A program made the translations under genes and the position numbers. A stretch of DNA of 64,000 bases from Sphyrna mokarran (Eukaryota). The first letter of the stretch is position 1. Each line of letters starts with the position of its first letter. The notes below the pieces were generated by a model. It made no database searches, was not told the DNA's origin, and saw nothing but the letters and a program-made list of their open reading frames with translations. The DNA is taken from contig JAGIQG010000011.1 of assembly GCA_024679065.1 (NCBI GenBank), positions 74,400,001 to 74,464,000 of the forward strand, read 5' to 3'. This document shows positions 1 to 64,000 of the stretch, in pieces.

Positions 1-44
1 ATGATGTGCATCACAATTTCCTTTCTGGGGGAAGGGGAACAGCA

Positions 45-509
45 GGCTGTACTGAATTTTTGTACATATGATTCTTTAAAAAATTTGGGTCAACAATCCA
101 GTTTATGGGAGCAATCCTTCCAAAAAAATCTAAATGGTGAATTTGCATGAAAATTGGAGTAAGTCATGCTGTTTTTTCAGTAGGAGTTTAAAAATGAATC
201 TTTCTGACTCTGTGCACTGCAGAGTGCGCTAGCATGAATCCCTCTTAAAAATCAGTCAGCGAGGTCTATTCTTGTGGAAAGGCTGTTGGCATAATGCTGA
301 GTGAGGTAACTGCACGTGCGCTGATCTATCAGCACCGAAATTGGTACAAACATAGTAGCCCCTGTCTGCTGGCTTCCTGATAGAGCTAGCATCACAGCAA
401 CTTCGCCACCTCCAGGGCTTAATTACTGGTCTTCTGGGCCAGCCTCGATTCCCTCCAGCATTCCAAAACTCCCTTGCAAGATGGGCCACCACACCCTTCA
501 CTGGTTTCT

Positions 510-542
<33 letters not shown>

Positions 543-890
543 AAAACACACTTTCCTATGCCTAGTGGGCAGTGCCATGGTGCCCCCTATGGCATTGGCA
601 TTTTGCCCTTTGGGCAGTTGTCACTGTCAAGGTGCCTATGCCGAAGGGGCAATCTCCCTTTCCCATGCCTGACTTTCTAAGGGGCCTCAATTTTCCATCC
701 CAGTCCCCCTTCACTCCAGCAGGGTCCAGCCACCAGCTCTCCACAGGTATAAACACCATTGCAGTGAAATACTCCTGGCCCCGATGGGGATAGGGGATAC
801 TTGTGGACCCAGAGATATCAGTCCCAGAGACCGCTAATTATATGTAAATTTGATCCTGCATATATGAAGTAGCTCTACATTGGAAATTTG
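45..890. mobile_element. GC-rich degenerate interspersed repeat, possibly a non-autonomous DNA transposon (Harbinger-like)
   Basis: Local GC/CpG enrichment against an AT-rich background, no credible ORF, truncated by the CR1 at ~940. Family assignment is a guess from resemblance. Confidence 0.3.
511..540. repeat. C30 homopolymer (G30 on - strand)
   Basis: 30 consecutive C read directly. It produces the poly-Pro and poly-Gly ORFs in the track. Confidence 0.95.
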
Positions 891-939
891 GTAGTGGGAG
901 ATGTGTTTAGGTCCTACTTGAATCTTCTGGCCCACTGCA

Positions 940-3360
940 CTAGGGATATTGAGGGCTTGGTTAGGAAGAAAAGAGAGGCATATGATAGGTCAAAGCAGGT
1001 GGGAACGGAGACAACGTTGGAGGAATATAGAGAGAGTAGGAGGGAGCTCAAACAGGGAGTTAGAAGGGCAAAAAGGGGGCATGAAATGATTTTGGCGGAT
1101 AGGATTAAGGAAAATCCAAAGGCTTTTTACTCCTATGTTAGGAATAAAAGGGTGGTTAGAGGGAAAAAAAACGGACCTCTTAGGGACACTGTGCTTAGAG
1201 CCCAAGGGAATGGTGGAGATCCTGAATGAATACTTTGCGTCGATATTCACGAAAGAGAGGGGCTTGTTGACAGTTCCTGTCTCTGAGGGAGCTGTGGACC
1301 AGTTGAGGGAAATATCCATACCGAGGGAGGAAGTGTTAGAGCTTCTAGGTAGCATTAAAACTGATAAATCTCCAGGGCATAATGGCATTTATCCCAGGCT
1401 GCTTAGGGAGGTGCGAGGTGAAATTGCTGGGCCTCTGACGCAAATCTTTGTCTCTTCCTTGGACACAGGTGAGGTCCCAGAGGACTGGAGAATAGCTAAT
1501 GTTGTACCATTGTTTAAAAAGGGTAGGAGGGATAACCCTGCAAACTATAGGCCGGTGAGTTTGACGTCAGTGGTAGGGAAGCTGTTGGAGGGGATGCTTA
1601 GAGATAGGATGTATAGGCACTTAGAGCGGTGCGATCTGATTAGGGATACGCAGCATGGATTTGTTAAGGGGAGGTCGTGCCTTGCAAATCTGGTAGAATT
1701 TTTTGAGGTGACGAAAATGGTGGATGAAGGGCAAGCAGTTGATTCGTCTATATGGATTTCAGTAAGGCAGTTGACAAAGTCCCTCATGGGAAGTCAGTTG
1801 AGAAGGTCAAGGCTCATGAGATACAAGGACAGGTAGCTAGATGGATAAGTAACTGGCTTAGTAATAGGAGACAGTAATAGTGGAAGGGTGTTTTTCTAGT
1901 TGGAGGTCGGTCACTAGTGTTGTGCCACAAGGCTCGGTACTGGGACCTCTTCTATTTGTAATATATATAAATGACTTGGAAGAGGGAGTAAGTGGAGTGA
2001 TCAGCAAGTTTGCACATGATACAAAGATGGCTGGACTTGCAGATGGTGAGGAGCATTGTCAGGCGATGCAGCAGGACATAGGCTGGTAACTTGGGCAGAT
2101 AGATGGCAGATGGAATTCAATCCTAATAATGCATCACCTTGCATTTTCAGGAGAATGTAACGGGGAGGTATATGATAAAGGGTAGACCTATCAAGAGTAT
2201 AGAAACGCAGAGGGACCTGGGGGTGCAGGTGCACAAGGCTCTGAAGGTGGCAGAGCAAGTGGAGAAGGTTGTAAATAAAGCATATGGTATGCTCTCCTTT
2301 ATAGGAAGGGTTATAGAGTACAAGAGCTGGCCTTTAATGTTGCAGTTGTATAAAATGATTGTTAGACCTCATTTGGAATACTGTGTCCAGTTCTGGTCGC
2401 CTTATTACCGGAAGGATGTGGAGACTCTGGAGAGAGTGCAGAGGAGGTTTACCAGGATGCTGCCTGGTATGGAAGGTCTGAGTTACGAGGACAGGTTAGG
2501 CAAATTGGGACTGTTTTCCTTAGAAAGACGTAGACTTAGAGGAGATCTAACAGAGGTGTACAAGATTGAGGGGTATAGATAGAGTGAACAGGGTTAGGCT
2601 TTTTCCTAAGATGGACTCAAATAGCACGAGGGGTCATGGGCTTAGGGTGAGGGAGGGTAAGGTATAATTTGGATGCTAGAGGGAGTTTTTTCACACAGAG
2701 GGTGAAGGGGGTATGGAATGTGCTGCCAAGTAACGTGGTGGAGGCAGGTACTCTGGAGTTATTTAAGAAATACTTAGATGGGCACATGAACAGAATGGGA
2801 ATGGAGGGTTATTAGAAAACTGATTTAAAATAGGGATCATGAGCCATGGGAGTCCCTGGGAAGTGTGTAAATAGATGATGATATTGATGTACTTGTTTTT
2901 ATCCTACAGGTGCTTTGGTCCACCTTGTTGTCTAACAAGGGCCATACACACGATGGGTCGTGAGAGGGCTGCTCTTGGATATTTTTCGAGAGTATCCTAG
3001 TGCTTCACGTCGTTGGTGTACGCTTGACCTGGACCATTTGATGGGAATATGACAGCTCAGTGACAATCGCTGTGCTGTGCAGATACATGGATTTGGGACT
3101 GTCTGTGGGAGTTTGCGCATTCTCCCCGTGCTTGCGTGGGTTTTCTCCGGGTGCTCCGGTTTCCTCCCACATCCCAAAGATGTGCTCTTAGGCTAATTGG
3201 CAAAACAAATTCTCCCTAAATTGTCTCAAATTTGGTTTTTAATCCATAGTTCTGTAAACATAGACAGGGATCATGGGTAGAGATGGGAACATCGGGGTGG
3301 CGGCGCGGGCTAGTTGGGCCGAAGGGTCTGTTTCCTGTGCTGTTTTGTTCTTTATTTTTC
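940..3360 (+). mobile_element. 5'-truncated CR1-type LINE (ORF2 RT region with frameshifts plus long 3'UTR)
   Basis: ORF fragments KENPKAFYSY, KSPG..GIYPRLLRE, NYRPVSLTSVVGK, QHGF.KGRSCL, VPQGSVLGPLLF.IYINDL, KFAHDTK, RPHLEYCVQFWSP, LERVQRRFTRMLPG. Ends in a TGTTCTT-like tail near 3345-3360. Confidence 0.93.
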
Positions 3361-3504
3361 AGTTGTAGTGTTATCTACAGTGTTATCAAATGGCAGAACA
3401 GGTATAGGAGGTTGAATACCTTACTCCTGCTGCTAATATGTATGTTAATATACCCTTTTTGGAAGGATGAAATAGCTGAGCTAGATGACTTTTGTCATCC
3501 ACAA

Positions 3505-4075
3505 TTATTTGATTTATTATTGTCACACGGTATACAGTGAAAAATGTTGTTTCTTGTGCACTATACAGACAAAGCATACCATTATGTAGAGAAGGAAAAG
3601 AGAGTGCAGAATGTCATGTCACAATCATAGCTAAGGTATAGAGAAAGGTCAACTTAATGCAAGGTAGGTCCATTCAAAAGTCTGATGACAGTAGGGAAAA
3701 AGCTGTTCTTGAGTCGATTGTTATGTGTCCTCAGACCTTTGAATCCCTTTCCTGACAAAAGAGGGTGGAAAAGCGTATGTCGGCTGGGAGTCCTTGATTA
3801 TGTTGGCTTGCTTTTCCAAGGCAGCTGGAAGTATAGACACTGTCAAGCAATAGGAGGCTGAATGAGAATGCTTTCTATGGTGCATATGTAAAAGTTGGTG
3901 AGAGTCATAGTGGACATGCCAAATTTCCTCAATCTTCTGAGTATAGAGGCATTGGTGGCTCTTTTAACCATAGCGTTGGCATGGAGGGACCAGGACACGT
4001 TATTAGTGATCTGGACATCTAAAAACTTGAAGCTCTTGATCATCTCTACTTCTACTAATTTGCACACAGAAAGTG
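3505..4075 (-). mobile_element. Rex/Babar-type LINE 3' fragment
   Basis: Reverse complement of the 3' part of the element at 22240-23547. ORF 3843-4082 reads FKFLDVQITNNVSW...LRRLRKFGMS..TLTNFY.CTIESIL. Confidence 0.8.
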
Positions 4076-4811
4076 GAATCATAACTGAGTTGTTTATTTT
4101 GTGGCAAATGTATATTTATTGTGAGCAAGCTTTGTGGGTAAAATTGGTCAGGTAACGTGTAATGATCCTGTGCTGAAGAAGTGACCTGCTTTATATTACA
4201 CATGAATCCTTTCTGTTGCATTCAATGTTGTCCTTCTGTCTATATTTATCTATTATCCAACTCAACCTTGGTGTTCTTATCAATATTCTGAGTTATTGAA
4301 ATATATTGTGATATAGTTGTGCTGCATTGTAGAAGCTGAATATAGTAGTGAGAAGCAGCAATCATCAGACTTGATCAGCAATTCTGAGCAAAGACACAGA
4401 TATGACTGAAAGTTAGTCATTGTGCTCTGAACCCTTAAAAGTTATGTCACACAGAAGCCCGAAGGCACCATTGACAGTGAAGGCCTGTGATGTTCAATCA
4501 TTCCACTTCTGCTCAGGAGTCATTTGATCTTTGCACCCTGAGATTACTATCAAATAGAATCTAATTACACTCTTGTATGAAATGATGATATTGAATAAAA
4601 TTATATACCCAAGCCAGAGAAAGTCTTCCACAATGGAAAAAATGTTGTGCTATTTATGTAATTGCAGGTATTGAATTGTTCCCCCAAATATGGTGCAGTG
4701 TGCAGAACATGATGTAATAACATTACTAATAAGATATTTTCCTGTGAAGTTAACAGTACTGCATGATGCTGCTAAACTAAAATTAGCATTTTTTGCCTTA
4801 TTTAATAGTGA

Positions 4812-4955
4812 TGATGTGGAGTTGCTGGCATTGGACTGGGGTGGGCACAATAAGAAGTTAAAGCCCAACAGGTTTATTTGGAATCACAAGCTTTCAGAGC
4901 ACTGCCTCTTCCTTGATTCGCTGAGAAAGGCGCAGTGCTCCAAAAGCTCACCATG
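4812..4955. mobile_element. Palindromic Penelope-type element remnant (family A) with decayed hammerhead motifs
   Basis: Shares ggactggggtgggcac...aacaggtttatttgg...aagctttcagagcactgc with 34810-35020 and 39140-39795. Internal inverted repeat agctttcagagcactgc / gcagtgctccaaaagct. Confidence 0.65.
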
Positions 4956-5614
4956 GTAAAAGATATTAAGGGTCATACACTAATAATGCTCATTTAAGTG
5001 AAAAATACTATCTCTAACTATAATTTGGCACTTCCGTGGGAGAATATCTAATGTGAGAAAGGTGAGAGATAAATCCAAGTTAAATAATTGACATTGGTCG
5101 AACTCTTGGCCATAGCATTAGAGGGTTTTGAAGGGCTAGGGGTAGATGGCAGTGGCTACAATTGCACTCATTGGCTTTATTTCAGATATGGAGATCATGG
5201 ATATTAACTTGATTTCAGCGGTGTTCTTTTCCATTGCTCTTTAACTACCTGTGTACCTACCAAGGATGTAACAATGTCACCTCTTTGTGATATTGACTAC
5301 TTCTGTATTTTGAGCCTTTTGAAGTTGAACCAAATTAACAATGATGAGGTTAGACTTGGTTTGAATCATTAATCCACAGAAAGGTGAACAAGGGAGCATT
5401 AAGTTATTACTGCAGGTTGTTACAGGAATGATCACTTGTAGAATAAATTGCCAGAGTGGAAACACTAGAGAATTAAAAAAAACAGTTGAATGCTACATAC
5501 AATAATGGCTGTTTGCAATGACGAGTCAAATGGCTCCCTTAATCTGCAATTATCCTTTACACTGTTTCCACATGACAGCTCTCACTTGCCTCTATTGTCG
5601 CATCATGATTATGC

Positions 5615-5760
5615 TACTAAACTAGTAACCTGATGGCCTGGGTTAATGATTTAAAGAAATGAATTCCAATCCCACCATAACTCAGGATTTTAAATTCAAT
5701 TTGATTATATAAATCTAGAATGAAATCTAGTGTCTGCAATGAGAACTATGCAGTGCTAAA
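5615..5760 (+). mobile_element. 5' fragment of tRNA-derived SINE related to 50315-50655
   Basis: ctaaactagtaacc...aattccaatcccacca...aaattcaat...aaatctagaat aligns by eye with the 5' half of the 50.3 kb SINE. Confidence 0.5.
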
Positions 5761-6844
5761 TAATTCATTCCCACAAGCCTTTACACAATCTGAGACACAT
5801 TTATGTGCTTTGGAATATTCTCCAATTGTCTGGATGAGTATAGCTATTAACAATACGTGAGAGCTTAACACTGTCTAGAGTTTGATTGGCACCCCATCCA
5901 CCACATTTTGTACTTTTGCAGCACCATTAACCAAGCCACATATGGAGAAATTGAAGACAGTTTGGTGAAAAGTGGATTTTAAGGCGGGATGTGGGAAAGG
6001 CGGTGGACTTGGGATGCTGGAACCTAGAGTCTTGGAAGCTGACTGCACTGCTTCTATTTATAAACCCAAAGGATCCTGTTTGGCTTTTTAACAACTTTCC
6101 CAATTTGTCTTGCTATCTTCACAGAATTATGCATGTGCATCCCAGGTGTCTTCTTGCACTCCTTTAATATTCTACCATTTCTCATATTGCCTCTCCTCAT
6201 ACTTCCTACCAAAGAAAATAGCTTTACGTTTCTCTACATTAAATTTTGTATGCTATATGACTAGTCATTTCACTAGTCTGTTATTAAATTTTTGGCTGTT
6301 TGCTATATTTGAGTTTTATGTCATCTGCAAACTTTGAAATAATGCATTATACAGATAGTTAAGTATATATAGATAATATACCCATTAATATATTAAAGGA
6401 CAGCAATATTAACACTGATCCCTGAGGTAACCACTAGTTTGAAATTTAACCAACTGCTCATTGCTACTTTCCACTTTTTGTTCTTTGACCTAATTTCATA
6501 TTCACACAGCCACTGCTCATTTCATTCTTCATTTCAGTTTTGCTACCAAGTCTATTACACTGTACTTCATCAAATACTTGAAAATCCATATACTGAACAT
6601 CAACAACTCAGTCTGTTATTTCATCAAAGGACTCAATCAAGCTAATCAAACACAATTTTCATTTAATGAACCTGTCGTGGTTTTCATAATGCTATATTTA
6701 TCCATGTGCTGTTTAATTTTGTCCCAGATTATTGTGCTTCAAGTTTTTTTAACTTCAAAGTAGTGTGAATTAAATAATTTTAAAATAGAACGAGATTGTT
6801 TTGTTGAACTTGCCTATTCAAAATCAAAAAAAATTGAATATTAC

Positions 6845-6925
6845 TGAAAAAAGGCATGCTGTTGAAGCTTTTTGTCCTGAACTTATCAAGACAGATGCAA
6901 TAATGCCACATTTAAAAAGGAGTAG
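6845..6925 (-). mobile_element. Short repeat (family C) with decayed minimal hammerhead motif
   Basis: Homologous to 55195-55340. Minus strand reads TGTC-TTGATAA-GTTCAGGACA-AAAA-GCT-TC-AACA. Confidence 0.5.
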
Positions 6926-7664
6926 CATTTTATACTTTATTTTATAGTACGATACCTTCTGGGCCACAGTTTATAGTTCAGTTTCCCATCAAGCCAATTA
7001 TTCAAGGGTGGGAAGGGAAGAATTGAATGGGGAAAGAGAGTGAAATAGAGGCAGCATAGGGAAAGATGAGTGAAAATTTACCACCCTGAAATCAAGAATG
7101 AATAGCACTCGACGCAACTTTTTTTTCCCACTGGGAATCTTATTTCTGCATACCAAATACTGGTTCATCTAATATTTTTCTTGAAAATATTCAAATCTGA
7201 TGTCATCAACTTTGGGCTCCTAACTTGCAAGTTTATCACAATCTTTGATACCATTGCTAAACAGGTGCATTTTTTAATATTGCAATTCTGAATAAATAAT
7301 ATTTGACTCACTTAAAAGAGTAGTTATGACCAGGAAGGCTGTTCAGCCCTACTTATTTGATTGCTCCAAAGAGATAGTAACCTCTTGTACTGTGACATTC
7401 AGAATAAATTATATTGCCAATATCTAGTTTATAATTCATATATTTTAGAAAGTAACTTTTCATTTCAGGAATTCCAAGTTTTAACTGTAGAAAATAGGGA
7501 CATACTATTGAGAAACTGATAAACAACCCCAAAGTAAATGAAATACAAGAAATGCTTGGAGTTTAACTTAACAGATTAGATACATATTGACTTAAAAAGT
7601 CTGCAAACGAGGATTGTAAAATTGAATTAGGGATCAAAATTATTCATATGGGTTACAGATTCAA

Positions 7665-8045
7665 TGCTTTTGATTTGAGTTGTTATTGTCACGTGTTAAA
7701 CAGAGTGAAAAGTATTGTTTCTTGTGGAGTATATAGACAAAACATACAGTTCATAGAAAAGGAAATGAGAGATTGCAGAATGTAGTGTTACAGTCATAGC
7801 TAGGGTATAGAGAAAGATCAATTTAAGTAAGTCTATTCAAAAATCTGATAATAGCAGGGAAGAAGTTGTTCTCAAGTTGGTAAGTGATCTCAGACTTTTG
7901 TATCTTTTTCCCGATGGAAGAAGGTGGAAGAGAGAATGTCTGGGGTGCATGGGATCCTTAATTATGCTGGTTGCTTTGCCGAGGCAGCGGGAAGTGTAGA
8001 CAGAGTCAATGGATGGGAGGCTGATTTGAACGATGGATTGGGCTA
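7665..8045 (-). mobile_element. Rex/Babar-type LINE 3' end
   Basis: Closely matches the reverse complement of 23160-23547 and matches 3505-3840. Confidence 0.8.
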
Positions 8046-8888
8046 CAATGAGTTATACTGCAGGTAAAATAATTTGTTTGTATTTCTGATTGAATCATCC
8101 CAAAATATTGTCACATTGGAGCTTTGGATAGATGGTTCCTTTGCTCATGTATTTGTTGACACAACCGGGTAGTTTGGGAACAGGGTCAAGGGAATTGTAG
8201 TTTTGTTTTGTTGAGACTGCACTACCTTGTATTGAGAGTGTCAGCAGGAGGTGATGGTCAGTTAGACCTGCATTTAAAGAAGATAAAATGCTAACTTGAT
8301 TGTTCACTGCAGAGTATGTGGACCTTTATTTTCACTCAGATTTCCTGAGGGAAAAGCAGCTGGAAGATTTGCTCTTTTTTCAATTAGAAGAAGTCTATAG
8401 TGGACCTTAGAGCCTTGTGGCAGAAAGTAGTCAGCAGAGATATCTTAGGAAGCAATGTAAAGCAGTTCGATATTTACTGGCAACCCAAAACGAGGAACTA
8501 AGGCATCCATGGTCATGAGGTCAGTAAAGAAAGGGTCTTGCAGCGTAAAGCTAACATTAGGACTCCTATGGAATCTATTTCCAAAAAATAGTTGAATACT
8601 AAAGAGTAGTAAAGTCTAGGGGATTGTGATATATATTTTGGATTGATACCAGGGAAGATGAATTTCCATCGCATGCTTTACGGTTTCATAGATAAGGGAA
8701 CTTGCAGAGCAGAGGGTGAGGAATGTTAATCTCTAAATCATGGTGACAAGGTGAGGGGGAGGAAAGAGAGAGAGAGAAAGCATGTTAATTCTTAAACAAA
8801 TGTAAATTTCAAAGACAATTTCTTCCACATCTTTGACAGCGTTTAGAAGTTAACAATTGATGAGCTTTTGTATCTGTTTGACACTCAG

Positions 8889-9019
8889 GTCCAGTAGATG
8901 AATACATGTTACCATTTGAAGAGGAAGTTGGACAACATCCATCCCTTGAAGATATGCAAGAGGTGGTTGTGCATAAGAAGATGAGACCTATTTTTAGAGA
9001 ACATTGGCAAAAGCACCCT
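8889..9019 (+). CDS. ACVR2A: Activin receptor type-2A, penultimate coding exon (131 nt): (G)[43 protein letters not shown]
   Basis: Acceptor ...acactcag|GT and donor CCCT|gtaagt. The peptide matches the activin type II receptor kinase C-lobe, and the phase joins in frame to the next exon. Confidence 0.96.
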
Positions 9020-10475
9020 GTAAGTATGTTTGTTTGTAAATCATTTGAACAGGTCAGTTTTGTTATTTGGTATGCTGATCCCACCCCCTTGCACTTTCCT
9101 TTTTTTAAAAAAAATTGACTGTTTTTGGACCTAGGACCTAAAGTTTAATCAATCCCTGACCTCATCCTGCAAGGTTCTCTTAACAAACAATTACGTTTTT
9201 CATCTATTTGAGGTTTTATTCTTGACAAACCTTTTTTGTGATCTTAAAGGTACAATTTATGGTCTTGTATACCCTTGTGGTTGTAAGGGTATACAAGTTC
9301 ACGTCACTAATAGAAGAATTTATTGTATTACATGGAACAATGTGCCTGTACTTTGTTATCTGTAAATATAGATAGGTGGTCTTGGAATTAAGTACACTTC
9401 TGATGTCAATTTTTGCCTCATATCTTTATGTCAGCACTTTATAACAGTAGCATTATGTATCAACATTTATAAAATCATACTGTGGTTGTGGTCCTCTGGT
9501 CAGTAGATGTCAGTGAGCCATGCAGGTGGGCCTACCATTTCTTCTTCAATCGGAGTTTATGACACAAAAGATGAGCAATATTTTGTATCCTTAAAATTTT
9601 CAAATATTAAGTGGTTTAAAAATGCTTCCATACCTTAGTACATGATCAACTACTTCATTTTAAAAAGCATGTCTGCATCTGCTCCTCTTGCTACCAGTTC
9701 AGATCCCTGCTCCTGGCTAAAAATATGGTGTTCATTTCAAGTCCAATGTGACATTTTAAATATTCCAGCCAGGATTAATCCCTATTTCTGGCTGAAATTA
9801 TTTATAAAGTAAAACTGGACCATTTGCACGCAGTTCTTTCTTAACTGTGGTTTCAACTAAACCCAACTCGCATTCTAGTCACGATAATAATTTGACCCTG
9901 TTCATTCCATCCATTTTGAGGACCACTGCATCTCAGTCTGTTTATAGTTCTATACAGTTTTCTTCCATTGTGTTGCAAATTTTAGGAAGCGTACTCTTTA
10001 ATCCTCACCACCAGTTCTCCTGAATTTAAATGTACAAAGCTGTGTTTGAAGCTGAAGGAGCTGAATGTGCAGAAGTAGTGAAGGTGTGAATTTTAGTGAC
10101 CGACTGAGCATTGCTATTGAATATAAACTAACACTATTTTACTTCCTAAAAAGCTATTTAACACAATCTGTGGACTTCTACTTTTCCATATAATCCATTC
10201 CACCTTGGATTGATTTTAATCTTTTCTGTACCTTTCACATGTTTCTATCTGTGCCATGTAGTACTGTAGCCTTACCCAGATAAACTGATTGATGTGTTAT
10301 GAAGTAACAGCATGAGTCTTACAGTTTGATGTATTTGAGCAACCTGTTGGCACATTTAATTGCATTAGTTTTGATTTTCTATTCAGGCTGACAAATACTT
10401 TATGTATGTTTCCAACATCACTTATTTTTAATTGATGTGCATCTTTTCTTAACAGCTTCTTTTGTTCTCTTATAG

Positions 10476-10670
10476 GGAATGGCGGTGTTGTGTGAAACTA
10501 TAGAAGAATGTTGGGATCATGATGCGGAAGCAAGACTATCGGCTGGTTGTGTTGCAGAACGCATCACTCAAATGCAGAGACTAATGAGCACGATTACTAC
10601 AGACAACATTGTGACAGTAGTCACTATGGTTACAAATGTTGACTTTCCTCCCAAAGAATCTAGTCTATGA
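10476..10670 (+). CDS. ACVR2A: Activin receptor type-2A, last coding exon: [36 protein letters not shown]...[16 protein letters not shown]
   Basis: Polypyrimidine tract then tatag|GGA. C-terminus [16 protein letters not shown] is the ACVR2A type (ACVR2B ends ..PPKESSI). Tail-to-tail synteny with ORC4 agrees. Confidence 0.97.
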
Positions 10671-11139
10671 TGGCTACGATGGTCATAAACCAGACTAAGG
10701 GACTCTACAACAGAGCTGCTATTTGCTGAATTTATTTGACTGGTTACAACTAAAAATTAAGTATCTTGTCCTTACACACTTAACAGAACTGGTAGCTAAT
10801 GGAAAGGCAAGTGAGCAATGGAAGCAACGGGTACCACAGTCAGTCAGTCAGAGGTGGTGTAGAAGACAATGTGGTTGTAGCATGGATCACTCAACACTTA
10901 AGTAAACTTCATCCAAGATACTGGAAGATACCAGTTTCTTCCATAAAATGAAGCTAAATGGATAACGGATGAGTCTTTAAGAATATGTCATAGAAGAGCG
11001 TGGCTCTCAAATTTGGCAACACGAGTGTGGCTAAAAGTTGGAGTGCACCAGATAACTGGCTTCTTGTGAGGATGTTTCAGTTCCTCAGATGAACTATTGT
11101 TAATTTTTAATAATAGTACCTTTCATTTCAGAAAGAAGG

Positions 11140-11400
11140 GCAATTCATTTTTATTGCATTCGCTATTTGCGTTCACAAAAGAACTATTGTAATGCCAATA
11201 TGACATAGCTTGTGAATGTTCAGTGTGCTGCTGTTATATGTATAAACAAATCAAGGTTTTTTGGGACATAGCAAAGAAGCTTCAAGCATTACATTATAAC
11301 CATAAACCTCCCTCAACAAGGTATACCTCAGTTTCCATATTTGATAAACTATATTAGTACTTTTAAGTTTGATAACACTAACAGATTTGAATTGACAGTT
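11140..11400 (+). promoter_or_regulatory. Conserved ACVR2A 3'UTR block with miRNA seed matches: miR-181 TGAATGT 11213-11219, miR-15/16 TGCTGCT 11226-11232, miR-155 AGCATTA 11285-11291, let-7 TACCTCA 11324-11330
   Basis: Seed matches read directly. ctattgtaatgccaatatgac..agcttgtgaatgtt..gtgtgctgctgtt and cctccctcaacaaggtatacctcagtt resemble the human ACVR2A 3'UTR as recalled. Confidence 0.75.
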
Positions 11401-13703
11401 GACCTTAATGTAATTTTATGTATTAAATCACTGCATTTAAAGAAAATGTAAACTATACCTTTCTATGCCAATGGGAGAAGGCCATTCAAAAGTATTTCTG
11501 CCTTGCTTTCTTGTGCAAGCTCCATGTAATAATTTTTAACCATGCAGTTGTCTGCTTTTAACAGCTCCTTTGCTACGTGAAGCTTTGAAAATATCTTTTG
11601 CCCCAAAATTGGCTTTCAGAAGCACTTCCTTATTTTAGATTTGCTGTGTCTGTAGAGAATTCAGAGACGTAAGCATGCTTTTCTGTTTTTAAACTTGCAA
11701 GGTATAACTAACACTGGAGGTGTTTTTAAAATTTGAATGCTTTTATTTTGTAAAGTAATATATCGTTTCTTTTCCTTTCGTTACACATGTAAAGTAATTT
11801 TGCATACCTGTTAAAAGTGCAGTCATTAGTCTACTGTGTCACTGTACCAACATAACCTCAGGAATTTGTTACCCCCAAACCCTCTCTGTTTTGAGCTGTG
11901 GTGACAGTCCTACACTAATTTTGGTGCCATTTCAGTAAGTTTATAAAGAACTTGCAGGGCAACGAGGAACTTTTTTTAAAAAAATTAATATATGCAATAG
12001 ATACACATACAAGTCACTGATACTGACTTCTGTTCCTAAACGATTGCTATAGTTTTATACATAGGCAAAACTAACCACTGCAACTGCTGCTCAATTTACT
12101 TTTCAGGGCCAGGATTTGGTTGTCTTTAACCAAGTGTTAATCACGCATTGCATTGATACAGTATAGCTAAATGCTTCAATACAAAACTGCACAATGTGGA
12201 ATATTACAAAGGCCGTAAAGCTACATTGAATAGTGATTAGGTGCCAAATGTTTTAGATGACACTAAAGTGTTTACTGCATTTCTGCAGTTTTATATTTTG
12301 CAATAGGATTACTGATCAAATTGAAGCTAATTGTGACTGATCTGACGACGTTATAAAATATTTACACAGTTACGATTGACTTTAATTTCAGCAATAATCT
12401 ATTGTAAAAAGCTGACAAAGTATTAGTTAAAGCTGCAGTATATCACTAAAGTGACTTAAAGTCTCTACAATTTCTTACAATCTCTAAGCCCCATTAAAAT
12501 TTGTCATCAAGCACAAATCTGTATTTTAGGCTAAACATTCCTAAACATTTTAATATTTGGGAGATTCTTTATCCTTATCAGTTCCTGAATTTTTAGCGCC
12601 AGTGTTGTTTCCTGAAGTTTGCTTCAATTGGTGGACCATGAGCAGTTAATACTGCATAATGATAATGAACTTCAGGTATTTCAGATTAAAATCATATGCT
12701 AAGGCTATGCAAACTTTAGAAAATCAATTTTTATTGTTCACAGGTTTCCAGTATAACCAGTTTGTCAACAGAATAATAATTAATTTGAAAATGTAATCTT
12801 AGTCAGGTAAACTGCAATATTATTTGTGCAACACTCTCCCTCCCGTTATCATGTTATATTGATTTTTGTTTCCTAGAATATATTGCAGCTTTAAAAAATG
12901 TTTGCAAACCAGGAACTCACTGTGAAATAATATTTTATGCATATATGAAGTGCTTACTTTTAAAATTGTTTGATATACTGACAAACACAAAATGTTATGC
13001 AGAGGCTCAGAATAAGAAAATTCTGACGTCAGAAAATAAAAATCTGTCCCCATACTCCAAGCAGAGAGGGAAAAAGGGCAAATGCAACGGTGTATATATT
13101 CTACATGCCCACTTGTACAAGTTTGGATTAGATTGTCAGCTGGTGTCTGTCTCAAAAACACAACCAGGAAGAATCTTCTTTACTGGGTACTTGTCCTTTA
13201 GAATGTGATTTGTATCATTCATCTGTAGAAAGATTTTTTAATCTCTTGACAAAGCAATGATTTTATTAACATTTTAGACTTCAACTCTACCTTGCAATCA
13301 ACACTTCACAGGGACAAATAATAGCCTTGAGGTAGGGTAAAATTTTTAATTATGCAATATAATAACTATTTCTATTACGTTTAAAGATCCTCAGACAACT
13401 CAAATATTTTGTGGAAAAGATGATACAAATGACATTCTATATTAAGTGTTGCTTACCTCAGAACTTGCCAACAGAGAGTTCTTAAAGCAGTTTGTGATAC
13501 ACATACCTCTAAACAATTATGTTTGCTTAAGTCTGTATCAATGTTCTGTGCATCTGTGGGCACAAATTACTGTAATACTGGATATGTACTTGGGATTTTT
13601 TTTTTTGCAAATATCTTCCAAACGGAAAGTCAGGGAAAAGCCTGGATGGAGAGATGGAAGAGATTGTTAAATATTGTACAGAAACGTTTGCTGTTCCCCT
13701 AAG

Positions 13704-13709
13704 AATAAA
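13704..13709 (+). terminator. Candidate ACVR2A polyadenylation signal AATAAA
   Basis: AATAAA near the end of the repeat-free UTR, with TGTA upstream and T/GT-rich sequence downstream. An alternative AATAAA lies at 13035-13040. Confidence 0.55.
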
Positions 13710-14461
13710 TTGTATAGTGACTGCTGTATGACATACATTCTAATATGAATTGGAGTACATTTGCTAGTATTTTATTTGAAACTTTTGCTTTATTGTATGG
13801 TATTCATATATATTGTTGAGAAAAGGTGAGTAACCTAAGGTTATACAGTGTTCCTTTTATCCTCTCATTCATGGTACCCTCAATTTCCTGCAGGAAACAA
13901 AGCATGAACTACCCTTTTTCAACACTTTCAGATTTGCATGTAGTTGCTGCTAAGAATGATTTCACTTCAATTTCAGCAGGTCTGTCAACTCAACTGTTAT
14001 AACCTTTAGTGATTCTGCATTTAGATAGCACTTACTGAACAGTTTTGAATGTGTTAAGAATTACATTGGCCATGATCTTCCAGGCCTCTATAGACTTGGA
14101 GGAGGTGCCAGAGTACTGGAGAAATGCAAATATTACTGCCTTGTTCAAAAAAGTTGGGTGAGGATAACCCCAGTAATTACAGGCAAACTTCTCAACAGTT
14201 ATCTGGGATAGAATTAGTAGTCACGTGGAAAAATATCAGTTGATTAGAAAAAGGCAGCATGGATTTCTAAAGAGAAATCATGTTTAACTAACTTGCTGGA
14301 GTTTTTAGGAGATAACGGGATCAATGAAGGTAGTGCTGTTCATGTGATGTATGTGGAAGTTCAGAAAGTATTCAATACAGTGCTACACAGACTTGTGAAA
14401 AAAATTATAGTTCATGGAATAAAAGAATCAGTAGCAATGTGGATACAGATTTGTTCGAATA

Positions 14462-15135
14462 ATAGAACATAGAACATTACAGCACAGAACAGGCCCTTCG
14501 GCCTTCGATGTTGTGCCGACCAAAATAAAAAGCAATGCCCCTCCAAACTAAACCATTCCCTTCTCTTCCATATACTTATCAATTAACCTCTTAAACGCCA
14601 CCAAACTTGGCGCATCTACAACAGCTGCAGGCAGGGCATTCCACTCCCTAATCACTCTTTGAGTAAAGAACCTACCTCTGATATCCGTCCTATAACTCAT
14701 ACCCCTTAATTTAAAGCTGTGTCCCCTCGTGCTAGCTTTCTCCATCCTAGGAAAAAGGCTATCACTGTCCACCCTATCTAAACCTCTAATCATCTTATAT
14801 GCTTCAATAAGATCCCCTCTTAGCCGCCTCCTTTCTAACGAAAACAACCTCAAATCCTTCAACCTCTCTTCATAGGACCTGCCCTCCATACCAGGCAACA
14901 TCCTGGTAAACCTCCTCTGTACCCTCTCCAATGCCTCCACATCTTTCTTATAATGTGGGGACCAGAACTGCACACAATACTCCAAGTGCGGCCGCACTAG
15001 AGTTTTGTACAGTTGCAACATGATGCTGCGGCTCCTAAATTCAATCCCCCTACCAATAAAAGCTAAGACTCCATATGCCTTAACAACTTTATCCACTTGG
15101 CTGCCTACTTTCAGGGATCTATTGACACATACATG
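14462..15135 (-). mobile_element. Young 5'-truncated CR1 3' end
   Basis: ORF 14548-15141 gives an uninterrupted CR1 ORF2 C-terminus (RPHLEYCVQFWSPHYKKD...WNALP). The tail (TTCTATG)n reads as agaacatagaacat at 14464. Confidence 0.93.
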
Positions 15136-15689
15136 ACACAATAGGCAGAAGTAATGATCAGTGGATGCTTTTCAGACGGGAGGAATGTTTTCTTAGGGTC
15201 AGTATTTGGATCATTATTTTTCCTATAATATGTTAATGACCTAGATCTTGGTGTATGGGGACAACTTTACATTTTGTGTCAGTTGCAAACTTTGGATGTA
15301 TTGTAAACTGAACAGAAAGACAGACAACTTGGTGGAGTGAGCAGATGGATGGCAGATGAAGTGAGGTGAGGTGATGCATTTTGGTAGGAAGAACATGGAG
15401 AGACAATATAAGGGATGGAATTCTCAACAAAGTGCAGGAGTAGAAGGACCCTGGGTGAGTATGAGCATAGATCATTGAAGGTGGAGAGAGCAGTTATTAA
15501 AGCATATAGTATTGAGTTTTATTAATAGGGCATAGAGTACAAGAGCAAGGAGTTATGCTGAACTTATACAAGTCAGCTGGAGTATTGTGTACAGTTCTGA
15601 GTGCCACACTATAGGAAGGATATGAAGGCTTGGGAGAGTGCGCAGAAGATGTTTATAAGAATAGTTGCAGGGATGAGAAACATCAGTAA

Positions 15690-15960
15690 TGAGTTTATTT
15701 ATTAGTGTCACAAGCAGGCTTACATGAACACTACAGTGAAGTTACTGTGAAAGTTACCATGTTGTTCGTTTGGGTACACTGAGGGAGAATTTAGCATAGC
15801 CAGTGCACCTAACCAGCATGCCTTTTGGACAATGGGAGGAAACCAGAGCACCAGGACGAAACTATACAGACACAAAGGAAATATGTAGACTCTGCAAAGA
15901 TAGTGACCCAAGTTAGAAATCAAAACCAGGTCCCAATGTGAGGGAGTAATGCCATCATTA
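15690..15960 (-). mobile_element. V-domain tRNA SINE, tail type 2
   Basis: Degenerate reverse complement of the V-core (ggaggaaaccagagcacc) plus the tail tttattagtgtcacaagcaggcttacat shared with 35608 and 53778. Confidence 0.75.
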
Positions 15961-16419
15961 TGAGATAGATTAGAGATGTTGGGACTGTTCTCCTTGGAGA
16001 GAAGGATAAAAGATTATGTTCAAAATTATGAAAAGGTTGGATAGAGTAGATAAGGAGAAACTGTTCCCATTGATAAAAGAATTGAGAAGGAGGCATAAAC
16101 TTAGTGCATTCCAGGCCCGAACCACTTTCTCATCACATTTGCTTCTTTCCCAAATTACCGCCTGGAAGTATGATGGAGGCATATTCATTTGAGTGCCTCA
16201 ACTGAATGTGCAGCAAAATGGCACAAAGTCACCATGTTTGTTTGGAGAGAAAATGCAAACACAATGGGGCCAAATGGCCACTTACTATGCTGTAATGATT
16301 GTGTGATTTATTAACAACCAATTTAAGATTATCAGTCAAATTCACAAAACAACTCGCTTATGTTTTCTAGAAACTACAAAAATTCGTAAGCAGTGCCTAA
16401 TATATCCTTTTCAGACATA

Positions 16420-17005
16420 ATACAGGAACACTGAGCCTACTCTGCTGTCTGAATTAGATTAACCATGATCAGTTAATGCCATTTTCCTGCACTATCCAAT
16501 GTCCCTTAATTTCATTATTATCTAGAAATCTATCAACCTCTGCTTTGAATATATTTGATGTCTAAGCCTTTGGAGATCAATGGGGTATAGAATTCCAAAT
16601 ATTTCCCACTCTGTCACAATAAAGTCCACATCTTATTCTTAAATGGCTTGCCCTTATTCTGAGATTGTTTCTTGCATCTACTCAGTTGCATCTTCTCAGA
16701 ATTTTGTATACTTCAGTGAGATTCCTTCTCATTCTTTTAAACTCTCACAGGCCTAGTCTTCATGGAACATCCCTGTCAATGGTGAACATTTGTTGCTTTT
16801 TGTTGCCCAATATATCCTTCCTTGGGTGAGGAGACCAAAACTGCACATGCTATTCCAGCCATGGTTTCACCATGGCTCTATACAATTCTTCTTCCTGTAC
16901 TCATCTCCTGGCAATAAAGACATAAATCTGCCTACTGATTGTTGCACCTGCACAGTGTTAGCTTTCAGTGACTTATGAACAAGAACACTGACTCTTTGGA
17001 CATGC
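16420..17005 (-). mobile_element. Old CR1 3' fragment
   Basis: Minus-strand CR1 3' motifs (gaattccaaatattt, gagattccttctcattcttttaaactc, ccaaaactgcaca). Confidence 0.6.
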
Positions 17006-19015
17006 AGAAATCTCCCCCCCCCCCCCCCCATTTCCAATAGATCCCATTTTTGACAGGTGGGCATGACATGATCAGACAGGTGGAAAGCTTGAATTTATCA
17101 GGACCATTTGAAATTAGTGGTGAGTTCAAGCAAAACCCCATTTTATTTTCCAATAGTCTTTACCCAATGTGGGAGTTACAGATTAGATGTAAATCTCTAA
17201 GATCTGAGTGTCATAATCTGAAGTTGTCTAAATCACCAGCATACAAAATATGAAAACAGGCTCAAGTTTTTAATTTAAAAATAAAAACCTGCTGTTTTGA
17301 TTGAGGGGCTATCTTATGTTGGTTCAAAAAAGTTGCTTGTTCCTGTGGTTTCCATAGAGTTATTGACTTTGCAAGGTGTCAATTACAAACGTTTGGTCGA
17401 ATTTCACAGGTTACCAAAGGACTTGCCATGTGGGGGGGTTGATATTTTGATGCTTTTAAAAGATTTCCTGACTTTGATGTAGTTAATGAATCAAAAGTTG
17501 TTTTTATAACTGACTGACTAATTCAAGGGTTTAAAACCTTTGAATAGTTTCAGTAAGAGTTTTTTTTTGAAGAGCAAGAGTATAGATCTCGAGGTCTGCA
17601 TTATAGAAACAAGGTGAGTGCCTATAAAGGCGACATATTGTAGGAAGGGGTAAAGGAGTCATTGGGTCATGAGGAGGCTTGGGGTTTAAGGGTGCATGAA
17701 AAATGTGTATGGGCCAGAGAACTGAGGTAGACCTTCTAACCAGTGTATTTTAGCACAGCCACCTCCATGGCTGCCAATGATCTGCTTCCAAGGTTCTCAA
17801 GCCCACCTCTAAACAGGTCTCAACTACCTGGAATAAAAATTGCATGCATCAGAATTCTGAACCAAGGCAGATCTGCCAAAACGGGAAATTTCCTGACTCC
17901 AGCTAAGAGAGATCTGGCCCTTCTGTCTTCATTCTGTTAATAACCTACTGAAACTTGAGCAGAGTGCAGAACTGCAAATTGCTACCCTCATCTTTTGTGA
18001 TGTGTCTTGTTATTAAACACAAACTAACAAACTCTCTAGTACTAGTCTTCAATTACTCTCTGCTATCTGACCTCTTGTTTTCACTAACTTTCACTCCATT
18101 TCTTAGTGATTTAATTACACAGGTAGAAATTCCTTTCTTCTGCTGATTTATATTTCTCTAGCTGACATAAAGCTGAATAATAAAAGGCATAGGATCATAG
18201 TTGCTTACTTGTGTGCCCAAAAGCCATGAAGCTAGCCTGGAAATGGACTTAATGAGGGTTGAGGAATCGAAAACGTCATAGGTATAACAAACAATCTATA
18301 TAGGGTTGTGCTCAACTCAATATCAATTGTCTCTCCACAGGAAAAATTCACAAATTGAACACTAGTATGAAATTATACTTGATTAATCAATTACACCCTA
18401 GATTAATTTGATCTAGAACTCATGATGATACCACACCCTGCATCACCTGACTGATCTTGATGATGTATTTATGCTCTTTATCCACTTAAATTCTTATCTC
18501 ACCATAGCTTTCCATTCTTTACTTCAATCAAGTTCTGTCCATTTTGTTCCATCCTTGGAGGTGTGGTCTTCAGATTTACTGTGATGTGTATCTCACTCAA
18601 CTTTCAAAATTCTACCTCACGTAGCTGATGCAAATTTGCAAAACAACAAACTTGAACAAACGTACCATATATTGAAAATTAAATGTGTGTTTGTAATACA
18701 ACTCTGATACAAATGTTTGGAATGAATGTGGAACAAAGGCCTTGAGGAATCTTTGAACATGCAACACAAAAATAATCAAACAATACCAATCTGAAGAAAA
18801 TGGCAGTTACTATCACAAAACTTTGGGTCCTTTTAATTTTTCAAAGGGAAATCATTCATGAAGTTAATTATTGAAAAGATGTAATTAATTAACTTTAGGG
18901 TAGGAATTATGTCTTTACAGTTAACACTATAGCAACTAATAACCACTATTTACAAAATCACTAATCTAGTTTTGCCATTGCTCGAAGTTTTAAACTTGTT
19001 CTCATGAAAATTCCA

Positions 19016-19021
19016 TTTATT
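19016..19021 (-). terminator. Candidate ORC4 polyadenylation signal (AATAAA on -)
   Basis: TTTATT on +, about 220 nt past the ORC4 stop codon. Confidence 0.45.
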
Positions 19022-19240
19022 TAAAAATAAGCAAATCATGTTAAAAATACAATATTGTGGCATTTGCATGTAATATCAGTCACAAAGTATACTGTTCTTT
19101 CGCCTGAAACAGGTCATAAAACTAGATTTCTATTTTCATCTAGTTGTTAAAAAAATTGTGATGACTAATATAGAAAATGACTTCAAAATTTCTCAAACAT
19201 AAGTTCCATCAATTGATTAACAACTCCAAATTCACATGGT

Positions 19241-19423
19241 CTATTCTAGAGCTGATGATGCCCAAAGCTGGACCTCTGTTGGACAATGTGGATACTTTTG
19301 CAGTGCGTCCATAATCTGACTGCTATCCAGTAGTAGTTTCACCAGCTGGTATTCTTTCTGTGTTCGGGTAGATGTTCCATCCATTGGTTTAATCAATTCC
19401 AATTGATGCAGGTGCTCAAATGC
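19241..19423 (-). CDS. ORC4: ORC4 last coding exon (183 nt): [60 protein letters not shown]
   Basis: Hand-translated. Acceptor tcttcttag|GCA, stop TAG at 19241-19243. Matches the ORC4 winged-helix C-terminus. Confidence 0.96.
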
Positions 19424-20229
19424 CTAAGAAGACAGAAAATAAATAATTTGACTGTCAAATGGAGCATGAAGCAAGCTGACAATGAAAGGATATTGGGAGG
19501 GACAACAATAGAGAGATCTTTATCTAAAATGTCTGCTGACCAACATTTGGATATAATTCATTTGCATTACAAATTTTCAATGATTTAGAATTTTCCCTTC
19601 ATTTAGTATTCACAGTAGTTAAAATGCAAATGGCCATTTGGCCCCTCATGTCTGTGTTGACTCTGCAAAGGAGAAAACTACCTAATACCAATCCCTATAG
19701 CCCAACACATTCTTCCTTTTCAGTTAATAATTCAGTTCCCTCAAATGCAGCTGCATATTGGTATCCCAGTCAGTCAATATAAAAAAAGATTTTCCTCATA
19801 TCTAATGCTTCTTTTGCCAATTACCTTAAATCACGGCCCTCTGAACAAGGGGCAATTCTACAGGTATTAGACTCAGGATGGCAGCAAAGAGAAACTGGAA
19901 AATTGTGGCCAAAATCTGCTGTATTAGTTTCACTACCCTCAGTATCCCAGGATCCATTTCATCCTGTCATGGTGTTTTATCAACTTTAAGTACAGACAGC
20001 GAATTCAATATTAGCACTGTCAATTTCAAAACCTTCAAATGTCTGAACTTTCTTTTTCACCATGAAATTTTAATTAAGAAATTGAGGGGCTGCCCTTTGC
20101 ACATATCCCACATAAGATGGGATACCCTCTTTATACCTGCCCGCAGCCTTAAATACAATATCCCTTCCATCCCTGAACTCCTCTCTGATCTGTCAAAACC
20201 CTCTCTGCCCAATCTAATTGGCCAGCAGC

Positions 20230-20610
20230 TCCAGAAGGTAGGGCCTTATAAGTTTCTAGGTATCCAGATCTCCAACAACCTGTCATGGTCCCTCCATGCC
20301 AACACTATCGTTAACTTTCAGAGCAGACCAAGGAAATTTGGCATATCTGCTACAATTCTCACCAACTTTCACAGATGCACCACAGAAAACATTCATTCTT
20401 GTTTATCACAGCTTGATATGGCTCTTGCTTTGTCCAACTTCACAGAAAGGATCGTGAACGAAACACAATCCATCCCACAAATCAGTCTTCCGCCCATAGA
20501 CTATATACTTCTTCCTGCCTCAAAGGCAGCCAGCATAATCAAGCATGACCCCATCCCCCCGCACCAATCCCAGGACATATTCTCTTCCAAGAGGAAAAAG
20601 ATACACTGTA
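20230..20610 (+). mobile_element. Rex/Babar-type LINE fragment
   Basis: YKFLGIQISNNLSWS...RKFGISATILTNFHRCTTENI, homologous to 22900-23300. Confidence 0.7.
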
Positions 20611-21331
20611 TACCAACACACATTACAATAAATCAAATCTCCCAGTCAGAGACAGAGGTCCCACCTTGCCCTTGTTAAGCTGGCCCACAGTGTTTACACT
20701 GCCTTTGCATCAGGATGACTGCGTCAGGGGGGCTAAGGGGCAATCTCCTCAGCTCGGGTAACATTGTTGTTCAGCTCCCCTTGCTTTCATTCCGCATTAT
20801 CTCCACAATTCACATGTACCACATGTGCTTCCACTTGCACTGGGCATCACCCACAAAATAAAACAACCAGAGAAACCCCTTAAATTGATCAATCAGAACA
20901 GTTTCAGTCGAGCAAAGCAGTTTATGATTATTATAGGTTGGAGAGTAGATAAATATTGGATCCACTATTTCTGCTGGAGATTTATCAATGTGTTAATCTT
21001 GTGCTGAGTAAAACATTCTGGCTCGTCACACTGCAAATTTCTGCAGTCTGCAGAGAAGTCAGCCAGAGTTCTTGGTCAGAATCTAGCAATGCTCACTGGG
21101 AATGAGCTTTACTGAACATTAAATTAGAACTGAATCAATTTGCACAAATCATATACACTTTCATGGAAATTTTGTAGGCTGTATATCATCACTGCACGAC
21201 ATTCTAGTGTCAGGCAAGGAGTGGGGGCGGTGGGTAGTCAACTTGGCAAGGCTGAGCAAAGAAAGCTAGAATAGGAAAAGTAGAAGAAATGGGCACTAAA
21301 TTTAATATTTACAACTTGCAAGTTTCTTTAC

Positions 21332-21399
21332 CTTCAAGACGACAGGTTTCTCAAAGTTATGAATTGAGTGAGTCCTTCTTTGAATGAACTTCTGGAATT
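21332..21399 (-). CDS. ORC4: ORC4 exon (68 nt): (E)FQKFIQRRTHSIHNFEKPVVLK
   Basis: gttacag|AA...AAG|gtaaag. In frame with both neighbouring exons. Confidence 0.95.
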
Positions 21400-22239
21400 C
21401 TGTAACGCAACAATAAGTATTCAATGTCTGTGGATTTGTCTACACTTGACCTCTTAAAATAGCGATACCAATTAGCAGCCAGACAATTCTCCAAGTGTCA
21501 TTCTTCATTGTTGGTTTCCGCGCATCCTGTCATCCTTCATCTTCCTCAGTTCTTGAATAAAAATTACTGAGTATAATCTTTCAGCGCTGGGATTTTATGC
21601 ACAAAAACCTCCAGATTATACTCTTCCATTTCCTGTAAGTTGGATTCTACATTTATGGATCAAATGAGTATGGGATTCAATGAACAGTGATCTTTTTCCT
21701 ATAGTCTAGTATGCACAATATGGAGGCAGGGAAGTTTAATTAAAATAGCTAGTCAAGGCGTATGGTGTTCCCAGCAGAATTTTCCCCTCCATTGAATTAT
21801 ATTAATTATGCAGAGCGTGAATTGCCAAAGGTGATTTTGTCATACAAGACTCCAGGAAAAAAAACAGCCAGATTGTCTTGAAGACATCGATACAGAAGGA
21901 AAAAGTTACCAACTTCGTACTGTCCTAGTAATTATCTTTCATCAGTTTTAAAATATTTTTCAGGTCAGCTGTGTGGGATGACACACAATGACCAATCACT
22001 TTCCTCAACAGTCTTTAAAACAAGCTACACAGAAGTTAATGAGCCCACAGTTTAAATTTACTGGATGTGAAAATGAAAAAGTGCTCCCTATAAGAGCACG
22101 CACAAACAGAAAAGCAAGAACAAATCAGCAGTACTGCCAGAAAAACCAGAATAGAGAGAACAAACTTTCAATCTTGTTTAACTTGAACTGCTAGACAGCT
22201 GGAGCAGAGTGAGAAAAACTCCAGCTTCTAGTACCAACT

Positions 22240-23547
22240 AACAACATCTCCATGATCACCCTCAACACCAGTGCCCCACAAGGTTGTGTTCTCAGCCCCC
22301 TACTATACTCATTGTACATTTATGACAGTGCAGACAAATTCCCCTCCACTTCGATTTTCAAGTTTGCTGACAACACCACTGTAACGGGTCGGATTTCAAA
22401 CAATGATGAGACAAAGTACAGGAATGAGATCGAGAATCTGATGAACTGGTGCGGCAACCTCTCCCTCATAGAATCATAGAGCTCTACAGAGCAAAAAGAA
22501 GCCCTTTGGCCCATCGAGTCTGCACCAAACACAATCCCACCCAGGCCTCAACCCCATATCCCAACATATTATACCCATTAATCCCTCTAACCTATGCATC
22601 TCTGGACACTAAAGGGCAATTTCTTAGTATAGTCAATCAACCTAACTCGCACATCTTTGGACTGTGGGAGGAAACCAGAGCACTCAGAGGAAACCCACGC
22701 AGACACAAGGAGAACATGCAGACTCCACACAGACAGTGAACTGAGCCAGGAATCGAACCTAGGACTCTGGAGCTGTGAAGCAGCAGTGCTAACCATTGTG
22801 CTACCACGCAGCTCAATGCTAACAAAACAAAGCAGATTGTCAATGACTTCAGGAAGCGTAAAGGTGAACATTCCTCTGTCTACATCAATAGGGACGAAAT
22901 AGAAAGTGTCAAGAATTTCAAGTTTTTTTGTGCCCAAGTCACCAACAACCTGTCATGGTCCTCCCCATGCCGACTATAGATAAGAAAGCCCACCAATACC
23001 TCTACTTTCTCCGGAAGACGAAGAAAATTTGGCATGTCAGCTACGACTCTCACCAATTTTTACAGATGCACCATAGAAAGCATTCTTTCTGGTTGGATCA
23101 TAGCTTGGTATGACTCCTGCTCTGCTCAAGACCGCAAGGAACTACAAAAGGTCATGAATATAGCCCAATCCATCACATAAACCAGCTTCCCATCCATTGA
23201 CTCTGTCTAAACTTCCTGTTGCCTCGACAAAGCAGCAAACATAATTAAGGATCCCACGCAACCCGGACATTTTCTCTTCCACCTTCTTCCGTCGGGAAAA
23301 GGATATAAAAATCTGAGGTCACATACCAACCGACTCAACAACAGCTTTTTCCTGCTGCTGTCAGACTTTTGACTGGACTTATCTCGCATTAAGTTGATTT
23401 TTCTCTGCACCCTAGCTCTGAGTATAACAGTACATTCTGCGCTTTCTCATTTCCTTTCTATGAGTGGTATGTTTGTGTCTGTATAGTGTGCAAGAAACAA
23501 TACTTTTCACTGTATATTAATACATGATAATAATAAATCAAATCAAA
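22240..23547 (+). mobile_element. 5'-truncated Rex/Babar-type LINE (RT C-terminus plus 3'UTR), interrupted by a SINE
   Basis: ITLNTSAPQGCVLSPLLYSLY and KFADNTT RT motifs. Ends in aataataaatcaaatcaaa. Confidence 0.85.
22467..22812 (-). mobile_element. HE1-like V-domain tRNA SINE with CR1-type tail
   Basis: Minus strand has A-box TGGTTAGCACTGCTGC, B-box GGTTCGATTCC, V-core GTGTGGAGTCTGCATGTTCTCC...GGTTTCCTCCCACAGTCCAAAGATGTGC and a (TATGATTC) tail. Flanked by ctca, a possible TSD. Confidence 0.88.
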
Positions 23548-23854
23548 AGTAAGAAGCTGCCCTGGTATTTGGAATTAAAAATTTAACTGCCACCCACCAC
23601 CCACCCTCTCCCACAAACTGGATCGTACTTCACAGAAATGTAACTTTGACCACGTATGTTAAAAAGCTTGATTACAAAAGTAGATAGCATCATACACTTA
23701 ACTAAGAGGATTTTGCTGAAATCGTAACAAGGTAATTTGTATTTTGTATTTCTCTAATGAAAAGGAAAGAAAGATCTCTGGTGGCCAGATGTGTTTCTGT
23801 CTATTTTGCAATTTAGGATAACAAAATAGTAGTGTTTTTAAATTAAAAATTCAC

Positions 23855-23950
23855 CATTGTAAACCATTTCAAAGTTGAAAGGTTCTCCTTCATAAATGGA
23901 ATTTAAGTGCTTCATGGCAATAATCAGGCAGAGTTCCAGCACAGACAAAC
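23855..23950 (-). CDS. ORC4: ORC4 exon (96 nt): (G)[31 protein letters not shown](E)
   Basis: ccttgcag|GT...AATG|gtgaat. Strong match to ORC4. Confidence 0.96.
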
Positions 23951-26632
23951 CTGCAAGGAAAACAGGACTAGATGTTAAAAATTATAATTCACAATAAAAA
24001 CCATTTCAAGGGAAATCACTGCATCAAAATCCAAAGGTGATCAGGCTCGCTGAGGCATGCCTCTGCAGTGTGTGTATGTGGTGGTTTGCCCACACACCGC
24101 TTTAGCTGGAGGAAGAAGGGGGAAGGAGGAGTACATCTGGGCACAATGAAAGAGAAGCAAACAAGTACGAGCCAAACAGTATAATTCCCTGAAATCTTAA
24201 ATTACAGCCTTTGGTCTATTTCAATATTAACTGTCAATTAATCTGTTCATTGAGGTTTCCCATACAGGAACCACACATTTCTTAACTAAAATGACCAGTG
24301 TTTTCTGAGGAAGCAATTAGACAAGAAAGGAGAATGACTGGTCAGCACTCAGCCCAACAATCAAATTTCACTGTGGTGGTGAAATCCAAGAGGATTCAGA
24401 ATATGCAATGGAGCAGCAAAGAAGTTACACTCTACATTTTAGAGAATATTTCTTCTTGCCCTCCCTTATCCAAATCATTGTTGAAGGAATTTTTTATGAT
24501 GTAGGATTTCACAGGTGACAGTGATTCCCACCAACCCATGGTAAATCACCACGAAATTCACCCCTGTTCTAATCGGATCGTTCTCCAAATTGTTCACATT
24601 CAAAAAAGCATGAAGTGACTCAGGACAATTCTTTTGCCCCCACACAGCAAGTTCCACAAATAGAGACGGAAGATTTTTTGTTTAAATTTAATTGACAAAT
24701 GAAAGGTGTTACAATCCCAAACCCTTAATTCCCACATTTTTTTGCAAGCCAGTTAGGAACCAGTGACTTTTTTTTTCAGAAGGCAAACTTAGAAATGGGA
24801 GTTGCTAAGAAATTAAAGTTACAAGAGTCCTTGGTTTTAATAGAACAGGTTTTACAATACACAAGTTAACTAAGCAATCAATTAACTCTGGGGGTGGTTT
24901 TGAGCCCACACTCTCCATCTGTGGGAATGACAGCACATACTCAAATTCTGGAGAGTATTATTTGCATTGACATGTTTCCAGGTTCCGATCTTTCTGGCCC
25001 CTCGCTGGCAAAGGGGCCTGAAACATGCTGCGGGATTGTAGAACACTCATTTTAATACATAAGCATGTCATTAGTAAGCACCACCTTACTAAGATTGAAT
25101 CTGGTGTCTTCACCTCTGACGGGTGTTTTGAAGGGAAGTGCTCAGGCAGCCAACACCCTTAGAGGACACCAGAAAGAACTGAGGACACACAGGTTCAACT
25201 CAAGACCAAGAACTGCATTTTAGGGAGGGGGTTCAGGAGATATCACTTGCAGGCCTCATTTATCCTTCATATCAAGCTACCACATACTCTAAAGGGGTTA
25301 TGAAGGCTGGTACATGGCAGTGTTTTCCTTGTCCTGCTTCTTCAGTTCCTATCCATATCACAGCTGAGAGAATGCCCTTTCCCACTGGGGGCTGGCAACA
25401 GGGTGGAAGGAACATAGAACTGCCATTCTCACACTCCACAGGGTGGGTGCAGTGGTTACACCGAGCTTGGTGGCATGAACAAAGTGGAGGTTCTGTGGTT
25501 GAACAGAATGAAATTTATTGACAGGCATTCAAAACAGAACGGTGACCTTTCTACACTAACACCTATATTCACCCTGTCCACAAAGTGCCTGGGGTTTATT
25601 AATCTTCCTCATACTCCCACCTCATTTAGGTGTCTGCCCAGGATCCACAGCTGAGATTGAGGCAGTCTGCTAACTCTGCCCTCCTCCCCCGCCCTCCTCC
25701 CAAAGATGACTACAGGCATCCCCTGGTAACTTTGAGCAGAACCTTGAGCAAAGGGCTTTCCTTCTGCTGCCACCCCCTCCCCCCAGCCCGCCCCCGCACC
25801 CCCTCAACTCTCAGATTGTCAGAGCCAATGGCTACTGTTCACTTCAGCTTCACTGGTCCAATAACCACCTTGGACTTTGCTTAACCCTAATCTCCCAGCA
25901 GCAGAAACCTTCTGCTGCCACCTCCAGGTTTGGACTCATCTGTTCCCTTAGCAGTACAAAACTAATAGCAGCACTTCAGCTACATAGAACTGACTGTCCT
26001 CCAATCCCTGTGAGCTGCTGTTCTCTTTGTCCCTTTGAACTGATTTGTGTACTCTGTTAACATTCCAATGGGTTACACCCCTCTCCCAAGACAGAATTGA
26101 TGGATCTATCCTTGCTAACTTGAATGTAACACTCCCCTGTCAACAAAAGGCCACTCCCACAGGTGCTAATTTACAAAAATACAGAAAAAATCCAAAAGTA
26201 TAGATTCTCTGACAAATGGCTCTTGGTTTTACTAAAAGGTGAAACCTTTAACATTACAACAATCACTCAGTACTGCAGTGGAGTGAGTATCAGTCCAGAT
26301 AATGCTCCCACCAACACACAATCTCTGTTTCAGAAGCAACGACTGTTCTAACGGAGCCAAGCCAAATGTGTGAAAGCTAAATTCAAAATGTTTGAAACAT
26401 TTGTGCAATTTTTTTAAAAAACAGACAAAGGATTCAAAAGAATTTTTAGAAATATATTCAGTGATGGAACTTACTAATCGGTTGCTTTTATGATAACACG
26501 ATAATTGCAAGTCATTTCCCATTTAGTGGGAAGGAATTGCATATATTCAAAAATAGTGTAATGCACTAAGGTTCAACATAGTAAATAAATTGCAGTCACA
26601 TGTTGGCTACAGGTTTTTTGTTTTGGTACAAC

Positions 26633-27043
26633 TTCAGTAGTTAGCACTGATGCCTCACAGCACTAGGATTCCGGGTTCAATTCCCTGCTTGGGTGACTAT
26701 CTATGTGGAGTTTGTACATTGTCCCCATGTCTGAGGGGTTTCCTCCAGGTGCTCTAGTTTCCTGCCACAGTCTAAAAGGTGTATGAGTTAGGTTGACTGA
26801 CCATGCTAAATTGCCCCTTGGTGTCAGGGGATTAGCAGGGCAAATAAGTGGAGTTTATGGGGATAGGGCCTGAGTGGGATTGCAAGGGGACATGCCGGCT
26901 CCCTTACCAGCCTCTGAAGCAGCATCCATTTTGGCTCCAGACTGTCAGCTTGACCATAGTGTTCTGGTCAGCAGCAAGATGCTATAGTGAGGCCCTCTTT
27001 AGCCGAACGGCCTCCATCTGCACTGCAAGAATTCTATGATTCT
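26633..27043 (+). mobile_element. HE1-like V-SINE carrying an internal ~120-bp templated insert
   Basis: gttagcactgatgcctcacagc, ccgggttcaattccc, V-core and tail attctatgattct. Confidence 0.85.
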
Positions 27044-27282
27044 TAAGGTATTAAATGAAAAGCGATAGCTTGATTCAGAAGAAAACAGGTAATATCAGTT
27101 TTAAGATCCCGGGCATTGTAATCAAAGAACACAAGCACAATGACTGAAGGTTGGCCCAGAGGTCGACAATATTAACATGTTCCCAATTAAAGCTAGCTCA
27201 TTCTAGAAGTTTCATTTTTGAAACTTTACTGAAGACAACTCAGAATATAAAAGGCTAAATGAGATCTCAACTGGAAAATTCG

Positions 27283-27742
27283 GATTTACAAGGATATTGC
27301 CTGGATTGGGAGGTATGCTTTATGAAGATAGGTTGAGGGAGCTAGGTCTCTTCTCCCTGGAGAGACGAAGGTTGAGAGGCAACCTGATAGAGGTTTATAA
27401 GATGTTGAGAGGAATAGATAGAGTGGATTCTCGGAGGCTATTTCCCAGGACTGAAATGGTCGCTACGAGAGGACACAGGTTTAAGGTGCTGGGGGGCAAG
27501 TACAGAGGAGATGTTACGGGTAAGTTTTTCCACACAGAGAGTGGTGAATGAATGGAATCGGCTGCTGTCAGTGGCGGTAGAGGCAAACTCGCTGGGGTCT
27601 TTTAAAAGACTTCTGGATGAGTATATGCGATTTAATGGGATTGAGTGTTACAGACAGTTCTATGGCCTGATAGGTACCGATATGATTGGCACAACTTGTG
27701 GGCTGAAAGACCTGTTTGTGCTGTAGTGTTCTATGTTCTATA
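27283..27742 (+). mobile_element. Young CR1 3' end, same subfamily as 48143-49835
   Basis: Very similar to 49378-49835. Ends gtgttctatgttctat. Confidence 0.92.
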
Positions 27743-27946
27743 TCAAAAGCACTTCCTCAGCAAACTAGAAGATGTAACCATCCAGAACTTTGATGATGTT
27801 CTATGATCCTAACCTTGCTTTCTACTAGCAGAGCAAACAGACTTGTGCAAATCAGCTTAAAACATTTATACTGTATTTGCAATCATTGCACTGCACAGCA
27901 TTATCTATTTCCATTATCTATATTAAACCAACTCAGTTCTTCTTAC

Positions 27947-28055
27947 CATGCAGTACATTGGCTTTGGAATCCATTGTGCACAGTCTACTGGCTGCTAGAA
28001 GGTCTGGTAATTGAATATTTGGGTTGGAGACAGCCACCTGACTAAGCGCCAACAT
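27947..28055 (-). CDS. ORC4: ORC4 exon (109 nt): MLALSQVAVSNPNIQLPDLLAASRLCTMDSKANVLH(G)
   Basis: ttttcag|ATG...CATG|gtaaga. Contains the MDSKAN motif. Confidence 0.95.
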
Positions 28056-29399
28056 CTGAAAATAAACAAACAATAAAATGATGACTAAATGAGTTGTTAT
28101 CTGTAGATCAAACACATTAATTGGATAATGTCTGTCACTGTTACTATGACCAATAGTTCTACTGTTTGCAAAAATTAAGGTAAATGGCTTTTTGTGTAAT
28201 TGGTGTTACTTCACATTTGTGTCGAATTCTATTAATCATTATTACAGTGAACAGTAGCTCCATTTGAAAAGTCTGAAGGATTCCTGGAATGTGACTAAAT
28301 GCACACAATTCAGTTGAGTATAATTTAAATGATTAACTTTCAAAACAAATTAGTTTAAGTGTGCAAGAGCAAGGTCAGGAGGAGAGAACAGCCAGCAACC
28401 AGCTTGCCAGAGGGAGAGCTCACTTCCTGGTCCAGCTGCAACAAGAGTGAATATTGTTCAAGATGTAGCCGATGAAAACCAATGGCCGGGCGTCACCAAT
28501 TTCTGAGTGCTCTGGACTGGCAGCGAGCTTACACACCTTGGCAAGAGCATGAAAATCGTGCAGTCAGTTTCATGAACACTGCAGTATGGCCACTGCTCTG
28601 ATAGTGCCAATAAAAGATCTGACTGCAGCCATTCTGACTCTGGGTTTCAGCAGCTCCTTTATTTCCAAGCACGAAGGATAATAAGGATGGAAGCTTCTAC
28701 AACATTACATCATTCTTGGACTTGGTTCAAGCAGTAGGAGTGTTGCTCTGGCAATATGGCAGGGGCACATGCTGCTAGCTCTCAGGATGACACATGCCTG
28801 CTCCCTTATCAGCCTCTAAAGTAGCATCCATTTTGGTTCCAAACCATCAGCTTAATAATAGTGTTCTGGTCAGCACCGAGATGCTACAGTCAGGCCCTCT
28901 TTAGCCAAGAGGTCATTTTGAGAGCCTTCAGTTTAGCATCATTCCAACTCCAATACTGTAGCAACTGCCGAATTATCTCAAAAGGTGCAGCAGGACAGGC
29001 AAACGAGCAAGGAAACACAGTCATTAGAGATTTTCATGAGGATAATTTTTAGTTATCAACCTTAACCTATCATTTAATGACTAAATAGCAAAGAACCACT
29101 GTTATGCCATGCACAGATTCTTTATATTGGTTTTGACCTCAACATGACCGCTATCAGTTCACTTTTCAGGTTTTTAAATAGATTATATATGAATGAAAGT
29201 TGGAACAAACAAAGAAAATTGCAAGCTAATGAATGAGAACCAATGGTTAATTCAACAGTCAAATGAAAGCAAAAAACGCAGATGCTAAAATCTGAAAGAA
29301 TCATAAAAAATGCTGGATAAAGTCAGCAGGTCTGGCAGCATCTGTGGAGGGATCAAAGAACAAAACAGTCCACCAAGTGTGCACAATATGCGGTTTCTA

Positions 29400-29805
29400 T
29401 CCTGCTGTTCACCTCCCGTTCATCAAGATAGGCGTTGTGCTTGCTTCCACTACCTCCAACTGCAGTGCATTCCAGGCACCCACCATCCTTTGTGTGAAGA
29501 ACTTTCCCCACATGTCTTCCCTAAACTTATCACCTCTCACCTTAAACCTGTGCCTCCTTTTAATTGACATTTCTACCCTGGGAAAAAGTCTCTAACTATC
29601 CACCCTATCTATGCCTCTCATAATTTTGTAGACTCCTAATATGTCGCTTCCCTCAGCTTCCATCTTTCCAGTGAAAACAATGAGTTTATCCAAACTCTCC
29701 TCATGCCTAAAACCCTCTAGACCAGGGAACATTCTGGTAAAACCTTCTTTGCACTGTCGGCAAAGCATCCAAATTCTTCTGGTAATGTGGTAACCAGCAA
29801 GTAAT
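29400..29805 (-). mobile_element. CR1 3' fragment
   Basis: gcattccaggcacccaccatcctttgtgtgaagaac...ccaccctatctatgcctctcataattttg is the reverse complement of a CR1 3' end. Confidence 0.75.
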
Positions 29806-29949
29806 ATTCCAGAAACAAAATTAACACTTCAAGTCCATATGACTCTTCTACAGAACTGGTGAGAGACAGAAATGTAATAATTATATAGCTGAGGTTGGGG
29901 AAGGGGGAGCACAATAGAATACTCAATTGAGGGTGTGGGAGTTGGGGTG

Positions 29950-30270
29950 TGACATGATGGCACAGTGGTTAGCACTGCTGCCTCACAGCGCCCGGGACCT
30001 GGGTTCAATTCCTGACTTAGGTCACTGTCTGGAGTTTGCACATTCACCACAACTGCATGGGTTTCCTCCAGGCATTCTGATTTCCTCCCACAGTCCAAAG
30101 ATGTATGGGTTAGATGGATTGGCCATGCTAAATTGCCCCTTAATGTCAGAGGACTAGTTAGGATAAATGCATGAGGTTATGGGGATAGGACCTGCGTAGG
30201 ATGGGGTCAGTGCACACTTGATGGGCTGAATGGCCTCCTTCTATACTGCAGGGATTTTATGATCCCATGA
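29950..30270 (+). mobile_element. HE1-like V-SINE
   Basis: ggcacagtggttagcactgctgcctcacagcgcccgggacctgggttcaattcc, V-core and CR1-type tail. Confidence 0.88.
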
Positions 30271-30669
30271 TCCCACATTCCTCTCAAATAATATAATTCA
30301 TAACATTTCAATCTCCCTTCAGTTCTCTAAAATACGAACTCAAAACATTAAGTCTGCTCCTATCTTCGTTGCTAGGTTAAACCATATACAACATGACTTT
30401 GAGTTAATAAGCTCTTAGCAGTAGCTTATGCTGCCAGACCTGCTGAGTTTATTCGGCATTTTCTGTTTTTAATTCAACCCTATTGGACTGTGCAATCAAA
30501 CCGAGTAGAACATTTTTTGTGTTCCACCCATGCCTGTCGAACATGAAAACTATAAGGATGTCCTACTGTAAACAAATTCCATTGTGCAGCACTAGTAATT
30601 ACAGAAAATTAGTAAATTGCTAGGTTAAACCATTATAAAATATGACTTTGAGTGTTAATAAGCTCTTAC

Positions 30670-30756
30670 CAGTAACATATGCAGAGAGCGGAAATCCTTA
30701 CTGGAATTAAAGTGCTTCTGTAAAATATCTTCCACAGCCTTATCTTTGCACAGAGA
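30670..30756 (-). CDS. ORC4: ORC4 exon (87 nt): [29 protein letters not shown]
   Basis: cctaccag|TCT...CTG|gtaaga. In frame. Confidence 0.95.
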
Positions 30757-31029
30757 CTGGTAGGATAACAATATTTTAGATGGGTGTTAAATAGCTGCAA
30801 GTTGTGGCAAATTGCAAAACAGACAACAGACAAAGGTACAGTTACTCTCAGTGCCTCCTGTTTGCCAACGTAAGAAAAGGAAGATTGAGCTTGGCTGGAC
30901 TAAAGGAGTGGGAGGTGGGACTTCAAACTTCTGAAGCATCTGGGCCAGTTCTAGGACAGACAGGACCTGTACAGGAAAAGCTGGGACTAATATCCTCACT
31001 GGAGGTTTGTTAGTGCTTTTGTTAGTTTG

Positions 31030-33790
31030 TTAGTGTTTAAACTAGGAGGATGGGAACCTGAAGGAAAATTCAGAGTGAAGAGGAAAATAATTGGCAGTAG
31101 GAAATAGAAAAGTATTAACTGATAAAGAGAATATATCAGAGAGCCGTATCAGATAGAGTTTGACACTCTTTGGTCTTTATGGATTAGTATCACAAGTAGA
31201 CTTACATTAACATCACAATGAAGTTACTACGAAAATCAACTTGTTGGCACACTTCAGTGCCTATTCAGATACACTGAGGGAGAATCTAGCATGGTTAATG
31301 CACTTAACCAGCACATCTTTTGGACAGTGGGAGGACACTGGAGGAAACCCATGCAAACATGGGGAGAACATGCAGATTCTGCACAGACAGCGATCCAAGC
31401 CAGGAATCAAACCCAGGTCCCTGGTGCTCTGAGGCAGCAGTATTAACCACTAATAGATTTAGAGTAGCCAATAGTAAGCCATTAGATAGAGTCAGAGTAA
31501 GGGGGAAAAGTAAAAAAGCTCAAAGCAGGGTTAAATGTGCATGTATGTAAATGTACAAAATGTGGTTAATTAGATTAATGAACTAAAGACACAGGTTCCC
31601 AAATCAAATTATGATATTATTGCTTCAACAGAGAACTGACTCAAAGGACAGGACTAGGTATTAAATATTCCTGAGTACACGGTGTTTAGGGGAGACAAGA
31701 AGGAAAGGAAAAAAAGGCTGGGTGTGATGGTGGAGGTGGAAGTACTGATTGAAGAGAGGATGTTCTAGAGGGATCAGGAAGAAATCTCCCTAGCTAGACA
31801 CCAGGAATAAAACCAGTGCAATAATACTGATCGGGAATTATACAGACCATCTATTAATTAGTAGAAGAGATATAGAGACATTGTTTGCAAATAAATTACA
31901 GAACGTTGCAAGAATTATAGGATAATTATAATGGGGGACTCAACTGTCCAAATACAGGCTGGAATAGGAATAATGCAAAGGGAAAAGAGAAGCAAGAATA
32001 TCGGGACTGTGTTCAAGATAATTCTCTGCAGTGGTATGTTTCATCTAATGAGTCCACTATTGGTCCTGGTTCTCGGTAATGAGTTGGCCAAAGTAGATCA
32101 AATATCTGTGTGACAGCATTTAGAGGGCAGCGACCATTTTATCATAAGGTATAGTTTGGCTACAAAAAAGGATAAGCATCAACCCAGAGCAGTGATAATT
32201 AACTGGGGGGAAAGTCAGCTTTGATGTGATGAGAATGCATCTGAGTCAAGCACGTTGGAATCAAACGTTGGCAGGAAAGATGTGTCTGAAGAATAGGTCA
32301 CTTTCCAGGTAAGCACTTTCCAGGCAATGTTGTATATTTCCCTGAAAGGGCAAGGTAAGATAAATAAATTTAGTGTGCCCTGGATGACGAGAGAGATAGA
32401 GGTGATGATGAAAAGGAAGAAGTATGATAGATGTCAGGTAGAAATTAAGAAGAAAAGTCAGACTGAATATATAAGGACCAGAAAGGAAGTGAAAAAACTA
32501 ATAAGGAGAGAGCATGAAAAGAACATGACAACTAATATTAAAAGGGAATTCCAAGGTTTTCTACAAGCAAATAACAATAGAATGGTCAAAGAAAAAGTAG
32601 GGCTATTAACAGATCAAAACAAAAAGGGGCTTTAATGTAGATGCAGGAGAAATAGCAGAAATATTAAATGAGTATTTTGTACCTGTCTTTACAAAGGAAC
32701 TAGGAACTGGTACACCAAAATATTTTACAATTCAAGAGGAGGTAGTGTAAGAAAGATTATCTGTGCTTAAAATAGATGAGGCATCAGGATAACATGGAAT
32801 GCATTCAAGAGTACTGAGGGAAGTGAGAGAAACTTTAGAAACATTAATGACAATCTTCCAGTCTTCCTCAAACACAGAGGTCTAGCGAACTGTGAACGCT
32901 ACAGCCTTGTTCATAAAGTGTTGCAAGGATAAAGCTGGCAACTGGAGCCTATAGGTGGTAAAAAAATAAAGGGAAAAACTCTATAGGAGGTGCAGTAACA
33001 GAGGGATGAGTATATATGTACATATGTAATTGAAGATGGCAGAGCATGTCAAGAGAATAGTTAATAAAGCATATAGTTATCTTTGGCTTTTATAATAGAG
33101 CTAATACAAGAGTAAGGAGGTCATGTTGAACACATATAAGGCATACGTTATGCCTCTTCTGGAGTACTGCATCCATTTTTTGTCACCAAATGTGACAAAC
33201 AGTATTGGAAAGAGTACAGAGAAGATTCAGAAGAATGATTGCAGGGATAAAAACAGTAGCTATGAGGATAGATTGGGAACTATGATTTTACATATGGGCC
33301 AAACACAGGCAATTAGGACTAGCTGGGAGGCACCATGCCGGCATAGATTTGTTTCCATGCTGTATTGCTCTATGATTCTAAGTTGGGATTGTCTTCCTTG
33401 GAGAAAAGGCAATTAAGATGGGATTTGATTGAGATGTTCAAGATCTTAAGGGGGATGGACAGGATAAGTAGTGAGAAAGTGTTCCTTCTCTAAGGGGCAT
33501 CAAGGGAGCACCGATTCAAACCTACCTTCAACACTTTCTCAGGGAATTTGTTCTAGACTCCAACCACCATTCATAAAAAGAGTAAAAGTGATATGAGGGT
33601 GGCTGAGGTCTAGAGCAAATTTCTCAAGAAGGTGTCGGAGGCAGGTTCGATTGTGATATTCAAAAGGAAGTTGAATTGTTAAAGAGAGATTGTGCAAGGT
33701 TACAGGAATACAGCAGGGAGTAGGATATGGTATTGAGACAGAGACCTGTGCAGATTAGATGAGCTGAACGTAAAGATTCTGTGACTCTGC
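31030..33790 (+). mobile_element. Old, heavily degraded CR1 (endonuclease through 3' end, with internal deletions)
   Basis: Remnants IIMGD(F)N, PWMTREIE, EILNEYF..VFTKE, LEYCI.F.SP, with many stops and frameshifts. Confidence 0.8.
31180..31452 (-). mobile_element. V-SINE, tail type 2, nested in old CR1
   Basis: Minus-strand A/B boxes at ~31400-31450, V-core and tail attagtatcacaagtagacttacattaac. Confidence 0.8.
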
Positions 33791-33871
33791 AAATATGATT
33801 TTTAAAAATCTTTTACCAAATGGCTAGAAGATCTTGCTACATGAATGATCCAAAGAGGGGAAAAAAGTTAC

Positions 33872-34045
33872 CTGGATATTTTGATTCCATTCTTGTGCAA
33901 ATCTCCCATCAGGGAACTCTTTTGGTAAAGTAAGTTGTTGCTGGAAGATTTCAACATACTCCTTGAAACCAAATGTATTCAGCAAGTGAATCTGCCGGTG
34001 GGAAAATCTGGACTTCACTCTCTTTTCCAGGAGTTCCAAAACGTC
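33872..34045 (-). CDS. ORC4: ORC4 exon (174 nt): [58 protein letters not shown]
   Basis: tttag|GAC...CAG|gtaac. Contains the [10 protein letters not shown] arginine-finger motif of ORC4. Confidence 0.97.
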
Positions 34046-34809
34046 CTAAAGTTTTAATAGAAATGGTATCAAGTGTAATCAACCAGGTCAAACACCAAAA
34101 AACTCATTACTGGCTTAATACATTTCCCTATAACACTTTAAAGATTTTCTAGTTTGCAATACTGCAGTGGCAGATGACTTTTGTCCAATGAATGATCAAG
34201 TTGCAGGATTGTGAAACCTGGAATTTAGATTAGTAATGTTGAGAGGACATCATGTCTAACGATCTTTTTTGCCTCCAAAGTGACGTTATAAACTGTAATT
34301 AGAACCTGCTGAACAATCATGCAGCCAAGTAGTGTCTCTTTAAGGTAACTGAAAGGAGGACTACTCTACAAAAGCAAAGATCGTTTAAAGTTGTGCTTGA
34401 ATGGGCCAAGACAGATTATCTTGCAGCTGAAAGGTTCATCGAGAGATGATGCTGGATTTGACATTGTTCACATGTAAAGGATAACAATTTGTGCACCTAT
34501 TATAACTGTTTCCAATAAAGGCCATTAACTCAGGGAGGAAAGTGAAGAAAAACAAAGTGCATCAATTTACATGGTGCGAGAGAAATAAAAAAAAACCTTG
34601 CAGGATTTAAATTCCATAATCCACTAATCACCCTGATGACATTAAACAGTGGAGGGACTGAAGAGACTGAATGGTCTGTTCTGTTTCATAATAATGAAAG
34701 TATCCAACGTCTTCTAGTTTTTTTTGCTTTTCCCTCAATACTGACATTAGGAATTCACAGCAATGACAAAAAAAATTAAACTCGCATCTCTCCATTAGTT
34801 TCACATGAA

Positions 34810-35020
34810 ACAGTAAAAAGTCTGACAACACCAGGTTAAAATCCAACAGGTTTATTTGGCATCATGAGATTTTGGAGCGCTGTTCCTTCATCTGATGAGT
34901 CCCGATGAAGGAGCAACTCTGAAACTTCATGGTACCCCAAATAAACCTGTTGGATTTTAACCTGTTGTCAGACTTCTTACTATGCCCACCCCAGTCCAAC
35001 ACCAGTATCTTCATATCATT
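34810..35020. mobile_element. Short palindromic Penelope-type element (family A), ~80-bp arms
   Basis: aagtctgacaacaccaggttaaaatccaacaggtttatttgg ... ccaaataaacctgttggattttaacctgttgtcagactt. Two decayed hammerhead cores lie back-to-back at the centre. Confidence 0.8.
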
Positions 35021-35607
35021 TCACAAGGAAACAAATTCTTCACACAGGGAACACATAGAAATAGTATCATTTTCTGAGTGAACCAACACTGCAATCACAC
35101 ACAAATAATTGATTGATTTTCATATTGCATATGAAGGGAAAGGGGAATGAAAAGACCACTATAGCCTGAAAGGGAAATGAACAAGTTACATTGGCATTCT
35201 CCAATTTAATTCTCAGCAGTTATAGCTTTTTTTTTAAACATAATGCACACACGAGGCTAAGAATTAGTAAGCCCTATTAGGCAGTAGAAAAATTGTTAAC
35301 CTAAGAAAATCTTTAAAAAATAATTCACGGCTGACAAAGATTAGATTGTAAAAAAAACAAACAGGATGTAACAGATGATCCTTCTGTTCATTATCTATTA
35401 AGCGTTTATAGATGAAGTTTCATGAACTTCTGAAACATGAAGTTTCAGAGTTCATAGACATAACAAAGGCACATTACAACAGCACTGAGGAAGATGGCAG
35501 CAGAAAATATCAATAAGAAACTAGTGTGCAAATGCTTGAGTAAAGAAAATTAGATAGTTGCCGAAATTCTTCCTTTTGGCCTTAGCACAAATGACATGCA
35601 CGTTTCT

Positions 35608-35882
35608 GGCAGCATGATAACACAGTGGTTAGTGCTGCTGCCTCACATTTCCAGGGACCCGGGTTCAATTCCCAGCTTGGTCATTGTTCAGATTCCAGAC
35701 AGACATTCTCCCCATGTCTGCATGGCTCCGGGTGCTCCAGTTTCCTTCCACAATCTGAAAGATGTGCTGGTTAGGTGCATTGACCTGAACAAGTGCCAGA
35801 CTGTGGTGACTAGGGGAATTTCACAGTAACTTCACTTGTAGTGTTAATGTAAGCCTTATTTGTGACTAATAAATAGAACTTT
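35608..35882 (+). mobile_element. V-SINE, tail type 2
   Basis: cacagtggttagtgctgctgcctcac, ccgggttcaattccc, V-core and tail gtgttaatgtaagccttatttgtgactaataaat. Confidence 0.8.
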
Positions 35883-37704
35883 AATTTATCCCTCCCATTA
35901 TTCACAAGGCTGCTACAATACTTCAGAAAAGATATTTTAATTTTCCTCTCTGCATCTGGTGTAAATTTTCTTTTGTCAAATGGATTGCCCCATTTAATTA
36001 TATTGGAGCCAATGTTTTGTGGACAAACATCAGTTGAAATGAAAAGCATATGGATTATCTAACAGCATTAACAGATTTGAGGTTCACATTCAGCTGTCTT
36101 TGTAGGAAGCGAGCTCAGTCAAACAGCCAAAATACGCATGGCTAAAAGATGCACAGGTGAATGAAATGATAACAATAGGAATTAGAAGATAGATGTCAAT
36201 CGATTCTACTTAGTTTCAGAACACCAACTAAGTGTTATACGTCCAAAAGACAAAATGCAGGTACTTTCCAAGTCTGGGGCATCTCAAGCTGCAAGATGTA
36301 GCCCACCAAGTGCTAATTATCCAGGCGATAAACTCCAGTTCTAATATTGCATTTTGCCTCAATGTTAAAAATATATTTTCCAGGCAGCTAGTACCAATGA
36401 GAGTTTACTAAGAGTAGCCCGAGTTTTGTTATCCTTTCATCAGCATTTTTAAATCAGATATTCTAGAATTTAATTTGAACCTAATGTTCAATGCCATTAG
36501 TTTAGTTAACCACTGAAAATCAGAAAGTGACTGTTGCCGTAATCTGCTAATACACTTTCTCTGTCCGAGCACATCACCAGAATATGTTTTAGAATATTCT
36601 GAAATAGCTGTGGAAAACTATCACAAATGCTTATTTGTTCTCTTTCCGAAGCTGAAGAAGACAAAGCTGCAGACACAATTAGGACCAGAGTTCATCTGCA
36701 TCCTTATAGATTAGAATTAGTAGTGAAGTAAGATACAGTGCATGGTAATTACTTCCATGGTTACAGCTTCATTTATTAGGATCAGTATTTTATCAAATGT
36801 TTAATCCATCCTTTTAAATTCTGTAAACTGTTAAAAGACAAAACCTTTTTTAATGTGCCAAGAAATTTAAGTCAAAACAGATGAACTTTGATTTTAGCAG
36901 ACAATTGCAAGGACAAAATTATACAACATATATAAGTTATTCCATTATTATAGAATAAGGAAGGGCTGGATTGTATAGCAAAAATAACAGTGAAGGCAAC
37001 AGCACTAACTAAACATTATTTACATGGAAAATCAAACAGCAATAGCTGGCAAACTGCATGTGTATGTTAAACATGCAAACTGTTGTCCGGGGTACACTAC
37101 TTTCCCAAAATTTGCACAATCATGGTATTTATGCCAGACTCATCATTCGAATAAATGGAGCAACATGAAGTTGTAGTATTTACCTCAGGGATGAGAACTA
37201 AATCTCAGAAAAAGTTCTGACTTGTTGACTATAGTCCCTTTTAATCATATGGTAATTCTTAATCACTGTCAAACAACCTTCCTGGCACTGAGAAGTAACT
37301 TATACAACTGTGGACACTTAAGCCTTCAGATTTCAATTATTTATTGCTTAAGTTCTTTTTCATTTTTTTTTTAACGTCTTGTTGCTCTCTCACTATTCAT
37401 CCAATCTTTTTTCTCCCCTGTCCATTTTACTTTCTGTATCCAATTTGACATTTAATTCAATATTTGAACTGACATTACTTCGTTCAGGCTCTGTACTCTA
37501 ATGAATAATTCTTTCATCTGATTAGTTAAAGGGACACACACTTGCTTGTCTTATTCTCACAGGTCCCAGATCACATTAGAGGATGCTGCGTATTTTGACT
37601 CTCCTACTTGCAATAAGTCCCAATATCAATTCCTACAAAAAAATCTACGAGCATAATGAACAGCTGTCGCTATTTGTTCGTTGCTGAGGACAAAATGCAG
37701 TCAG

Positions 37705-38040
37705 AATAAGGGCAGCAAATACCTCATACCTCACAGTTCCAAGGATCTGAGTTCAATTCTGACCTTGGGTGACTGTAATGAGTTTGCATATTCTCCACAT
37801 CTGCATGGATTTCCTCTGGGTGCTTTGGTTTTCTGCCACATTCCAAAGATATGAAGGTTAGGTAGGTTGGCCATGCTAAATTGACCCTTAGTGTCCAAGA
37901 ATGTGTAGGTTAGCTATGATGAATGTGTGGTGCTGCAAGGATAGGGTGGAGGAAGAGGGCCTGAGTAAGATACTCTGAAAGAGAGTTAGTACAGATTCAA
38001 TGGGCTGAATAGCCTCTTCTGCACTGTAGGGATGCTATAA
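37705..38040 (+). mobile_element. HE1-like V-SINE (older)
   Basis: gagttcaattc B-box, V-core gagtttgcatattctcc...ttccaaagat and CR1-type tail. Confidence 0.75.
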
Positions 38041-38280
38041 GTTAATTATCCGTAACTTGAATTTTGTATCTCAGCCCTGTTCCCCAACTTTTGGTCTTCA
38101 AGACCTAGTTACTTCCGTTTTTAACTTGGTCTGCAGCAGAACAGGGTGATGAGGGTAAACAAAGAAAGTAACAAATGTTAACTCTAGTCTTGGAATATGT
38201 GACCTTTAAGAGCTGAAGATACTTTTAAAAGTAGACATCTTTAAAACTTTTGTTTAGTTAAGGTTCCTTTGTGCACTTAC

Positions 38281-38432
38281 CAATCGACATGTGAGGCCCA
38301 CTACAGCTACAGGCGTCTGAGCTGATTGAGCAACGTCGAGGAGGTTATAAAGCAAGGTCTGGTTCCTGTGATGAGCAAAGAGGTCAAATTCATCTAAGAT
38401 AAAAAGCACTGGTCTGCTGCTGCTGCGATTTC
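38281..38432 (-). CDS. ORC4: ORC4 exon (152 nt): (G)[50 protein letters not shown]
   Basis: tttctag|GA...TTG|gtaagt. Contains Walker B FILDEFD and the QTLLYNL motif. Confidence 0.97.
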
Positions 38433-39139
38433 CTAGAAATAAAAATATTAACTTTCAAAAAAAAAAATTGTATTTTTAAAAGCAGTTCTTTCAATGTTGC
38501 TCCATCCCCATTTATTCTCATTAAACATTTGTTTTGATTTTTGACAAATTGTCATTACTTGAGTTTTAAGTCAGGGCACTTGATAGTGAAGGAACAATGA
38601 TGCTGCCAAGGGGAGAACAGGATCAGCAGCTACAATCATGTTCAAGTTTCCACCTAAAAACTATCCAAACATATACACATCATTGTTCTATCACTGTTGT
38701 TGCAGCAGTGGAACAACCTTCGCCACACATTGCAGCAATTCAAAGCTGTCAAAACCATCTTCATGAGGTTGATAACTTCTGGCCTTTGTTAGCAGTGTCC
38801 ACATTCTAAATATATATTTTTAAAAAATACATACATACAATGTTGAACTACAAATCTGGACAATTAAGCATGACCATCAAATTCTTGCAGCTAACGGACG
38901 AGTTCCCAGTCACCTTCCTATCTCTGACTACTTGCTTATGATTTTCCTGCTTGGATCTGACATCCAGCTTTCCACACAATTCTCTGTGCTCATCCAGCAT
39001 TTTGCTCAAACCAGTAGGTTCCAGCACATTTACACTCATTTGAAATGCTGCAAGGCTTTAGAAAGATACAAGTGATGTTGCTTTTTGTTGCACAGAGTTG
39101 ATTTTGTAACCCAAAGGCTTTCTAATGGGATTATAAGAA

Positions 39140-39795
39140 TATGACGTGGCGATGCCGGCATTGAATTGGGATAAGCACATTAAGAAGTCTCACAACACCA
39201 GGTTAAAGTCCAATAGGTTTATTTGGTAGCACAAGCCACTAGCTTTCAGAGCACTGCTCCTTCATCAGGTGAGTGGGAGTCGTGTTCACAAGAAAGGCAT
39301 GTAAAGCATACATCATTTTACACGATTATGGTTGGAATGTGAGTTTTTACAAGTAATCAAGTCTTAAAGGTACAGACAATGTGACTGGAGACAGGGTAAG
39401 CACAGGTTAAAGAGATATGTATGTTTCCAGCCAGGATGGTTAGTGAGATTTTGCAAGCCCAGGCAAATTGTGTGCATTACAGATAGCCAAGTTTTGCACC
39501 TATGAGGACAGCCTCAACTATGATCTCGCATTCATGTCACACTATCTGTAATCCCCACAACTTGTGTGGGCTGGAAACAATACATATCTCTTTAACCTGT
39601 GCTTAACCCTGAATCCACTCACATTGACTCGCATTTCAACCATTATCTTGTAAATTGAGTTTGTATCTTTATATGCCCTGTTTGTGAACACGACTTCCAC
39701 TCACCTGATGAAGGAGCAGTGCTCTGAATGTTTGTGGCTTGTGCTACCGAATAAACCTGTTGGATTTTAACCTGGTGCTGAGACTTCTTATTACA
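39140..39795. mobile_element. Long palindromic Penelope-type element (family A), arms ~250-300 bp
   Basis: 39181-39480 is the reverse complement of ~39540-39792, e.g. taagcacaggttaaagagatatgtatgtttccagcc / ggctggaaacaatacatatctctttaacctgtgctta. Each arm has a hammerhead motif followed by AATAAA. Confidence 0.85.
39236..39272 (-). ncRNA. Minimal type I hammerhead ribozyme motif
   Basis: Minus strand reads TCAC-CTGATGA-A-GGAGC-AGT-GCTCT-GAAA-GC-TA-GTGG: both core boxes, 5-bp stem II, palindromic AGCT minimal stem III, UH site and 4-bp stem I. Confidence 0.7.
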
Positions 39796-39899
39796 AGAAT
39801 AAGCAGGATCCAAGCAGCTGGGTGGACCTAACGACTCCAATTTGGCAAGAAACTAAGGCAGCTGCCAGTAATTCAACAAAAACAACAGAGGAAAGAAAA

Positions 39900-40760
39900 G
39901 TCTAGTCACCTTTAGCTGCTTCATCTGTGACTCTCCTGCACCATAAGGTCATAAATAGGGAAGGCAGCTTCTGTGTGTTAGTGTTCTGTTCTGTTCCCAA
40001 CTCCTCAGCTAATAAAGCAGTCCATGCCAACATGTAGCAACGTTGGAAAACATTCAAGTTGAGTTAAGTGACATGTAACATCAATGCCACAGAAATGTCA
40101 GATAATGATCATTTCCAACAAGAGAGAAATTAACCATCTTCCCTTGTCATTCCTACTACAAAACCCCCAATAGGAGGCTGGGAATTCTGCAGCAAATAGA
40201 ACATAGAACATAGAATAAGCTATTTAATAATCATAGAATAATCTACTTGTGACTCCCAAAGCCTCTCCACAAGGCACAAGTCACTGCGACGGAATACTCT
40301 CTACTTGCCAGAATAAAAGTGCAGCTCCAAGAAAACTCAAGTAATTTGATAGGGTCCAGGATAAAGCAATTTGATTGGCACCTCATCGACCAGTTTAAAT
40401 GTTCACTCCCTCCATTGCTACGGCAGAGGTGTATACCATCTACAAGATGCACATGGAAATGTGTGTAGGGTTTTTTTAAACGGCGCCTTCCAAACATTGA
40501 CCTATCACCATGAAGAACCAGCACAGCAGACACAAGAGAAAACCACCTACCGTTCCCTTTCAAGTTCCCTTTCAACCCAGGGATTAAATCATCATTCATT
40601 CAGCATTGCTGGATTTAAAAAATTCAGTTTATCTAGCAGCACTGTGGATGTACCTATAGCAGGCAGACTGTACTCGTTAAAGAAAAGGCCTCATCATCAT
40701 TTTTCCAAAGGCAATAAATTCTTGCTTTGCCAGTGACACTCACATTCCATGAATTAAAGT
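39900..40760 (+). mobile_element. Ancient CR1/L2-like LINE 3' region
   Basis: Decayed RT C-terminal sequence ending gcaataaattcttgctttgccagtgacactcacattccatgaat, similar to the tail of the SINE at 50315-50655. Confidence 0.55.
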
Positions 40761-41499
40761 AAAAGAGAAAGCTATTGGTACTCAGGTTCAGAGGGAAACG
40801 CTGCCCCAGATAATGCTTCAGCATCTGTAGAACACTAACACCGTAATGAATAAAAAAAGTTCATGTAAATAAATTGACGAAACTTTTTTTTAATGTTGTT
40901 TTGAGGATTATATGAAAAAGAATATAGAGGGCAGTAAAGAGAAATGTTAAAATGGCCAGAAGAATTAGCTACCCTTTTACAAATAATGGTGTGGAATTTG
41001 TACATTCAGCCGAAATAAGCAGACTGGACTGCAGTTTAAAATCCCATTCAAAACACATACTGGTCTTCCAAAAGATAATTTGCCCATAAGATTCAGAGAA
41101 GACATCAGTCACGGTCCATTAAGCTATGCAGGTCTGCTTACCCAAAGATACTCTACTGAAGTGGCAACCATCCACTGACCTTAAATAGATCATTTCAATA
41201 AGAGAGAATATTACAACATGTCCTTTTATGTGAAAATACAGGTAAAAAAGAAAAATGGATTCAATTCATCCAAACAGGACATCTGGAAATAAAAAACTAA
41301 CAATCTAAATGAAGCCCAAAAGGTGGCTTATCCTTGTGCTAACAGATTCAAAGCACTTGACAGCATGCAATAGGAAACCATATTTGAAAGCAAAATTATT
41401 TAATATTGACTACCCAAGAATCAAGGGGGAGTTGCTCTTTTTACCACGAGATTTCAATACCTGTCAAATATCTTGTCCACCTTGGTTTACTCAGAATTG

Positions 41500-42850
41500 A
41501 AACATATAAACTAGAAGCAGGAGTTGGTCTTTCAATCTTTTGAGCCTGTTCCACCTTTCATTTTGATCATGGTTTTCTTCTCACCTCTGTTACAAAAGGT
41601 TTATGCCACCTTTGAGGATGACCCCTAGTTCTGCATTCCTCCACTATTGGAAATATTTTTTTTGAACCTACCCTATCTACCCCTGTTAGAATTTTATAAG
41701 TTTATGAGATTCCCTTTCTCTCTTCTAAACTCCACTGACTGTAATCCTAACCAACTTAAGTTTCCTCACATATGACAGATCTGTCATCCCAGGAATCAGC
41801 TTGGTAAATCTTCCCTGTACTCCTCCTATAGCAAGGACACCTTCCTCAGATAAGATACCAAAACTGCATGTAACTCTAGATATAGCCTGAGTGCCCTATA
41901 CAATGAAGGTGAACATACCATTTGTCTTCTTTACTGCCTGCTGGACTTGCATGCTTATTTTAAGTGACTGATGGATAAGGACACCAAGGTTTCACTGACT
42001 GTCCAATTTTCTCAAGTTACACTCATTCTAGTAATAACCTGTCTTCCTAGTATTGCTATCAAAGTGGATAACTTCATATTTATTCACATTATACTTCATT
42101 TGAAGTGCATATGCCCATATTCTCAGCTTCTCCAAATCATGCTGAAGCATCTCTGCAACCTCCTCATAGCTCACCCTCTTATCCAACTTTGTATCATCTG
42201 CAAATTTGGAATAATATGTTCGGCTCCCCATTCCAAATCATTAATGTATAATGTGAACAGCTGGGAACTTACTGCAGATCCCTGCAGAACCCCACTAGTC
42301 ATTGACTGCCAATCAGAAAAAGACCCATTTATGTCAACATTTTACTTCCTATCAGCTAACTAGCTTTCCATCCATCTCAAGACATAATCTGCAATCCCGT
42401 CTGCTTTAACATTATATAGTAGTACATTAGATCTTGTCAAAAGTCTTCTGAAAGTCTAAATAACCACATCCACTGGTTCTCCTTGGTTAACTCTACTAGA
42501 TAGATCCTCAAAAAATTCCAATAGATTCATCAAGCATGATTTCTGTTTTGCAAATCTATTATGACTTTGTCTGATTATAACACTGCCTTCCAAATGCTAA
42601 GTTATGAAATCCTTGATAATGGACTCTAGCATTTTCCCCAGTAGCAATGTTAAGCTTACGGGATTACAGTTCCTTGTTTTCTCTCCACTTCCCTTTTTGA
42701 ATAGCAGCCTTACATTAGCTACCCTCCAATCTGCAGGAACCAGTCCAGAGTCCAAAACATTTTGGAAAATAACCACTAATGGAGCTACTATTTCCAGGGC
42801 TACTTCCCTAAGTACTCTGGATGAAGATTATTAGGACCTGGAGATTCATT
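41500..42850 (-). mobile_element. Old CR1 RT/3' region
   Basis: Minus-strand ORF YSKFADDTKL..VS.EE..E.LQ.DL..L..WA...QM.YNV.K.EVIHF. Confidence 0.85.
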
Positions 42851-42859
42851 CTTCAATCC

Positions 42860-43210
42860 ACGGTGGCATAGTGGTTAGCACTTTGCCTCACAATACCAAA
42901 TACCCAGATTCAATTCCAGCTGTTGTTGACTGTCTGTATCAAATTTGTTCTCCTCATGTCTGCGTGGGTTTTGTATTATTGTTTCCTGATGGCAGATGTT
43001 CCAGTTTCCTGCCACACTCTAAAGATGTGCAGGTTGAGTGGATTGGCCATGATAAATTGCTCTTTAAAGTCCAGGAATGCGTAGGTTAGGGGGATGTGTG
43101 GGTTTATGGGGATAGGATAGAGGGGAGGGTCAGGGTAAGATACTCTGTCAGAGAGTAAGCGCAGAGGCAATGAGCCATATGACCTTCTTCTGCACTGCAG
43201 AGAATCCATA
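42860..43210 (+). mobile_element. HE1-like V-SINE
   Basis: cacggtggcatagtggttagcac, V-core and CR1-type tail. Confidence 0.8.
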
Positions 43211-44070
43211 TTTGTGCAGTTTATAAGTGTTGAACATGAGATTTTGGATGCAACTAAAATGAAATCCAAATACTTCTGGTATCAGATGTTCCAAACTTGA
43301 ACTTTGCAGAGCTGAATTAGCCAAGAAAAATCCAAATCCAGATTCAGATTTCAATCTAAATGCAGACCACCTGAACGACATCCAAAGTTGAACTCTGAGA
43401 TACTTATTCAAAAGGTTTATTAAGTCTCATTTGGATTATTCTTGTGTTTCCTTTGTTGCACACAGAATTGAGAAAACAAAAAAGTAACAATGTAACATTA
43501 TGTTAACATAACTTCAAACCAGAATTTTCTGATGATTATGTGTGCGTCCAGCTGAGCCAAACACCCAGGAAGATCCTAGGCTTGATCCCAGGATAGCCGA
43601 CTTCAGCCAGAACAGCAGTTTGGGATTAGTGTAGCAAGTAGGAGGTAAAGACGGGCATTCTTGTTCCAATGGCATGGACTGAGAGAAACAGAATTGGGCA
43701 TCTGCTGCGAAGTGATTCAATGTAAAATGGGCTCGTGGAAACTGAGTGGCAGCACCAGCAGGGATGGAGTGTTGGGGTTGGGGGGGAGGGGGGGGTCTCA
43801 GGCTCAGCTGAAAAATCTGTCAAATTGTCTACTGTATATTATGTAAATCCAAATATAGAGAGCAGTTATTTCCATGAGTTGCTGGAAACGTGTCAACACC
43901 TGCAGAACTCTACGCCAAGTGGCCATCATTTGATGCAGAAAACCGAGGTAAGGGTGGAATAGGGCAGAACAAAAAACTCAATCCACATCATTTTATATGA
44001 ACCACAACTATTGCTATAATTAATTACCAAAATGAAAAGTCTGGTAAAACAACATACAAAAACAAAGTAC

Positions 44071-44119
44071 CTTTTTTCAAAGCCTCAAGAAGAAAAGTAA
44101 GATTTTCAGCAAAGCTCCC
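44071..44119 (-). CDS. ORC4: ORC4 exon (49 nt): GSFAENLTFLLEALKK(G)
   Basis: ttgcag|GGG...AAAG|gtactt. Confidence 0.95.
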
Positions 44120-44818
44120 CTGCAATTAACAACATTTCCATGAGGTCAGTAAATTCTGTATGTACACACAGCAATGAAAAATAAACAAACACTTTAACCT
44201 CATGCTCTAGAATTCAGATATCCCGATGACAGTACGATGTAGTACTTTGGTATTGCATCAATTGAGAGGCTGGGTTCTCCTCGCGGGAAAAAATTGTGAG
44301 GAGTGACCTGATACAAAAATTTTGATAGAGTGGATACAAAGGGAATGTTGTCTCTTGCAAGAGGCCATCAATACAAGATCATCGTTAACAAATCCACGCA
44401 GGAATTCATAAGAAACACCTTGATGCAAAGTGTGCAAGAATGTAGAACTTGCTCTCACAGTAAGTGGTTGAAGAAATTTTATGAATGCTTTTAAGGGGAT
44501 GCTAGAGAAGTATCAGTCTTCCTTAATATAAAATGAATTGATTGTAAAATTGATCATTGCACTTGTACTGTTGTTAGTTGGCTAACATAGTGCTCCAGGA
44601 GAAGTACGGCAGATGCACAATTTTGGTTTGTTTCTTGATCATACCGTAGCCACGTTTATTAAACTTAAAAATGGACACAGTTGATTTCAAAAGGTAAAGC
44701 AAGAATGCTGATATTTTTTAAGTTCCAGCTTAATATAACTGCTGTTTCTACAAAAACATGAGCACATTATCATAAGATGTCACATTGCAAAACATCAATC
44801 TTATATACAATGACTTAC

Positions 44819-44904
44819 AAAAACTTTATCTCCAACAACATTCTCAAGCTGGAGCTGTCGTGTAATTTCTTTCAATGCAATCTTGTCATCTGTTTGTAAT
44901 AAAC
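44819..44904 (-). CDS. ORC4: ORC4 exon (86 nt): (G)[28 protein letters not shown]
   Basis: ttttag|GT...TTT|gtaagt. Confidence 0.96.
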
Positions 44905-46683
44905 CTAAAACAGAACCAAATAAAGTGGCTGTGGTTTCATTTATTTACCATTTGTACAAATAGGAAGAACAATAATTTTAGGATTAACAAAGTAGAACAC
45001 TTTTTTTTAAAAAGAAAACATTCATCATGCATGTCTAAGATTTTAAAGGGATCAAGAGAAACCTGGAAAGGGACAGAACTTCAGAAGAAACAAACAATGC
45101 CAAAAGACTCTTCCAACATTACTGGATGTTAAGAGGCCATAAACAAACCCTTTGCACAGATTTGAGCATAAGAAGAAACAGAAGATGGTTAATATGGTAA
45201 ATTACTTCTTGGAGAGATTTGATAAAAGCAAGACATCACTAACAATATACAATCCAAGAACAAAAATACACATTGGATACTCAGGGTTGTTACTTTAGTG
45301 AAGTAGCAGTTCCACTGAGGTCAAAGCCAATGAAAATTTTAAATATTATTCCTTAAAGAAAGCCAACCTGTCTCAGAAATGATAAATTTTTTATGACCAA
45401 CCGCAGGTGTTTATTTTTTAACAAGTAGAGAATGTAACAGTCATAGCTGGCAGTTGAGACCAGAAGGAAGTAATAACAATCTACCTACACTTTCAAAAAT
45501 ATCTTCAATTAAAAGCAAATTGCATTTTTTTAATTCATTAGATATGGGTGTCTCTGGCTAGGTGAACCTTTACTGCCCAACCCAATAGCCTTGGAGAAAG
45601 TGCTGGTGTGCTGCCTTCTTGAACCACTGCAACCTATGCGTGAGTATAATGTCACCTCTTTTTCTGTATATGTTATACATCTGCTGAATCCATTTCTATC
45701 CTCCGTTCTCAATCATTTTGCTGACTGTTAACAGAGACCCTAATTCTAGCATCTATCTTCTACATCTATTCTTGAACTTATCTGCCGCACATTGTCCATT
45801 GTCACCTCTTGATTACCCTGTACCTTACGAAATGTTTCTCGCCTAGTCATGTAGAAATTGGAGTACAGTCCAAAAAGATTTGTAGTGTCTTTTATGAAAT
45901 GAATTTGACCACACCTCACTTATCCTGATGGGTAAAAGCCTTTCATGAAATTGCCAGGAATTTGTCACCGCTGTTGCAATTTTCTAATGAAAATCACAAT
46001 GACAATATAGCAAAGAAGTGTATAATCGCAATGTGTCCAAAGAAAAACTATTGTTTGATTTGTTTTTGTTGGCTTATGTTTCAGTGCTATTATTAACTAG
46101 AGATTAAGCACAAAATGATAAATATCTGCTCAGAGGTTTGTTCCCAACAATTCAACTTTCTTTTTTCTGAGCTGTATCTTTGATGCAGGAAAAGCAATTA
46201 AAATGAAACTGGTGTAAATAACAGATATTCTTTTTCTCTCTCTCCCACCACATCAAAACAAACTGTACACCATGAAAGCCTCGTTCCAACTGACAAATTA
46301 AAAGAAATTTATTCAACATGCAAATGCTTTAGGAGGATGCAATAAGGAAGAGCTTGAATGTCAATCATCTTGTTTCAATATGCCATGGGTAATTTTTACA
46401 GCAGCAGTGTACAACTGGCGTGGCCGATCTAGTATCCAATCTAGAAAATGCTCAATTTGCTTTTCCATTTGACTTCATTAGAAAGGAAAAATGGTTTGGA
46501 TTCTGCAACTGGAACCAAGACTGCAGTGTTGGTTGTTTGCTCCAATGAGAGGCTGAATATTAGATCCCATCAACTCTTCCCCCTAAATCCACAGTCCTCT
46601 AGTACAAGGAAGCTAAACATCATCAGTATTTATACAAAACAGTGAAAACAACGGATGTCACTTTTCCAGAGAAAGTGGTTTAC

Positions 46684-46759
46684 CATTTAACTGCACTTGC
46701 AGAAGATTCTCCTTAACTTGTTTCATTTCCATAAGTTCCTTCAACACACTCCTCAGCAA
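46684..46759 (-). CDS. ORC4: ORC4 exon (76 nt), most 5' exon found in the window: LLRSVLKELMEMKQVKENLLQVQLN(G)
   Basis: ttcttag|TTG...AATG|gtaaac. Corresponds to the segment just after Walker A. The ten exons total 1080 nt in frame. Confidence 0.93.
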
Positions 46760-48021
46760 CTAAGAAAACAAAATGAGAACATTTCAGAACCCAAGCTTTG
46801 TTAGAAAGCCGCTTCTTTTTCTGAACTTAACCACTGAAAAACACAGTAAAAGCCCCAGATTTCCAAACTGAAGATTCCTAAATTACTTTTTGGTTCCAAC
46901 TGGTATGGTATGGCCATTTTACTGTTGGTATAATTTACGCTTTTGGTGTTTGTCTGACCCACTGTTTTTCATTTTTGGCAGAAGCAAAGAATAATAAGAT
47001 GACAATTGTTAAATTATGTAAAAAGGTCACTTTACATTTTTGCTGAGATCAAAGACAAATTCAGAGAACATTTTATATCAAAATACAAAATACATGAAAA
47101 TAAATTTTCCATAAGTTCTCATTGTGAAAGAAGACAGATGGAAAGAAAGATTTGCATTTATGTAAAACCTTTCACAACCCCTACATAGCACTTTACAGTC
47201 ACAGACCAACTCTTGGAAGTATGGTGGCAGTTATGCCTTTGGGGACAATCTTTTTCTGGACTCAGTGGCATTATATAACCTCCGACATGGCCAAGATGAC
47301 GTCTTAAATTGAAAGGAACAGTTTAGCTCACATTTAATAATTTGATAAAATAAATCAACAACCTAATACATTTATTATATTCAATAATGCATCACACTAA
47401 GAAAACACTCATTTGCAAAACTCATTCATAAAAACGTAATTCCCTTTAAGTGGTCAATCTGTTATCAAGTCAAACAAAAATGTATCCACTTACAACAAGA
47501 ACTGATGATCCTTCAACAATCCCTTAAAACTGTCGAAGTGTGACCCAGCTCCCCTGCTGAGATTGGTTGTTCTGGAACATTTGAAACTCAGCCAATTTTC
47601 AGAATAGGCCCAGCTATCAAAACACATCTTGGGAAATGTCAACAATAGAGTCAAGTGAAACTGAAGTACCAGCTGTAGTTGCTGTGCAGTTCCATTTCAA
47701 AGCAGAATGTCAATTAATATATTTTACCACGTGCTTAGATTTATTTTAACATTCAGAGTTTTTTTTCCCCCAATGTTAAAGATCAGTAGACATTTAAATC
47801 TCAGTCTAAAACATGACAGGAGAGTTTTCCACCACATTCTGAACCAGTTTTGAGTGCATTATGACACTTATTCCATTGGAAAAAAATGCTCCAATATGTT
47901 AACGCTTGCACGATGCTGGTCAATGTCATAGTCAACTTATCTTTGTACTCAATCACTGCAGTAATAACACATCTAATTTTCAATACAACATCTAACCATT
48001 GAAATGAAAAGCAAACCTTTC

Positions 48022-50222
48022 TTTGGTTGCAGAGAAGGTTCACTAGGCTGATACAGGAGATGAGGGTGTTGGATTATGAGGAGAGACTGAATAGGCTAGG
48101 TTTGTACTCTTTAGAGTTTACAAGGCTGAGAGGGGGTCTTATATTTACAGTGGAAAGTGATCTGGGAGGATGCACTACAAGTTTGCAGCAGACTGAAAAG
48201 ATTGAGTATGTAGATATTAGGGAAGCGGATGTGTTAGAACTTTTAAATGCTATCAAGATAGACAAGTCTCCTGGACCAGATGGGATGTACCCCAGGTTAT
48301 TGTGGGAGGTGAGGGATGTCATTGCAGAGCCCCTGGCGATGATCTTTGCGTCGTCGATGGAGACGGGGGAGGTTCCAGAGGATTGCGGATGTGGTCCCTA
48401 TTTTCAAGAAAGGGAACAGGGATAGTCCTGGAAATTACCGACCGGTGAGTCTGACCTCAGTGGTTGGTAAGCTGATGGAGAGACTTCTGAGGGACAAGAT
48501 TTACGAGCATTTGGAGAAGTTTAGGTTGATTAGAAATAGTCAGCATGATTTTGTAAAAGGCAGGTCGTGCCTTACAAGCTTAATTGAGTTCTTCGAAAAT
48601 GTGACTGAACACATTGACGAAGGAAGAGCAGTGGACGTGGTGTACGTGGACTTTAGCAAGGCATTTGACAAGGTCCCACATGCAAGACTTCTTGAGAAGG
48701 TGAGAGGCCATGGGATCCAAGGGGCTTTGGCCTTGTGGATCCAGAAATGGCTTGCCTGCAGAAGGCAGAGGGTGGTTGTGGATGGCTCTTTTTCTGCATG
48801 GAGGTCGGTCACCAGTGGAGTGCCCCAGGGATCTGTTCTAGGACCTTTGCTGTTTGTCATTTTCATAAATGACCTGGATGAGGAGGTAGAGGGATGGGTG
48901 AGTAAGTTCGCCGATGACACGAAGGTCGGTGGTGTTGTGGATGGTCTGGAGGGATGTCAGAAGTTGCAGCATGACAGGATGCAAGACTGGGCGGAGAAGT
49001 GGCAGATGGACTTCAACGTGGATAAATGTGTTGTGGTCCATTTTGGCAGATCCAACGGGATGAACGAGTACACTATCAAAGGTAGGAGTCTTAGCTGTGT
49101 GGAAGAGCAGAGGGATCTTGGGGTCCGGGTCCATAAGACTCTCAAATCGGCCTCCCACGTGGAGGATGTGGTTAGAACATAGAACATAGAAAGCTTACTT
49201 GGTTAAGAAAGCTTACGGTGTACTGGCCTTCATTCATCAAGGGATTGAGTTCAGCAGTCAGGAGGTAATGCTGCAGCTTTATAGGACCCTTGTCGGACCA
49301 CACTTGGGGTACTGTGCGCAGTTCTAGTCACCTCACTAATAGGAAGGACGTGGAAGCTATTGAAAGGGTGCAGAGGAGATTTACAAGGATGTTGCCTGGA
49401 TTGGGAGGCATGCCTTATGAAGACAGGTTGAGGGAGCTGGGACTGTTCTCCCTGGAGAGACGAAGGTTGAGAGGCGACCTGATAGAGGTTTACAAGATGT
49501 TGAGAGGAATAGATAGGGTGGACTCTCAGAGACTATTTCCCAGGGCTGAAATGGTCGCGACGAGAGGGCACAGATTTAAGGTGCAGGGAAGCAAGTACAG
49601 AGGGGATGCTAGGGGAAAGTTTTTCACTCAGAGGGTGGTGAGTGAATGGAATCGGCTGCCGTCGGTGGTAGTCGAGGCGAACTCGCTGGGGTCTTTTAAA
49701 AGACTTCTGGATGAGTATAAGGGATCCAGTGGGATTGGGGGTTATAGATAGGTCTATGGCTGGGTAGGTTTTGATGTGTTCGGCACAACTTGTGGGCCGA
49801 AGGACCTGTTTGTGCTGTAGTATTCTATGTTCTATGTATAAGATAATGAACGGGATGGATAGGGTAAAGATGGAGACACTCTTCCCACGTAGCAAAGATA
49901 ATAGGACTATAGCAGGATAAAGGGCACAGCCTCAAGATTAGCGGGGGGTGTGGTTCAGATCAGAGTTGAGGAGGAATTTCTTCACGCAAAGGGTGGTGAA
50001 TCTTTGGAATTCTCTGCTTGAAGTGGTGGAGGCTTCCTTGCTGAATATGTTCAAGTCAAGAGTGGATAGGTTTTTGATTGACAAGAGAATTAAGGGTTAC
50101 GGGGAGAAAGCGGGAAAGTGGTACTGAACCACTACAGATCAACCATGATCTTTTTGAATGGCGGGGCAGGCTCGTGGGGCTAGATGGCTACTCCTGCTCC
50201 TATTTCTTATGTTCTTATGTTC
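48022..50222 (+). mobile_element. Host CR1 3' fragment (48022-48142 plus 49836-50222) split by a younger CR1
   Basis: QRRFTRLI..MR.L.YEERL.RLGLYSLE..RLRGGLI resumes at 49836 as YKIMNGMDRV. Tail ttcttatgttcttatgttc. Confidence 0.88.
48143..49835 (+). mobile_element. Young 5'-truncated CR1 (RT domain to 3' tail)
   Basis: ORF 48346-49182 has DFSKAFDKVPH, GVPQGSVLGPLLF and KFADDTK. Tail attctatgttctatg. Very similar to 63630-64000. Confidence 0.95.
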
Positions 50223-50314
50223 TTTGTAATTCAAATTCAGTCAATGAATAAATTCCAGTAACATATGACACTTTTTGTTTGAACTGAGGTACTCAAGTAT
50301 TTCACAATTAAGGG

Positions 50315-50655
50315 AGGCAGCGGTGTAATGATATTGTCACTAGACTGGAAATCAAGAGACCCAGGGTATTGCCCTGGATTCAAATCCCACAATGGCAAAT
50401 GATGAAATTTGAATTCAATAAAAATCTGGAATCATAAATCTAATAATGGTCATAAAGCAACTGTGGTAAAAACCTATCTGGCTCGTTAATGCTTTTGAGG
50501 GAAGGAAATCTGTCTCCTTTCCTGGTCTAGCCTGGTGACTCCAGATCCAGAAATGTGTTTGGCTTTTAACTGCCCCCTAAAATGGTCTAATAAGCCATTC
50601 AGTTAATGGGCAATTAGGGATGGATAATAAATGTTGGCCCAATCAGCAATGCTTT
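50315..50655 (+). mobile_element. tRNA-derived SINE with Nin-domain/MER131-like core
   Basis: tRNA-like head (ggtgtaatg...ggattcaaatccc), core ctggctcgttaatgcttttgagggaaggaaatctg...gtgactccaga...ttaactgccc as recalled for Nin-type SINEs, and tail gggcaattagggatgg. Confidence 0.6.
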
Positions 50656-51384
50656 TATTGGAAATAGAAAAAAGCTACCATGAACAACGTCTCTTCCTGA
50701 AATGCTGGATGCCATACACTGTATGGGTGGCACTCCATAAGATAGTATAGATGCCTAAAGGCTCACCTCCACAATAAAATAGACAAAGACAGAACTTCTA
50801 AGTGCAGGCTCGCTACTCATGTACATATTCCACTACAAAAATCCCTCACGTCAGGAATCCCAGAACTCGGTCCCACCCACTATTTTGAAAATACTTCCAC
50901 CTCCATTCTAGCATGGATGGAAGCATAAAAATTCAGGCGTTCAGTGTGGTTTTCAGCTTAGACTCAACTGTACAACATCACAGAAGGAGGCCATTCAGAC
51001 CATTATGCACAGGCCAGCACTCTGGGGGTAAAGCCATCCAACCTATTTCACTTCTCCGTTTTCTCCTCATTTACACTAAAAAAAGTTTGAACATCTCAAT
51101 CAAATCTTTTCTCAACCCTCATTACTTTGTGGAAAAGCAATCTTCTCCAATCTGTTCACGTGACTGAGGCCCCTGACAGAATTCTAGTAAATCTCTTCTG
51201 CACATTTTTCCAAGAATTGCACACTATACTCCCACTGAGGGTGACCCACTGCTCAATGAAGGTTTAGCATAAAGTTGCAGGAATTGACCAAACAACCCCC
51301 ACTCAAACCTCCTTTGATAAGGCAGTGACTAATTTTGGCCTCCATTTTCCTGCTCAATTTCCATATCTTATTCCCTAAAGTCAA

Positions 51385-51557
51385 CAAAACAAAGAACAAA
51401 GAACAAAACAGCACGGGAAACAGGCCCTTCAGCCCAACGAGCCTGCACCGCCACCCCAATATTCCCACCTCTACCCGTGATCCCGGTCCATGTTTATAGA
51501 TCTATGGATTAAAAACCAAATTTGAGACAATTTAGGGAGAATTTGTTTTGCCAATTG
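51385..51557 (-). mobile_element. Terminal 3' fragment of the same element as 3190-3360
   Basis: Near-identical reverse complement of 3194-3360, with a (TTCTTTG)n tail. Confidence 0.88.
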
Positions 51558-51689
51558 GGTCCAAAAGTCTATACTTCCTTTTGCTAGTATTAATAAGTTG
51601 AAGAATCCCATATTCTTTAAAAATTAAACAGTCTTCTCAATTTGTTGAACCACCAAGTGCAGAGCAGGCAAAAGAAAAGCAGAGTGGGA

Positions 51690-52100
51690 GAGAGAGTTTA
51701 ACAAAACATACATAACAGCAAATAATGAGGCTTGACAAAATATTTTGCATCTATCTTCACACTGAAGACAAAGTTTCATAAGAAATAAATGATAACATGG
51801 GACTAAAGATGAAGTTATCCCCTTTGGTTGCAAGAATTTTTTTTCTAAAAAGGGTGAAAAACTTTTAAGTGTTGATGTTCAAAGAGATTTGGATGTTCAA
51901 AGAGATTTGGATGTTCTGGTGCAAGGGATGCAGGAAGTTGGCAAGCAGGTAGAGCAAGCATTTAGGAAGCAAATGGCATGTTGGCCTTTAATACAAGAAG
52001 TTTGGAATACACAAATAAATTGGTTTTGCTGCAGTTGTGCAGGATATTGCTAAGATCACATCTAGAGCACAGTGCACAGTTTTGGTCTGCTTGTTTATTG
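51690..52100 (+). mobile_element. Old CR1 fragment containing an 18-bp tandem duplication (51874-51916)
   Basis: QRDL, ANGMLAF and LRSHLEHSAQFWS remnants. gatgttcaaagagatttg occurs about 2.4 times. Confidence 0.7.
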
Positions 52101-53777
52101 ATCCGGCCACCCACCACATTTGGCAAAGGGTTTTGGATTTTTAAACAGATCACACGAGTGACTCAGGTATGTTTATGTCCCACCTTTAAAACAGCAGCAG
52201 AGAAAATCAGAAAGCCATCAAACCAGCTGCAGTCAATTAAGCAGCCAAGGTAATACAGAGCAACATCTTGAAAGTGGGAAAGGGACTCTGCTCAATCTGT
52301 TCCAACTAAGAAGTCATCCAAAAACCAATCTCCTAAAATTTAGTTACACAAAACCTTGCATCTTACTGAGAATCCTGTTAGAGATTCACTTCAACCAAGT
52401 GCATCAACTCATCTAAGAAATTCCAGACCTGCTATGAAAGACAGACTGGGGCAATTATAAACAGTATTGTTTCTTTCTTTTCTTCCTCTTTATTAATCTT
52501 TGTGAGTGATAGTATGTGTGAGGGTCACTGCATTTAAATTTCTGGAATAAATGTGGGATAATAAATAATCTTTGGTATTTTAAAATTCACAAAACAGTTT
52601 ACTGCTGGGATTATTTAAACTAGGACAATCACTATTGATGGTAAAAGAACATGCATATTATAAAACAAGAACAAATTGATCATGGAATCTTCAAAACACA
52701 TAACCTCTATCATCTGAAAGAAAGCAGACACAAGGGAACACCACCATTCATTTCAGTGTTTACGTGTCCTTGGCTGGTGACTGAGAATGTGGCAGTTTTT
52801 TTTAAAGTTCCAATAGAATCCAGGATTAAGTTGCAGCCCATTTAACTGCAATTGCTGGAGTAAAAGTCTCCTTAAATGTAATCAGTCTCTTCTACCAATC
52901 ATGAGTTTTGCACACAATGTTGCTTTCAATGAAAAATTCAGTATCTTTGTGCCGGATTTTTAAACTGTAAAGGGAATGGTGCCTTAACTTGGGAGAAAAG
53001 TGCTTGAAGTCAAAAGATTGAAGGGACTGGTTAATTGGCAGATTTTACAGATCACTCACTGCTTTTCTCTTTAGCTCTCTTCCCACTGCCCCCTTCCAAC
53101 TGTCCCATCACTTATCTGATGTCCGACCTCTGTCTCGTGGTCAAGGGATAGATAGGTTCTATAATATAACATCCACTTAATGATCATCTGATGAGTCATT
53201 ATCCACCTTGATAAGATAGCAGGACATATCTCCACTGTTGGGGAGATTTTGGGAGGTAGTCTTATAGAAATGCAAACGCTATGTCCAGTACATTTCAGTG
53301 AATCCCTTTCAATTGGTTCTGACATCTTAATATGTGAAATTCCAGAGAAGGATATTGCAGCATGTCTGAACTGCACTTCACAGTGGAACCTATTCGGAGC
53401 AGGTTAGCTTTCAATACCAGATGTCAGTTGGCTTGTGGAAGAGATTTTTATTCTGCTTCTTTTCTTGAATAAAATGTCACATTAGATAGTTCAGTATATG
53501 TTTAGTCATATGGTGAAATTACAGGATAATACCATTCATGCACAAGCCACATCATCATGAAAACATACAGGCAGTCTAACCAAACAGATTTGGGAGTGTT
53601 GAGGAAGGAGAAGATTTCCTTGAGGAGACAAGGGGAATTCCTGCTGTTTCTGGTCCACAGGAGTACCACTTACCATAGAGAACTGACAGCTCCTCCTCCT
53701 TGTCAATGCCAAATTTTCCGGCCCATAGGAAACACATGCAACACCAGTTAACTTCAAATCAGTAGCAGAATTGGGGT

Positions 53778-54060
53778 GGCATGGTGGCACAGTGGTTAGC
53801 ACTGCTGCCTCACAGTGCGAGGGACCCAGGTTCCATTCCCAGCTTCAGTTATTGCCAGTATAGAGTTTGCACATTCTTCCTGTGTCTGCGTGGGTTTCCT
53901 CTGGGTGCTCCAGTTTCCTCCCACAATCCAAAAATGTGCTGGTTATGTGTATTGGCCATGCTAAAATTCTCCCTCAGAATACCCAAACAGGCTAAGCGAT
54001 TTTCACAGTAACTTCATTACAATGTGAATATACGCCTGCTATGACTAATAAATGAATAAA
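53778..54060 (+). mobile_element. V-SINE, tail type 2
   Basis: ggcatggtggcacagtggttagcactgctgcctcacag, V-core and tail ...atgactaataaatg. Confidence 0.85.
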
Positions 54061-55194
54061 TTTTAAAATTGAAGGCACTCAATTTAAATATGCTGATAAG
54101 CATCTAGCCTCATCACAATTTGATACTCAGATGGCTTGACATCCATCACTTTTGCCATACCAGTGAAATAAAACATCATAATTTTTACTGGCATGTGATT
54201 ATCAACTCCAATTAACTTTTTGCCAGCTGTTCCATTCCAACTATGGAATGGAATATTCGCCCTTCGATAAATGCCACATTTTATACAATTCCATTGCATA
54301 AGTTTAATGTCAATGTGAATAATTTATTAAATCAGTCTGCATAAAAACATAATTTTAATATTTATTATTTAAATCACCTGCAATCAAAAGGAATAATAAA
54401 CCTCTGGCTAGAAATGCACAGAACAAAACTTATGCAGCAAATCACAGCTTTGCAATTAGTCATCCATCTAAACACCACCACTGCTTTGAAACATAAGAAT
54501 GGAGAACTAAAGGATCAATCCACCCATTAAAAGTGCATTTTCCAAACTCATGCATTTTAATCATTTTCTGAATGCCCTGAATGTTTCGACCACTACCACT
54601 CAGACTGGTAGATTCTCTCTAAATGCAAACATGTATACAACTGTTTTGTAATGAGAAGTTTTTCCCAGCAGCAGTTTAAAATTATCTCCATGAATTGGTA
54701 TCATCTGCTCTGGGTACTTTTTTTTAAACTTTTTCTTATTCCATGAAAGCTTTGGTTCCCTTTAACCTCTCTTTCTCTAGAATATATGTTAGGTCTCAGC
54801 TGATTAAGCAAAATATCAGGTACATCTTCTTAACCATCTTTTCCATCTGTCCTGCTACCTTCAAGGATTTGTGGACATGCACTTGAAGGTGCCTCTGTTC
54901 TTCTACATTTCACACAATCTTTCCACTTACAGTACCTTGCTTGCCCTCCCAAATGTATTACGTCACACTACTTCAGATTAAATTTCATTTGCCACTAACG
55001 CCGCCTGACCAGTTCATTGATATCTTTCTGCAGTTGACAACTTTCTTCTTCATTTGCAAACTTATATTTTGAATCTAATTCATGACTATATATTACAAAC
55101 AGCCAACAATGTGCAGAGGTCCCACAGGAAACAGGCTTCTGAACAGGCATTGTGAAATTCTAGCTGCTTCCAGTTTGTGAATATCTAGTTGGTA

Positions 55195-55340
55195 AAGAAA
55201 AGGACATGCTGCTGAAGCTTTTCATCATACATGTCAACAGGACACACACAAGAATCCATATTTCAAAAGGGAACAAAAAATGATACGTAATGAGAAATGA
55301 GTTCTGACTGGTTAGCAAGTTAGCTCTGATTGGTCAAGAT
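55195..55340 (-). mobile_element. Short repeat (family C) with minimal hammerhead-like motif at 55210-55244
   Basis: Minus strand reads TGTC-CTGTTGA-CATGTATGAT-GAAA-AGCT-TC-AGCA. Homologous to 6845-6925. Confidence 0.55.
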
Positions 55341-55606
55341 ATTGTCATGGCAAATGCATAAGCAAACTGGCAGAAAGATTCAATAGCATGTCTTTCCTCA
55401 TATTACTAAAGTTCTGCACTTCTACGTGACTATTTAAGCATCTAGCTCATGGATTTTAGTACACAACTTTTAGTTTTAGGACTATAACATTTAGGTTGCT
55501 TAGTCTCTTACAAATAGGTCTGGAGGTTCCTATGGTTGAATATAAAGTTTATTGGTAACCATTAAAATATCCAAGGTACTGCCAGGCATGGAAGCTGCCT
55601 CTGTGG

Positions 55607-55918
55607 ACGGCACAGTCATTAGCATTGCTGTCTCACAACACCAGGGACCCAAGTTCAATTGCAGCCTTAAGTCATTATGTGTGTGGAGTTTGCAGTTTCT
55701 CCCCATGTCTGCGTGGTTTTTGTCCGGGTGCTCCGGTTTCCTCCTACAGTCCAAAGATGTGCAGGTTAGGTTAACTGGCCATACTGAATTGACCCTCGTG
55801 TCAAGAGGATTAGCAGGGTGAATATGTTGGGTAATGGGAATAGGGCCTGGATGGAGTAATGGTTGATTCAGATTCGATGAGCTGAATAGTTTCCTTGTGT
55901 ACTGTAGGGATTCTATGG
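55607..55918 (+). mobile_element. HE1-like V-SINE
   Basis: Well-preserved V-core gtgtggagtttgcagtttctccccatgtctgcgtgg...ccggtttcctcctacagtccaaagatgtgc and CR1-type tail. Confidence 0.85.
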
Positions 55919-56879
55919 TTCCCAGCTGGTTCCTTCTGGAACCACACAGTCTAATATCATGTATCATGTAACACTCTATATTATATTGTGGATGGTACTG
56001 CTCTTCAGTCCCACATGACTCTTGTTCTGCCCAATATCCTAATGCTGCAGTTGTACGTTTGTAAGGTCAGAGACAGAGTGCTATAAAATGAAGCTGGAGC
56101 CAAGAGTTTGCAATATTTGTTAGAACAAGGGCAATCCAGTGAGAGGTTTAATTTTGGGAGGTAGAATTAAAATACTTTAAACATATTTGGGAAGTCCTGA
56201 TCGGTTGTAAATCTTTTTTTAAATTAGGAACTAAATTGTAAATATCAGATAATTAACTTAAAAATTGGGTTTTGGACTGCCCAGATAAAGCTGCATCATC
56301 ATAGATATGGAAAGGTTTTCTGGTTTCAATTTACCTGTTTTTTTTGTTGTAAGTTGCTGTTTGGACTTCATGTGGTTTGCAATTCATGCAGAAGTTAGCC
56401 AAAATAAAGTTCATTTATTTATTACTCACAAGTAGGCTTACATCAACATTGCAATGAAGTTACCGTGAAAATCCCCTAAATAGACAGACAACACTGCAAG
56501 CAAACTAGTAACTAAGAAAGTAACCAGAACAAAGGACTAAGTTATCCACAGGCAAGAAATGGCAAATTAAAGTTATTTCTGAGCAGAGGGAAATTTTCCA
56601 AAGGACTATATGGATGATCCCTTCAGAATTAAATAACTTTCAAGATTTGTATGTCTACGAATTCTTGGGGGAAGGAGGAAATAAACCAGAATGCATATAC
56701 AGTTGTAAGTTACAGTGTTAACTTACCCATAATTGTCCTGTTCAATAAAGTTTGAGCTTTAGTTAAAAAAAAATGAAATTTGTGATGTCATTCTATTGGA
56801 TAAAATGAGGTATTTGAATTTCTTTTTAAAGGTTTATGGTCCTAACTGGATTGTAACACCAGTCAGCTAATGACCACAA

Positions 56880-57345
56880 TCTTTCGCTTCCTGCCAGAAT
56901 CAATTTCAAATCTAACTTGCCATTTTTCCTTTGATCCCATGAGCTTTTCATTTCCTAACCAGGTTGCCAGGTGGGACCTAAATCCACATAATCTACATCA
57001 AATACTCTAATCTCACCAGCCCTCCTCAAAAAAAATTCACTCAAATTCATCAGACACGACCTGTCTTCAACAAATCGTTGCTCCATTCCTTGATTAACTG
57101 TGCCTCTCTGAATGACAATAAATCTCAATCTTTTTTCCAATAATTTGCCCCCTACCAAGGTTAGGCTGACTTGCCAATAATAACTCGAGCAATCCCTTCC
57201 GCTCTTCTTATAAAGAATGGTGCAATGTCAGCAGTCCTCCAATACTATGCCTGCAGCCATAGAGAATTGGAAAATTATGTTCAGATCTCCACTACTGCTC
57301 CTCTTTACGATCAGGATACATTTGACCAGGTCTGGTGTTTTAACC
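56880..57345 (-). mobile_element. Old CR1 RT fragment
   Basis: Minus-strand remnants VGGKLLEK..R, FV..RSCL.NL.EFF and DVDYVD. Confidence 0.65.
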
Positions 57346-57569
57346 ATTATCAAGGATACTAAATTCTTTAAAATAGTAGCAGAAATGTTTCAAAAGAAAA
57401 TTTGGAAGAGATTTATCTCAGTAGGAAATTTGTAGCCTTAAAAGTTAGTAGTATTTATGTTCATTACTAGTAATTTGTTTATTTAGAAATTATTTCTTCA
57501 GAAATTTAATCACAAGACAGGTATGAATGAGGAAAAGCTGGATAGCCCATCCATTTGAAGGAAACAGAC

Positions 57570-57880
57570 ATCGAACATAGCGCAGGAGGCGGCCACTGGG
57601 CTATTGAGTCTGCACCAACAATAATCTCATCCAGGCCCTATTCCCTTAACCCCATGCATTTACCCTAGCTAGTCCCCCTGACATTAAGGGGAAAATTACC
57701 ACAGCCAATTCACCTATTTCGCACATCTTTGGAGTGTGGGAGGGAACCCGAGCACCCAGAGGAAACCCATGCAGACATAGGCGAGAACATACAAACTCCA
57801 CACATAGACAGTGACCCAAGCTGGGAATTGAATCTGGATCCCTGGCGACATGAGGCAGCAGTGTAGCCACTGTTGTGCCC
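57570..57880 (-). mobile_element. HE1-like V-SINE
   Basis: Reverse-complement V-core (cacatctttggagtgtgggagggaacccgagcacccagaggaaacccatgcagac), B-box and tail. Confidence 0.85.
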
Positions 57881-59390
57881 AAAAGTATTACTCTTAAAAT
57901 TAGTATTCAGCACTTATTGGAAATGTCATTGCTGTTACTTTCAGTATCCACTCTGCAAGGCATGCAATATTTTTATCATTCTGTAGAATAACTCCTAAAC
58001 ACCCGAATAAATTTCCCTGACTGGTTTGAATATGTACCCTCTTGCTCTACTGTTATTTTTATTTCCGTTATCATTGCAAATCTCAAATCTTCACTTAAAA
58101 TTCAATCTTCACATTATTTATCATTTTATTCCCTGAACATTCTCTATGGCATCAATGTCTCCCATTAACAGAACTGGACGCATGGTAAAGACTAACCAGA
58201 GCACTAGATTGCTTCAACCATTGCAAATCATTCATTATTTCATATACTCTGTTAATTGTTTTAGCAATGATCAGGTATGTTTAGTGGAGTCAACTAAAAT
58301 CCCCAAATCTCTTCCAACTTCACATTTACCCATTTCAGCTTTCTTTCTTTGTATAATACTACCATTTAAATTTTACCTAACATTATTTTAATTGTAAAGT
58401 ATTAACTCCCATTATACTCAATGAGCAAGTGTGTAAGGAGCTGCATCATGGTCACTGCATACTGAAGGAAAATGACTGAAAACCATCTTAAAGATTAGTT
58501 CGAGCTATATCCTAGTCTTCATCTTTAGAAATAGTTAAATGTGTTTTCAACTACAGACTGCAGTTAGATTGCTTCTAATATAAAATGGTTAACAAATCCA
58601 GAGATAAAACCATAATAACAGATTGTAACAGGAGTGACTACACCCACAATGGAATAGTAGAAAACATCGGAATAAGCCTCAAGTAAAGCCCAGCAACTCA
58701 GCAGGTGAAGGACTTATCCAGCAGCTGAGTAAAGTGACACTGCAGCCACCCTCTTTTATTCAACTCCAAGGACTACAGCAAGATATTGCAGATCTTTCAT
58801 TCTCTTTGGGGAGAAGCTAGAAAAAGTGGGAACAGGATACAGCAAGAATGATGGTGAAAAGCCCAAAAATATTATTCTAGATCTCAATTTAATCTTTCAG
58901 GGAAGACTTCTGTTGGAAGATGTGGTTTGAAACTACGCCTTTTGACTCTACCACCATTGATCGTGAAGTCTTCGATACCATTCAGAAGAATCATATAACA
59001 GCCAAAAGAAAGCTAACAAGGGAGAATGAGATCTTAATTCCAAACTGGATCAAACCAGTAGTGATTCAGAGGTCGTAAATCCATATAAACATGGATTTCA
59101 TCAGTAAGATATAGAAGTGCTTGAACCTTTTTTCAATAAAGAAGCAGAGGTCCAAACTGTACAGCTTCTACAGCTAGAGAGTAATTTAGAAAAACTTAAA
59201 AGTAGAGCACAAAATGGAGCTCAAAAATCTTAAGATTAATTGAACTGACTAAAGATTTGAAATATTGGATAAATTTTCCTTCATATAAATCCAATTATGT
59301 TAGCCGTTGGCAACTATGAAATACTTGCTAAAACAAACATGTTTTTGTTTTACATTAGACATTTTGAAGAGCAGCCATATCACCTGCCCT

Positions 59391-60321
59391 TGTAATTAAT
59401 TTAAAATATATATATGATGCTACCGTGCCTTTAAAAAATGTATTTTTTTTAAATCATGTTTTCTCCAGTTATAAGCAGTTTTCTTTTTCATTGTGGCATT
59501 GACTCCTGATAAGATGTCCTTTTTATTGTTGCTTAAGTGATTTAAAACGGGCTTTGCTTATTCTTAATCTAGGCCAATTGCAGTTTCTGGGAGTTTACAA
59601 ACTTTTTGAAGTGTTGCGGGAAGGTTGACCGACAAGCTGTTTTGTTCTTTATTCTAAGTCAAGATCAGGGAATTCCTTCACAAAGCAATCCAAGAATTCA
59701 TTTTCAGCTTTAGATAGAATCTGTTGGACCACAAAATGAAAAGCAGTATTTCTGTGCTTCTCTCCCGATATTGGGAATTCTGCTGGCTGCTGTTTAGTTA
59801 GAAGCTGTTTGGATTGCAGACCAGAAGAAATCTCTCTCATCTCTAAAGGGAGAATTTTGCTGTCAGTGGTTTGCTAGCTAGAGACCAACAGTGACATTAT
59901 TGCCACCTCATGTTACTGGGAATTTCCAGAATAAAGAAGTCAGAGTTTCAATTCTCAAATTAATTTGTAGCAGGTGTTGCAGTGCGGTAAAATCCAGCAT
60001 CACATGAGATTTTCGTGCTAAACTACAGATAGATGTATGTTTGGAATTGCTTTGTTGTGTTGGAACAGTGCAATTAGCTGTTAAGGTTTATATAATATCA
60101 TGGTTGTTTTGTTCTTGTTTGTGATTGATAAAAGTTATTGCTAATTTTCTATGCATTAACTGTAGTCTTAATTAAACTCTGATAAAAGCATCCTAGTGGG
60201 TCACTTGAATCATACCTGAAGTGGAGCACCTTATGCTTACCCTAGCCAAATTCAAAGTGTAAAACTTATGGTCTATGCTGACTTCATAAAATACCTTGGA
60301 GTTTCAGACCTGGATTATAAA
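59391..60321 (+). mobile_element. Possible solo LTR
   Basis: About 930 bp non-coding block starting TGTAAT and ending ATTATAA(A), imperfect inverted termini, with an ATTAAA-like signal near the 3' end. No confirmed TSD. Confidence 0.35.
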
Positions 60322-61504
60322 AGGATTAAAAAGTAGTTTTATTTAAATAGTAATAAATTCCTTAATCCAATAAACAACTGTAGCAAATATACTGCACATG
60401 AACTTTGGCTTTATTATTTGATCTGTTAAGATTTACTTAGGTAGCTATTTCTTGAAATAATTTAATTTCAACAATTCTCCCTGCTTGTAACAAGCTCCAT
60501 CTTGGTGTGATTGTAAAAGGAATACACTTTTCAATTGTTCAAATGTTCTCAGTTAAAGCATTTGGACTACTGAGAAACCACTTCGGGGCCTTTTTGATGC
60601 TTATATCTCAATTATACAATAAGCCAAGGGAAAAGATACTTTATCTTGAGGGCCACGTCAAGAGCGTTACATTCATCAGAGTTCTTCAGCAAAAAGGATG
60701 AAGTCTGTTCACAACACAAGGTTGAAATGCTCCTTGTTGTTTAAATTTCGCAAACAACAAGTCAACCTCAAATGCTTTCCTTTCACTACACAGATATCAG
60801 GGAATGCTATTCAGCAACCTTCGCTCTGCTTTCTAAAGGGTCTCAATCTCAAAAGTCAGATCAGACATTCTGGCTAAAGCAAAGGAGATACAAGAATCGA
60901 TTGATTGAAATATTCAAGAATGTCAAATTGAAAAAGGGACAGATATAACCATCTATGTAGGAGAAAAATAATAAAAGATATGACTTTTGCCAGAATTAGC
61001 GTACTTATATAGTCAAAGACTTATTTCACAAGGCATTAATATGTCTTATTATATGATAACTAACCTCTTTCGAAGCTCTATTAAGATTATAAAGCATTTC
61101 ACAAACACAGAATGTTACGTTTAGGAAATTCAAAAATACAAGCCAGTTTTATCTGCTGAGTCATTTTCCACTCTAGATATACTAGGTGCAGTCATCTTTG
61201 GAAGCCCAGTTGCAGTACTGAGTAATTTCAAAATCACAGATAGATATAATAAAGCTTAAAAGCAAACACAACATCTCAAAGATGTTTAATCAGTTCAGCT
61301 GTTGCTATAAACAGTGATCTCCATGCTCATTCTCCATTAAATTCTCAAATTACAAAATCAGCACAACCTTTTCCACAGTATAAACTCTTTAAGTGGAAAT
61401 ACAAAGTACACGAATCTACATCCTTGAAATAATATGCACAGAGTTGAAGCAACATCTGTGCAGTGAATAAATTCACCAGCAGAAAGGCACTTGAAATTAA
61501 TTAA

Positions 61505-62505
61505 AGAAAAAGGTACTACAGGGATGAATGGGGGACTTTAATCTTCATATCGATTGGACCAATCAAATTAGGAAACATTGTCTGGAAGATAAGTTTACTG
61601 AGTGTTTTTGTGACAGTCTCCTGGAGGAATGTGTTGTTAAACCAACTAAAAATAAAGCTAGTTTATATCTAATACTGTGCAATAAGACAAGGTTAATTAG
61701 TGATGTTACAGTAAAATATCTATAGGGAAATAGTAATCATAATATAATTCAAGTCCACGTTGTTTGAAAATGACACAGACCAATCAGTTACAAAAATGTA
61801 ACTTACAAGTCGTAACATAACTTGAAGAGAACTGGCTAAGGCTGTTTAAGTAAAGAGACTATAAGATATAGCGGTAAATATACAGAGAGACACTTTTAAG
61901 GAAACAACTCAAAATGTTCAACAAAAAACTTTCTATTCAAGAACAAAGCTCAGCCAGATCCATCCATAAGGATAGTACTAAATTGAAAGGGGAAAAAAAT
62001 GTTGCAAAAAAAAAAAAATAAATCTGAGGATTAGAAGTGTGTTGGAAACCAAAGGGACACCAAAAAAAGGGAAAAATAGAATGAGAATAAACCAGCCGAA
62101 AATACAGAAACAAAATATTGCAAAATATTTCACAAATAGAGAAAAATAGAAAGAGAGGAGCTAGAGTAAACGTTCATCCCCAGAAGCAAAAACAAAATAA
62201 ATCATGAAGAATGTTAAAATTGTGAAAGCATTGAACAAATATTTTGTGCCTGTCTTCACAGTCAAAATGGAAATACCAGAAATGAAGGCCAAGTATCAGC
62301 AGGGAGAAATTACTCGAGAAACTCAAAGGACTAAACGTCCATGGACCTCCAGGCCTACATCACACTTGCTAGATAGCAACTGTGATTCACCAGACTAATC
62401 CCTGGGAAGGGCTGATTATCCTATAGTGGAAGATTGAGCAGACTGCCCTCTAGAATTTAGAAGAATGGGGTTCTCTCATTGAAATTTACAAAATTCTTAC
62501 AGGAT
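61505..62505 (+). mobile_element. Old degraded CR1 (endonuclease remnant to 3' region)
   Basis: MGDFNLHIDW..Q, LNKYF.PVFT and ctctagaatttagaagaatg...ctcattgaaatttacaaaattc remnants. Confidence 0.75.
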
Positions 62506-62529
62506 ATAAGGATATATCCTGTATTCTTA

Positions 62530-64000
62530 CAGGATATGGCCATTACAGAGACTTGGATGTCTCAGGGACAGGACTGGGTACTACAGGTCCTGGGATTCAG
62601 ATCCTTCAGGAAGGACAGGGAGGGAGGCAAAAAGAGGTGGTGGAGTGGCACTGTCGATCAGGGACAGTGTCATGGCTGCAGAGAAGGTGGATACCGAGGA
62701 GGGAATGTCTACGGAGTCTCTATGGATGGAATAGCAAAGGGTCGGTGACATTGCTGGGTGTATTCTATAGGCCGCCCAATAGTGACAGGGAAGTTGAGGT
62801 GCAGATAGGGAAACAGATACTGGAGAGATGTAGAAATAACAGAGTTGTTGTGATGGGAGACTTCAATTTCCCAAATATCGACTGGAATATCCCAAGAGTA
62901 AGGGGTTTGGATGGGGAGGAGTTTGTTAGGTGTGTTCAGGAGGGTTTCCTGACACAGCACGTGGACAAGCCTACAAGAGGAGAGGCTGTACTGGACCTGT
63001 TACTAGCTAATGAACCAGGACAGGTGATGGATCTCTCGGTAGGAGAGCATCTTGGGGATGGAGATCATAATTCTATCTCCTTCCCCCTTGCATTGGAAAA
63101 GGATAGGATCAGGCAGGCTAGGAAGGTGTTTGTCTGGAATAAGGGGAAATATGGAGACATCAGGCAGATGTTGGGGTGAATAAACTGGAAGGAGGTGTTC
63201 TTAGGGAAAAGCACAGAAGGAAGGTGGCAGATATTCAAGGAATGCTTGTCTGGAGCTTTGCACGACAACGTTCCGGTGAGACAAGGAGGTTTTGGTAGGA
63301 CGCGGGCACCGTGGTGCACGAAGGCTGTGGTGAACCTAGTCAGGAAGAAAAGAAAGGTGTATAAAAGGTTCAAAGAGCTAGGAGATGTTGGGGATCTAGA
63401 GAAGTATAAGGCTTATAGAAGAGAGCTTAAAAAGGAAATTAGGAGAGCCAGAAAGGGTCATGAGAAGGCCTTGGCTGGTAGGATTAAGGAGAATCCCAAG
63501 GCCTTCTACAAATATGTGAAAAGTAAAAGGATGAGAAGAGAAGGGATAAGACCTATAAAAGGTGAAGGGGGAAAAGTCTGTATGGAACCGGAAGAAATGG
63601 CAGAGGTGCTTAATGAGTACTTTGCCTCAGTATTCACGGTGGAAAGTGATCTGGGAGGATGCACTACAAGTTTGCGGCAGACTGAAAAGATTGAGTATGT
63701 AGATATTAAGGAAGCGGGTGTGTTAGAACTTTTAAATGCTATCAAGATAGACAAGTCTCCGGGACCAGATGGGATGTACCCCAGGTTTTTGTGGGAGGTG
63801 AGGGATGTCATTGCAGAGCCCCTGGCGATGATCTTTGCGTCGTCGACGGAGACGGGAGAGGTTCCGGAGGATTGCGGATGTGGTCCCTATTTTCAAGAAA
63901 GGGAACAGGGATAGTCCTGGAAATTACCGACCGGTGAGTCTGACCTCAGTGGTTGGTAAGCTGATGGAGAGGCTTCTGAGGGACAAGATTTACAAGCATT
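62530..64000 (+). mobile_element. Young CR1 ORF2 (APE endonuclease to RT N-terminus), runs off the window end
   Basis: AITETW, GVFYRPP, VVMGDFNFP.IDW, PTRGEAVLDLLL, GDHNSI, KENPKAFYKY and KSPGPDG. A few frameshifts and one stop. Confidence 0.95.

Follow-up and report, generated by a model that had tools for sequence, protein, structure and literature searches.

Minimal hammerhead ribozymes of Penelope-like retroelements (PLEs) were described by Cervera and de la Pena (2014, PMC4209133), who place them in the pLTR and give them an unpaired base between A9 and 10.1, a palindrome at positions 15.2–16.2, a short stem I and a G10.1-C11.1 pair listed as highly conserved. Most copies in that account are truncated, and pairs on opposite strands are described at spacings of 100–700 bp. 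The same paper reports a single S. mansoni motif without cleavage and dimers with low activity, and a 2026 preprint (10.64898/2026.07.22.740005) gives cleavage for 1 of 9 Xenopus dimers. According to Frangieh et al. (2024, PMC11167929), a PLE hammerhead from Anolis cleaved only with the PLE protein, and no RNA ends mapped to its cut site. At the scale of whole insertions, Craig et al. (2021, PMC8557442) describe EN+ PLEs as an inverted 5′-truncated copy with a 30–40 bp tail at one end, and give a Cys motif as the mark of the Neptune and Nematis clades.

The motif studied here lies in an ORC4 intron within the window, the whole 64-kb stretch of DNA that was analyzed. It resembles the motifs of PMC4209133 in its pLTR setting, unpaired base between A9 and 10.1, palindromic 15.2–16.2, short stem I, truncation and opposite-strand partner (here ∼460 bp away), and differs from them in carrying G10.1-U11.1 where theirs is G-C. 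By the features tested, it belongs to the PLE minimal hammerheads as a decayed copy within a standard inverted insertion, and both these hammerheads and their opposite-strand pairs are already published kinds. The hosts named in the passages of PMC4209133 consulted are fishes, coelacanth, Xenopus and reptiles, with cartilaginous fishes not among them; our literature search found no study of PLE hammerheads in sharks, though the supplements of that paper and of the preprint may list some. With the Neptune/Nematis-type insertions of PMC8557442 the locus shares the inverted copy, the one-end tail and the C-terminal GIY-YIG, with a CX4CxxC motif in the ORF of a sister subfamily, and unlike them it retains 22 ORF codons only. 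The Poseidon element of Anolis carolinensis (PMC11167929) also combines a pLTR hammerhead with a tail, but it belongs to a clade without the Cys linker, and its need for protein was assayed whereas the window copy is known from sequence. The amniote intronic hammerheads, RECK and others (PMC6155905), are likewise type I, intronic and of retroelement origin; they are reported as conserved across classes with tertiary contacts, in contrast to the window motif, which is decayed, one of tens of thousands and accompanied by a masking mirror arm. The preprint further reports that tandem retrozymes are depleted from introns, a layout that differs from a head-to-head pair. The literature search returned nothing on point about whether intronic retroelement hammerheads favour the sense orientation.

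A minimal hammerhead in one arm of an inverted insertion

Read directly, the minus strand carries a minimal type I hammerhead in which none of the 11 core bases is missing, and every letter is as the sequence-only reading of this DNA had given it. Its parts, read from the sequence, are as follows.

39236–39272, minus strand: hammerhead motif (intact core, additional A following A9, stems I and II of 4 and 5 bp, AGCU)
39272–39269, minus strand: stem I 5′ strand, UCAC
39268–39262, minus strand: core CUGAUGA
39261, minus strand: extra A, between A9 and 10.1
39247–39244, minus strand: core GAAA, with GC next
39241, minus strand: U16.1
39240, minus strand: A17, with the predicted cut after it
39239–39236, minus strand: stem I 3′ strand, GUGG
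39223–39218, minus strand: AAUAAA, 12 nt past the motif, part of the element's conserved 3′ flank

One of the 4 bp of stem I is U-G, stem II is GGAGC/GCUCU closed by an AGU loop and opened by a G-U pair, and the palindromic AGCU occupies the place of stem III, which is absent. The core (CUGAnGA, GAAA and UH), stems I and II, the extra base between 9 and 10.1 and the palindrome at 15.2–16.2 are thus all those of a PLE minimal hammerhead, while G10.1-C11.1 is replaced by G-U. That G-U is a mark of decay, the G-C pair being typical of the class and not strictly defining. A descriptor composed of the core, a 3-bp stem I, a 4-bp stem II and a palindromic loop III matched once in the 64-kb window and in none of 300 dinucleotide shuffles, and the motif is not a chance match. 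In an Rfam scan of 37000–42000, none of the matches at E≤10 was to a hammerhead family; the six weak matches to unrelated families in that interval were taken as chance.

The motif belongs to a 650-bp insertion, made of two head-to-head 5′-truncated pLTR ends of a Penelope-like retroelement, whose anatomy and orientation in ORC4 can be observed directly.

38281–38432, minus strand: 152-nt ORC4 exon, downstream of the host intron (human ORC4 match, E=2e-24)
39131–39140, plus strand: target-site duplication, left-hand repeat (10 bp, or 12 bp with shared end bases; 1 mismatch)
39141–39486, minus strand: left arm, a 5′-truncated pLTR in ORC4 sense that holds the motif (similarity to genome copies)
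39141–39180, minus strand: 40-nt tail, on the left arm only (arm comparison)
39483–39790, plus strand: right arm, an inverted pLTR copy with the tail absent (27-nt and 32-nt deletions)
39483–39548, plus strand: final 22 codons of the RT/GIY-YIG ORF (68% identity with the frame end of L184, a sister-subfamily copy)
39701–39737, plus strand: partner hammerhead, ORC4-antisense (core broken: GAAT)
39791–39800, plus strand: target-site duplication, right-hand repeat (10 bp, or 12 bp with shared end bases; 1 mismatch)
44071–44119, minus strand: 49-nt ORC4 exon, preceding the host intron in the gene (bounded by AG/GT, in frame with the adjacent exons)

ORC4 lies on the minus strand, and the motif sits gene-sense in a 5.6-kb intron, ∼0.8 kb upstream of the 3′ splice site. 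A genome search gave 5,435 candidates, 40 of which were scored, and 29 other genome copies were 84–87% identical to the left arm over ∼290–350 nt; the copy L002 was 86% identical to it over 352 nt. The two arms overlap by 4 nt (39483–39486) and differ at ∼1 base in 10, and the right arm is without 27 and 32 nt that are present both in the left arm and in L002. In the partner hammerhead A15.1 has become U at 39729, and the AGCU palindrome of its loop III has also been lost. Much of what the sequence-only reading had said of the locus stands on this anatomy: the gene-sense position between the 49-nt and 152-nt exons, both of which could be placed; the AAUAAA about 12 nt downstream; the identity of the motif as a minimal Penelope-like hammerhead, on which the core, the extra A, the palindrome and the pLTR setting agree; the change of GAAA to GAAT in the partner; and the retention of a full core by the gene-sense arm alone.

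The protein-coding part of the family was read from the sister subfamily, in which L184 holds an uninterrupted 637-aa frame (3399–5312, plus strand) with RT, Cys linker and GIY-YIG. RVT_1 matches it at E=1e-9 and GIY-YIG at E=2e-4 with 22.1 bits, just under the Pfam cut-off of 22.6. Between RT and endonuclease the frame has CX4CxxC, which fits the CX2-5CxxC pattern of the Neptune and Nematis clades and is seen in the sister subfamily, not in the window copy; the L184 subfamily shows 72–80% DNA identity to pieces of the window copies. The features of EN+ PLEs are present, namely a pLTR linked to an RT-bearing ORF that ends in GIY-YIG (22 codons of it in the window) and an inverted 5′-truncated copy with a one-sided 30–40 bp tail. 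The layout of a non-LTR retrozyme is absent, the ends forming a head-to-head pair with no long direct repeat in 36000–43000. By these features the insertion is an EN+ Penelope-like element, probably Neptune-like (or Nematis-like) given the Cys motif of its sister subfamily, a clade assignment set from features rather than from a tree. Over 1.57 kb the L184 region matches another copy at 96% DNA identity, so its subfamily is young.

The insertion itself is not recent and is common to at least one related organism, since a contig from the relative X5 spans the left junction: it starts in unique intron and enters the element by 52 nt, and it shows 60 differences and 10 gaps over 750 nt. Contigs from X11 and X12 reach ∼20 nt into the tail, which is below the 31-letter threshold, and the flank contig of X2 ends at 38969; the relatives' contigs reach the tail but end before the motif. 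At the right junction, X5 and X12 are without unique cover at 39818–39858.

Abundance, decay and covariation of intronic copies

For an unbiased count we took 1.89 Mb inside large genes, treated throughout as intron, in 11 blocks (three of them from one gene), each oriented through exons that match Laminin G or ion channels. The pLTR ends were detected by their 3′-flank profile alone, so detection is independent of the core. Counted directly in this way, gene-oriented intron holds 225 pLTR ends (∼120 per Mb), with the core kept in 53. Thirty of the 225 keep core and stems as good as those of the window copy (∼16 per Mb intron), and 23 of these 30 retain G10.1-C11.1 and are thus better than it. 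Extrapolated from introns to 2.77 Gb, these densities correspond to ∼330,000 pLTR ends and ∼44,000 window-grade motifs. Head-to-head pairing is the usual arrangement, with 142 ends (63%) falling into 71 such pairs, 64 of which carry the tail on exactly one arm. The extra base is A in 45 of 46 intact cores. Several subfamilies in the oriented blocks share the core while their stem II sequences differ and stem I is swapped; across them position 17 varies among A, C and U, and any base occurs at position 7.

The ends show no orientation bias, 108 being sense and 117 antisense to the gene. Intact cores were found in 30/108 sense and 23/117 antisense ends (p=0.16), and window-grade cores in 17/108 and 13/117 (p=0.33). 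Among the 71 inverted pairs, neither arm had an intact core in 43, both had one in 9, only the sense arm in 14 and only the antisense arm in 5 (14 versus 5, p=0.06), and in the 47 pairs with both arms spanning the motif the corresponding split was 11 versus 5 (p=0.21). Intact cores thus lean to the gene-sense strand in every pooled tally without reaching significance, and a modest effect is possible. There is no purge of gene-sense cores in introns; frequent cutting of pre-mRNA would predict such a purge, so this counts against it. The sequence-only reading had implied a special status for the motif and for the sense-only intact arm, and neither is supported by these densities or by the 14 of 71 pairs with the same arrangement and 5 of 71 with the reverse. 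The densities, the self-masking pairs and the lack of significant strand selection provide a baseline for judging such matches in this genome.

Decay of the core is conspicuous at the CpG that spans C11.1 and G12, which reads CG in 58, TG in 34 and CA in 38 of the copies spanning it. Decay to CA destroys G12, whereas decay to TG yields the G-U pair of the window copy, in keeping with the proposed origin of that pair by CpG decay. Because the G12-killing CA is as common as the harmless TG, G12 is freely lost after insertion, as observed directly among the copies. Faster loss of G12 on the sense strand (CA 21 versus TG 10, p=0.07) was rejected, as it was not repeated in 0.29 Mb of new intron (CA 2 versus TG 6; pooled 23 versus 16, p=0.34). 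In 20 unbiased close copies, non-CpG core sites diverged less than the flank as a whole (7/180, 3.9%, versus 158/1719, 9.2%; p=0.012); they were not significantly below the 3′ flank taken alone (54/873, 6.2%; p=0.29), and no lower core divergence was found in 33 search-selected copies (p=0.17). We read the difference from the whole flank as probably due to subfamily differences in the flank.

The stems behave differently. Among 44 distinct intact cores, the 10.1-11.1 pair is G-C in 29, G-U in 14 and A-U in 1; stem I pair 2 is A-U in 25 and G-C in 12; stem II pair 2 is G-C in 25 and A-U in 13; and stem II pair 3 is G-C in 14, A-U in 14 and C-G in 8 (p<0.001 against shuffles for the last three pairs). 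Stem II pairs 2–4 and stem I pairs 2, 3 and 5 covary beyond shuffles, with figures inflated by related copies, while stem I pairs 1, 4 and 6 and stem II pairs 1 and 5 do not in these 44 cores. Compensatory stem changes across subfamilies can thus be observed directly, and since the stems covary in this way, the source elements seem to have kept a real ribozyme. The sequence-only reading had regarded a family with neither preferential core conservation nor stem covariation as evidence against its proposal; covariation is present, but inserted copies lose G12 freely. We infer that selection held the ribozyme in active source elements and not in inserted copies.

Predicted folding of the motif in ORC4 RNA and competing explanations

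Transcription of ORC4 runs from high to low coordinates, and the complement of the right arm is transcribed before the motif. In thermodynamic predictions made without proteins, editing or splicing kinetics, a fold of the two arms pairs 24 consecutive motif bases, C3 through A14, with 39705–39728, running from C3 to the base before G12 and then on through A14. Stems I and II have probabilities of 0.0 in this fold, and a forced hammerhead lies +60.4 kcal/mol above it. Removing the partner arm still leaves a predicted penalty of +6 to +7 kcal/mol for the hammerhead, with stem I at p≤0.001, because local hairpins outcompete stem I. Truncated transcripts are predicted to have the core already paired on emergence. 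Over 751 nt, pairing of the two arms is predicted to yield a long duplex of ∼−370 kcal/mol, with the AAUAAA mostly inside. The sequence-only reading overlooked this probable masking, in which the opposite arm, transcribed first as its complement, is predicted to sequester the motif. An opposite-strand arm cannot serve as a partner for dimer cleavage. The window offers no dimer partner in cis, since the remaining four of its five pLTR ends have broken cores and only the copy at 39236–39272 is intact.

The locus is therefore very probably a decayed minimal hammerhead in one arm of an inverted Penelope-like remnant within an ORC4 intron, predicted to be paired with its mirror arm and likely inactive, and the motif likely does not cut ORC4 RNA. 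The element would have inserted as a head-to-head double pLTR. Polymerase moving along ORC4 would make the right-arm complement first, the left arm would zip onto it while emerging so that the catalytic core never folds, and splicing would remove the intron as usual; inactivity in place would follow from the zipping of the core into the mirror-arm duplex. The ribozyme probably worked only in tandem source elements, either dimerized or helped by the element's protein. Three observations point against this explanation: the gene-sense lean of intact cores, which is in the direction of the sequence-only reading and not significant; the lower divergence of non-CpG core sites than of the whole flank in the 20 unbiased copies; and the persistence of the insertion, common to at least one related organism. 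As best explained, the motif is of little importance, since remnants of this described retroelement class number in the hundreds of thousands. If it did cut ORC4 pre-mRNA, a transposon ribozyme would be acting on a replication-licensing gene, and host-directed activity of a PLE hammerhead would be directly testable.

Any effect of the insertion on ORC4 could instead come from the long dsRNA hairpin, as an editing substrate or by delaying splicing, or from the AAUAAA, rather than from catalysis. The size of the predicted duplex and the sense orientation of the AAUAAA speak for such an effect, which we nevertheless consider unlikely, given that 71 such hairpins are tolerated in 1.89 Mb of intron with no orientation bias and that the AAUAAA is itself mostly within the predicted duplex. 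Catalysis might still occur at a low level if the hairpin were sometimes opened, by a helicase or A-to-I editing, and a PLE protein or a second copy assisted in trans; a small share of ORC4 pre-mRNA would then be cut as an unselected side effect. We hold this to be quite improbable. In its favour, the core is complete with its 11 bases and the cut triplet is a permitted one, a cofold of the motif in isolation has two copies cross-pairing through the AGCU palindrome, a related PLE hammerhead is assisted by protein, and the open 637-aa RT/GIY-YIG frame exists in the genome, if in a sister subfamily. Against this stand the ∼60 kcal/mol cost, the replacement of the conserved G10.1-C11.1 pair by G-U (for which the literature search, including the portion of PMC544870 consulted, gave no rate effect), the outcompeting of stem I even without the partner arm, and the failure of introns to purge gene-sense cores.

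A broader form of activation in trans would have a PLE protein or an unwinding activity switch the hammerheads on, so that host pre-mRNAs such as that of ORC4 are cut upon de-repression of the family and the sense-only excess among pairs marks retained switches. We give this very little credence; if it were true, it would concern ∼44,000 hammerheads as complete as the window copy, many of them gene-sense in introns. Domestication as an intronic ribozyme regulating ORC4, in the manner of RECK, with selection keeping the sense core while the antisense one decayed, is extremely improbable. It would accommodate the intact sense and broken antisense arms, the weak genome trend in the same direction and a left junction common to a relative in which 60 of 750 positions of the flanking intron are different, and domesticated intronic hammerheads are on record (PMC6155905). 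The window copy, however, has CpG decay inside stem II and its loop, departs from the family majority at 14–18 of 150 sites, has no stem III and retains its masking arm, and the core survives in any case in roughly one end in four.

The window holds several other repeats. At 34811–35018, in another ORC4 intron, a related subfamily has left a further head-to-head pLTR pair, which is shorter and has both cores broken, and a core-like string at 34892–34928 (plus strand) was rejected as a chimera across the junction of this pair. A third pLTR copy, at 4811–4911 (minus strand), also has a broken core. One possible RNA run over the locus yielded mostly repeat-derived pieces and one 65-nt piece, at 40636–40700. 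Frames at ∼14550–15170, 42000–42830, 48300–49200, 62600–63950 and 1000–2500 resemble what we take to be decayed LINE reverse-transcriptase pieces, and the stretches at 48.1–48.5 kb and 63.5–63.9 kb look like two copies of one family.
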